Shown here piece by piece: positions 1 through 64,000 of a stretch of DNA of 64,000 bases. Position numbers and translations under genes: made by a program. This DNA is from Cystobasidiomycetes sp. EMM_F5 (Eukaryota). Numbering within the stretch: position 1 is the stretch's first letter; each line of letters begins with the position of its first letter. The notes under the pieces are model-generated. The model was not told where the DNA came from. It ran no database searches and worked only from the letters and a program-made list of their open reading frames with translations. The DNA lies in contig JBPGPT010000027.1 of assembly GCA_051047955.1 (NCBI GenBank), positions 62,001-126,000 on the forward strand. The letters run 5' to 3'.

Positions 1-463
1 TTCGACCGTAAGCGAGCCGGCAATTGCCACTATGTTGCCCCTCTCACTAGCTAACACATGATTTCTCCGTCAACAGTATCGTTTCGGCTTGACGGCAGTG
101 GCTGGATCATGCATCCTCATCACGGTCGGCGCAACCGGATACTACTCGTCTGACAGCAATACGACTGCCGCTCAGAAGCTTGCAGCAGTCAAGGGCGGGC
201 CCAAGACCAACTCTACCGAAACAGAAACTGCGGCCGCCCCGCGAGTCGAAGGAAGCGTAGACGGAGATATCAGCACACAGAGCGGATCAGATGCGTACGT
301 AGTGTTCCAGAATGAGACAGCGAAGAAGGAGGAAGAAGACAAGAAGAAGAAGGAAGAAGCTGAAGCCAAGGAGAAGGAAGCCAAGGAAGAGGCCAAACAG
401 AAGAAGGAAGAGGCTGAAAAGAAAGCTAGAGAGGCGCGCGATAAGGCCGAGGGTCGTGCATAA
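1..463 (+). CDS. 3' part of a small hypothetical protein with one hydrophobic segment and a Lys/Glu-rich tail; 5' end lies outside the window
   Basis: Intron GTAAGC(8)...GCTAAC...CAG(76), then an exon encoding FGLTAVAGSCILITVGATGYY...KKEEEDKKKKEEAEAKEK, ending at TAA 463. Confidence 0.55.
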
Positions 464-803
464 GCATATAGCATTTTGAGAGAACATATATCCACGCCTG
501 CCGCACAGCATGCTGAACGGGTTCGCTTAACTTGTAAAAGGCTCGCGTGAAGACAATACCTCAGCCGAACACTACGCTTCGGCCGTTCTCAATCAAAGAC
601 CAATCATTCCTGCCGCAGCGGGCAAGCCCTTTCTTTCCAAATGCATGCTATGCCACTGTTCATCACGTCTATCCACATCGACCTCCACCCGCGCCTGCCC
701 TTTCTATACTCCCAGAAAGTCTTACTTTACGCTACTTGTGCTGAGTAAAATAGCTGATTTGGATACCTATCTTATACTCTACGGCACCAACTATCGCCAA
801 GAA

Positions 804-2169
804 TCACGCCTTGACTTCATTGACGGCATTGTGTGGAGCTTGACCTTCTGAGACGGATAAGAAGCTGGATACGTTTTGCAGAAGCTCCCGCATGACCTCG
901 GCTAGCGTGCCTTCAGTGTTGCTCTGATGACCGAGAATAAGTTAGTACTGAATCACACCCTTTGTGTTGAAATTGACAGACACCAGTATGTGGCTGCAGA
1001 ATAACGTTGTCTGCCTCAAGCAGCCAAGGGTGTACCTTGGGTTCCTGTTCAAAGACATCCAGTCCTGCTCCGCTTAATTGCCCGCTTTTGAGAGCAGCCA
1101 CCAGCGCTTCCTCATCAATGACAGGTCCACGCGCGGTATTCACTACCCGACTGCCCTTCTTGAACATCGCAAACTCTTTTGTTGACAGGAAATGGCGTGT
1201 CGCATCGGACAGCGGGATGTGCACAGACACGACATCGCATTGGCCTAGGAACTCTGATAGTGACTCAACATAAGTTGCGCCAGCTTCGTCTGCTGCAAAT
1301 GTCAGCAACAACATTTGGCAACATGATGTGCGACTTTACCTTGTTCTGGCAGCTTGCGTCGATTGTGGTAGACTATCTTCATGCCGAAAGCTTGTAATTG
1401 TCTAGCGGTGATGCGACCTATGCTTCCCATCCCAAGTATCCCGAGTACGGCGCCCTTTGGATTCAGGCCTTTCGGAACACCTGTGCCCCACTGCCCTCTT
1501 CGCACGTTTCTGTCACCATATATGGTGTTTTTAAGCGTTGTGAGGATCAGAACGGAGGCGGAGTCGGCAGTGGGAATAGACACGGCAGCGGGTGTGTTGC
1601 AGTAGTACACCTTGCCGGCAGATAATGCTTCTGTATCGATGTCTGAAGAGGCACAAGTACAACATGTTAAAGAAAGATAAGAAAAGGTCTGGCAATCGCG
1701 ACACTCACTATCGTATCCAGCTCCACCGCCAGTCAAGAACCGTGCATTAGGCAATGCTTTTGTGAATGCCGCGTCTATCGGCTTGTATTTGTGCAAGAAA
1801 CTGGCGAGGGATACTGTATGACCGCAATGGCGAAACCGGACCCGGTTGACAGCAATCAGGACAATCCAGACATGGAAAGGTATTGGGGATATTTAAATCA
1901 CTCACTGACACCATCTATAGGCCCTTTACTGCTGTCGACGTCGTCAAGCTGCTCGAAAGCCTGATCTCGGCTGGTAGCTTTCGTAGAATCCCAAGTTATG
2001 AAGCTGGCACCCTTGCCTTCCCACTGACGTTGGACTGCCACGTTATTTGAGCATTACTGAGCTTCTTCATGCGTTGAAACCCTGGAATTTCGCTGCGGAG
2101 CTTACAGTCATCCAGCTCGGCTTGAGGGAGCTCCCTCGGGCTGTCGATAACGAGGATATTACGCGGCAT
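804..2169 (-). CDS. D-isomer-specific 2-hydroxyacid dehydrogenase (glyoxylate reductase-like), multi-exon
   Basis: Motifs GILGMGSIG (NAD-binding), VNTARGPVIDE, GAGLDVFEQEP and LQPH. Spliced N-terminus MPRNILVIDS; C-terminus NAVNEVKA*. Confidence 0.9.
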
Positions 2170-2414
2170 ACTGAGGCCTTTCAGAACAGAAGAAAGGCTG
2201 GCTGCGACGGCAGTCTGCTGGTTGCAAGTGGTCGGAGCGAAGACAAGCCTCAGGCAGCTCTTGAGCATCAGACGTAAATTCTTGAACAGTCGCGGCACGG
2301 CAGGGACGGCAACGGCGGCTCCGAGACCTGTACAGCAGAAATTTCGGAGGATACGTACAGGCAGGATATACGGACATCCAAAACGTGGGAGTTCAGCGGA
2401 AGCGGTCTACTTGA

Positions 2415-3809
2415 ATGGCAGTCCTTGCCGCTAGTCGGGAGCTCTCGAATCAAGCTCGAAAAAGGCTCGCAAGACAATCTGAACAGGTTGCAAACGAAAG
2501 AGCCGCAAAGCACAACGATGGGTCGACTACCGCTCATCGCATCGAGGAAATGTACTGGAAAGACCGTACAAAACAGCCAGACTGGTCATTCGCATTCTCG
2601 TCAGACACCGTCCTGAACAATGTGACCTCCGTCGAAAATGTTTCAGATGACATAAGAAATACAGCCCGCTCGCGGAGGGCGTGTTGGACGGACAGACTGG
2701 GTAGAGCGTGGGAATTCTGCTCGTTCCCGCTGTCTGAAGGTAGGGCCGCCGTCACATTTCCTGAAAGGCCGGGTCAGTCTTCGATAGATATGAGTGTCTC
2801 CGCATGCAACTGACAAGCAAGTGTGAAGGCCTGGTATACCTCCCACAATACCTCAGCGTAGAGGACCAGAGAAAGGCCATCATAGGCTGTCTCACAGAGG
2901 CATCAGGACCAGAATCTAGAACCAACCTTGACACTCACTACGTGTCTCCGCCTCACGGGTGGTGGAAAACTTTCTGTGAATCACCTGACCGCGTTCTTCA
3001 ACCCAGAAGTAGTTTTCAAATGAGACCTTGCCGCAGCGAAGTGAGCGAGGGTCCTGCGCAGCTTTCAGAAAGTCGTCGAGTACAGACAGATCTGCCGCCG
3101 GTTGACAATTCAATACATGCACGAGAACTTGCCGACGCGGAAGGGAACGCAAAAAAGGCGGATCCACCAGCAAGCGAGACTGTACGGCCGGCTGCGCTCA
3201 AGGATCTCATACGAAAGCTTCGCTGGACCATTCTTGGGCTGGAATACCATGCAAGTTCGGCAGTCAGTAGCTTGGCAAGTTATACTGACCGAATTCGTAC
3301 AGTGGGGCACAAAGAGCTACAAGTGGAATGCGCAGCCAATGCCGATGCCTAGTACAGTGGTCGATGTCTGCAAGTCAGTCATGTCCGCAATACCGTGGGA
3401 TCAAGTATTTCGAGATAGTCACATCGACATTTCCGTTCGAGAATGGTCGTCGACATACGTTCCCGAAGCAGGTATAGTCAATTTCTACCAATACAAAGAC
3501 GCTCTGACCGCACACGTCGATCAAAGCGAGGTTGACTCGACACGACCGCTCATCTCGGTATCGCTTGGCGAATCTGCCATCTTTCTAGCCGGCGGAGAGT
3601 CTCGTAACGATCGGCCGATTCCCTTTCGGTTGGAAAGCGGAGATGTCATTGTCATGAGTGGTCCGTGCCGACGGGTCTTTCATGGCGTCCCACGTATCAT
3701 CGAGAACAGCATGGATGACAGACTGCTGTCAAACTGGGACGTCGACGATGCAGTCAAGGCTTTCATCAAAGGCACTCGAATGAATATCAATGTTCGACAA
3801 GTCTTCTGA
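2415..3809 (+). CDS. AlkB-family Fe(II)/2-oxoglutarate dioxygenase (ALKBH1-like)
   Basis: KLRWTILGLEYH|WGTKSY, PEAGIVNFY, HVD (HxD), SLGESAIFL, SGDVIVMSG, FHGVPRI, RMNINVRQVF. Introns near 2739-2828 and at 3251-3302. Confidence 0.92.
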
Positions 3810-3884
3810 TCACAGTCGGCATGCCACAATCATGCAATTCTTTGCTCACACAGAAGGGCATGTATTCCAACGATCGATACTACT

Positions 3885-4568
3885 TTACAAGCCCGCATTC
3901 AGCTTGGAGCCCGCCTTGTAGAGCGCGACAAAGTTGACAAAGTTTCCTGTCCACCAGGCCAGAGAGCGCACGTAGGATATGGCGTGCGAATTGGTATTGA
4001 CGTAGAACCAGGCGTGCGCCAATCGTGCCACGGTGTAGACGAGGCACAGCTTGTTGATGAGCGTGTTGGGTAGGTTGGCCCAGTGCGCAAAGACCATCGT
4101 AGCTAGGAATACTGGTAGATTTTCTACAGCGTTCTGGTGAGCAGATTGCTGAATTTGCAATGGTAGGTCAGTCATAAAAGGTCAGCAGTACTGTGCATTA
4201 CAACTGACCTGGCGGCTCATACGATCCAGATCTTCCTGCGTCATCTTTCCCTTGCTTACAGCAATGGGGCCGTACTTGTCGAGGTCTTTTCGCGGCTATT
4301 TCGACATATGACATCAGACGGACTCGCTCGATTCTCATACAAAGTGCATCGACCCACATCTGCATTGTGGTCAATGCCGTAACCCATCTTGACGAAGCGG
4401 GTCGACAGCGCTGCATGGGAGAAGATGAAGAGGCCGATGGCTGTTGCAGGGAACAGTGTCGGAGCTGCTGGAGAGCTGAAGTACTTCGAGCTGCGGAAAG
4501 GAGGCAGGGGTCAGGTCATTCAATATCGGGAGCCACAGTTCAGGCTGCTAGGCATACATGATGCTCAT
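3885..4568 (-). CDS. MAPEG-family membrane protein
   Basis: Spliced model MSII|SKYFSSP...GYGIDHN...AHQNAVENLPVF...YTVARLAHAWFY...RSLAWW, matching the MAPEG pattern. Confidence 0.8.
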
Positions 4569-4763
4569 GATGAAGCTGTGGAGTCGTAATGGTGTTTAAT
4601 TGAAAAGCTTCTTCGAGTTTCTTGCATTCTCGTTGCCGCGCCGTGATCGAGTGGTGCGCGGTCATGCTTCTGGATTGAAGAAGTCCAGCTTTTCGCAATA
4701 TTCTTTCCATGAGGCGCTGCCCAATGCCTGCATAGTCTGCTACAAGCTGCCCGTCATTGATGC

Positions 4764-7355
4764 ATGCCGCCAATCGAGTCCCCGAAAAGAGCGGCGGGAC
4801 GGCGTCTCAAGCCAGGTCGAGCCAAAGGACGCGGACGACCCAGGGCCACGAGCTACGAGACGTGTTCGGGGAGCGACAATGACGACGGTGGTCCAAATGG
4901 AGGGTCCGCGAAGGATGCGCCAGTCTCGCAGGTGCCCAGTGCGATACGTACCATCCGGACTTTGAAGCAACCTCGAGCCAGCAACTCAGCGAAACCGACG
5001 AGTTTCTGCGATACTCCCCTCAAGGAGGCTCGCGCACAGTCGACAAACAAGCTGCGCGACGCCTGGGAAGGTATATTTGAGCGATACTCGCGCGGCGACC
5101 ATCTGGCAAGTGGTCGGGACGACATCTACGACTTTGAAACGGGCGAGGTATGGCATGATGCTGGCTTCCTCGATGACATGCTCGATGACGGCGATGATGA
5201 GGTCGCCCAACTTGGAGAGAATGCCTCGAGTAACGAGATATCCATTGGCTTTTTCGGATTGCCCGGTGCGATGGGTCAGGACGATGACAGTCTGGAGAGC
5301 GATACAGACGATGATAGTCCAGAGGATGACAAGCCGCGCTCGTGTAGCCGCATCGATGACTTTGAGATGCCATCCGACGCTTCTAGCGAAGACGAACTCG
5401 GGCAATGGGTAGGCGATATCCTCCCGCCCGTCAGTCAAGAGTACAAGCAGGCAAAGCGCGCAAAGAGCGAGCTAGCGGAGGATCTTCGGCAATTCCTATC
5501 TCTGGACAAGTCGGAGTCTCGAGCTCTCGTTGAGCTTGAAGCGCTCAAGCGCGAAAGTCTACACCCTGCTGCGAGCAAGCCAAGGCTGCTCAAGGAGGAA
5601 TCCGTTCGACCTATATCTCGTTCTTCTCCAAACCCTCTTATTCGTCAAGCTTCGACTTCTTTTCGGCATTCTCCCTGCCCCTTCGGATTGAAACCAACCT
5701 TGCGTGTTTCATCATCAGCCAGGTCCTCGCCTTTTCCATCTCCTATGTATTCGTATTCGCCTGTATCGAGATCTCCATTCTCTATCTCTGCATCCAAGCC
5801 GTCAAGTGCCGGTAGCTCCACTTCGTACTCGACTACAGGGCATGGCATAACTGCCAACGTCAAGCTGGACGGCGGTAATGCCATTCTGCCTCAGGCGATG
5901 GCAAATGACGATTCTTCGGACGACGACTGTACGCTCGTTTCGGAAAACTTGTCATCACACGACGTCTTTGGCAGTGGTTTAAACATCATCCGCTCCACAT
6001 CGCTCGCGAACGCTGCCGCTACTTTGAAGCGGGAAAAACCCGTAGAATTGGCGCATGATGCAAGGGTCGTGTCCTTATACACCTCACACCCTCCGCTCCT
6101 TCCCGAGAATATGCGTAACGACTCATACAACGACCGTTCTGTTTACAGTGCGAACCACACGAATAACCTTGCGCGCATTGCACAGTCCACCGATCTTAAA
6201 ATCAAGCGCAAGACAGTCATAGAGGTAGTCATCCCTCGTAGATCAGTGTCCGTGTCAGAACTTTCCCGTACTCGATATCAACCAAGTTTAGGGCCGACGC
6301 CCGCTCGCCCTTCTCATGCGCTAAAACAAAAGGCAACTACGCACGACGTATTCTCATCTATACCCAGAATTAACAGAAATGACACTGTTCCGCGACGTCC
6401 ATCGCCACTTAAGATCTCCACCCAAGCTTCCTCCTATCATTGGCCTACTCCGCCTCCCAGTATCGACGATGGACAAACTGAGCCGTTTGCATCTACTTCC
6501 TTCGTGCCAGCGCAGCCCGAAAAAGCCAATTCAATTGCAGATAGTGTGTCAGAGGCAGAGGACACTGCAATCGTACCGTCCAATATGGCTGTAACGCCGC
6601 CGAAGCCGCCCTTATCACCACTCTCCAAACAAACACGACTGCGGCCAACAATTTCGAGATTCTTGACGCCATCTTCGGAAGTGCATCTGTCCTCACCTTC
6701 GGTTATGCCATATCGCGTTGCCTCGAGCAGACCGGCAGTAGAATCGGTGCAGCATGAGAGGCAACCTTGGCAATTCTCGCTAAAGCCATCGCATACGACG
6801 ACAAAGCCGACAACATGGTCTGATGTTGGTTTGCCTACGCCGCCACCGAGTCAGGCGTCTACCTCGTCAAAAAGCGCTTCTCCCGAGCGTGCAATCCTGA
6901 AAGCTCCACACTACCGCATTCCCGGGCACTTAAGCCATACAGCTAGCAGACTTGAAGAGGAAGCAAGAGAGATTTTCAAGTCGCCAAAGAAGGTGACGGT
7001 GGAGAAGAGGCCTGTGCACCCGAGTCCGGGAAAACGGAAACGGCGGTCCGTTACTCCAGATGTCGATGACTACACAGGCGACACAGACGATGAACTCATG
7101 TTTACGCGTCCACCCGAAAGCATGAAGTCGATCTTGTTGGATTCTACGCCGTCTCGGCCGACTGAAGCTACACCTGTTGCTACCGTCAGCGCACCGCACC
7201 ATCGGCCTCGTATACGATGCGATAGCGTAGTGCGGAGCAGGAGCGTCAGTGTCAGCCCGTACGTGCGGAGAGCGGGCAGCGTTTTTGTGAAAAGACCGAC
7301 TGTTGCCCCGCCGGATAATAGCGGTGACGAGTCTGATGACCCGCTGGGAATGTAG
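4764..7355 (+). CDS. SCM3: Scm3/HJURP-like CENP-A chaperone-domain protein with a long Ser/Pro-rich tail
   Basis: ARAQSTNKLRDAWEGIFERYSR...DDIYDFETGEVWHDAGFL (about 5025-5175) matches the Scm3 consensus (LK..FE.IFEKY...DEIDL.TGEIV.DNGHL). Single 863-aa ORF. Confidence 0.65.
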   Translation: MPPIESPKRAAGRRLKPGRAKGRGRPRATSYETCSGSDNDDGGPNGGSAKDAPVSQVPSAIRTIRTLKQPRASNSAKPTSFCDTPLKEARAQSTNKLRDAWEGIFERYSRGDHLASGRDDIYDFETGEVWHDAGFLDDMLDDGDDEVAQLGENASSNEISIGFFGLPGAMGQDDDSLESDTDDDSPEDDKPRSCSRIDDFEMPSDASSEDELGQWVGDILPPVSQEYKQAKRAKSELAEDLRQFLSLDKSESRALVELEALKRESLHPAASKPRLLKEESVRPISRSSPNPLIRQASTSFRHSPCPFGLKPTLRVSSSARSSPFPSPMYSYSPVSRSPFSISASKPSSAGSSTSYSTTGHGITANVKLDGGNAILPQAMANDDSSDDDCTLVSENLSSHDVFGSGLNIIRSTSLANAAATLKREKPVELAHDARVVSLYTSHPPLLPENMRNDSYNDRSVYSANHTNNLARIAQSTDLKIKRKTVIEVVIPRRSVSVSELSRTRYQPSLGPTPARPSHALKQKATTHDVFSSIPRINRNDTVPRRPSPLKISTQASSYHWPTPPPSIDDGQTEPFASTSFVPAQPEKANSIADSVSEAEDTAIVPSNMAVTPPKPPLSPLSKQTRLRPTISRFLTPSSEVHLSSPSVMPYRVASSRPAVESVQHERQPWQFSLKPSHTTTKPTTWSDVGLPTPPPSQASTSSKSASPERAILKAPHYRIPGHLSHTASRLEEEAREIFKSPKKVTVEKRPVHPSPGKRKRRSVTPDVDDYTGDTDDELMFTRPPESMKSILLDSTPSRPTEATPVATVSAPHHRPRIRCDSVVRSRSVSVSPYVRRAGSVFVKRPTVAPPDNSGDESDDPLGM

Positions 7356-7722
7356 AGGGTAGAAGTGTGTAGCAGGGTCGTTGATAGCCGTAGTTTTCAA
7401 TGTTGTCGTAGCATTACATATGATTTGCGGGACAAAAGGATCTTCAAGTTGTTTGGTGATTATGAAGCCGCAACATGACCTTGCCTTTATGCCAGCTGGA
7501 CTGCAAACTGCTGGACCATGACCGTAGCCTTCCTTGCGACGATGCTGCTCCACTACGACGCACTCTGACCTGGGCTGACAATCTCCGACGGGCACTGTAC
7601 GCGCTGAAACGGTAAACAAACATCAATATCGCGCATAAAGCAGCAGCGGCTGTTCAGCAACGGGGCAGCACAAGGCTCAAGTTACTCATAATTTGGTATT
7701 TGAGCATACAAGAATCCCAGAT

Positions 7723-10700
7723 ATGCCCGGTCGCAAGTTCTACGCCGTCGCAGCAGGTCGAGAGGGTCCCCGGATCTATTCTGAATGGTGGGCAGTTTAT
7801 AGGTAGAAGTACACAAAGCGGGCTAAGGTTGATCCTACCTTCTTCGTTCCGACGCAAAACAGGACTCAGTGCGAGAAGGCCGTCATTGGCTTTCCCAATG
7901 CTGCATACAAGAGTTTCGCCTCGTTGCCCGAAGCCGAAGCATACATGCAGAATCCGCCGCCTCGCTCTTGTAGGGTAACATGACAACGGTCTGAGAAATG
8001 CCGTCTGACTTGATAACGCTGCCGCAGCTCCAGTAGTAAACCCCAGATACTACGCCGTCCGAGTAAAGCCGCGTGGAGAAAATCAGATATTTAGAACATG
8101 GTAATTTATATGCACTATGCACTGAAACACAAGCCACATCTAATTGTACAAATTCCATGATATACGATGGCGCTGTCGCCTACAGGTCTGAAACGCAGGC
8201 TTTCATGGAAGCGAATAGATGCTATACCAACAAGGCCTTTGCAACGGAGGAAGAAGCTCGCGATTGGCTGCTCCGTAGTACACAGCACGCTTTGGAAACG
8301 CAGACATCTCGTTCATCCCTCTCCCGCGAAGGATGCATGAATGGTCAAATGTCCATCTCTCGGCAGGCTTCATTGGACAATTTGTCTTCTGGCAGCACAC
8401 CCCCTTTCGAGCTGTCTTCAAACAAAGAAAACACGATCCAATCTTCCATGCTATTGTCGCAGAACGAGTGCGACGCGCAACTTGATAGTCGGCATTCTCC
8501 GTATCCAAGTGGCAGCTCGTCTGCCGCGTCATCAACGAGCAACCAAAACAAACGAAAGCAAGCGCCGAGCTCTTTTTCTAGACCTTCTCGACCTTCTCGC
8601 CCAAATTACTTCAAGCCCAGCACTTATCATTCAGCCCATGCTTTCGTTGAAAGCCCAGCTCCACAACGCCCTGCCTTTGTCTCCGCTTCACAAATGCTAG
8701 AAAGTGCCCGCCCTATAGCATCAACGTCTCAACCGGGATTCCTGCCCAGCTCGTCAGGATCACAAGAGGACCCGGTAAACCTGCTGAGCTCCGACGCGGA
8801 CATGGAAGAGGTAATCAAACCAACATTTTCTGACTTGTACAACCACGACTCGTTGGCACCAAAACTCAATAATACAAAACGCGCCTTTGGGCCGAATGAG
8901 GATTGCATACCCTTAGACTTTGCACCCGTTGCCAGTACCTCAACTCTATCACCTTGCGCCGCTCAAGTACCAGAAGCACCGGCTGGACCACCTTTGTCTG
9001 CAGAGCAAACGCGAATCCTAGATCGAGTCATGAGGGGCGAGAGCATATTCTTCACAGGCTCAGCTGGAGTTGGCAAATCAGTCCTTACGCGAGCTATCAT
9101 CGCCGCAATGCGGGCAAAGTACCCTGGTAAAAACACTGTCGCCGTTACTGCCACTACCGGTATCGCTGCGACAAATATCGAAGGATGCACCCTCCATTCA
9201 TGGGCTGGTGTCGGTCTCGGCAAAGGTCCGGTTGAAAAGCTCTACTGGCCTATCATCAAGGCGAAAGGTTTAAATGAGAAAAAGGCGAGATGGCAGCAAT
9301 GTCAGGTACTCATTATTGATGAGGTGTCCATGCTCGATGGCAAGTTCTTCGATGTGAGTGCCACATTCCAGGCCGAGTATTACATAAGGTAGCTGACGTC
9401 CGCGTGCCGTAACAACTCGACGAGCAGAAGTTGGAAACGATTGCCAGAATGGTGCGTCAGAATTCGGCTCCTTTCGGCGGCATCCAGCTTGGTACGTACT
9501 CCATTGAGTCACGTCGTGCGGGACTGATCATTTCCCGCATCAGTCATTACGGGCGACTTCTTTCAACTCCCGCCCGTTCCTGACTACAGTGGTCCAGGAC
9601 AGCCGAAAATCCCCATTACCTTCGCCTTCAATGCCAATACATGGAACACCTGCATCCAACATACCGCCGTTCTGAAACAGTGGGCTTCCTCCGCTTCATA
9701 CTTGTGACGCGAAGGCTGACGAGTTACTTACAGAGTCTACCGACAAAAGGATCAAAGTAAGGATATATCACCCTCCTAAAATGGAAAAGGCTGAGCGTAG
9801 CTTCGTATTAGCATTCGTAAACTTATTGAACGAGCTGCGCGCTGGCAGGCTCAGCCCGCTAGCCATCAAGACCTTCGGCTCTCTTGCTCGACCCGTCAAG
9901 TACGAAGATGAGATTGAACCCACATGTTTGTATCCGAAGCGAGATCAAGTAGCTCAAAGAAATGCTATGCGCTTAACGAAACTGCCCGGCAACGAAGTCA
10001 TTTATACTTCGACCGATAATTCCGGTCGGGATCCGGAGACTGGTCAGCATTATTATCCTGAAGACGAGAGACTCACAAAGTTTCTCAATTCCGTATGTAC
10101 TGCAAGATCTGCGAGTTATGCAGTTTAGGCTAATTTGAGAATGCAGAACACGCTTGTCGAGCGAAGTATGACGTTAAAGGTTGGAGCGCAAGTCATGCTC
10201 GTCAAGAATCTGACAATGGGTCACGTGAATGGTACGCTAGGCAAAGTTCTTGGCTTTGCGTCTGGTCAGGATATTCGCGCTGCCCGCTTGGCGTTCAGTC
10301 AGGGTAGTATTCAAGAGAACGTACCACAATCAGTCGCTGCGAAGCCGGATGAAGCTTCTCATACTCATGATGCAGTCCTGCGCGACCTCGAGAACGATCT
10401 CACTGTAAAGTCCGAGGAAGGCGTCAATGCTATGTTACCTGCGCCAGCTGTTAAGACCGAAGTGGTCGAACAACAATCAACTCCCGTCAAGCACGAGCGG
10501 GGTGATGCCGAGTCTTATATGCCGGAACAAATTACTCCTGCCAGCAATCCAGCCAAGGCTGTAGAGGCACCTGTAGAGGCACCAGCACAACACCCGATAG
10601 CTGAACATCTCGTCAACATTCGGGTGGGACAAGCCAAGCTTACTGAACGCGAAAAGCGGGCTCGAAACATGGATGAGGGCGACGATGACGAGTATGAGGA

Positions 10701-11184
10701 GAATGTTCCTCCTGGACATTGGCCAGTCGTGCAATTCAAGAATGGCAGAACGGTACTTCTGCCAAAGATGGATTTTGAGGTCCAGAATAGCGCGGGCGTC
10801 ACAGAAGCTTGTCGTCAACAAGTGCCGCTGATTTTGGCTTGGGCGTGAGGCGGTACTGTGTAGAATCCGTGAACTACGCTTACATGATTTCGGTGGACAG
10901 GCTGTCTATACACAAATCGCAGGGTCAAACGCTCGAGCGGGTCAAGGTGGATATGGGTGAGATTTTCGAAGCGGGACAGGGTTATGTCGCTTTATCTCGA
11001 GCTACGCGACTGGAAAGCCTCCAAGTCATCCGCTTTCGGCCGGAAAAGTATGTTACCTGATAATTTAGAGATTAGGATGTCTTGCTGATGACACATACGC
11101 GATTTTACCAGGATTAGAGTCAGCCCGGTCGTAGTCAAATGGTACCAGGGTATTCTCAACGCTGCCAAAGCAGAGACCCAGTAA
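7723..11184 (+). CDS. PIF1: Pif1-family 5'-3' DNA helicase with two N-terminal RNase H1-type hybrid-binding (Cauli_VI) domains
   Basis: Helicase motifs [69 protein letters not shown] and GQGYVALSR. 5' exons 7723-7787, 7863-7969, 8028-8100 and 8186 onward splice in frame. Confidence 0.93.
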
Positions 11185-11700
11185 TCCCATAATCCGGTTT
11201 CATCATCCACATTTGTAATAAGTAAGGACTACGCCAGTCGTCACCGAGATTCTCGTTGTAATACCTCTCGCAACCGATGAAGATTCTTATCTCGTGTTTG
11301 CTGCTGTGGTTTTAAGGGCCGACTTTGACACTGGTCGACGTCCACTGGTGTTTCTTGTATTTCGTCCCAAGATATCGGTCGGCCAAGTTGGTCAGTCCCA
11401 CAACGCTTGCACTTCCTGGACACAGCTGACGTGTACTGCGACACCGCGTAGCAAATACTTGACCGCTCATCCAGAATTTCGTCGTCGACATATCGTTCAT
11501 GTTGGCAAGAAACGGCAGTGCGAATCTCTTCAGTACCCTGTCAAAACATAACACGACTTCAAAAGGTATGCACACCATGTTTGAATGCTTAGGTGAGACT
11601 TGCTGACGCTTCGATACCTTGAAAAGCTTTAGCTCGCCGTCAAGTTTCTTCCTCGGAAACCTCAAACCTGCTGGCGCCGCTGTAAACTGCTGGCTCTTCG

Positions 11701-14700
11701 ATGAGCGTCAGCAAAGGTGACTATCGACGCAGAGACGACCATGCCGTCTCGTCGTCGGGATCCGATGGAGGGCGGGCTGGAGCTGCGCTCGAGGACCGCG
11801 ATGATTCCTGGCGCCGCAATATGAATGAAGCCTCGAGCAACTACAATAAACGCAACGACAGCTACGCATCGTCGTCGACTTATAATCCATCACCGGCCCC
11901 TTCGAATCCTCGGGGGAATCACTCGACGGGACCCGCGGATTATCACTCGCGGTACGATTCTGGGCGAGGCAGCGAAGACGCCAGCATGCCACGCAGCGAC
12001 TACACAAACAGCAGGCACGACGCTAGTATGGCGGTCGAGGAGGGCAGCAGGTTCCGCTCGCACTCTGGGCAATCGAATCCTGCGTCTCGACACGACCGGC
12101 CTACTGGACGAGCAGATTATGATAAATTCGCAAAGCAGCGAGCGCCTCCGTCCGATACAGTGCGAACAAAAGACTATAGGACCGGTGACCGGAGGTCGCG
12201 AGATGAACGGCAAGATGCAAACTCCTACGCCCGATCCGACGACGGCAGCTACCGAGATCCTGGCCGCCCCGCTGAGCGAGATCGTACTCATCGAGATGAG
12301 GACGACGCGGACAACCGCAGAGAGAACGACGGCACTTGGCAGAGCAAACGTCCTAGATTAGATGAGTCAACATCGTCGTCGTCATCTATGCAGCAGCCTA
12401 CATCATCAGTGTGCGTGTATGCAATGAAGATTTGCCCCCTTCGTTTGCTGGCCTTTCAACTTGATTGTTGACTCTTGCTGATAACAACATGTTGTTTCTT
12501 TCCCATCTCGTATGCGTCCTCCCGCATTTTGTATTTTCCCTTTCCCGTTTCTTAGGCAAAGCGATCAGCAAAATCTAGCGGCATCCTCCGCTTCGGCGGC
12601 AAGCAAGAGCAAAGGTGTATATGAGAGGCCTCCGACACGAGACCGCCCTTCTCAAACTGCCACGAGCAAGATTTTACCCCCTATACGCCACGCGCTGCCA
12701 GAAAGGCCGGTCACGGGGTACGCGGATACCCGTCCTAGCCGTGATCCTTTACCGGAGCGAACGCGACAATCCAGATCTCCTCCTCCTCACCGGGGGCGAT
12801 CGCGATCCCCGTCGCCCAAGTTTTACAGAAACGGCTCATCAAGGCGGAGTCCCTCCCCAGCGCCGCCGAGCAATAACAAAGATTTAAGTAGAAAAGCAAC
12901 TTTCAAGAAGCCATGGTTTGCCAAAGGCAATGATAGTCCGCGACGGGACGCGGAAGACCGCTACTCTCGGCAAAACACGCGCAGAGAACGATCTCGTTCG
13001 AGGTCTCGGTCAAGATCACCAGTATATGCTCGAGACAGGTTCTCGCGCGACCAGGCGCCCCACCGTCGCGGCAGAAGCAGGACCCGAAGTCCTAGTCCAC
13101 CTCGCCATGTTCAAGCCAGGTACCGCGATCGTTCGCCAGTACACACCTCGCGTCACGAGCAGCAAGGACGATACTCTGCACACGACCAGCGCCGAAGAGA
13201 GCCCTCCCCTAGTGAATATGATCCGAGAGATGCCGGGCGTTCGAGAAATCAAGCTACCGCGCCATCGTCTTTCACACCAAGTTCACGCGACCAAGCGAGA
13301 TCTTCGTTCGATGCCGCCTCAACTGCCTTACCGCGAGCGCCTCTTACAGTGTCACTGCCTACTCCTGCTGAACTTGATGCTCACATCTACGATCCTCGCC
13401 GTCCGCGCACAGACCCTTTCTACCCTCCACCCGCGGCAAGTTCCACCTCCCAACAATCGCCGCAGGTTGCGCAGTCAAGTGAGCCTTTCTTTCCTCCTCC
13501 TCCTAGCTTCTTCGCCCTTCCTCCAGCAGTACAGCAAGAACGGCCGCTTATTCCGCTACCACCACCGGCTGTATTGCTGAATGCCGCCCTACAATCACAG
13601 CAAGAACCCAGGCTGATGAGTATCGGTATACGAGCACTACCTCCTGGTCCGAATGCTGCCAACACCACTGCAAAGAAAGGCTTCCGGCCAGTTGCAGCAA
13701 CGTCGCCACAGGCCGGCGCCATGTCACCTCCGACTACGCAGTCAGAACAGCTGAGACGCTTCTTCCCTGCGGACGATGAAATGTCACCGCCTGGTGCCGT
13801 CACTAACGGTAGATCATACGGGCCGAACGACGAGCAGTATAGTCCACAAAGCCGCACAACGCCTTCTTTGCCCCCGACGCCTCAGCAACTCATGGCACAT
13901 GTGCAGCAACAGATGCAAAGTCAATCTCAATCTCCATACCAGCAGCAACAACAGCAACAATTTGGCTCTGCAGAGCCCACATCCCCGCCTTATCAGCCTA
14001 CAAATCCGTCTATTCAGCGAGACGTGGTGGTTCAGCCACAGCCACATCAGCCGCAATCTGTTCGACCTGTCAAACTATCTCAAGCTCCCCTTCATCCGAG
14101 ACTCGTTCTATCTGCATCGTCTGGCTCATCCGCTGGTATTGCTAAACTACCGCCAAAGCCGACCTTTACAAAGTTGCCAGCATCCCTACCGCCAAAGCCA
14201 ACTTTTTCCGCATCTCATTCAAGCACTTCACAACCTGGCAGTAACCCAGCATCGCCTGGGAAGCGCAGTGTGCCAAATACTCCCATATCCGCAACTGTAC
14301 CGCCGATCCGCGATGTACACCCCTCGCCTAAGCGCCTGATACCCGAGGAAAGGATCGCCATCCCTTTGCCAGCAAGACCTACGCCTGCGCCTACTCGCCC
14401 TGAAAGCGGACTTCAACCAGCCTTCGAGAGTGTCAAGCGGGAAGTCAGCCAGTCTGCAGACGAAGTTGCTACGCCGGAAGACACGCAGTGGGCAAATTGG
14501 ACATCGTCGATTTCTGTGGCTCCCGAATGGACGGCTCTGGAAACTCCCAAGCAGGAGATTTTGCCTGCCCCAGCGCAAGAAAGGGACTTAAGCGAAAAGG
14601 CGGTCGAGGAGCCCAAAGGTGCTGAAACAACGACTCAGGCGGCTGTTGTCGTAGCACCGACGGCTACAGTACACATTCCGAAGGCACGTTTCAGCGAGTT

Positions 14701-15912
14701 GTATGAACGGCTGGCACAAGTTGGCGAAGGTACCTACGGCAAAGTATACAAGGCTCGCGATCATTCTACGGGCGGACTTGTTGCCATGAAGCGGATCCGA
14801 ATGGAGGCAGAGAAGGATGGCTTTCCGGTCACTGCCATACGAGAGATTAAGCTTCTTCAAAGTTTGGACCACCCAAATGTAGTCAAACTCATGGAAATGA
14901 TGGTATCGAAAGGTAGGAAGCTCTATCGAATTGGGTTCTCGTTTCCTTACTTATTGTGCACCTCTGTCGTAGGCCATGTATACATGGTTTTCGAGTATGC
15001 TGATCACGATCTCACGGGTATACTACACCATCCGAACGTAAACTTCTCGCCGGCCAATCTCAAGTCTCTTATGCTGCAATTATTACAAGGTCTTGACTAC
15101 ATACATTGGCGTGGTGTACTGCATCGCGACTTGAAGGGATCAAACATCTTATTGTCAAAGTATGGTGATCTCAAGCTGGCAGATTTCGGCTTGGCCAAGT
15201 TTTATGCCAAAGGGAAGAGAAACGATTACACAAATCGCGTCATCACGCAGTGGTATAAGCCTCCGGAGTTACTGTTCGGCGCAACCGCATACGGACCGGA
15301 AGTTGACATGTGGAGCGCAGGGTAAATTCGTTATAGTCGACAGCCATCCCCTTGAAGCTAACCACTTGTATGTGGCAGTTGCATTTTTCTTGAGCTCTTC
15401 ACACGTAGACCTATTTTCCAAGGTCTCGACGAGATACATCAACTTGACACAATCTACAAGTACATGGGCACCCCATCGGAGGAGACTTGGCCAGAACTTA
15501 CAGAATTGCCATGGTACGAGCTTGTGAAGCCAGCGAAGGAAATACCGTCCGTTTTCAGAGAGACGTTCTCCGCGTACGTGTTTTTCGTACGTAATGGCGG
15601 AAAGAAGAAACTGACGCTTGCTCGGCTTTTAGTGAATACCTCAAAACGGAAGCAGGCCTAGACTTGGCAGAGGCTTTGCTATCCTTCAATCCAGCTAAGA
15701 GACCTACAGCCTATGAAGCGACCCAACTACCTTACTTCACGAGTGAGTTGCCTCAAGCTGAGAAACCGACATGGCTTCAGACCACCATTAAGGGAGATTG
15801 GCACGAAATGGAGAGTAAAGAGGCTTCTCGGAAAAAGGGAAGAGAGATGCGCAAGCAGCAGCAGGCAGCCACCGCGGCGGCGGCAGCAGCAGCAGCAGGG
15901 ACAAAGCAGTGA
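11701..15912 (+). CDS. CTK1: CTK1/Lsk1/CDK12-like RNA polymerase II CTD kinase with a long RS/Pro-rich N-terminus
   Basis: GEGTYGKVYKA, EKDGFPVTAIREIKLL, HRDLKGSN, ADFGLA, DYTNRVIT and a C-terminal GDWHEME motif; RS repeats in the N-terminus. Confidence 0.88.
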
Positions 15913-16043
15913 CGTAAATAGGACGGAATTGTGGTGCTAGTATAATAAGGAAGTGGCATTTGACTGTATAACTGATCTGATAGGGAATTCCGCCCAATAC
16001 AAGCTAACTGACAAGCGAGGAGCCTGCCATCGTTGCCCTATAG

Positions 16044-18294
16044 CTATAGCTTGCTATCGCGAGCTTTATTGGCGAGTGAGCTACGCTTGGAGAAGTAGTG
16101 CTCGACTTCACCAGGTTCGCTACCGATGCTCGGAGCGCCCTCCTGACGTTCGTCGATTGGTACATAAGGGCGTTCCGCTGCTCCTATATATACTTGTCGT
16201 GGACGCCAGATCTTGACGCCTGCTGGATTAAGACACATTTGACGCCAATGACTGAGCCATCCCACAACCCGTCCAATAGTGACTGCAACAAGTCGTCAGA
16301 TGCGTTGCGACAGAAAAACCGAATTAACACTTGCATAAGACAGGATAGTAATCGGGAGGCTATGTTATCAAGAGCGTTAGTCCCGCGAAGGAAATACTGC
16401 AGTGAACGCAACCCACAAAGCCAAGAGACTGGTATATCAAGCCTGCCGGAAATTTCATTCAGCTTGAGCCGTGATGCAAGTGAAACTGTGGACACACCGC
16501 TCCAGAAGTCCACATTCGGATACAAACGGCGCTTGACAAAGTACTCGTCCTTTAGAGCTTCGTCGTGAAGCCGACGAGCTGTCGCGAGTAGTGGATTTGT
16601 GCCGGTGATTGCGAATACCTTCCAAAAGCAGTCTGTGAGCGCACAATATCGCTTATATCGGGGAAGTCGTACCTCTTCTGCCGTCTTTCTGATGATGAAC
16701 GATCTAGGGTCGCTTGTGCGGTAGATTCGGTGTCCAAAACCACTCAAGACCTTTTCCTTCTTTTTGACTTTTTCAATGTACTCTAGAACGTTATCAGGCG
16801 AGCCGATGTCCAAAAGCATTCGAAGGGAGGCTTCGGCAGCCCCTCCATGAATTGGCCCGTATAGTGCTGCGCATCCTGCTGCAATCGCTGAGTAGGGATC
16901 GACCAGAGAGCTGCCAACTTGAAGTACGCTCGCAGCACTGCAATTCATTTCGTGATCGGCTGGCGACCACACAGCATTTGCAGCACGCGATTAGGAAGAA
17001 GAATGTACCATTTACATCAGTTGTGGGAACTTAGAAGCCCTATAACAAACTAAATTGACATACCATGAAGAATGAGTAGGACGTCCAAGGCTTTCACAAT
17101 TACGGGGTGCGGCTTGTAATTGCTCTCTCCTAGGTGGTCCAGCATGTAGAGGAAGCTCTCCGAGTAGCCCATCCCAGGCTTTGGCGTGTTAAATTCGCGT
17201 CCTTGGCGGAGACGATATGCCATCCTGCGTCAGAGCATTGAGATTAGCTTTCATCAGTGCAGGACTCAAGAGCAAGCATAAGGCTGCGTACGCCGCCAGA
17301 GTAATTGTCTTTCCTATCAGACGGAAGATTTGCTATGCCAAAATATCAGATTTTTAAGATGAGTGTAGATGTGGCCACTGCTACCTTGTCCATGACAGCT
17401 AGGGCTGCTTTATCTCCACTGGCAGCTTTAGTGTACAGTGATTGACCCTGCAACGAAGGATTCGCCTATAGCGCAGCCAACTTTGAGCGGAAACTTAGAA
17501 TCTGAGCAGGAAGCGTGCTTACTTCTGGAGCAAAGGCCCCTAGCGCAGCGAAGCCGCTAATCATCACCGACATTGGATGAGCATTGTATCTGAATGCCGA
17601 GACCAGCCTGCTGATATCGGTATGCACGATGGTGTGCGAATTCACTTCCGAGTCGAACCGCGCAAACTGCTTCTTTGTCGGCAGAGAACCGTAGAGGAGC
17701 AAGTAAGAGACCTCGAGGAAGCTGCTCTTCTCTGCCAATTGTTCGATGGGATAGCCTCTGCCGATTTAAAGCACACCCTTTAGCTGAATACACAATGTCT
17801 GGCACTTCCCTAGCGCGGACTCACCGATATCTCAGGATACCTCTCTCGCCATCAATGAAGGCTGTGAATAATAGACACAGTAGACGAATGGTTCAGATTA
17901 GCATAGGATTCGCTGCGTGTACGGCAACAATGACAACGTACTGATTGTACTTCGCAAGACTGCGGTGTTCTGGAAGCCAGAGTCAAACACTCGCAGGCCA
18001 TTATCGCATTCATCTTCTTCGCGTTCATCTGGTCCAGGAGCTGCTTTGAGGTCCTTGAAGGCTGTAGCGGGGATGGAATTGTTGACGATGGGAACTTTGA
18101 TGGCCTTGCCTGTCCGGTTCTGTCGCACCAATACCGTCAGCTGTCATATCTTTAATCCCAGACTAGCTGCGGCTCTTGATCCAAATGACCCAGTGCCCGG
18201 GATCCTGGCTGTTCAAACGCACGTCAATAATCGTCAGGCTCTGTTCTTTTGCGCCGTCCTTTGGCAGGACGCCTTCATCAACTGTTCTGCCCAT
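16044..18294 (-). CDS. Peroxisomal citrate synthase (bacterial-like subtype)
   Basis: LTIID|NRTG, DSGFQNTAV, SFLEVSYLLLYG, AHPM, DHEMNCS, LYGPIHGGA, GFGHRIY, LYPNVDFWSG and KIWRPRQVY; ends in -DSKL* (PTS1). Confidence 0.93.
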
Positions 18295-18729
18295 GTTTGC
18301 AACAGTGCGACTTGGAGTATTCGCAAGGAAATCCTGTTATCGCTTTGCAAATGTAAGTTAGTCTCGCATTTCCAACCGGAGACACCGCTGAAATCCGGCC
18401 GTGCAAGTATGTGACCCGACTTTTAGCAAAGGCTTGTGTCTCATTCTCTACTCTACAACAACAACAAACGGAATGCCCTGCCGAAACCGCTAGCCTACAC
18501 CCATGAGATTGAAAATGAATGATTACACTGAGCCTACCGAGGACTGAAGACCGCGTTGAAAACAGAGACTGCACAGTGTATGGAGTGCTTCTAGTCGTAA
18601 ACGAGTGTGAATGTGTCGTGCTTGATGAGGAAAGGCGTTGGAATTGAATTGAACGAATGAATGCGATGCTGTGAAATAGACGTAAGGCGATGCTGTGCTG
18701 TCAGAAGGCTGTTATACACACTTATTGTG

Positions 18730-21700
18730 TCAGAGACGAGGCGAAGAATTGAACCTGCTAGTTGATCCGATACTGGCGCGAGGAAGAGCCTCGCCGCTTG
18801 CGAGGTTAAGTTCACGGCGTCGAGCAGCCTTGTCCAAAAGCGACTTGATATCCTTTGCAGAGATGGGCTTGCACAGCACATGATCGACTCCAGCCGTGAT
18901 GTAGGCCATCTGATCGCTCTTGAGTGCATTACCAGTCGCTCCCACTACAAAGTCATTTCGGCCAGCTGCGCGCAGGACCCTGATGGCTTGTTCTCCCGTC
19001 ATGACCGGCATGGCATTGTCGAGAGTGACAATGTCAAAATATTGCGGTGGCGTACTGGTCGTCACCTCACCATCACTTGGACTTTGGCTGCCTTCGCTGC
19101 CGAGAAGGATATCGAGGAACATCTGCCCATTCTCAGCTTCCTGGACTGTACAGCCTAACCTTGCCATCATACGGCTCATGAGTTTTCGGGTCAGCGGATC
19201 GTCGTCGACAATGAGCGCTGCGAGTAGAGGTCGGTCGCTTGATGTCAGGGCAGGCGATTGCGCTTTACCGGCGGAAGAAGCCGTATTGGGTCGGTCGGAC
19301 TTGGATGTCAAGACTTCGGCAATCGGATCAGTACCTTCGTCCACTCCGGCAAGCGGCGTACCCCTTGAAGGCGAATCGTTCTTCTTGTGCGCTGCTGCAG
19401 CGGCTTCGCTGAAGGAGCCGTACTTTCGCAAATCTGTGCGAGTGGCAGGAGTGAACGCTTCTTCGCCGACTGGCGAAGCGACAGGAAGGTTCGCTGTCGA
19501 TGTAGCAGAATCGACCCCCATGCCAGGAGGAGGAAGATCGACGTGTGACGGGTGAGGTTGCGAGTGATAGGTTCCTTGTGGCGAGTGTGGGGGATGGAAA
19601 TATTGCGATGAGAGCGGTCCTGACGCACTGCGAGTAGACCTGCCACTGCCTACTGACAGTGGTGGGCTTGGGTGAGGGGAATGGTGTCGAGATTGACTCC
19701 TCGCTGAAGCCAGAGCCGTGACTGAAGACGTGGGCGGAGTAGCTGATGTCAAAGTCATTGCCGGCAAGACACTGCGGTCAGTCGCATTGGGAGTTGTCCA
19801 ATTTTCGGAAGTGAACGGCGAGCAAACATCCAATGCAGACGTCGAAGCCGTCGGGGCAGTCGACGTTGTTGAGACTTTACGTAGTGGTTCCGCTGCTGTC
19901 CCAGTCGGTGTTGCTCGTCTGGCAGGCAACTGACCCAGCGCATTGACTTGCCCGGCCGAAGCGACCACGGCTGCGTGATGGGAGCCAGAAGCGTCCGAAA
20001 AGGCACGATCGCGCTCCGCTAGGGGCGTGACAGGGTGACTTCGTGAGCTGACAGCTTCATGTCGTGAAGCCGAGTATTGTGAGTAGGAACTTTCGCCCTC
20101 TTTGTATGGCTTGATGGGCGGTCGAGTAGGGCGAAGACTGCTCGGGGCAGACATTGGCGTTTGCGGTTCCTGTAAGGCCTGCACTTCGGCTTGAGTCGCT
20201 ATGGGGTATCTAAACTCAAGCCAGAAGGTAGATCCATTGCAATTGGACTTTACACCTAATCTACCTTGAGCGAGCTGTACGATTGCTCGAACGATAGCCA
20301 GCCCAAGGCCAGAGCCCTTCCCACCCTGTACTCGACCGACTTCAGTCTGCACATACGGCGAGAAGAGGCGGAAGTCCACCATATCGCTCGGTCTGATACC
20401 CGGACCGGAGTCTGATATTTCGATCCGAACAATTACGCAGTCCCGCGCCTGACCGCCGTTGCCTTGGCCTGATGAGCTGCTGCTATCGCTCGAATGCATC
20501 CTGTTGCCCAGCTGCGGCGAGAGAATATTGTGACCCTTGTTCGGTCCGCCACCGGCAGAGCGCGACGAAGTACCTCGCCTCGACAGCAGTGGTGCCTGTA
20601 TCTTTTCGGAGAGTGATGGGTTCGTAAGGCCCTTCTCGAGATCAGGCTGTTGACCAGAGACCGAAGGAAGTCGTTGGTTAAGCGGGCGAGAAGACGGCAT
20701 TGGGGTAGAAGTACGAATCGATGCAGCGACGGTAGTCTCTGTAGGTGGGTACTTCCCTAGCTTCAACTCATCTGGCGTAATCTCGTCGTCCCTCCACTTA
20801 GTGCTTTCAGAAAGGTGTGTTTTGTCAGTTTCGTTGCTAGTCGAGTCTCGCTGCGATGTGCGGGTACGATCATCGAGTAAAATCTCCTCCTTCTCCGAAA
20901 TTTCCTTCTTCTCGCTCTCCAATGCCGAAATTTCTGTAATTTTGCCTTCGTGGTCAATCAGGGTAGAATTGAGAGTCTGAGCGGTGCTATTTGGCCAGAT
21001 CAACTTGGTCGTTACGCTGACTCCCTCTCGCCCAGATCTACAGAACTTGACAGCGTTACTAGCAATGTTTGTGAGCACCTGCCTCAGCCGAATCTCGTCG
21101 CCAATCACAAAGGTAGCTTTTCCTCCCATGTATTCTACAGATTGCGGAAGAGAATCGATTCGCTCATCGAGCGAAACGTTGAGCTGGATCTTTTTTGCCG
21201 TCGTAGCGACTTTGAGACCTGCGATGAGGGCGTTGATTGCGCGGTGGAAGTGGAATGGTTGTGTCGATGATTCGAATCTTCCGGCGTCCATGCGCTGTAG
21301 ACTATAAATCGATCTCAAATCAGTACATACACCTCACCCCAATTGGAGAGCCGTCCACATACTCTAGCACATCGTTCAGTACCTGCTGCACCTGTTGAAG
21401 CGAGCTTTCTAAGGCATAAACTTCGACCATCTGATCTTCATCGCGATGATTAAACGAGTCGGAGGCTTGCAGATTCTGAAACGCAAGGTATGCCGTATTG
21501 AGCGGTACGCGGACCTCGTGAAATATGTAGGATATAAACTTCTTTTTCGAATTATTGGCTCGCTTTTCCGCAATCTGAGCCTTTTGCTGTGCGCGGTAGG
21601 AAATCTTGAGTTGAGTTCGCAGAGTGTACATTCTCCTGTCCACCTTTTCGTGATTGTAGTGAAGGTACTGCACAAACATGCTGAATAAAAGGTAAATGAT

Positions 21701-23408
21701 GGCAGTACGGATAAAGGGCGTGTAGTCGGGCAGAGTGAGACCGCAGATGAGTCCCCAGTATATCAATTGGCCGAGTGCTATCCAGCCGCGGTTTACTCCG
21801 AGTGCAAATAGTCCAAGGAAGGGAAGTGCCGCACTGTAAGGCGAATTGTTTAGTAATCAACCTCGATTTCAGAACGCCGACACTCACGCATAGAATTGTA
21901 CATTGAAGAATCTGTTGCCGGAACACGTACCACCGCCAAACCAATCGCATAGATATATAGTGATGACTAGTAGAGATAGGTCAGTGCTAATAAGACAATC
22001 ACAAAGACTGAAAGCCTGCTCACTGCCTGCCCATCCAAGCACATTACAAGCTATGCTTCCAAATATACTGTACAAGTGAGGCGCACGTCGGGGCACGTCA
22101 AAGGCAATCAAGATGGGAAGGGGAACGGTAAAGAGGGGAAAGATCAGGTAGTAGCACAATCTTTCTTGCAAGGTAGTAAACGTCGCCAATGCGAGCACGA
22201 GAATCATGTTGATCATGAGAAAGCAGGATCCAAACCACGCTGAGCGTTTCGTATTGAACCACCGTTCCTTTCGATACGCGTCCTCCTTGTCGGCATCGCC
22301 AAAGCGTGGCTCGAAAAAGTATTTGCACTGAAAGTGTAATGCTTAGTCAGGGGTATGCAATGACAAAATCGACATGACTCACCTTTGGAATGAGGTAACC
22401 TTTGAAAAAAGTAAGTATGCCATCAATGACCTGATACGTCGGACCCTTGACGATACTGCCCGCCGTCTCCGAGTGCGCAGTGTTTGTATCCATTACTGAA
22501 TTGGACATCTTTTCGTGATGCTGGCTCGACGAGATGCCGACTACGCCAATTCTGCCGTCTGACCCGCTCACGACTGTCGGAAGGAGGGCGTTGCCGTCAT
22601 CGTCAAAGTACTCTGCGTCTACGACGAGCTCGTCGATTGACCAGTCGTCACCGTCTTCGTATGTATCTGGGTGTGGTATCTCTTGCGTTCCACCGATGTG
22701 AGCGTGCTTTGTCGCTTTCCCATTCTCGGCGAGGGCTCTTGCATTGTTTGCCGCCTTGTTTCGCACATAGGCCTCGGCGCGAACGGCGTCCGACGTCTCT
22801 GACGATACGCTGCGGTTCTCCATGGACGATGGTGAGCCTGTAGAAGCCAGGAGTAGCCGTTTCTTTACGGCATCCCAACTAAAGACCCAGGGTTCTCTGG
22901 TCGAGAATTGCAGCCTCCCTCGCCTGCGCTGGCTTGTGGGCGGCTCTTCTGCGACTACAACAGACGGTGAGGTATCCTGTGTATGCCTGGGCAGTGGTGT
23001 AGTCGTGCTCGTCTCGTTTTCGTCGTCTGTTGCCGTGGACTGCCTTCGACTGCGCTCTCCTGCGGGCGACGTCACGGCGTACCAAGCCGACGACACTGCG
23101 CTCCTCCAGCCTCGCTGAGCTGTATGGATATCGTTACTTGACTGTTCTGGCTGCCACTGGCGCATCGCAGGACTGGCATTGCCTGGACTGATACTCTTCA
23201 GATGGCCCGACTCGGACTTGGGATTTGTTTGAATCTCGGGAGCTGGATGGATATTATTGCCAGACGATGAGCTGCCTGCCATAGCATAGTCTGATGCCAT
23301 GACTGCACTTTGAGCCGCCGTCTTCCTCGTCGCGCCCCGAGGTTGTCGCAGAATGCCAGCAGCCGGGCGACTCGGCGTAGACTGCGGTCCAGCCAGCTGG
23401 CTTGCCAT
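18730..23408 (-). CDS. Membrane-bound hybrid histidine kinase (TM region, HisKA, HATPase, receiver)
   Basis: H-box FHEVRVPLN, N-box GDEIRLRQVLTNIASNAVKF, DSGPGI, GSGLGLAI; receiver LIVDDD...TLDNAMPVMTG...KP. Several hydrophobic helices at about 21650-22260. Confidence 0.92.
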
Positions 23409-23827
23409 GACTGGCTTGCAAGGGTTGTCGCTGTGCTGATTATCCTCTATCCTCTAATCATATTCATCGCCATTCGATATGGTCGGGAAATAGGCTGATG
23501 GGCACTAATAACACTGTCTTTAGTGGTGGCGACATGATCTGCAATGTCCTTTTCCACTGACAATACGCTCACTGACGCATCGCTAACACAGTAAGACACG
23601 CTCTCTCTTACCCCTCGCGCTTCCCCCGAGCGATTTGGACCACTGACGGCCGACTTGGCTGTGGCTATACGTAAAGACCCGGCAGTGCTGCCGATTTTCA
23701 AAAGGAAGGGCGGCGTTTGATGCGGCAGACCTGTACTGAAAGCCCTGGAGATGACCTCTCTCGATTTACAGCTTGGACTCTGATACTCGTCCGTGTCTCA
23801 TCTCCTCATTCACCCATCCATTCAAAC

Positions 23828-24427
23828 ATGCCGGCAGCAGACCAAACTCGCAAGCGTCCAGCACCTAAGCGTACGACTACGTATTCCAACTATCCCCAGC
23901 AACTACCGACCCCGCCTCCCGAGCCCGTGCAGAGCAAAAAGCGGTATGTCCGGATCATCATATCTGATTGCACGCAATGACTCGCTAACTTGATGCATTC
24001 ACCAAATATTTACAGTATATGCCGTCCAGCTCAACCTGACAATCACGCTGATAAGCTCCGTTTGAAGGCGGCAGTGTCCGTCTGGTGCGCCAAGTGTCAG
24101 GCGCCCTTTCTTAACATCAAAGGACATGAAGAGCTCCATCGCCAGAAGAGTACGTCTATTCATCAGATAGGGTGAGTCGCGTTGCTTGCGGCACTTTCCC
24201 ACTTCGGCTGTTGCTGATACTACAAGTCTCCATCAGACTAAGTTTACCAAAATATTGAGCAATCAATACGCACAACAAGCCAGGCTGCTGTGCTATATGC
24301 ACAAAGATCGTTCCAGATCTCTCCCAGCATATCACAGCCAGCCACGCTTCTGCCTTCGCGAATGGAATTGCAGTGCCTCAAGGCCATTCTGGCGATAGTC
24401 AGCATCTTGCAAAACAGCCGGAGGGGG
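23828..24427 (+). CDS. Possible small spliced protein with two C2H2-like zinc fingers (model uncertain)
   Basis: MPAADQTRKRP..., intron 23944-24016, then WCAKCQAPFLNIKGHEELH and, in another frame, CAICTKIVPDLSQHITASH. Confidence 0.4.
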
Positions 24428-24843
24428 TGAGGAAGCGTATTAAGCCCGTTGCGCGTATAGTCAACGACGTCCGAACTTAGAGTTTACTGACTCTGCGAAA
24501 TCCGTCGCTGAATGATAGCTGGGGCATGAACAAGGCTGTTTTCTCCGTCTCGTTAATGGAAAAAGACAGCGCGGCTAAGTCCCCCGCTGTAGTCTACTTT
24601 GTTGTATACAGTCATCAGATCGAAAAGATCAATCTTACTTTGTTCCATTTTTTGCAAAAAGAATCTCCGCTCGTCATTGCCATTGCTATTTCCATTTGCC
24701 TTTGCTCACCGCTATCAGCAAAAGATGACCGTGACTATGGCACAAGGATATGCCAGACGCGGTCAAGATATGCGAGAGACATGCTCAGCAGCAGCGCTGG
24801 CTTCTGCGAGGTCACTGCATTGAAAACCCGCTGCCCCCGTTCA

Positions 24844-24876
24844 AGCTCAGCTCGAGCTCAGCTCGAGCTCAGCTCC
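24844..24876. repeat. 11-bp tandem repeat (AGCTCAGCTCG) x3
   Basis: agctcagctcg agctcagctcg agctcagctcc read directly. Confidence 0.8.
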
Positions 24877-25499
24877 GAAGTAGTTATCACAGCTTTACAT
24901 ACGGCGACTTGACTGGCAAACGATGCGCTGTGGACTTGCTCCCCCATCATTCAAGTCTGCCGCATTAGCCGCCTTGCCAGCTTTGCGGGATTCCAGCTTC
25001 GTCCGCAACTTCACATTACGCTCAGGCCATCTCCACTTTCCCTCATTCTGCTCCATAGCGTATACTGACCCCCTCGGGGGCTGACGGACTGAGCTGAGTT
25101 CCATCTGTCGAGTGGCAGTATACGCTGAAGGCGGCCCGTGCGCACACCGACTATTGGTACAAACGGTTGACCAAGCGCACCTGCGCGTCAGATGAGGTAA
25201 GCTAGAGCAGACTATTTAAACCATTGTTCTGCTCGAGTCTGCTGTTTCCTCCTTTCCTTCCTTTCAATCAATAATCTCTTGAACAACCCCCACTGCCAGA
25301 CTCTTTCATATCCTGCAGTTCATCCATAGCAGCTGACGATTCTACGGCTAGTACAGCGCTGTCCTTGTTTGCGCGTCTGTGCATCCAGTGTCGACGGATG
25401 ACTTTGCAGTTGCAGGTAACGGCTTTTTCTATCGAACTGGTTCAAGTCGGATCGTTGTGCTGACATGCAAAATCTGACAATCACACTAGTGACACCAGT

Positions 25500-28400
25500 A
25501 TGGCGCGCTGTGCAAAGATACGCAACCCAAAACAGCAAGCGAAGCAGAAGAAGAGTCGGGTGGCTAAAGTTGGTTCGAGCATCTTGTCAAACGACACTCC
25601 CGCTCTTCCTCCCAGGCGGAGCCCTCGATCAATAGGCAAAGTGAGTCACTTGCTAATCTTTGCGTGAGACTGTGATCCGCTCACGAAAGGCCAATCCGTA
25701 TACAACAGACAAGCGGTCCAACAGCGGTAGAAGCGGCAGTATCGCCACTTACAGCAGCCGACAGCAGCGACAAGGATGTTGTACAATCTACGTCTTCCAT
25801 GAAGTCCGGGCGGAAAGAGACTCCTCTGTTCCGTCCACCGTCCACGGACGATGAGACGGCTAAGCCGGGTTAGTTCAAGCGATTGCTCACGACCCATGCA
25901 TCTGGCTCATGCGTACTGTCTATACATGGTCACAGCTCACATGTTGCGCTACAAGCCTTCAAGCAACGATACAGACTATAGTGACGACAGTTTCCATACC
26001 ATTCCTTCATCCTCACGTGCCTCACTTCCCTGTTCACCACCTTCGTCCATCGTCTCCTTCGTCAAACATATTCAGAACAATACTCTGAGTACACACGCGG
26101 GCGAAGTAGCCATCTCTGCTGCTGCTCCTGTAATTGCAAGTGCAAAAAATGAAGAATCACGAAAAGTGGAGCCTGTCGCGGCTCGCAAAGAACAAGAAGA
26201 AACATGCAATCTAGCTAGCGCAACACCTCGTCGGAGCGCTAAGCGGCTCCCCGGATGGTACAGCTACGGCAACGACTCCGGAAGTGATACTGAGGATGCC
26301 TCCAAGCGCAAGCGCAAACTCTGTGAGAGTGACAGTCTTGACTATCCTACAAAACCTTCGAACGGCAAGAAGGTATGTAATTGCAGCAATAGACATATGC
26401 GCCTGCTAATTTGCTCTCTCTCTCTTTCTCTTCTTCCTATCATTACGGTACACGTTGCCCTCAGGTCCGGTTCGATGACCCTATTGCGATGCATCAGCAA
26501 TACCACACCAAGGCAGCACCTAGTGAAGTACAGCGTGCACCACCCTCGCCGACAAAGGTTGCCACGATAATGTCGTCTATACTGGTTCGACAAATCCCTG
26601 TAGGCGGACCACCTGCGCCGACAGAAACAGCCGTCAAGACTGCAGCAGCCACTGCCACGAGGGGCAGATCGTCGATGAAGTCGCGAGCGCCTCGTATGAA
26701 ATGTGGATCGATACCAGAGGTTTCGGATGACCACAACGTAGTTGGGCCTAGTGTCACGCGACTAGGCACGCTCCGCGCCTCAACGTTAAGGGGTCGGCTG
26801 ACTCCGGAAGTAAGTAATCTTGCAGAGTCATCTGAATCCGAAAGCTCGCACGGAGACTCCGTACAAGATGCCGACGATGAGGAGACACCTGTTTCAGAAG
26901 CGACCGGAACGTCCTGCGATACGTTCGCAGAAGCTGATGTGAATGCAGAAGACGATGCTTCTGATGCGGTGGAGGCTGCTTTGACGAAAACTCAAGCATC
27001 AGACATCAGTGCTGCAGAGTTGGGACGACTACTCATGGACTCTGACTTTGCTCACAACGTGTTGCCGGGCCATTTGACGATCGAAGAGCTCAGCGCAGCC
27101 ATCCTACTGGCAGGTCAGCAAAGAAGTACGTGTCAAGAAGAGATGACTCCGAAGCAGCTACCCCATTGCTCTGCAATATCTCAGGGGCCTCAGGACATGA
27201 TGATCAGTACCGAAGCAGCTGTTCCGGCCGCTTCGACCTCATCTTCTTTTGAAGCAAGTTGCCAGCTCATTCAGCGTCCTACGACGAGGACTGCCACTCA
27301 TGCTGATGGGGGTGTAACATTTCCTGCTGATAAGACGATACCGGTAACTGCCAATAAGAACGAGCAAGGCCAATCTGCGGGCACGCGTGTCGAAGGCAAG
27401 ACAGCTCTCGTGTCTTCCTCGAGCGAACGCGAAGACAGCCATGCTGATGTCCCGCACAACGGTGGCGATACGTCTATCTTTCACGACAACGTTGTTACGC
27501 TGTACAAACCTTCATCAGAAGCTTCCTCCAACCTCACCGAAGTTGTGCCAGCTGAGAGGGCACAGCTGCTGCCACACTACTCAGCTCCCATTGCTCCCAC
27601 TGTCATCAAAGACCAAACGAGCAATAACGTCCATCAAGGGGCAGCCCACATGTACAATGTCGAATTTAAAGATGAGTATCCCAACGACGATCTTCGGCGC
27701 ACATGGGATTCCCAGTCAGCATCTCTCGTGCAGCAAGCTAAGGATAGACGGCGTGCTGCGCATAGATCCGAGACATTCAAGAGTCGCATTCCCCGACTGG
27801 ATTCGGACGATGACTTGCCTCCTCCGTTGCGTTTCGACGATGCAGATGATAGCTCTGATGAAGCAATCATCAACCCGCCCGACCTGTCACAATATGTGCA
27901 GTATGGTTCAGACTACAGAATGCCAACTTCGTCTGCATCGCTGTCTCACGCACGGTATGCAATGTGGGAACGCGACGCACCTTATCATGACGATCATGAT
28001 GACGACATCCTCGAGCATCAGAGCTACCCGATGACGTGCCCGTCTTGTGCAAGTGGCAGTAGCAACATCGGAGTGCCCGTCGGCTCGTGCGTTTGCATGA
28101 CTTTGAATGATGGACCGGCTTATCACGCGCCCAGCAGACGCCCTCGACACGGCGAAGTAAGCCAGCGCCAGCGTCACGTCAATCAGCCAGTCTCAACGGC
28201 AGTACTACCAAGTGCTGCGACGTCCGCACCAAGATCGCCAGAGGAAAACGATGCGCATATAACGAAAGCACCGAGGCAAGAAGAGTATAGATTGACAGCG
28301 ATTTTCGACCCATCATCCTGTGATTCAAGAATGCAGACACACCATGATGACGGCACCCTTGCTCCTCGAGCACTTCAGCTTCACTCGTCCGACCTACCCC

Positions 28401-28927
28401 AAAGACCTTCGAGGGCGCAAGATGTGCTCGATGTGAAAGAGTTTCAGCAATGTTCATCTGGTTATTGGGACAAACAGTTCCAGCATGACTCGGTTAGGCA
28501 AGAAACAGCAGATTGCAACAACATTCGTCACCTGCCAACTTCCATTCCTGCCGCTCGAAATCAAGGACGGGAGCGAATACCACTGACTGCTGTGAATGAC
28601 TACCGCACTACTCGCAGATCATCGGAGACACAGTCTGCTCTTGACACTGCGGACGAGGCGTACCACCTACGGAGAACAGCTGAAGAAATGATGGGCAAAT
28701 CTGGCACTACAGCGCGTGCAATCGGAACGCGTCGTCAAAACCACAGAATGATCAGCCAAATGCAAGGCGTCACTATGGCACGCCGAGACTCACGTACTTC
28801 ACTTCATTCTGAACGCGTACCCGTCAGCATCACGGGCCTGAGACCTCGTGACAATGGGCAGCGGCGCAGACGGTATGTATAGTGCACGCAACTTCACAAG
28901 ACAGCAGATTGGTCAGAGGATCCTGAA
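25500..28927 (+). CDS. Large low-complexity hypothetical protein, multi-exon
   Basis: ATG 25500 (MARCAKIRNPKQ...), canonical donors at about 25641, 25869, 26373 and 28873, and an 823-aa open exon. No recognisable domain. A TATTTAAA and CT-rich tract lie upstream at about 25213-25265. Confidence 0.6.
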
Positions 28928-29203
28928 GTGTAACACTTGAACATGCACACAGTGGGTAGTGCACCTGTTCGGAAACGAATTAGCCACAAGTCGAGAATGG
29001 CCGCGATGTCGGCCCGAAGCAGATCGTGAACACAACGCCGATATTGTCAGTAATCGATATTAGCAAGTCGCGTCGGTTAGGATACTTGTAACAGTACTGT
29101 CAAATGTACACTGCTCCTAGCGGGCACTATTCGTGAAACAGATAGAAGACCAGTAGCCTATAAGTCATGAAGATTGAGGTCGACGCTGTGATGCGTGAAA
29201 TTG

Positions 29204-32200
29204 TTACTCGAGCCCTTCAAAAGCATCGTTGACGTATTTCTTGATCTCGGCATAATGTGACTTTTTGCTTCCAGTAGCAACGGACGAAGTTGGGATTCGG
29301 CTGGCAACCTTGACACGCTTGCCTTTGTGGTGTTCGGTGTTGTCCATTGCCGTTTCTATCCGTGTGGAGACATATCCCCAGGCTCCGCTGTTGAGCGGCT
29401 CTTCTTGCACCCACATAACCTCAGCGTTCTTGTACTTGTCCAGCGATGGGACAATGAGATCGTATGGTAGCGGAGAGATTTGTTCAACTCGGGAGATAAC
29501 TACATTCTTCAGACCTCGGGACTCGCGTTCCTGCAGCAGTTGGTAATACGTTTGTCCGCAACACAGCTGAAAAGGGTATCCTAATTAGCAAAATCGAAGC
29601 GAATTCAGAGCAAATTGATCTTACAATGTGCCGCTTAATGTCGTCTGGGGAGTCGAGGCTTTCTGGGTGGCTATCCGGAATATATCGCTGGAAGTGCGTG
29701 CCCGGACCCATTTCCTCGAGCGACGACTTGGCCAAGGGGTGTCGGAGTAGAGCTTTGGAGAAGAAGATGATAAGGCTGGCAGTAGCGTATAATTAGCGGC
29801 AGCAACGGACGAAATTTGTCTCGTGACTCACGGCTTTCGGAAGTCACGGTGGATTTGGCGACGAAGAACGTGGAAGTAGTTGGCAGGGGTGGTCATGTAG
29901 ACGACTTGCATGTTACAGTCTTGATGCTGTCGCGCGATTTTCTCTTCTGACGGGAAAATCATAGGATGATCATCACACAGCTGCAAGAATCTCTCGATAC
30001 GAGCAGACGAATGTTCTGGGCCTTGTCCATCGTATCCGTGCGGTAATGACATTGTCAATCCCGTTCGTTGCAACCATTTCCGCTCGCCGGAGCAGATGAA
30101 TTGATCAATCATTACTTGCGCAGTATTAGCAAAATCACCGACTGAAAACGACGTCAGCGGTATGGACACGAATAGGCTACGTGAACATACATTGAGCTTC
30201 CCAGATATCAAGTAGATTCGGGTCGACCAGAGAATAACCAAGTTCGAAGCCAAGACAGCCGTACTCGGAGAGATGAGAGTTGCAGATGGTAAGTTGTGTC
30301 TGGTCTTTGCTAAGGTGATTGAGGGGCATGAAACGTTCGCCAGTCTCCTGATCGTGAAGGACAGCATGACGTTGCGAAAATGTACCACGCTCAACATCCT
30401 GTCCAGACAAGCGAATTGCATTGCCCTCCAATGCCAGAGTGCCGAAAGCCAATGCTTCCGCAGTTGACCAGTCTAGTCCTTCTCCGTCTTCACAAGCTTT
30501 GCCTCTCGCGGCAATAATACGCTGCAAATTCTTGTGAATCTTGAAGTCGGATGGGTAGGTGCTAATGCCTTTTCCAACATCTTTGAGCTTTTGGATATCG
30601 AGACCGGTTGGCCTGGCTTCCAAGATGTTGGTCTTCAGCTCCTTTGGCGATGGGAAGCCATCCCAAGATGACGAAAGCCACTCTCGCGAAGTCGCCTGAT
30701 ATTCTTTGGATCCCTCAAATGCCTTTTCCAGCATACCCCAAACCCACTTCTTGTGCTTCTCGACCTCTTCACTTTTAAATGTACCCTCATCAATAAGTCT
30801 TTGCGCATAGAGCTCGAGCGTGGGCGTATGTTTGGCAATGGCCGAGTACATCTTTGGTTGCGTAAACATCGGTTGATCCGTTTCATTGTGACCGTGTTTT
30901 CTGTAGCAGACGACATCGAGGACCACATCCTTTCCAAACTTGGCGCGCCAGTCGGCAGCGAGTTGCGAAACAAACGTGACTGCTTCTGGGTCGTCGCCGT
31001 TGACATGGAAGATTGGAGCATCGATAGCTTTAGCAATATCAGACGGGTACGGCGTGGAACGACCTTGGCGGGGATCGGTAGTGAATCCGATTTGGTTGTT
31101 TACGATGAGGTGGATTGTGCCGCCAGTTCCGTAGTTTGGTAAGTCATAGAAGCCCATTGTCTCGTATACCACACCTTGCCCTGCGAAAGCGGCATCACCG
31201 TGCAACAATACAGCCATTGCCGTCTTGACATCATCGTTGCCGTCAAAGACCTGTAGCGCGCGCGTCTTGCCGAGTACGACGGGGTCTGCTGCTTCGAGAT
31301 GTGAAGGGTTGGCCACAAGGGACAGAGCGACGCGTTTTCCGGACGGCGTAGGACGGACATAGTTTGCACCGAGATGGTACTTTACATCGCCGCCACCTTC
31401 CTGCTCTGGGTCGACTGAACCGGTAAACTCGCTCAGGATGGCTTCGATGGGTTTGCGAATGACATTGGCGAGTACATTCAGTCTACCTCTGTGCGGCATA
31501 CCAATGACGACGCTCTTGACGCCCGCGTCGACCGAACGGTCGATGAGCGCCTTCATACCGGGAATCAAGGCTTCTCCACCTTCCAGACCAAAGCGCTTCT
31601 CGTTTGGAAACTTGCTTGCAATAAATCGCTCAAACGAGTCTGACCATATCATACGGTCGAGAATCATTCGCTTCTCGTCGACAGAGTATTTCCAAGGCTG
31701 CGGCTTTTCGAAGTGAGAACGCAACCAGTCGCACTCGTCTCGGTTAGGGATGTGAAGGTACTGCACACCTATACTTGAGCAATAGATGCGCTCGAGTGCG
31801 GCAATGAGGTCTTTGAGGGTCATTTTTGTGATGCCGGCTTCTGCAAAGTGTGGCAAGATACCAGGGCCTGTTGAAAATTCCTTTGACAAATCACTCTCGG
31901 TCCAGCCATAGTGGTCGAGAGTGAGTTCGACGGGGATTCTGCTGTCGAGGTCGGCTTGTAGTAGACCTAGCGGATCAAGCTTTGCTTTGTGGTGACCCCT
32001 GACTTGGTAGGCACGAACGAGCAGTTGGACCTGTGCGACGGAACCAGAGTATTAGCAGGGTTCTGTAAGATGCTGAGGCGAGCGCTGCAGGTTGAAGAAG
32101 GCCGCTCCGCAAGCGACAGCAAAAGTGGTCGGTGGTGCCTGCAGCGTGCGGCCCCGCTTCGAGCCCAACACGACCATGTTTCACTCGCCTTTTGATGGTC

Positions 32201-32681
32201 CTCGTTCCCGCTCATGTCTCTGCTGGTCGACGTCTGTGGAGCGCTCTCCATTGCACCCGTATCGACCAGATTCGGGGGCGGCCTGAAAGCATCTTCGGAT
32301 CTGATTCCTCTCGACATTCCGCTAAAGTAGACGTTCCAGGACGGGTGCACGCTGTTGGGGTCTTCCTTCCACAGCTTGTACATCTCCTCTGCGTAGTATC
32401 GCGAGTCTCCGCGCAAGAATGCTGCATTGATTACCATTGTCAGCCCAAACCATTCCCAAATCAGTATCCAAACTCCCAGACTCGCCGTCATTCGGACTCG
32501 GAGCCTTGTGCAAGTCTGTCGCAGTAGCCAGTCCGCGGTCTTGCTGCTTTTTAAAGACGGCCGTCGAGCTGAAACTCCTCAATCCTGCAGTTGCGGTCAC
32601 TGATGGCGGCCCTCTATGCCGCAGGCTGCTCCTCGCCGTCGCCAGCAATGCCCGCTGACCGAGCCTCATTGCTGTTGCCAT
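29204..32681 (-). CDS. KGD1: Mitochondrial 2-oxoglutarate dehydrogenase E1
   Basis: Presequence; [84 protein letters not shown]. Confidence 0.97.
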
Positions 32682-32917
32682 GGCTGGTTGTGTTTTGTTA
32701 TTTGTGCTGCACTTGGTCCCAATTCAAAAGCTTTTGCAAGTATTTACATTGGTCAAAGGCGCTCTGCGGAGTTCAGAGTGGCCGTCCCCGGAATTAGCCG
32801 GGCAGAGTTAGATAGAATGCGCAAACACGACAGGCGACACAGAGAAAGAGATTGCCATGTTATTGCATAGAACAACAGTAGTATTTGAAATGGTCCAGCT
32901 CAGAGTGAGCCGATGGA

Positions 32918-35900
32918 CTATACAGTCGGATCTGAAGTGCCCGCCGCAACAGCTGCAAAAGTAAAGGCCTCCTCTTCGTCCTCACCCTTGGCCGTGTCTT
33001 CCATGCTCGCTGATGAGAATGCTTGGTTCGCCGCAGATTCCAATGTAAGCACGAGCGGCGGATGCCTCCCAGTGCTGCTCTCGCCGGCAAGTCCCGCAAC
33101 GACCAACGCATCCAGGTCAAGGTCGCTACTGCTCGCCCGATCCGCTTCCTCCCCTGCAGAGGCTGAAAAGACATCATCAATGTCCGACGCCGTAACGGCA
33201 CTGTCATCCAACTCTGCCATCTCCGACTCGATGTCTGTCAATGCTGAACTTCCAGGAGAATGGTGCGCCGATACTTGAAAGTCTTCAATGTCTGTATGGT
33301 ACGCTTCATTCTTAACCTCGTCTACATCTACTTCTGGCTCCACTTTGACGGCGCTCATGAGGCCTACGGCCCCAAAAGACGTTCCACCAAAGTCGGAGGG
33401 TTCGTCATGTAGCGATGGAAATGGCAGCGATCGCAGTTCGGGAGCTGATGGTACAGGCGGAAGCGGGATCCCCGATGTACTGTGTTGTGACACTACATCA
33501 AACTTGCCAGCAGTGAGAGGCTTGATTCCTGCTGGAGTATTTGGTGCTGCTGGAGGGAAGTGTTCATCGACTGCGCCTGCTTCAGAGACTGCATCCTCTG
33601 CCGTATCGTCAAAGTCGTTTTCATCTGTACCGTCCGCTGGAGTACGAAGTTCTGGGAAGAAGTCGAAAACTAGCAGTCCTCACTTCAGCCCGCCGGTAAC
33701 ACTGCATCAACAATAAAACTACCCACTTTCCAATTCCGAGATGCCGTCCCTTTGAACAGCAGCGACGCAGAATCTGTCTCCCATATTGACCTGCCATACA
33801 TTGTTCATATTTTCAAGCACGTCTCTGATAACGACGCCCCTCCGAATATCCCATATCCGCAATTGCCCGTCCGCACCCGAAACGACGCGGAAATCATCGT
33901 GCTTGAAACACGTGATGGCGCCTGCGTTGGCTTGGAGGGTGTCTATGCAGGTTCCCGCTACCGGGTCCCATACCTTCAGCGTTGAATCTGCTCCGGCACT
34001 GACTAGGAAATGGTACGACAGTCCAAGCAGTCCGACAAGTGACGAATGTCCATCGAGTCGTAACAGCTGCTCTCCCGTCTCGATTGACCAGATTCGAACA
34101 GATCCGTCCATCGACCCCGACGCACATCGCTTTCGCACATGATCCAACGTGACGGAATATACCTTCTGCTGATGTCCTCGCAAGACGGAACGGCAAGTCC
34201 CGCTTAAAAGATCCCAGATACGTAGCGTAAAATCGTACGATCCGCTGACGAGCGTGCGACCATGTGCCGCTAATGCTCGTACGGCCAACGAATGTCCCTT
34301 GAGCAAGAGCAGGTGGAAAGGGTTTTCGCGTGGACCGCAAGGTCGGTCTACTTCGCTAGGAGAGGGTGGAGCATACGACTCGCGCATAGTCTGTTTGGGA
34401 TTAGGAAGCTTCCACACGCGCAATGTCCAGTCCCTGGAACCCGTCACAATAAGCGGGTATGGAGGTTCCCAGACAGGTGGACCATTGATATCAGGATTAA
34501 CTGTCAGGTACATAATCAGCTGCGGCTGTCGTGTCAGGGCAATCGAGACTTACCATTGACAGGCTCGACGATCTGTAAGCACCGCACGGTACTCGTATGT
34601 CCAGTAAAGACATGCGTGCAAAGACCAGTCGTCAGATCCCAGATCCGCAAAGTCCGGTCTGTGCTACCAGAGACCAGGACATTGCCGATATACTGCAAGG
34701 CCCATACGCCACCTTCATGGCCATGCAAGCGGGATGTGCGCTCGCCGGTGACAATATCGTACACATCGATGAATGGATCGTCCGAAGCCGATACTAGTTT
34801 GGAGTTATCGAATTGTAGACACGTCACCACGGATGAATGGCCTGCTGCCACAGTCACTCTGCGTGGTGGTGCAGGTCTCGCCCAATGATGCGCAATGGCT
34901 TTGCGTTTCTTGTAAAGCAATTTCAGGGGATGCACATAGTCGCTGGACCGCTTTCTCGAGTTCTGACTTGTAGTAAGCGTAGAATGGATGGGAAGAATTT
35001 GCATAGGAGCCTCATTGCCTAACGTAGGAGAAGCTGGCATGGGCCTGCTGCCCCCTTCGCTATTGTACAGCTTTGTTGTTGATCGGCGAAGCTTTCTTAC
35101 AAGTCTGTCAGGCTTGACATCAGGCATGTTTGGTCCAGCAGCACCGCTGGGACGAGGGACTGCCGCTCGAGCCGCTGCTATCTTTATGTTGGCGGGCACT
35201 GCTGCCGTCTTGAGACTGAGACTATGATCCCAAACGCCATGTTTCCACCGTTGTAGGAATGCCTGGCTTTGATGATCCTGCATAGCAAGCAATTCTCTAA
35301 TGCTCCGCTCAGCACCCGTTCGAAGATTTCTGGCACCGTGTCGACTCAGACTTGCCGCTTCGGCATCTTCAGTCTTTTCCGGATCAGAGTCGCCAACCCA
35401 CAAACGGTCACGCTTCAGCAGATTTGCCCAAAGACGGCCCTGCCCATTGATACAGCCGCGCCACGAATGCGAAACCAGCGTACATGACAGCACATCACGA
35501 AAGTCTAGCTGAGATAGGATGAGTGCCGCAAGTTCCGGTGGTAGGTCGGTTATAAAGTCTCGCTTGAGTGCAGGTGTCAACAGAGCATTGACATGCTGTA
35601 ATACGCCAACAGGTACGTGCTTGAGAAGTTGGGAAAACACGTGAAATTGCGTACTCGAAGGTAGTGCTGCGAATTCTTGGACGAGGGACGGGAGGGAGAG
35701 AATGACTGCCATTTCTCTGCTCTTCATGAGGGTTTCCGGGATCTGTTCTAAGTCTGTTGTAGTAGTCTCGGTGGTTTCGATCACTTGCTCATGCGCAGGC
35801 GGATACACATGGCTGCGAAGAACAGCGTCGCTTGAGCTAGTTTCGCCTGCCACAAAGGCGTCATGATGACTGCTGATCAAGGGTATGAGCTCGCTTTCCT

Positions 35901-36822
35901 GAGACTCTAACTCACTTGCAGATATCCTAGGCGACAAATTCGGACTCGGTAGAACGGCTTCGGTATGCGGTGCTGTGAGAACACCACCAGACACTGACTG
36001 CTCATGGTCTTCGTATGTAGTGAGGTGTTGCAGAAGGTGCGGGTTGTCTGCATTCGGTGAAGACTTTCGGATGCGATCTTCGAGAAAGAAAGAATTGTCG
36101 GGAGTGTGCAACATTGAAGAAGGAGGTTGAATGGAGAAGGGCTTGTGTATGCTCCTGGCCTCGAAGTCGGTCAGGGCCAAACCATCGTCGGAGGTCTGTC
36201 GAGGGCGTTTAAGCGGACGCACAATTAAACTGCTGCCCGGTGTAACATGCGAAGCTGGTGATGACTGCAGAATGCTAGGCCGTGGAGAGTCAGGACCTCG
36301 GGGACTGTTGCTGAATAGTCGCGCTTCGTCCTCGGGGCGCATACGCTTCTTGCCTTTGGGATCCAAGATTGACGCTCCCGAGTTTGCCAGATTTGGCTGG
36401 GCTGGCACAGCAAGTGTACTCTGAGCAGAATATGTAGCCTTGATTGCGTTGCTCGGATTCTGCCCCTCTCCGACTATCCGGAAATCAAACTGTTTACTGA
36501 TACTGAACGCGTCTGGAGCATTGCTGGCGGCATTAGACGTCGAGGTGCTACTTTGCTCAACGTCGAGTTTAGCATTGCGATACTGCGCTGCGTTGTCATT
36601 CACGGCGAAATGTAGCGGATACCTGCGCCTGTCCTCTGCGTAGTTGCCAGACAATATCGGAGAAGCGGGTCGCGGTACACGAACCGGAGCATGGTGGATA
36701 GTGGTCGTAGTGGTTGTAGTGACTACAGTCTGGCGTACTGAAGGCTGTATGTGAATAAAGGCATGGCGGCTGTCGTCGTTTGGATTACTCGGCCATTTCG
36801 AAGACGATGGTGACGGATCCAT
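32918..36822 (-). CDS. CDC4: Cdc4-like F-box/WD40 SCF substrate receptor
   Basis: N-terminal QTVVTTTTTTT, F-box LKRDFITDLPPEL...VSHSWR, WD40 repeats (VVTCLQFD, GHEGGVWAL, GHTSTVRCL, VTGSRDWTLRVW) and an acidic C-terminal exon. Confidence 0.9.
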
Positions 36823-37190
36823 CGGTGCGCAGGGCTAAGACCAATATCTGATGCCAGGGATGTGAAGAATGTGGGCACGTTCAGGACGAATCGACTGGCC
36901 ACGCTGGGTTGGAATTGTAGGGTTCTGGCGCCAATTGACCAGCTGGGCGTATGGAGCGGATGTCGTCCAGCGACAAGTCTTCCGCTTGATGCAGTGGTGC
37001 CCGTCTTATAAGACAGTGTAGCTCTGTTCTGGCAACCAGGCAGGTGTGGTTGGATATCTGAAACCAAGTCCTTTACGCGACTCTGGGGAAACGATCGACA
37101 AAGACGATACATAGCATTATTACTTCTGCTGACAATGAAGCGACTACGATGACCTTCTACCGCTTTATGTATTAGCCTTAAACGAATCAT

Positions 37191-37435
37191 CTACGAAGAC
37201 CTTCTACCGTAGGGCTCAAACGGCATGGCAGCTGAAAGGGCCGCCAGAACGATGAAAAGAGCAGCGCAGAGGTACACTGGAACCGCCGTAGAAGGATCGG
37301 CGTACGTAGCTACCAGAGCTGACATGATACCCATTATGCGGTTGAAGCCAACACTGTGCAACAACCGCCGTCAGAGAGTATCGCTTTCAACATGGGCTAA
37401 ACTTACGCTATCCCGTTGCCTGTTGTTCGATGAGT
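37191..37435 (-). pseudogene. 3' fragment (last two TM helices) of an MFS transporter
   Basis: Exons 37407-37435 and 37191-37353 give THRTTGNGIA|VGFNRIMGIMSALVATYADPSTAVPVYLCAALFIVLAALSAAMPFEPYGRRSS*. There is no room for the rest of the gene before the UGA1 stop at 37685. Confidence 0.7.
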
Positions 37436-37684
37436 CTGTGTGTGCCGCGATCAGTGTTATGTCTACCTCTGACTGATGGCGAAAGAAGGTGGAAGTGACG
37501 GTTGCTCATTGATATTGGGAAGGTCTTACAGATTCTGCTTGATTATACTCGGGTCTTGGCGACAGGCTGTCTTCTTATCTACGAGTTTGTCGTTGTACTA
37601 TTGTCAATTGGCGAGCCTGTCCTATCGCGTAATATAGGCGTAGATTGATACCTTGCAACTACGGAATGCGACTTCATGCGCGTT

Positions 37685-39646
37685 CTACATTGAAGCCAAC
37701 ACTTCTTCCGCTTTCCTCAGGAAAATATCTGCGTGTGCCTTCTCGAAAACCAGCATCGGGCGTAATCGCACAGCTGCAAGACATTCAACTTTACGAGGGA
37801 GCAGAAGCGCTGTTCAGGAGACGTACCTCTATCTCCACACCCTCCTACATTCACGCCCTTCTCCCTCATCTGCTTGACAAACGCGTCCCGCTTTGCCGGA
37901 GTCTCAAAGTCGAATGCTAGGAAAGTTCCCTCGCTAAGTGGGCAAACAAAGTGGAGTCAGCAGAAGAAATAGACAGCGGAAATGAACTTTACACACCCCT
38001 TCCCACGAAGGTTGAGCATGTTGCCCTTCCCAGACCCGGAGTTCTGCAATGCTTCTAGCTTGTCATACATGTATTGGCCAACTTCTCTCGTGTTTTCAAT
38101 TAGGCCGTCCCGTTTGATAATCTTGATCATTTCTCTAGCTTGGAGTGCACGGATAGGGTCGCCCATCCAGGTATTATACTGCCTGTACGAGGCCGTTGCT
38201 CTCGTTTCCAATTTATGGAAGAAACCAGCTGCCGTTGCTTTCTTGCTGAACGTGACGAAGTCAACTGACGGTAGACCATGTTCTTCCAACTGCCACTTCT
38301 CATGCGCCCAGAATGTGCCAGTTGCACCTATGCCTGTTTGTACTTCATCGCAAATCATGTAGACTCCACGTCTCGCTGTCAGCTCGCGTAAACCCCGAAA
38401 GAAAGAGGGAGATGCGTGCAGATCGCCTCCTTCGGACTGAATGGGTTCAACAATGACGACTGCTACTGGTTTGCCTTTTGCTTCCCACTCGGTGATGGTA
38501 GCATCGACTTGGGCAAGGCAGTCTGCTTCCGTCTGCTTGTTCGCTTCAAGGTGGTCTTCGAGTGGATACTTTAGGGCAGGGAAAGAACATGCGGGCCAGT
38601 CGAACGCAGGAATATCGAGCTTGTGGATAGCTTTCGAGCGGGTAGTAGACAGCGATCCGAAAAGTCGTCCGTGGAACCCGCCACGGAAAGAGAGGACTGA
38701 CAATTCAGGAGATCCCGGCTGGCATCAGATTTCAAGAATCAGCACATATGTTGTCGTGTCCTTCCGAGACATTGGCGATGCGAGACTTACAGTCTGATTG
38801 TTCATGCAGCTTGCAATCTCCTCTTTCGTGAAGTCCACGTTTGCACCTCGCTCTCTCGCTCGTCTAGCAAGAAAGGCAGCTTTGAGCGCTCCTTCGACCG
38901 CGCATGAACCGCACAACATCGTGAAAACCTGATTCAATCCTTTCGGCGCGACGGATAGTAGACCATCGTTGATGATGTCTCCCCATTTGTTTGAAGGGTA
39001 CGACCCTAAGGCTGGTCGGTTGATGGCTGCTGCGACAAATTCGTGCTGACGGAGGAGTACACAGAGTCAGAGAGTGACACGGCGTTAAAGATATTTAGGC
39101 AAAGTTGTGGAAGATGTGTGAGTGAGTGAGTCGAAGAGTGGAGGACAGCAAGCGGAAAGAAGTGAAAGCTGTTTAGCATAACATCTAGAAGTACTCAATT
39201 CCGCCATAATGCCTGACCAGTATCGGGCCAGATCATGCTATGCAATTTCGACGTACCGACTTTGCCAATGCGACGAGGTCTGGATGGTTGTATCCAACTG
39301 CAATAGAAGCAATCTGCGCAAAGACGTCCAGGAGGACATTTCCATCTGCGTCGACGAGGAAGTTGCCATTGGATCTTTCGTAGTCTACGACAAGCACATG
39401 GGCTCTGGGATCCTGAAACGCGCCAATCCTTTCGGAGAGCTCGGACGAAGTTGGACCAGGCAGCGACGGAGATGAAAGATGGGGAGTGGTGAATGAGGGA
39501 GATGGGAAGAGGGAAGTGCTGCCGGGAGAAGATGTCGAAGGTACCGCTGTTGCTAGACCTCGCTGGAGAAGGCCGTGATCTGGACTGGAGCTGGCGAACC
39601 TGCGCACGCTCGACGGACGGCAGCTGCGATGAGCTAGCCTGAGCAT
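37685..39646 (-). CDS. UGA1: 4-aminobutyrate aminotransferase (GABA transaminase), mitochondrial presequence
   Basis: LDVFAQIASIAVGYNHP, GSCAVEGALKAAF, FHGRLFGSLSTTRSKAIHKLDIPAFDWP, VEPIQSEGGD, DEVQTG, VTFSKK, NTWMGDP, VRLRPML. Confidence 0.96.
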
Positions 39647-40349
39647 AGTGCGCAGACTTGTATATGGCTGGTGACGCTATACGTTGGTCCAGCTGCGTGA
39701 AAGACGGTCGAGGCAAACCAGCAAACGTCAATCAATCAGTCATTCACTCAATCAGCAGGACTGCGGTATAAACGGCAGACTGCATTGACGGCATGAACTC
39801 ATAGCATGGCGCGATACAACTGGACGTGTCAGACGTATCCCGATACTTCCAAACCTGTTCGCCGGACTCTTCGACCGAGCCATGATTTGGGTCAAATTGA
39901 GCGCTTTGCCCTGAAGTGGGACCAGCGGCAGGCTAGCTGGCCATTCTCAGGTGTAAGCTCACATTCCATTCTCCTCGATAGCTTCGCCGAGCTTCACAGC
40001 CGAATTGATTAGCACTGGGCTGCATTTCCGACTGAAGCCCCGAGTTGGCCTCTCATGATGACTTGTGTACGCCTTCGTCCGTGACTGACTCGCCAGTCTG
40101 CGACAAACTGAAGAACTGGCTCGCATTGACATTACGCTGTTTTTTAGTCTCCTCCCGGCAGTATTGCAAGACAGCGTACTTGTGCTCGCTGACAACTTCA
40201 GAATGGCGTGTGCGTACTCTACGACGCGACATTCGCCTTTGGTCTACATTGCCTCGAAATGGAACTATTGATACGCTTCCAACGTGCCTGTTGCACTGAC
40301 TTCCAATTCGCATTGCAGCAAATTTGCATCTGATCCCGTCTGTCCTGCC

Positions 40350-41121
40350 TCATTCAATATCGACACGCCCATTACCTTGCTGAATGATGAGCCGTCCAGT
40401 GCCAATCGGGGCTGGATTGGATTTTACGCCTTCAGATTTCGACTTGACTGCAGCGGTACCTGGTCTGAAGATGAACTACAACAAAGGCAAGTCCATCAGC
40501 GAGGCAAACACAAAGAAGGCGACTCGACTACAGCAACTCACGTAGAGACTTGGAGCTGATCCCTTGTCCCATTCGAGATCGGTGACTGCGCACAGGGCCT
40601 GTGAAGGACAGACGTTGGTTCCCGGGCTCTGACTGACGAGGTAGATTTCATTGTGAATCCATCCCGTGCTCCAGTCGCTGAGAGTGGATCCTGAATAGAT
40701 TCCCGCAGTGTAGGCGAGGGACCAGATGCTGTGGTCGGTAGCGCACGTGTCTCCCCCGCTCGACGAGCCCTTCTCCTCGACGTAGCCCACCGATACGCAG
40801 GTGAGTCCGGCTTGCGTGACATTGACGCAGGCATTCTGACCGCTTGCATTCATGCAATGGTCTGATGCTCCGCCGGCGACAAAGCAGGTGTTGATGGATT
40901 TTGCAGGAACTTGGGAAAAGTACACGCAGGCCTGCACGTTTGCGCCTTGTGAGTCGAAAGAAGAGGCACCATCAGCATCCAGTGAAGTACAAGCACACAC
41001 CTACGACGACGCTGCAGCAATACAACACCTCACCTGCTCCTGCGTAAACGCCGACGAGACGACTAAGTCCGGGTGACGCTACCAAGGCAATTGCAAGTTT
41101 GAGCGTGGATGCGAGTGCCAT
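40350..41121 (-). CDS. Small secreted cysteine-rich protein
   Basis: Signal-like MALASTLKLAIALVASPGL..., a central exon with 8 Cys (NVQACVY...ALCAVTD) and a last exon FIFRPG...RVDIE*. Confidence 0.65.
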
Positions 41122-42026
41122 GTTGATAGTGAGTGGGTGGTTGTGGATGCAGGGAAGAGAGGGAAGTAAACAGTGAAGCTGACTGGATTTTGCAACCTAC
41201 CGTACCGTAATTACGACAGGAGCTGCTCAGGGATGCGAAGATGGATACGTTGGACGTCGCAGGGACGCGATGGCTCGAGAAGACGCGGAGGTCCCTGCTG
41301 CATGCATGATGTAAGTCCCTGCGTGGAGGACCAAGTCGTGTCGTTTACCAATCATAAGCGGTGATTTGGTCTGGTAATCCTGGCGCCGTCAATCCTGATC
41401 TCTTCTCACAAGCCGAGACCCCTCAGGCTAGACAGTCAACAAGCTACCGGTGGGCTCTATCTGACCTCTCCTGCAGATGAGGAGACACTCGTCACTCACT
41501 ACTTCTGCTGTTTCCTGCAGACATCCATAAATTAACGGCAATCCACCCCCAGCTCCGCGACACCCGTCCCAGCATTGATGTATCCTCTCGCTCGCCCGCA
41601 CCTGAGGAAGCCAAGGAGCGTGCGGTCTTCCAGTCGAGATTGGACGCGGCAGTTCTGCCTGTCCGCATCGCGGTCATCGGGGTCGTCTATGCACGCATGC
41701 AGAGTCGGTCAGCACGGACCTCGGTTCTGCAGGGCTGTCAGTATTTCCTTCGGTCGGCTCTTCGGTCCTGGTGGGTTTGAAGAAGGTTGGAAGTGGTTTT
41801 TGGAGGAGGAGGGGCTAGTTTGGCTTGAGTATCGTCCCCGCAATCATTTCTAGAGATACGTTTCCATCAAAGCAATACGTAGACGCCTTTCCGCCAATCA
41901 CTGTTGTCGTTTCTAGCGCGATACTCTGCCCATTCAATCATTCACCGTTGCCATTCTTGCGCTTGCTTTTTGATTCCTATAATGGACTGCCCATGCTGAG
42001 ACTGCCTTATGAATTGATGACTGGCC

Positions 42027-45000
42027 ATGACTGCCGCCGTGACTGAGGATGTCGCTGGCTTCCTGGAGGATGTACTGGGCAGGGACGCTGTCCTGACGCC
42101 ATCCTGCGGGAGGCTGAGGGAGATTCATGCTCGGATATCGCGAGAAGTGCAGGCTACGACGGTGCGCTAATCGATAACAAGACATTAGGACGATATGGTG
42201 GACAGCTAATACTCGCAATCAATTAGAACGCGCTGCATGACACGGTCACGAAAGAATGGTCTTCCCTCGAAAAGCAGCTGAGGACAACGCTGGATCTGGC
42301 AGAACGGCTGCAAGCTGTGCAGAGCGACGTGGCCAGAGTCGAGGGCGAGCTGGACGGGAGTGTGCGCCAGAATCCTGCTCGGCATTTTATGTGCGACTGA
42401 TCCATTTGAACTGCGAAATATCAATGCAGGACTCTGCGCTCAAGCCGCGGTTAGTGACCTCACTGCAAGCTCATACTGATACTGTCTCGCGATATACCGA
42501 GTCGAAAACATTGCTGGATCTACTGTCTTCCCTTCGTTCGGCACAGACTGCGGTATCGCTCGTAAAGACATGTCTGGACGAGTGTCAACTCGACGAAGCT
42601 GTGCGAGCGCTGCTGTCTGTAGGGAGGGTCTTGAACAATGACATCGAAGACTGGAAGCGCGATAATGAGCACTATACACATATCCAGGCAGGTCTGGTGC
42701 CATTCCGATGTCGTGACAACACCGGTGTAACTATCTCTTTTCGCACAGAACGATTGCAAACATCTTCGCAATCTACTCTGTGAACGCCTCGAGGCTGCTT
42801 ATGACTTATGCGTGGTTTTCGGCGAGAAGGGGATTGCAACGTGTTCCTTGGCGATTTACCAGCAAGCAACCCTCGGCGCACTATCGGCCAGTCGTACCGG
42901 TATATCCTTCGCTAGTGTCGTCGCATCATCTTCAACCCTCGGAGTACTCCATATCCAGCTGGAACGTACTGCAAAGCAGCTGTTGGCTAGGCTGGTGACG
43001 CCGCTATTCGAAAATGGCAATACAGAAATCGTCGAATCCGAAGATAGTCACACGATAGAGCTCCAACCTACATCGACTGTCGTGCCCCTGTCTCGCAAGA
43101 TATCTTCCTTGACAGCTATCCTCGACCAGCTCCGTCGAGGTTTCACATCGTCACCTGAACAGCTGGAGATTCTGCTCAAGCACATCATTCCTCCGATACA
43201 AAGCCTGCTCACAATTCACGTCCTGGTAGCGTCAGTACCTACGACTGCTTCTCACGATACATTACGACAATTCCAAGCCGTCTGCGATCAGGTAGCAGAT
43301 CTCGAGCAGACACATCTACGCCATGGTGATACATTCGAGCCAACCTTGCAGACTTGGGTAGATGACGCTCCGCTGCATTGGAGTCAGATGCTTATACAGA
43401 AAGCGTACGAGACGCTCAGGAGTGAGATTGCGAGCCCGGAATACTGGAACAAGACGGAGACTGTCATTTGGGAGCACGATGACGAATTCGAAACAACCAA
43501 GCCATTGCTTCTCGATGGAGAGGGTATCGTCAATGAGATTCTCTCTCCGAAGTCTCCAACTAGAACCGTCAAGTCACCAAATCCCGTCAAATCATCGTTG
43601 ATTCCGCAAAGCAAGAAGGCGGATATTGAGCATGTCATATCTCCTAAAACGCCACTGAACGATGCGTGGGGCTTTGACGAAGAATTTGATGACGATCACG
43701 ATTCCGACCGTGGCAGTGTTCCCTCACCACAGATTGGACGCAGCACAATTAGCCCGCCTTTGCAAGATGATTATGGGGATGAAGCAGAAGTAGGGTGGGA
43801 TTTTGAAGATGATGATACGATATCAATCGCAGCGTTGGGCAACCCGTTACCGGGAGAAACACCAAGTAGTGTAAGCGAGAGGCTAAGCACGTCGGCAGCG
43901 AAGCCAGGCGAACAGACAAATATGTCAACTCTCAAGCTTGAGAGTCATACCGTGACCAACAAACCGGCTTTTAACGGCTTTGCGCAGCAGCATACAAGTT
44001 CTCCGGACATGGCTGAGGGCGACGGGTGGGGCTTCGATCTGGACGCTGAACCATCGGAACAGTTCGGTCTATCCTTCAGTCCACCAACGTCGGCTGTGTC
44101 CATGTTTTTAAAGCCTGAGAAGAGCGAAGTCCGGGATTCAGTAGCAGCTCCGGTAGGCTCAATGGAATCCGTTTCTCAAGTCTCTGCAGCGCAAGTACCA
44201 CCGCTGCCTCGCCCGCTTCCGGTTCCAATCAATTCTGCGCGCGACCATGCTGTAGAGCTGGACAACGGAAGAGCAGACGTCACTGTCGAGAGGGAAAGTG
44301 CATCAAGCCATAGTGGCCAGCCTATCTCCCTGAAAATAGTCGAAGCCTTTCATTCCGGACATGACGTGGATCAGGGTGATCAGCTGGTCGAGGCCAGTCC
44401 TGCTACAAACTTTGATAGGGCATCTTCCAATTTAATACCCACTGGCACGAATGTCGCGCTTCCTCCATCGCCGATCATAGAAGAGTTCGACCAAAATGAC
44501 GAAGAACAAGAACAGCCGTCGAGTCAACCAGCTCCCCCCTTGCTTGGCCCTCAAACCTCATCTCAACCGGACAAGCACGACGTTCGCCAACCACTGGCCG
44601 AAAGCACCTTAGCTCTTTCAGCAGACTTTGGTGACCATCGCGTGCTACCGAATGCTCTGCAAAGCCCTGATGTTCCAGCTTTGCCACCGGATACAGATGC
44701 CTTTAATTCATTGATTCTACGGAATGCTGGTACAGCAGAGAGAGGACAACTGGGATCGACGGACGAAAGTGCAGATCTTTCTGTCGCGACATCTTCGCCT
44801 CTCATCGATTCAAGTCCATCGAAAGTCGCGGATGTCAGTGTCGAAGAAGCAGGAACGTCAGCCACCCCGATCAGCGAACCTTTCGTACAAAGCAATCTTT
44901 CCGAGCCGCAGAGGGAGGAGGTGGAGATCGGTGTCCTTGCGGACAGTCCAAATGCTCCGAGGTCAGAAAGTTCGCATGTTGCTGATACTGAAGAAGTCGA

Positions 45001-46903
45001 CCTTGCGCCCAAACAAGGGACAGCTCTGGACACGTCGCTTGATGCTTTGCAGTATTCTCTTGATGTCAGCATCGCCGCTTCAATTGCAAAAACCGAAGCG
45101 GGCGATGTCGCAGACGCCGATACTTCCGTAGGAAACGAATGGGATTTTGAAAACACGTCGACAGGATCTATTATTGGACATCTTGGTCAAGCTGCTAATC
45201 CACCGGCGACGGTCGTTGCATCGTCAGGGCACTCGAATGGCCCGCCTGAGGATCGTCTGGGGGAAGGCGCGTCAGTCGCGATCAGACCAGACGACACGAT
45301 AGTCAACAACGGCTCCTCAGCCTTGTCATTGGACGTACAGCCTGTGCACGCTATTACTTCGCAAAGCACGGTGCTAAGTGGATCAGTAGCGCCAAAAGGC
45401 GGTCGGCCTGCTAAGGACTGCACGCTGAACGATGGGGATGTGACTGAAGCAACGGAACCAGCAACGGCGCAGATCAAGGAGGAAGAAGATGACTGGTCTG
45501 CGTGGGACACACCGCAAGTAGAAGTGATAACGCCAGCGACTCTGCCTCTACGAGCGGCACCAATCATAGCGACCTCTAGGTCCAAGTCACCTACAATGCC
45601 TGCCCAAAAAAGTGTCCGGGCGGGTAGGCTTGGTGCTATTCGTAAGGCGGACTTAAATAGCACAGGAGACGCTGGAAGTCGTTCACTCTCTCTCGCTGCC
45701 GAGCCAAGTCAAAATGGTCATCATGATGCTGAACCAGAGCGGGAAGCGTCGGCCAAGCCCAGCGGGCAGAATGGTCTTAGAGCACTGCCGGATCCCCCGG
45801 TGATCCAGGTCCGCAATCCAGAATCTATGTTGATCTCAGTCAAAGCGCGAAGGGTTTTGGATATTTCAAACCAGCTACATACTGCAGCTGAGGCCGTTGC
45901 TGTGGAAGAGTAGGCCTTACTACACCAGAGAAATATGCGGACTCTAGCATCTGACAACCATCTCCCTGAACAGGTCGAAGTTTTCCAGCAGGGTTCCCGA
46001 CTTGACGTCCGCGTACCTTGGGACTTTCAACCTGTACCGCGCACTCATGCCGGTAGCCCACGACGCACTTCTGGCAAGCGTACCGTCTCTCGGTATGCAA
46101 TACGCGAACGACTGTGCCTTTCTGAGCCGCGATGCGATGCGAGCTACGAGAAAGCGGGCTTCTGACAAGGCTCTTACATCAGACCAGGCGAAAAGAGCAA
46201 AACTTGCATTCTCCAGCCTCGCTAATGAATCAGATCTTATAGTAAACAAGCAGATAGTACGTGACATGCATTGGCATTGCTTACGTGACTGAATTACGCG
46301 TCCTGCAGGAATTACAGCGACATAATGCCCTCGAATGCCTCTCGGATGCGTCCAATTTCGAAAACACGGATGAGCCCAGCCAATTTGCGATTACGCAAAG
46401 ATGCGTCCGTCAACTCGTGTCTGTACTGCAGCGGGTCGCACAGGCTTGGAAATCCGTCCTCCGCCCATCGATGTATACTTCCAGCATCGGCGAACTTGTC
46501 AATCACGTATTATACATAATTTTGCTCGACATAGAAGATCAGGAAGACATATCTGAGGAAGCATCTCGCAGACTGGGTGAGCTCTGTACCATGCTACATG
46601 AATTGGAGGATCTCTTCATAGTAGCAGGAGAGGTGAGCCGCAAAAGTTGTGTGCCTTGGTCAGCTCGGCTGATTGATGCACCCTTCATAGTCGCGCGTAG
46701 CGTTGCATGTCCCTGTTTGGTTCAAATTCAAGTTTCTATCGGAATTGCTCGATGCGTCAATGGCCGACATTATGTTTCTGTTCAATGACGGTCATCTCGT
46801 CGACTTCTCGTCCGAAGAACTTACCAAGCTTGTTAGAGCACTGTTCGCAGACAGTCCCTTACGCGAACGCAATTTGGCCACCATCAACAGTGGTAGACAT
46901 TAG
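42027..46903 (+). CDS. ZW10: ZW10/Dsl1-family ER-tethering/kinetochore protein
   Basis: C-terminal MQYANDCAFL, DISEEASRRL, VPVWFKFKFLSELLDASMADI...DFSSEELTKLVRALFADSPLR; N-terminal coiled coil; internal acidic Trp motifs. Confidence 0.88.
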
Positions 46904-47177
46904 AATAGCAGCGGACGCCAAATCTCGTCTTTCCTCGCCAGTCTATCAGTCTTCCTTGAATGACGAGCCGGGACCTGAGCATCTGGCCCCCAACCCTCGT
47001 TGCGCCCAGAGCCAAGCAAGCGCTGTAATTTACGAACGGTCACAAATGGCTTTGTTGATCGTGCTAGATAGTAGATGAAAGCGCTAACACAGCATCCTCC
47101 CAATCTACTCCCATTGTACATACCCCTACCTTGTATCCCTACGAAACCTGTATCCGCACCACTACCCGGCAGCGCTT

Positions 47178-48305
47178 TCAGCCCGTATAGGTGACAGCGC
47201 CTAGCGCGATACCGTAGCATCCGTAGGCGCCGGGCAGATTGTTCGGGATGACGGCGATGGCTCCACCGCAGAGACCGGGCTGAGGGGTAGCACTAAAGCC
47301 CGGATTCTGCCAAGGAAGATGCGCGATTAACAACGATGCTGGTGCGTCTGGGACGCGAGCATCTTACCTGTGAAAAGTCGATGTTACCGTTGGACTGGAT
47401 AGTGGCTTTCAGAGGGTTATTGTTTGCCGCGTCGTCGCTACCGCCAGTGACAACGTAGTTGACGGGATTTCCCTTGTAGTAGTAGAGCTCGGAGCCTTGC
47501 GAGAGGTCCTGTACGCTTCCATCGCCATTGAGGATAAAGACATCGGCAGAAGCAATGTTGGTAGTAAATCCGATAAACTGGTCACCCGTTCCGGAACGCT
47601 TGACGGCGTACTGGCCATAGCCAGGACCGCTGGTGATCTGAATGTAGAAGCCACTCGGCTGAGGCGTAAATGTCGTCGTAGTGGTTGTTTGTGTGGTGGT
47701 CACTGTCGTAGCGGTGGCCAGAACTGTGGTAGAAGGGGTGGTTGTTGCCTTTGCAGTGACTGTAACGGATGTAGTCTGGCCAGGGAGATCGAGACACTGG
47801 CAAGCCTGTTGGAGGATATGGGGACGGACAAGCGGCGTCAGGGCAGGCGTCAATGCAAAATGAGAATACATTAGCGACAAGAAGAACAATATCAAAATGG
47901 CAGACTTACGGCAGAGATGACAGAATCTGCAACGTATTTGAAGCAAGAGGGGGTTGGCACGGCTGCATACCTTTCCTCTAGTGCGCGCTGTCTGAGGACG
48001 AAAGCTGTGGAAGTCGTCGTGGAAATATCGGTTTGCGTTTGTGTCACGGTGGCTACTGTAGTTGTAACGGTCTGGGTGGCTGCCGTTACAGTTGCAGTAG
48101 TCTGGAAGGATGCAGTTGCGGTAGGAAGGTGTAGAAAGGATGAGCAGAAGGAGGTGGCTTGTGCATTGTGTGCCTGCTGAACGATGTAGTCGATGACGGC
48201 ACAAACGGGGGCAGCGAAGCCGCGTTCATCCAAAGCAGCATGACCGGCAGGCAAAGCCAAAGCTTGCTGAACGATAACGCTGAGAAGGGCTGTTTGGAAA
48301 AACAT
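47178..48305 (-). CDS. Secreted Thr-rich cell-wall-like protein
   Basis: Signal MFFQTALLSVIVQQALA, ATSFCSSFL motif, Thr-rich stalks, SA|CQCL and a globular C-terminal region ending GAVTYTG*. Confidence 0.7.
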
Positions 48306-49364
48306 GTCTGGATGAAGTTCGTGAATTTGTTCGATGGGGAAGAGTAAAGGAGACAAGAGAAGGGCAAGGTGGGATTCTCAAGCGCGCCAAAACGTTCGAC
48401 GGAGTTACGCGCAGGCCTTACTGTATTGTCGGCCCAGGTTATATGGATAATTATAGAATGGCACCGGAATGCATCCTGAAGATCGAGGTAATATTGTCAA
48501 ATAGCTGACCCTGGCATGTCGTGCCCTGACAGCCCTGACACGCCGAAGACGGTGGTTGAAATTAATTCAAAGGAGCTCAGTCCCGCAAGGATCTTTAGCG
48601 GCTCTGTGTGGATGATCCGTAAAGTTAGTAGCAACCGCAGCGTGTACAGTGTATATATGCTTGAGGGGTCAGAGTGGGGCTACATGCAGCAAATCGTCAA
48701 TCGTCCGCCCGGCAGCTGCAACTGCATTCAGTCAATCGCGGCAATGGACATAATAAGTTAGTCCATACGACTGATAGATCTCCTCGACACGTTTTGAAGA
48801 CGGCGGTTCCCGGATTAAGCCCCCTGTAATTAAGTAATCTCCGGAAGCTCGCCTGCTGGCGGAGTGCGGTGCGATATGGACCGTCGAGGTCTAGACCAGC
48901 GCTGTGATGAATGTCTCTGTCTGTATACCCGTCGTCCACCCGGCATTGCATCCGATTTGGTCCCCAGCATAGATCAGCTTCAACTCGTCGACTGGGTGCG
49001 GCTTATTCGCCAGGACGGTCAGGCAATACTGTAGTTGGGACTGCAGTATCACCCCCGAGTAATCAGCGGTCGCTGCGAGGAAGAGCTGGGCGCCTTTATC
49101 GCAGCTGGACTGTCTAATATCAGCTAACTTGTGCAGCTTGAGCGGGATGCCCAGCACGCTGTGGACCATTTGCGATCTTGGCTGACGTCTCTGTGCGATT
49201 GACCAACTGATGCTGGCGTATATCGTCATGGCTGAGCATGTCTCGAGCTCGGTCCGACATTCGGGTCGAGGCGATGAGGCCGTCGCGAGTCGCAGATATG
49301 CGAAGGGTATAAAATCAGCAACGAAGATGGCATTGATAGGCTTGTCGTTCTACAGCCATCAAAC

Positions 49365-50562
49365 ATGTCCGATACCTGCTTCATCAACAACGCCAACGTC
49401 GGCAGCATAAACTCGTGCACTGGCAAAGTCGAATACGGCTTTTACGACTACAACCCGCAGCTTTGGAACTGCGCATTGTTTGTTGCTCTCTTTGCCGTCA
49501 CAACACTTGCACACCTCTTCCAAGCCATCAAGGGAAGACAATGGTACATGCTGGCTACCGTCTTAATGTGCGGAGCGTGCGAGATCCTGGGTGTCAGTAC
49601 TAACTCATCATAGATGTGTGAACATGTGCGCTGACTCGTTCACTGACATCCATAGTGGAGTGGCAGATTGTGGTCGAATCGCTCCATCGAATGGGCTGCA
49701 TCTGAAGGCGGATACTGGAATAGCAATAAGACGGCTTTCCGTAGGCTTTCATTCTTTCTGCACAATCAGATCAGCGGGATCGCTAACCTAACTCCACAGT
49801 CATGCAGATCAGTACCCTCATCTTCGCACCAGCTTTCCTCGCTGCTTTCTGGTACATCGTCCTAGGGCGCATTATCCGTGTTCTCGGGTGAGGTTGTTCA
49901 TCTACCCTACAACCATGCTTCGTGCTAACCATTTGGGTCTCAGACCACAATACTCCAAAATAAAGCCACTCACATACACAATCTTTTTCATCTGCGGTGA
50001 CCTCGCATCATTAACTATCCAAGGCATCGGAGGTGGACTGGCTTCGGGAGCAACCACTTTAGAGGCTGCCAACAACGGTGCAAAGATTATGGTAGCTGGC
50101 GTGATAAGCCAGATGACGTTCATGGTATTCTACACCATCCTCCTCTTTACATTCGTCTACTGCTATCTACGCCGTAAACCGGTCAAGCAGTTCCGATTCC
50201 GCCAAACACAGCCTTTCACAGAAGTCCCTACTGGAAGGGTACCGCCCATCGTGGAACATAAAGCAAAAATCTTGCTTGCCGCTATGCTATTTTCCACAAC
50301 CCTCATCTTTGTCCGGTCGATTTATAGGACCATAGAATTACTCGATGGATGGCATGGACCTATCATCGCCAACGAAACCCTCTTCTGGGTACTCGACGCC
50401 ATCATGGTGTTCTTAGCGATGGCCACTTTCAACTTTATCCACCCCAACCAGTTCCTCACAGATGCTGGACCGACAGCTTCCATGCAGACGACAGACGAGA
50501 AGGAGTATGCAACGCATGGACAGCGCCTGTCATCTGGACAGAGTACGCCTGCAGTCGTTTGA
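49365..50562 (+). CDS. RTA1/Rsb1-family 7-TM lipid-translocating exporter-like protein
   Basis: YGFYDYNP, YTIFFICGDLASLTIQGIGGG, IFVRSIYRTIELLDGW, NETLFWVLDAIM, FNFIHP. TATAAAA at about 49308. Confidence 0.9.
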
Positions 50563-50791
50563 ACCTCATCATGGTAAACTCTTGTAACCAGCTTAGAATT
50601 GATTGTAACGATAGTTCCCAATGTACCACCGGGTTCTTTGCCAAATCAAGGACTGACTGTTGGCGACTTGTCCGTTGTTTGCGCAAGTGTGGCTTGAGGC
50701 ACGCTTGTTATCTGAAGGTTGCCCAAGCCATACTCCGCTTCGTCGAATTTTGTGAGGAAGTTGCGTTCTAGACAAATGCGTTCCACCTGTC

Positions 50792-52083
50792 TTACTCGAG
50801 ACAATCAGTTTCAATCTCGCGTATGCTGTGATTCACGCTACGTGCCATTTTCTCAGCTGCACGCGCCTTTGTCTCGACATCATCTTGCTCGCAGTACACT
50901 GGTAATTGCAAGAATGCGTTCTGACACCATTTGGAAGCAATGATGGCAGGCGCTGCGATTTGGTACTGCACGCTCGGAGTGCTGGCACGGCCTTGTTCGT
51001 CTATGATGGTGTAATCCAATATTACCAGGAATGTGTGAGTATTGCGTAGACCAGTAATGCTTGATGGGAGTGTAGAGGGCCTTATTGCTTCTCCGTCTTG
51101 AGGCATGGCAAGCTGGAACTGGTGGGATAGGGCAAAGTCCTTCCCCTTGTCCAGCTTGGCCAGGACGCCTGTACTGCGCCCAGTTGACCACAGGGGAAAT
51201 GTTTCTCTCACGTGGCATACCTTGCCATCCTCATCACTTAGATTCGTGAGCTGGTAGTCTTGCTCGAGGCCTATCCTGATTGCATCGATGTGAACATCTC
51301 GCTGAACACTTGCAAAATGTACGTCGATGGAAACATAGCCGTTGATTAAAAGATATCTGGATGCTAGACGGATTCGCATCGGACCCAGCACATCATGCAA
51401 GACTTCGCGAATTACATTATAGCCAGGCACTGCGGATCCTTCTTTGCTGGGATTGGCGACTGCACAACGAGAAGGCTTCAGATTAGACGGCCCTCATCGT
51501 GAAGGTGTATGAACAAATGCACGGACCTATGTACAATTCACAGTTGGCCGAGATTGGCTTCCGCCCATCTCTGGACGCAGTTGCTTCCAGAGCGTAGCAA
51601 GTAGACCCGTACTTCGACTTGTCCGTCGGCGCGGAATTTTGAGGCAGGTAGAACTCAAAGTCGAAACTACAGACCAAGCCATGTCAGTATGGCCCATTTC
51701 AACGCGTGTCTCGGCGATATTTACCCATGATCGCCAATTGGCCATATTTCCGTTTCGAGACCAGTAGGAATACTCCGTGTCTGCCGAGATACCTCGTAGT
51801 GCTCCATGCCGCGTCCCGTATAGACGCTTTGTCGGCAAACCTGCATATTGTTTTAGGCTATTTAGCTCTATTTCGAATAAGTCCGTGCAGCTCAATGTAC
51901 GAGATCTATGGCCAGACGCGGACCTCTTGTCGGAGAATGGACCGAGAAGACGACCTTTCCACCAACAAGCGTTCGGGGGTCATCAGCATTGCCGGCTTGC
52001 AAGTCAGGACATATCGGAATGAGGTGTCTGTAGGGGAAGGGGTGTATGCTTAATTTCGCAGAAGCAGGGCTGAACAGAGGCAT
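50792..52083 (-). CDS. Arrestin-fold (alpha-arrestin-like) protein
   Basis: Spliced model with LVGGKVVF, FDFEFYLPQNSAPTDKSKYGSTCYALEAT and IRPSTLP...LRNTHTF, plus a C-terminal LPVY (L/PPxY) motif. Confidence 0.55.
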
Positions 52084-52292
52084 CTGGCAAGATGAATCTA
52101 GATCAGAACGTATGGAAGAAGGGATAGTTGGATCAGCGGACAGCGAGATGATCAATATTTCTAAGCAGGATGATTTACACGTGATTTAGATTAGTCAGCG
52201 GTACTAAGTAGTATACGACTACAATTCGTGTTGCAGTCTGCTGAAACTGAGCCCGACTATCGGGTGACGCGCCTTACTCGGACAGCTACCCC

Positions 52293-53030
52293 TCACGCAG
52301 CAGGCTTCTTCCCATTCGTCTTGATTGACTCGTTCAGCCGCACATTACGTTTTGCTAAGAGAGCTTGCGTCTTGTCGATGAGTACATCGTGCACCTTCTC
52401 CGTGTTTTTCATCGTGTCTTCCAGCCCTTTGATCTTGTTGTTTATTGCCTCGTGTTCGCTGACCATCTTATTGAAGATGTTGCGAAACTTGACATTCTCA
52501 TCCATTAGCTTGTCTTTCGCTTCTTTGTCTTTGGCATTCGAGTCTTGCAGTTCCTTGAGCTTGTCTTTTGTCTGCTGGAGCTGGTGTGCCATCTTGAGCA
52601 CCTTGTCTGCCGCAAAATATAACTACTCAGTGTTTATGCTACCTTGGAGCAGACAAGGGATATCTTTACCATTCATACGTTGCCAAGCGATGAAATGGAA
52701 TTCATTATTGGACTGTCTGCACTTGAAGTCATGTACTGCATCGCGTGCAATCCCGAGAACGCTGCCGTGGTCGTCGCATCTGTATATTGGATTTGCTGCT
52801 GACCGTGTCGCGTTTGATATTTCGACAAACACCTCCCATTCGACTTGGCATACTGGATGCACGATGGGAACTGAGGGATTTATGCTGTCAGGCTATTATG
52901 TTTTGAAAGACAAGTGCAGTGAGCTTCAGACTTGCGGTAAACACCGTCCGACCAGTTGAACTCCGGCTCGACTTGACCTGACGGATACGGACAGAGGATG
53001 CACTGGTTGCACTGATTGGACTGAATGGCG
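52293..53030 (-). CDS. Hypothetical degenerate RING-like plus coiled-coil protein (5' end uncertain)
   Basis: QCILCP...VHPVCQVEW...YRCDDH, followed by a heptad-rich last exon (KMAHQLQQTKDKLKELQD...KKPAA*). Confidence 0.45.
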
Positions 53031-53416
53031 TGAATTGTTGCAGGTGAGAGCATGAGAACGATAGAGTCGGACCGAATCAAGTGCAGCGTGCGGAATGGGT
53101 AAACGGTTGTTCGACGCCGAGTTGGGCAAGCGTCCGTACGCGTTCTTCAGCGCGTTGGATATCGAATGTGACCTTGTAAGACGATTCGTCTGCAGGTTTC
53201 GAACATGCTCATAGCATACATGGCCTGCGAGCGGAGACAAGCGGCAACACTCCAAATTGTTTATGTTACAGCGAGCTTAAGAACGCAAAGACTAGCACTC
53301 GCAAAATGGAAATTGCTGGATGCTCAAGACTGCAACCAGTTGCGGAGATCGCTAAATGACGCGTCGGCACAGTGTAAAGGGAATAATGAGGATGCCTAGC
53401 ACAGCGAGCGAGGGTT

Positions 53417-54330
53417 TTACGAATCGCTGAATTTGCTGGCTTCTTCAGTAGCAGCTACTAGAGGAGCCGCGGGGTTGTCCTGGAGAGCCATTGTTGCAGC
53501 AGCAAACCCGTTAAGGAGCTTGCTGAACTTGAAAATGAGCTCGTCGGAAGCGCTGACAGTCTTCTCCATGGCATCTAACCTCTCCGACAGCTTCTTGTTT
53601 GTCTGCTTCAAAGTATCATTCTCCTCCAGCAGTGTTTGCAGCTTCTTGTCCACATCAACGCGGTCGTTCGCGAGCGTGACGAGCTGCTTTTGTTCCCGTG
53701 AGAGGTCGGGGGCAGCTGAGAGCAAGCTCATTATCAGTCTTCGATAGTGGCGACTTGGCGTAGCGCAGAAGATTGTTTTCGTTCTCACTCGTAGCGCCGG
53801 CTTGCCCTTCGGGTAGGTCACAGACTGCCGAGATCATGCTCCATTTCGAATGAGCACAGAGGGGGCATGAAATTTCACCATTGCCGAGCGCGAGCTTCTT
53901 TCTCCAGGTTCGCTGACAGAGGTGTTGATATGGGTGTCCTGTCGGTACCGCAAAGCAGCAATAGTACGAGCAAAGTAGTGATGACTTGCACAGCATACCG
54001 CAATGAGACTGGACTACGTTCCCTAGATGCAAAGTCGGGTCCTCTTAAGTTAGCCTCCTGCGGTAGCAACATTTCGGCTGGTATGTTGGACATTGCTTAG
54101 AGGCAGAAGAGTGTGAATCCAGGAACGCGCTTCCAATCAGCCCGCGATGGAAGTGCACGATGGATAGACAGCAGTAAAGGAACGCTTTTAGTACGTCGCA
54201 CGACTCTCTCGACTGCATGCGCAGTTCCGTCCCCGTCTCCGTGTCGACGAGTACAACGTCCGTCGTTCCGTCGTCGACACTCCGTCCAGGCTTTCGTGTG
54301 AACAGCAACGGTGACTGTACGACTATGGAT
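53417..54330 (-). CDS. Hypothetical RING-like plus coiled-coil protein (5' end uncertain)
   Basis: SHCG|HPYQHLCQRTW...SCPLC, then a coiled-coil last exon (KKLQTLLEENDTLKQTNKKLSERL...SDS*). Confidence 0.5.
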
Positions 54331-54756
54331 AGGCAGAATAGCGCGTGCGTCCTTGTAGCCAACATCAGTATAACGAGGCCCGAGCAACGGTGTGCTTCGA
54401 TAAAGTCGGAATTGAGGTAAGTCGTCAGCTCTGAGCACGCTTGTTAGGGACTATCAGCTATTGATTCCATGTCGGTCTTCGTTATTGTCAGTTTATGCAT
54501 CGGTCTCCACCATTGTTGCGATTTCGTTTATTCGAAATGACGAGGTCTTTGCTTTCGACCTTCTTTCCTTTTGCCAATCTGCCCATCTGAGCATCACATC
54601 ATGCAGTGCACACGGTCTTTCATACGGCCATGGATGGGTGCTGGCATCGCTGGGCTGGTGAGTGAGTGTAATAAAGTGTTGATGAAGTGCTGACGATGCA
54701 TTATAATGTCCGATATCCAGTGCCATGGCAGCAGTATCCCATCGACATCCACAGCC

Positions 54757-57622
54757 ATGGCGACAGTGACGGCAGCGAGCAGGCTGATGCACAGCGTAGC
54801 GCATACTCGCAGTCAATCATTGGCAGGGTGTTTCCATCATCGACCCCAGCATCATCGACATTTTGAAGCAATAACCCGTCTCACTCCAACAACCCGCCCA
54901 CTCTCATTCTCGAGCATATTCTCACCGTCAAGAGCAAGAGCCTTTGCCCTTGAATCGTATCTATCGGCCAATCCAGAGGATGTCGATAGATACGCAGAGC
55001 TGTACGCCGTGTGGTTGGAATCGGCAGACAAGAAGAGTGCTCAGCAGGTAGTGGACAACTACCACAGAGTGACGGGGTTATATGCGGCGACAGTCACCGC
55101 AAATCAGGCGGTGCTACTAAAAAACGACAAGATGTTTGATTGCTATCTGGCTGCAACGGCAATGCTCGGAAAGGATATCCAGGCGAGGTTGGCAGAGGCA
55201 GCGCAGAGGAGGGGTGCGGTGATGACGCATGCGGAGAAGCAGGGGTGGGCGTATTCAACCTTTTACACTCATCCCAACTTGACTGATCATCTTCTACAGT
55301 CCACCTACGCCACCAGTCACGCTCACCGACGCGCAGATTGCAAGTGCAGTAGTGTCACGCAACAACCCAAATGCGAATGTGAGGGTGCTGAATAGGGACG
55401 CATCGGCTACTCCGCTGGTAGGACTGCACATCAAGGACGATGCGAAACTTGATACGGCAGAGAGCCCGGCAGCGACTAAATTGACAGAGGATATAAGAAA
55501 GGACGAGGGGTCTGACACTAACGCAGCTCATCCTGTCACTCCGAGTACCAATATCTCCACACCCTCATCGTCGAGTACTGCTGCGCAATCTGCGCAACCT
55601 CTGTCCGGTATTGCGATCTCTTCTCCCTCACCATCTAACCCCGCCAGCGCATCCGCGTCTACTGCGCAATCCCAAACTTTCCCGTCGTCAAGTAGCCCCC
55701 CGCCTTCAGCGCCTTCAGGCATTCCACTCCCTAACGCCGGCCCCGCACCCAGCGAACCTATCCGGGTCATCGTCGAAGAAGCCAAAGGAAATCTATGGAT
55801 GAAAGGATTTCTATACATTGGACGAGTGCTACTCACGACATTCATCATTCTCACTCTCTTCTCCTTCATCCTCGACCAATCCGGTATGGCAAGGGGAGCA
55901 GCAGCCGCAAATACCCCAAAGACGTTTGCGGCGCCTAAATCCGGTAAACAGTATACTTTTCAAGACGTACATGGCTGTGAAGAGGCAAAGTCAGAATTGG
56001 AGGAAGTAGTGGAATTTCTCAAGGATCCAAAAAGGTTTTCGAAATTGGGTGGGAAATTACCCAGAGGTGTATTGTTGACAGGTCCACCTGGGACTGGAAA
56101 GACATTGTTGGCAAGAGCAGTGGCGGGAGAAGCTGGTGTGGTGAGTCGAGTACACTCACTGATTTTGAAGCTAGTTGCGAAGAGTACGCTGATTCATGTG
56201 CGAACGACAGAACTTTCTGTTTGCATCTGGCTCGGAATTTGATGAAATGTATGTCGGAGTAGGCGCAAAACGGATGCGAGAGCTCTTCACTGCAGCAAAG
56301 AAGGCATCGCCGGCTATTATCTTTATCGATGAGCTGGACGCTGTTGGCGGAGCGAGGAATCCGAAGAATTTAGTATATCAGCAGCAGAGTGAGCAGAGAT
56401 CATACAACAAAGCTTACCAAGCCAGGTCACTGATTTCATCCCATTTTCAATCGATACCAGCTCTTAATGAACTTCTCGTTCAGCTTGATGGATTCGCGCA
56501 AAGCGAAGGTGTCATCCTGATAGGAGCGACAAACTTTCCGCAGTCCCTCGACAAAGCGCTCGTTCGGCCCGGTCGATTCGATAGACATATCGTTGTGCCG
56601 TTACCGGATGTACGTGGCCGAGTTGCCATTCTCAAACATCACATGCGAGAAGTTTTATCTGAAGCTAGTGAGTCTTGTTTTCATTCTTCGTTATCAAGTG
56701 CAGATCTCGGCTGATGAGTAATTGCAACAGCCGTCGATGCGTCTCTGATTGCTCGTCAGACACCCGGTTTCTCCGGTGCCGAACTTGCAAATCTCGTCAA
56801 CCTCGCTGCTGTAAAGGCGGCTCGAGCAGGACAGCCAAGTGTGACGCTCCGCGATTTCGATTGGGCAAGAGAACGAGTCATGATTGGGAGCGAACGAAAG
56901 AGTGCAGTCATCACGCCCGCTGAGAAGCGCTTGACGGCCTTTCATGAAGCTGGTCATGCACTCGTTGCTATTCTGACTAAAGGATCGACGCCACTCTATA
57001 GCGTTACGTGCCTGCCGAGAGGGAATACGCTGGGTGTTACTTCGTTTATTCCTGGTTGGTACAGACATGCTACTGCTTGTAACGCCCGTCTAATTTACTT
57101 GTCATTGTGACAGAAATGGACGTTCAAGGTCACACTCTACAGGAATTGGAAGCTCGTTTGGACGTCGCCTTTGGCGGTCGTGTCGCCGAGGAGATTATGT
57201 TTGGCAAAGATCAGTACGTACTTTCTCGAGATCCACATGTCTTGGTGAATTTCGTTGTTCATGGCGCTGCCGCTGATGTCTCTTTGGCATGTCTGCACAG
57301 AGCGACGACAGGAGCAAGCAGCGATATTACCAACGCGACCCGGGTAGCAGACTCGATGGTCCGATCTTTTGGCTACAGCGAGTTGGTAGGACCCATGGAC
57401 GCGAGCGACAATTCGACCATAGCGCCCAGCACGCGCTCTCTTGTTGACCAGGAAGTGCGGCGATTGCTGCAGGAGGCGAAAACGAGAGCAACAAACGTCC
57501 TCACGGAGAACAAGGCCAAACTCGAGACGCTGGCGAATGCGCTCATAGAGTATGAAACGCTCTCGAAGAATGAAGTCATGGCTATCCTGAATGGAGAAGA
57601 GATTGTAAAGCCGGCTCTGTAG
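54757..57622 (+). CDS. YME1: Mitochondrial i-AAA metalloprotease (FtsH family)
   Basis: PIRVIVEE plus a TM helix, [76 protein letters not shown]. Confidence 0.96.
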
Positions 57623-57807
57623 AGCGTACGAGCGAGCAAAGGGAGCGAGCATCATTGTGAAGTAGCATTTCAGGCATCGTTGTTGTTACATTCTACACTG
57701 TACATAAGTCCAAGTCCTACGCATAGCGTGCTAGTCTGAGCAAGCTTGCCGAGCGTGTAAACTTGTCAAGCATCGTATCACATACTAGCCTACTCACAGA
57801 AACAACG

Positions 57808-57893
57808 TCAGTCGGGTTGCTGACCTCATCAACGTTGACAAGCCTAGACGTCGCCAACACCGTTCCCTCAGACTCGCCTTTGTGGTTCATCAC
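57808..57893 (-). ncRNA. Candidate box C/D snoRNA (about 86 nt)
   Basis: Minus strand reads GTGATGA (C) - ACCACAAAGGCGAGT - CTGA (D') - hairpin GTTGGCGA/TTGTCAAC - TGATGA (C') - GGTCAGCAACCCGA - CTGA (D). Confidence 0.65.
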
Positions 57894-58576
57894 TGACAAC
57901 CGTGGTCGACGCCGGACTTTTCACACTCCCTTCACATCGGTCACTGGGACACGATATGAGCGACCCGGTTGTGTCGCGCCTGCGCACTGTCTGAAAGACA
58001 ATCACTGCGGCATAGACTACCAGAGTTTTCTCATTCTTCGGGAGGTGTCTGGGAGGGAGGAGAGGGGAGCAAAGGAGCTGTTTGGAGGAGTATACCCACC
58101 TTGATAATCTTGTGACCACCATATTTCGGATTGGATTAGATTTAAATGTACGACGCGAAGGTGACCTCAATTCAATCGCCTCGGCTGATCCAAAGACCGC
58201 CTGAGCGTCCAAGCGGTTGTTTTACTGCGACGTGTTTTTTGTCAAGATAGACAGAAACAATGCCTCTAGGCCTGTCTTTCGAACAGACTGCCAGCGAGTG
58301 AGCGACGATGTAATTGCGTCCGTGTCTTTTCCGAGACGGGTGTCCATCAATCAGATAAAACAGAGTAGACTGCGCTCCTCGCTGGCTTGCTGCGTCTGTC
58401 CGAGCTGCCAGGCCATGGTAGAAAGGAAAGAAAGAAGGAAAGGTCGGATTGCAATGTCGTTTAGAAAAGTTGATCAGATATAAAATATTGGCAATGGATG
58501 GTAATTACTCTGTAGAATACCCTCCAACTGCTGATATTCCCAACTTGCTGGCCTCTGTGTCGCTGGCTGGCTGGCC

Positions 58577-60431
58577 ATGTCGGGCCCCGCTGAAGCTTCG
58601 ACTTCGAAATTTCCAATTCCTCCAGAGCCAGAAGCTGTGAAACCGATACAAGCACAACCCAATGTCCTCCCTCCGCCTCGTAGAGAGCGCTCCAAATTAC
58701 TCCGGTTCCTCGGTATAAACCTCAAGACTCTGCTCGAGTTTGCCCCGTCGAGAAAGACGGCAGGATACGTCGCACTCATCGCGTCGCCCGTAGCTTTCTA
58801 TGCATACGACAGGCAACAAGCGAAACGGATACTCAACGAGTACAAGGGCAAGGTTGCCCATCTGGCAGATGCGCCGCTGCCCGCAGACGATCAGGGAGAG
58901 GATGCGTTACTATCCTGGCCAAAGAAGATTTGGATAATGACAACCAGGGTGCCGGATGATATGGAGGAAGATAGGGCCAGCAGATGGTTCAAGGTGTATG
59001 TAAAGGTGCGTTTGAATGATCGCCCTTCAATTTTACACCTTTAAACGTCGAAAATACAGCCCGTATTGTATTCTGCCGGATACGACTATTCATTTCTAAA
59101 TGGCACAGCTCCCGGTGCGCTCGGACGACGCATACGGGATAAGGTCCGGCTTGAGAGGATAGCCCAAACGACAACGCATCCTATGCTCATACCGGGCGAG
59201 CTAGGCTACCTCGAATCTCTCGATAAACGGCGGCATGCAGCTGGAGAAGGTCTAACTGTTCTCGTTGGGCGGAATACGCTGAAAGAGTACTTTTGGGGAA
59301 TGAAGCAAGGCTGGCTTACAGATTTTGATGCTGTCAGAGAGGAGAAGGGAGATGAGGCAAGAACGGCAGAATTGATTGCGGAACTGGCGATGGATGGGAG
59401 ATTTGATCCTGATCCATTGCCGGAACCGTCACACCCAAATATTGAGTCGGAAAACAGAGATGATGGTATACCACAGCCGTCGCATAATACACAATCGCAC
59501 CAACCTTCCCTCTTCCCGCCGCGCGCCAACTATTCCTTCTTCAACCACATGCAACCCTCTTTTACGTCAACACCCCTGCCAGCAGCGTCACCGGAACCCG
59601 AGAGATCTGTACCTATACACGCCGTGACAGAGATGCCGGTTCAGCCGCCTCTTCTCTTTTTGCCATTCGACCACCCACTAGGCTATTTCCGGCACTGGCC
59701 AGCCAAGATGCTGCGCTACCTTTTCGCTGAACGATATCGTGTCCGTGCCGGGTGCGAAACGGCGCTCGCTATCATCAATGCTACTCACCTGGACGCTGGA
59801 CTGACATTGAATAACCAAGACGCATTCTCGGCATTCGAGCAGGATGATGCAGCCAGAGGGTTGCGCCGTATCCAGCCGCCGAGAAATGTAGTGCAGTCAA
59901 GTCTGCATGAAGCGGACAGAGTGGAGACTTTGCGAATGGAAGATACAGTGACTGAAAATTACAAACGATTACTGTCGGAATATTCTGGAGATGATCTGCC
60001 AAATACTGGAAGCAAGGATCTTGATGCCGATGTAGATGCCGAATGGCGGTACAGAAAGGTGTGTGCAACGTCATTGACCGTCATGAAAGGATCCTGATCT
60101 ACTTGAAATGCAGTCCTTTTCCGATACGCCGATTAGTCTGCTCAAAGTCCGCAAGGATTACTACACGACGCTACCAGACCGCCTAGCGACTGCTCGGGAA
60201 ATAGCAGGCGGGCGACCGCCTACGAAAGAGGAGGGCAAGTACCCACCCAAAACAGAGCCTGAGCTCATTCAAGAACGGCTCAACAAGGAGAAGAAGTGGA
60301 GAAATGACTTTGCAGGCTGGCTCATGACGCGAGTCGGTAGTTCGGTGACATGGGATCCGAGGTTTGAGAACTTCAGAGTACTTGATCTCGATATGGCCAG
60401 AGCAAGGATGGCGAAGCGGGGCAAGGACTGA
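58577..60431 (+). CDS. TIM54: Mitochondrial TIM22-complex subunit Tim54
   Basis: APSRK.. then TM ..YAYDRQQAKRI, KVAHLADAPL, WFKVYVK|PVLYSAGYDY, VGRNTLKEYFWGMKQGW, REIAGGRPPTKEE..PPKTEPEL..ERLNKEKKWR. Confidence 0.85.
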
Positions 60432-60693
60432 GAAGAGCGGCAATCCGAGCTTTTTCATCCGGGAAAAGCCTCGAGGTATCGCAAGACTCGTGCCATACCA
60501 AATATTATGTTGTGCATAGCCTATCTCGTAAACCCCTTGATGTATTCCATTGTTTCCTCGCGTCACCTGACAAGGCTGCCTACAAGCGTGACCTCCTTTT
60601 GGCTTCCGGCCCATCCAAAGCTGAAGCGATATCCAAGTATACGATATCAATATTAATATCTGCAATACAAATCTGAAGCTCTGCCATTGATTG

Positions 60694-63600
60694 ATGGCCT
60701 TGGCTGGCCTCGAAGCCGGGGCAAAGATTGAGAATATCGAGAATAATGGAGACGGCAGGAGCAGCGAAGCGGCGACGGCGACGAGTGGTGATAATCCCAA
60801 GATGATGGATGGGTCATTATCGACCAACGAGGCGAGGTCGCCCGAAGCACAAAGGCTGGAGCAGCAATCACCGCAAGCTGCATTTGAAGCCTGGGATCCA
60901 CGGGGACTCTTCAGTCGGCGCAGGTCTCAGCGAGGCAGTACTTCTACGTCTACGAAAGAGGAAAGAGCAAGAACTCTCAACGTAGCGGCCCACAATAACG
61001 GCGGATCAGACTCGGTCTTTAGCTCCCCGGTCAAGGCAACGAGCGGGGCAACAAGCCCAAGCAGTAGTATCGCAAGTCTGCCTGACCGCAGTTCTCTGGC
61101 AAACAGTGTATCGTCCAATCTATTGTCATCTAGCGGTCGGGCTGCCCTAACAGCTGTGAGCCGTAATTATTGCTGATGAGATCAATGCAATCTACTGAAT
61201 ACAAGACTACCCGGCAGTCGCCAGCAAGCTTCATCCGACAAAAGACTCCTGCCACATCTCCTACATCTGCTATAGCCATTCCAGGCGCATCCCCTTCCCA
61301 TACTCACGATTCCCCCTACAGCAATACTCGAACTCGCCTGGCGCCCGTCGCCACCAATGCATCATCAGCTACCACATCTGCTACAGCTACTCCGTTACAA
61401 GAAGCACCAAATGATGTAAACTCGCATCACATCGATCCCTCGGATCGGAACCAGCAAAGCCTTGGGCGCAGTAACGCAGCGTCTCAGCTGTTAGCACGTT
61501 CTAGATCACGGTCTCGGTCTAGATCACCAATGTCTTATGAAGACAATATATCAGACAGTATGAGTGGAAGTAGCATTCTATCACCCGCAGCCGAGTTCCT
61601 TGGGTCCTTTTCCCAGCACTCGCGCCAACGGTCAAACACAGGCTTCTTCTCCAAGGCTGGAAGCAGTACCGCAGCTAATAAGCGGCATAGCTCTATCAGC
61701 GATGGTGTACCGCCACAACAACCATCTCCGAGCAACGCAACTTTCAAATCGTCCCACATCTTTGCATCCTTTATTGCGCCAGACCCTGACGAAGAGGGCG
61801 AGGAGATTGACGGATACATTATCGAACGAACCATCGGGCACGGCTCGTATAGTACCGTCAAGCAAGCTCGTCATCTCGAAACGGGTGAACTAGTAGCAGT
61901 CAAGATTGTAAGGCATGCGCAATTCGAGCAACACGGTTTCGCGTCTGCTTCGGGCCTCGGAAGAGCTACGGATCAACGTGGGAACCGTGAAAACAGCGTA
62001 CATCAGCAAAGTAGATCTTCCAGTATGGTTCCGTTCCCTACGCATGCGGAGCAAACGCAACACAGATCCAATGCTATCAACGCTCAGACAGACGCGCAAA
62101 GTGCCGGGAATGGCGAAATGTTCCGTGCGCGGGCCTGCTCAAGTCCGTCATTACCTCGCATGCCCATGCAGCCGAGATCGTCGTCTCGTCATCGATGGTA
62201 CCAGCAGGAAAACTATTCAGGGCTGGATGGCAACGTCTCTGATCCGGACGTACAGTTCGTAGCATCCGGACAAGCTGAAGTAGAGCCCATCGAAGGCGTA
62301 GATTTCGTCGACCAACCCAAAAGCCCCATCACGGATCATGCTATGCAAGGAGAGAGCAGCGATGATACAGACGATACGTACAACATATCTCGAGCTGATC
62401 CAGCTTTACAAAAGGAAGTCAATATATGGTCTCATCTTGAAAACCATCCGCATATCGTACCTTTGCTCCGTTTTGTCGAGACTGATTTCGCGTCCTTCAT
62501 ATTTATGCCGTTATGTTACAGTAATCTACTAGATTATGTCAAGCAACGTGGGCAAAGAATGTCGCAATCACCTCAAACTGGTCACTCTCAGGATCCTGGG
62601 CTGGACAATACTTCACAATCCTCGTCAGCGGCGGATCTTGCGCGGAGTGCAAGTCTATCATCCGCTTCCGGTATTCGTAGGAACCCTTCATTGAGTAATC
62701 CTAACGCTGCAAATAAACCTCAAAGATCAGCTTCTATTCGTATCCGCCGGCCAGGCGAAGTTCCTCCAGAGGGGTGTGGATTGCCGTTTGCAGAAGTGCG
62801 CAAAATATTCGCGCAGCTCGTCTCTGGTCTGCTTTATCTGCATCGCGATGCGAGGGTCACGCACAAGGATATCAAGCTGGAGAATATCCTGCTCGACCAA
62901 CAAGGATCCTTCAGGATATCAGATTTTGGTCTGGCTCATGCTGAAAAGACTATGGCGGCAGGTGGATATGTCTTTGGCGGGAGTAAGAAAGGCGCAAAAG
63001 ACAGGCGTGCTATTGCTCGATCGGATGGAGAAGTCCAATTGAGAGACTTTGGTACTGTGCTTGCCACTTCTGCGCCCGGTGCAGAGATGCCTTCACTAGG
63101 CGAAGCAGGCTCTATGCTGCTTGGCAGAGACGAGCGACGGGATCTGCACTCAAACAATCGGAAACTGCAGAGGCAAGCAGTGCCTGCTAATCTCGATCTG
63201 GCTGCCAACTTCATTGATCCGACGGCTGGATCGCTGCAGTACACGTCTCCGGAACAAATCAGATCACCTGCCGCAATCACGGATGCATCGGTCGATATAT
63301 GGGCCCTGGGCTGCGTGCTCTATGCGCTTATTACAGGATCACTACCGTTTGATGATGGTTTTGAGCCCCGTTTACGCGTCAATATCATGAAGGGAGACTG
63401 GGAGATGCCGTTAGTACTGGCAGCTTCGAATAAACAGGACAGCCCGGATGCATTCGCAGCAGACAAGGAAGGCATCAGAGAGGTCCTGGAAGGCTGTTTA
63501 CAGACGGACGCAAGCACTCGGTGGACTATCCAGCAGATTGCTTCCTCCGCCTGGCTGCAAGACGCTGTCCCGTCAGTACTTGCGCCAGCCTCGCCAATGC

Positions 63601-63887
63601 GTGGTCGACGCGTTCGCGATACCAAGAGCAAGCTTGGAAGTGCAAAGGAGAGCGCCGATGAGCAAGAGATTCGGTATCGGAGCCGTAGCCGAGGCAGGCC
63701 AGCCGCGTTGCGGTCCGACAGCACTTCATCTAGTCGACCTGCCTCATTGCGTCGTGGTCCTTCCCAAGATGAGTACAACAGAGCGAGGCGGCAGAGTCCC
63801 ATGTCGTCAAATTCCCGCAGTTCCCGCTCGCAGAGCAGAGGAAGGCGCTACGGAGGCGACAGCTCGAATAGTTGGGAGATTCTGTAG
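60694..63887 (+). CDS. Ser/Thr protein kinase (CAMK-like) with large inserts and disordered termini
   Basis: IGHGSYSTV, VAVKIV, HPHIVPL, HKDIKLENILL, ISDFGLA, GSLQYTSPE, DIWALGC, GSLPFDD. One intron at about 61156-61205. Confidence 0.88.
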
Positions 63888-64000
63888 ATACGGGAGTAGC
63901 GTCGCAAAACACTGGACATCACCATAGCATTGTAGTCACCGTATTGACGAAGTATTTTAACAATGTTGATGCGAATAACAATGCTGCAAATATCATTGTA

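What the first reader, a model, noticed from the sequence alone, without database searches (positions are those of the whole stretch)
7723..11184. Pif1 helicase fused to two tandem RNase H1-type RNA:DNA hybrid-binding domains: candidate R-loop-targeted helicase
Seen: three small exons absent from the ORF track splice in frame into the Pif1 ORF. They give [50 protein letters not shown] and [48 protein letters not shown]. Established: FYAV..G..P.IY..W..C...V.G...A.YKSF....EA..Y is the N-terminal hybrid-binding domain of eukaryotic RNase H1 (Cauli_VI), and Pif1 helicases unwind RNA:DNA hybrids and G4 DNA. The well-studied yeast and human Pif1/Rrm3/Pfh1 lack this domain. No RNase H catalytic domain is visible here. 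Inference: the hybrid-recognition module directs an unwinding enzyme, rather than a nuclease, to R-loops, telomerase hybrids or Okazaki primers. Similar fusions may already be annotated in other basidiomycetes, but I know of no functional characterisation.
Basis: partly seen in the sequence, partly recalled or inferred. Interest (0 to 1): 0.8.

Follow-up and report, generated by a model that had tools for sequence, protein, structure and literature searches.

The report
Pif1 helicase with RNA:DNA-hybrid-binding domains
This fungal gene encodes a Pif1-type DNA helicase that carries at its front one clear and one weaker copy of the small domain RNase H1 uses to grip RNA:DNA hybrids; the one-copy design is already annotated, but apparently unstudied, in many mushroom-forming and yeast-like basidiomycetes.

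Summary
An 11-exon, 944-aa gene (7723-11184, + strand, ten GT-AG introns of 52-85 nt) joins three small 5' exons in frame to a Pif1 helicase ORF.

- **First domain:** exons 1 and 2 match complementary halves of Pfam Cauli_VI, the RNase H1 hybrid-binding domain (HBD). Joined, they score 62 bits on my own profile.
- **Second domain:** it is divergent. Its halves get no Pfam hit, but joined it scores 17.6 bits, against 3.9 for the best decoy and 0 of 2000 shuffles.
- **Shared intron site:** both copies are interrupted inside the conserved Trp codon, which suggests a tandem duplication.
- **Transcript evidence:** no RNA run was listed, so splicing rests on comparison with relatives.
- **Not new as a design:** Cauli_VI+PIF1 is annotated in Agaricomycetes and Tremellomycetes, and four environmental fungal contigs carry it.
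- **Separate lineage:** these genes form a clade apart from the canonical basidiomycete Pif1.
- **Two copies:** only this gene showed a second HBD.
- **Function:** hybrid or R-loop targeting is a plausible inference, untested here. Six literature searches found no study of the fusion.

The parts
7723..7787 (+). Exon 1: start codon and the N-terminal half of HBD1. Ends with TG of the split Trp codon.
   Evidence: Pfam Cauli_VI profile positions 1-15, 19.1 bits. It is the first in-frame ATG after the stop at 7636-7638. The 'MP..KFYAV' start matches the consensus of alignment A2.
7863..7969 (+). Exon 2: C-terminal half of HBD1 (to about 7947) and the start of the 13-aa inter-domain linker.
   Evidence: Pfam Cauli_VI positions 19-44, 32.6 bits against a cut-off of 21. 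Its only PDB hits are the RNase H1 HBDs 3bsu_A and 1qhk_A, both weak at E about 1.
7735..7947 (+). HBD1 (aa 5-50), interrupted by intron 1 (7788-7862) inside the conserved Trp codon.
   Evidence: The joined sequence scores 62.2 bits on my own profile of 14 Pif1-linked HBDs, with the window left out of the profile. It is 46% identical to the N-terminal HBD of P0013 across the junction.
8028..8100 (+). Exon 3: rest of the linker and the N-terminal half of HBD2. Ends with TG of a split Trp codon.
   Evidence: No Pfam hit on its own.
8045..8270 (+). HBD2 (aa 64-110), a divergent second copy, interrupted by intron 3 (8101-8185) at the same codon and phase as HBD1.
   Evidence: My own profile gives 17.6 bits over profile positions 1-46, i-E 5e-5 in 251 sequences. 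The best decoy scored 3.9 bits in 812,340 residues, and 0 of 2000 shuffles of the segment reached 17.6 (maximum 10.4). HBD1 against HBD2 scores 37, reached by 13 of 2000 shuffles.
8186..9353 (+). Exon 4: C-terminal half of HBD2, a 241-aa Ser/Pro-rich linker (8271-8993) and the start of the helicase core with motifs I, Ia and II.
   Evidence: It is one uninterrupted reading frame. PIF1 PF05970 scores 74.2 bits at aa 270-389 of this exon. Linker composition is S 20%, P 11%.
8994..11184 (+). Pif1 helicase core (aa 352-944) on exons 4-11: 9428-9491, 9544-9679, 9734-9756, 9812-10092, 10147-10844, 10901-11047, 11112-11184.
   Evidence: Motifs I (GSAGVGKS), Ia, II (DEVSM), the Pif1 signature (DKLE...PFGGIQ), III, IV, V and VI are all present. 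Pif1_2B_dom scores 35.3 bits. Alignments to P0013 and others run across the junctions of introns 4-10.
10258..10719 (+). Insert of about 154 aa, rich in Ala, Glu and Val, within or after the 2B domain.
   Evidence: There is a gap in the alignments to most relatives between aa 678 and 815-831. The A1 consensus is variable at the same place.

Best explanation
The locus is an intact chromosomal gene for a 944-aa Pif1-family (SF1B) DNA helicase. It belongs to a basidiomycete (Agaricomycotina) paralogue lineage that carries the RNase H1-type hybrid-binding domain at its N-terminus. Shown here: the exon structure, one clear HBD (aa 5-50), a second divergent HBD (aa 64-110), a long Ser/Pro-rich linker, a complete set of helicase motifs, and the same HBD-linker-helicase order in annotated relatives. 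The second HBD most likely arose by tandem duplication of the first together with its intron. Inferred: the HBDs bind RNA:DNA hybrid duplex and, through the flexible linker, hold the helicase at hybrid-containing sites. Such sites include R-loops, RNA primers and telomerase RNA-DNA hybrids. There the motor loads on single-stranded DNA and strips off the RNA without cutting it. Two HBDs would raise avidity.
For: Gene model: 11 exons, 10 GT-AG introns, no internal stop. The rare donor GTGGGC of intron 1 recurs in intron 6, whose splice is confirmed by the conserved ...VYRQKD motif. HBD1: complementary Pfam halves and 62.2 bits when joined. HBD2: 17.6 bits with clean decoy and shuffle controls. 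Its second half is in the same ORF as helicase motifs I-II. Both HBD introns are phase 2 in the Trp codon. Colinearity: model aa 1-50 aligns to the N-terminal HBDs of P0013, P0055 and P0050, which also align over the helicase. Relatives: 3 of 103 'longer' hits carry PF01693+PF05970 (confirmed). Of the 150 best representatives, 16 carry an HBD by my own profile. Pfam confirms Cauli_VI in 17 of the 21 candidates scanned. Named species span Agaricomycetes and Tremellomycetes. Genomic contigs L003, L008, L009 and L034 encode HBD-Pif1 genes whose HBD is also split by an intron near the Trp. Residues: by the alignment to 3bsu_A, the Trp matching human W43 and the Lys matching K59 are kept; in HBD2 they are also kept. 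W43A and KK59/60AA abolish hybrid binding of the human HBD, and three HBDs in tandem make a working hybrid sensor (PMC10639055, passages). Context: ordinary genes flank it, Scm3 upstream and a protein kinase downstream, and no flanking repeats were found.
Against: There is no transcript evidence. No protein structure of the window's HBDs could be predicted, because spliced sequence cannot be handed to the folding tool. The halves of HBD2 have no Pfam hit. None of the other 19 HBD-bearing relatives shows a second copy. The residue matching human K60 is Ser in HBD1 and Ala in HBD2. The intron position in the window (inside the Trp codon) is 7 nt away from the position in 5 of 6 environmental copies, which is phase 0 two codons later. 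The introns are therefore near each other but not identical. Ceratobasidium relatives have a degenerate N-terminal HBD without the Trp or Lys, so the domain can be dispensed with in some lineages. Hybrid binding and targeting are not tested.
Confidence: 0.65

Rival explanations
1. Only HBD1 is a working hybrid-binding domain. The 'second HBD' is a decayed duplicate or part of the linker with no binding function.
For: Neither half has a Pfam hit. It scores only 17.6 bits against 62.2 for HBD1. The Gly-rich turn is altered and there is a one-residue insertion (alignment). No relative has two copies. The linker and HBD2 region found only the window's own ORF among proteins of 213-681 aa, and no hit of the 'longer' search covered it.
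Against: The profile match covers all 46 positions. It keeps YAV, the Trp, K-x-F and the EEA..WL helix. Decoy and shuffle controls are clean. The reading frame is kept open and the intron site is preserved.
Confidence: 0.3
2. The HBDs serve another purpose than hybrid targeting, for example dsRNA binding, a protein partner, or regulation of the helicase.
For: The residue matching K60 is not basic in either copy. The abstract of PMC3750045, seen only in the listing, reports that protein P32 binds human RNase H1 through the HBD.
Against: The Trp and the first Lys that are needed for hybrid binding in the human domain are kept. From recall, Pif1 helicases are known to act on RNA:DNA hybrids.
Confidence: 0.2
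3. Exons 1-3 are not part of the helicase mRNA. They would be a separate small gene, or present only in a minor isoform, and the helicase would start at an internal Met (aa 89, 133, 137...).
For: No RNA data were available. Several in-frame Met codons lie downstream. An ORF caller that does not splice called only a 395-aa protein here (P0254).
Against: The second half of HBD2 is in the helicase ORF itself. HBD and helicase are colinear in 17 Pfam-confirmed relatives and in 4 genomic contigs. The start matches the family consensus MP..KFYAV. The next gene upstream (Scm3) ends at 7355.
Confidence: 0.08
4. The gene is the helicase of a Helitron or another mobile element rather than a cellular gene.
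For: The subfamily occurs in local pairs or arrays elsewhere. A captured gene with pfam01693 lies inside Pleurotus helitrons (PMC4289320, passage).
Against: No Rep or Helitron_like_N domain was hit in the exon translations scanned. The Pif1 signature motif and 2B domain are present. It is up to 51% identical to other Pif1-family proteins over the kept columns (48% to the Neolecta Pif1). It is a single copy in 64 kb among ordinary genes, without flanking repeats.
Confidence: 0.03

Closest known systems
Annotated basidiomycete proteins with PF01693 (Cauli_VI) + PF05970 (PIF1), such as P0013 (Phanerochaete sordida), P0109 and P0055 (Abortiporus biennis), P0114 (Grifola frondosa) and P0157 (Kwoniella newhampshirensis)
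   Same: They share the order N-terminal HBD, linker, Pif1 core with 2B domain. They fall in the same clade (95*). They are 42-46% identical in HBD1 and about 44-47% in the core.
   Different: They show one HBD, not two. Their linkers are much shorter: the helicase starts near aa 150-240, against 352 here. No functional study was found.
Canonical Pif1 helicases (S. pombe Pfh1, S. cerevisiae Pif1 and Rrm3, human PIF1)
   Same: They share the helicase motifs I-VI, the Pif1 signature motif and the 2B domain. From recall, they have 5'-3' polarity and activity on RNA:DNA hybrids and G4 DNA.
   Different: Pfh1 and the yeast hits carry no PF01693; that ScPif1, Rrm3 and human PIF1 lack it is recalled. 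Basidiomycetes have a separate canonical clade, with P0026 (Mycena), P0067 and P0069 (Kwoniella) and P0062, supported at 96*. The window's gene is not in it.
Eukaryotic RNase H1 (human HBD structure 3BSU; yeast N-terminal domain 1QHK)
   Same: It has the same small N-terminal hybrid-binding domain, followed by a flexible linker and an enzyme that acts on hybrids. From recall, yeast RNase H1 also has two HBD copies.
   Different: The effector is a helicase, not the RNase H nuclease domain. No PF00075 hit was found in the exons scanned.
RHINO, an engineered sensor made of three tandem human HBDs (PMC10639055)
   Same: It uses tandem HBD copies joined by linkers to bind hybrids in cells (passages).
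   Different: It is artificial, has identical copies and carries no enzyme. Here the two copies are natural, divergent and attached to a motor.

Membership tests
Pif1 family (SF1B helicase) | Pfam PIF1 (PF05970) and Pif1_2B_dom (PF21530) above the gathering score | tested here: met
   PIF1 scores 74.2 bits against 25.9 on exon 4 alone. Pif1_2B_dom scores 35.3 against 23.9 on exon 9.
Pif1 family (SF1B helicase) | Helicase motifs I, Ia, II, III, IV, V, VI and the Pif1 signature motif between II and III (motif definitions recalled) | tested here: met
   All were found by pattern in the spliced model: [58 protein letters not shown].
Pif1 family (SF1B helicase) | ATP-dependent 5'-3' unwinding | not testable with these tools
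   This needs a biochemical assay.
Canonical Pif1 orthologue group (Pfh1/Pif1 of Dikarya) | Groups with the canonical basidiomycete and ascomycete Pif1 in a tree | tested here: not met
   The window's gene lies in a separate 25-row clade (95*) with the HBD-bearing proteins. The canonical basidiomycete clade (96*) and the ascomycete clade (99*) are apart. Deeper branching is unresolved.
RNase H1 hybrid-binding domain (Pfam Cauli_VI, PF01693): copy 1 | Match to PF01693 above the gathering score | tested here: met
   Exon 2 alone scores 32.6 bits against 21, at profile positions 19-44. Exon 1 scores 19.1 bits at positions 1-15. The joined sequence could be scored only with my own profile, at 62.2 bits.
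RNase H1 hybrid-binding domain: copy 1 | Residues matching human W43 and K59/K60, which are needed for hybrid binding (PMC10639055, passages) | tested here: inconclusive
   The Trp and the first Lys are kept. The second Lys is Ser, as in the family consensus HKSF.
RNase H1 hybrid-binding domain: copy 2 | Match to PF01693 | tested here: inconclusive
   The halves give no Pfam hit. The joined sequence could not be given to Pfam. My own profile gives 17.6 bits with full-length coverage and clean controls.
RNase H1 hybrid-binding domain: both copies | Three-stranded sheet plus two helices fold; preferential binding of RNA:DNA hybrid | not tested
   The spliced sequence cannot be handed to the folding tool, and binding needs an experiment.
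RNase H1 enzyme | RNase H catalytic domain (PF00075) | tested here: not met
   No hit at E up to 10 in any of the seven exon or ORF translations scanned. Exons 5-7 and 11 are short and were not scanned separately.
Helitron RepHel | Rep / Helitron_like_N domain N-terminal to the helicase | tested here: not met
   No such hit was found. The region before the helicase is the HBDs plus a Ser/Pro-rich linker. Helitron termini were not searched for.

The most novel reading that the evidence does not exclude
Agaricomycotina keep, beside their canonical Pif1, a second Pif1 paralogue built as a non-nucleolytic counterpart of RNase H1. Its HBD finds RNA:DNA hybrids and a tethered helicase peels the RNA off intact. 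The family is prone to local duplication, with pairs and arrays in several genomes. In this lineage the HBD itself was doubled, intron included, to raise avidity. If so, fungi offer a natural 'R-loop helicase' whose targeting module can be removed or swapped to test how hybrids are chosen for unwinding rather than degradation.
Probability: 0.3. Interest if true: 0.7.

Novelty: new variant of a known kind. Interest (0 to 1): 0.5.

Why it matters
R-loop removal is usually split between nucleases (RNase H1/H2) and helicases that have no known hybrid-recognition module. A natural fusion of the RNase H1 hybrid-binding domain to a Pif1 motor would show how a helicase can be aimed at hybrids. It would also give a simple genetic handle, deleting or mutating the HBD, for separating the hybrid-related roles of Pif1 from its other roles. 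The design is present in database annotations across basidiomycetes, but six literature searches found no study of it. The value therefore lies in pointing to an unstudied family and to this two-copy variant, not in a new invention.

Tried and rejected
- **RNA evidence:** The look-up of sequencing runs listed no RNA holder.
- **Own genome:** no whole genome is held for this window. I could not ask whether the organism also has a canonical Pif1 or an RNase H1.
- **Region search with P0013 residues 1-60:** it found only P0013 itself.
- **Search with the linker and HBD2 region of exon 4:** among proteins of 213-681 aa it found only the window's own ORF, P0254. No close relative with a similar linker is in the collection.
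- **Protein Atlas, by features:** no usable hit. By structure, only low-TM matches (0.30-0.38) of P0013's N-terminus to Cauli_VI-bearing RNase H clusters.
- **Pfam scan of all 150 representatives:** Only 21 candidates picked by my own profile were scanned, so the other 132 rest on my own profile alone.
- **First metagenome scan, with exon 4:** no relative found.
- **Other reading frames:** the antisense ORF 7654-8049 and the ORF 6930-7622 (-) have no Pfam family and were set aside as chance frames.
- **DNA-level repeats:** none was reported between the two HBD-coding segments, so the duplication is old.
- **Cymbomonas P0019:** it joined the window's row in the IQ-TREE run (support 92, branch length 1.28). 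I treated this as a long-branch effect.
- **Earlier findings:** look-ups by sequence and by place returned nothing.
Full report
**Observation**

- An ATG at 7723 is the first in-frame Met after a stop at 7636-7638.
- It opens a 65-nt exon that ends with TG. Intron 7788-7862 (GTGGGC...CAG) leads to exon 7863-7969. Intron 7970-8027 (GTAGGG...CAG) leads to exon 8028-8100, which again ends with TG. Intron 8101-8185 (GTAATT...CAG) leads into the long ORF that holds the Pif1 helicase.
- Listing every frame-keeping GT..AG pair leaves little freedom. Intron 1 has two options; the alternative puts five extra residues into the domain. Intron 2 has three acceptors (8027, 8033, 8036), all in a linker. Intron 3 has one option.

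**Gene model**

- Following conserved helicase motifs through the rest of the gene gives 11 exons and 10 GT-AG introns of 52-85 nt. The product is 944 aa with no internal stop and ends at 11184.
- Alignments to database Pif1 proteins run across the junctions of introns 4-10.
- The unusual donor of intron 1, GTGGGC, is used again by intron 6. That splice restores the conserved ...VYRQKD motif.
- All helicase motifs and the Pif1 signature motif are intact. PIF1 and Pif1_2B_dom pass Pfam's cut-offs on single exons.
- Between the N-terminal domains and the core lies a 241-aa Ser/Pro-rich linker. An Ala/Glu-rich insert of about 154 aa sits at or after the 2B domain.

**First hybrid-binding domain**

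- Exon 1 (21 aa) matches Pfam Cauli_VI positions 1-15 at 19.1 bits. Exon 2 (35 aa) matches positions 19-44 at 32.6 bits, against a gathering score of 21. Two neighbouring exons carrying complementary halves of a 44-position profile is not chance.
- The only PDB sequences that exon 2 touches are the HBDs of human (3bsu_A) and yeast (1qhk_A) RNase H1, weakly (E about 1) but in register.
- Spliced inside a script, aa 5-50 score 62.2 bits on a profile I built from 14 HBDs of other Pif1 proteins, with the window excluded. They are 42-46% identical to the N-terminal HBDs of P0013, P0055 and P0050.
- By the register, the split-codon Trp matches human W43 and the Lys of 'YKSF' matches K59. K60 is Ser, as in the consensus of the Pif1-linked HBDs.
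- W43A and KK59/60AA abolish hybrid binding of the human domain (PMC10639055, passages).

**Second domain**

- The halves alone get no Pfam hit, even at E 10. I could not give the joined sequence to Pfam or to the folding tool.
- On my own profile, aa 64-110 score 17.6 bits over all 46 positions, with i-E 5e-5 in 251 sequences.
- Controls are clean. The best of 1004 reversed or shuffled decoys (812,340 residues) scored 3.9 bits. None of 2000 shuffles of the segment reached 17.6; the maximum was 10.4. HBD1 against HBD2 scores 37 (BLOSUM62, local), reached by 13 of 2000 shuffles.
- It keeps YAV, the Trp, K-x-F and the EEA..WL helix.
- Both copies are interrupted at phase 2 inside the Trp codon, which fits a tandem duplication that included the intron. 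No DNA-level repeat remains, so the duplication would be old.
- I rate the second copy as real but divergent. Whether it still binds is open.

**Are the 5' exons part of the helicase gene?**

No RNA run was listed, so this rests on comparison.
- The C-terminal half of HBD2 lies in the same uninterrupted ORF as helicase motifs I-II.
- The order HBD, linker, helicase is found in annotated proteins. PF01693+PF05970 occurs in 3 of 103 hits of the 'longer' search, confirmed with positions.
- Of the 150 best representatives of a phmmer search with P0013, my own profile finds an HBD in 16.
- Pfam confirms Cauli_VI in 17 of the 21 candidates scanned: 18 representatives plus the 3 earlier proteins. The other 132 representatives were not scanned by Pfam.
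- The family start 'MP.....KFYAV' matches MPGRKFYAV here.
- Genomic contigs from metagenomes (L003, L008, L009, L034) encode HBD-Pif1 genes whose HBD is also split by an intron.
- In 5 of their 6 copies the best-scoring join is phase 0 two codons after the Trp, 7 nt from the window's site. The introns are close but not identical, and the joins were chosen by profile score.
- The upstream gene (Scm3 domain, 4761-7355) ends 367 nt before the ATG.

**Distribution and paralogy**

- The named HBD-bearing proteins come from Agaricomycetes (Abortiporus, Grifola, Phlebia, Phanerochaete, Volvariella, Mycena, Marasmius, Ephemerocybe).
- They also come from Tremellomycetes (Kwoniella, two Cryptococcus sp., a Tremellales sp.).
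- In a FastTree of 247 rows, the window's gene falls in a clade of 25 rows (support 95), 19 of which carry an HBD. Left out were one window fragment and three fused two-helicase models.
- Its sister group holds Rhizoctonia and Ceratobasidium proteins; together they form a set of 34 rows (support 98).
- An IQ-TREE quick run on 44 named rows of the 251 gives the same clade (95). It also gives a separate canonical basidiomycete clade with Mycena P0026, Kwoniella P0067 and P0069 and Sporobolomyces P0062 (96), and an ascomycete clade with Pfh1 (99). Deeper order is unresolved.
- Mycena citricolor has one protein of each type. So this is a second Pif1 lineage, not the canonical orthologue.
- None of the other 19 HBD-bearing proteins has two copies.
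- The subfamily is often locally duplicated:
  - L008 and L034 each carry two head-to-tail genes, and L003 and L009 carry divergent pairs.
  - The window itself holds one copy.

**Mechanism**

- Shown: the parts and their order.
- Inferred: the HBDs bind hybrid duplex. The long flexible linker lets the motor load on nearby single-stranded DNA and displace the RNA, without cleavage.
- This rests on the known role of the HBD in RNase H1 and on Pif1's activity on hybrids, both recalled. It also rests on the residues kept.
- Tandem HBDs increasing avidity is plausible from the engineered three-HBD sensor (PMC10639055, passages). From recall, yeast RNase H1 also has two copies.

**Rivals**

- The second copy may be inert.
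- The HBD may bind something else.
- The 5' exons may be absent from the main transcript.
- The gene may belong to a Helitron. A pfam01693 gene lies inside Pleurotus helitrons (PMC4289320, passage). Here, however, no Rep domain was hit, the core is a typical Pif1, the neighbours are ordinary genes and there are no flanking repeats.

**Novelty**

- Six full-text searches found no paper on an HBD-Pif1 fusion. Subscription journals are not covered by that library.
- This window adds the second HBD copy, the separation from canonical Pif1, and the local arrays.

**Limits**

There is no transcript data, no own genome and no structure of the spliced N-terminus. My profile was built only from Pif1-linked HBDs.

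Noticed in passing
window 4761-7355 (+): The gene just upstream is an 864-aa stop-to-stop ORF, rich in Ser and Pro, with a Scm3 (centromere protein Scm3/HJURP) domain (40.1 bits). It ends 367 nt before the helicase's start codon.
   Followed up: partly
L008 1791-7254; L034 506-6029; L003 255-5113; L009 326-4132: Environmental fungal contigs carry two Pif1 genes of this subfamily side by side. In L008 and L034 they are head-to-tail and both have HBD exons. In L003 and L009 they are divergent. The family seems prone to local duplication.
   Followed up: partly
P0121 residues 6-51; P0006 residues 9-51 (Ceratobasidium): The N-termini look like a decayed HBD (11.3 and 4.9 bits on my profile). They lack the conserved Trp and Lys. 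The domain may be degenerating in Ceratobasidiaceae.
   Followed up: partly
window 10258-10719 (+): An insert of about 154 aa, rich in Ala, Glu and Val, lies at or after the 2B domain. It is absent from most relatives aligned. The same place is variable in the family.
   Followed up: no
P0005, P0006, P0063 (Ceratobasidium, Rhizoctonia): These annotated proteins contain two PIF1 helicase stretches each. They are probably two neighbouring genes merged by gene prediction.
   Followed up: no
window 12485-15325 (+), 16184-16990 (-), 18730-21333 (-), 3045-3809 (+), 1302-1892 (-): The neighbouring ORFs carry ordinary domains: protein kinase, citrate synthase, histidine kinase plus response regulator, 2OG-Fe(II) oxygenase and 2-hydroxyacid dehydrogenase. 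There is no sign of a mobile element.
   Followed up: partly
P0019 (Cymbomonas) in the tree: A green-algal Pif1 with an HRDC domain joined the window's row with support 92 on a long branch (1.28). This is probably an artefact.
   Followed up: no
PMC4289320, section on retrotransposon/viral genes: Pleurotus ostreatus helitrons carry a captured gene (capE) with the pfam01693 domain next to Pif1-like RepHel helicases (passage). This is an independent pairing of the two domain types in a basidiomycete.
   Followed up: no
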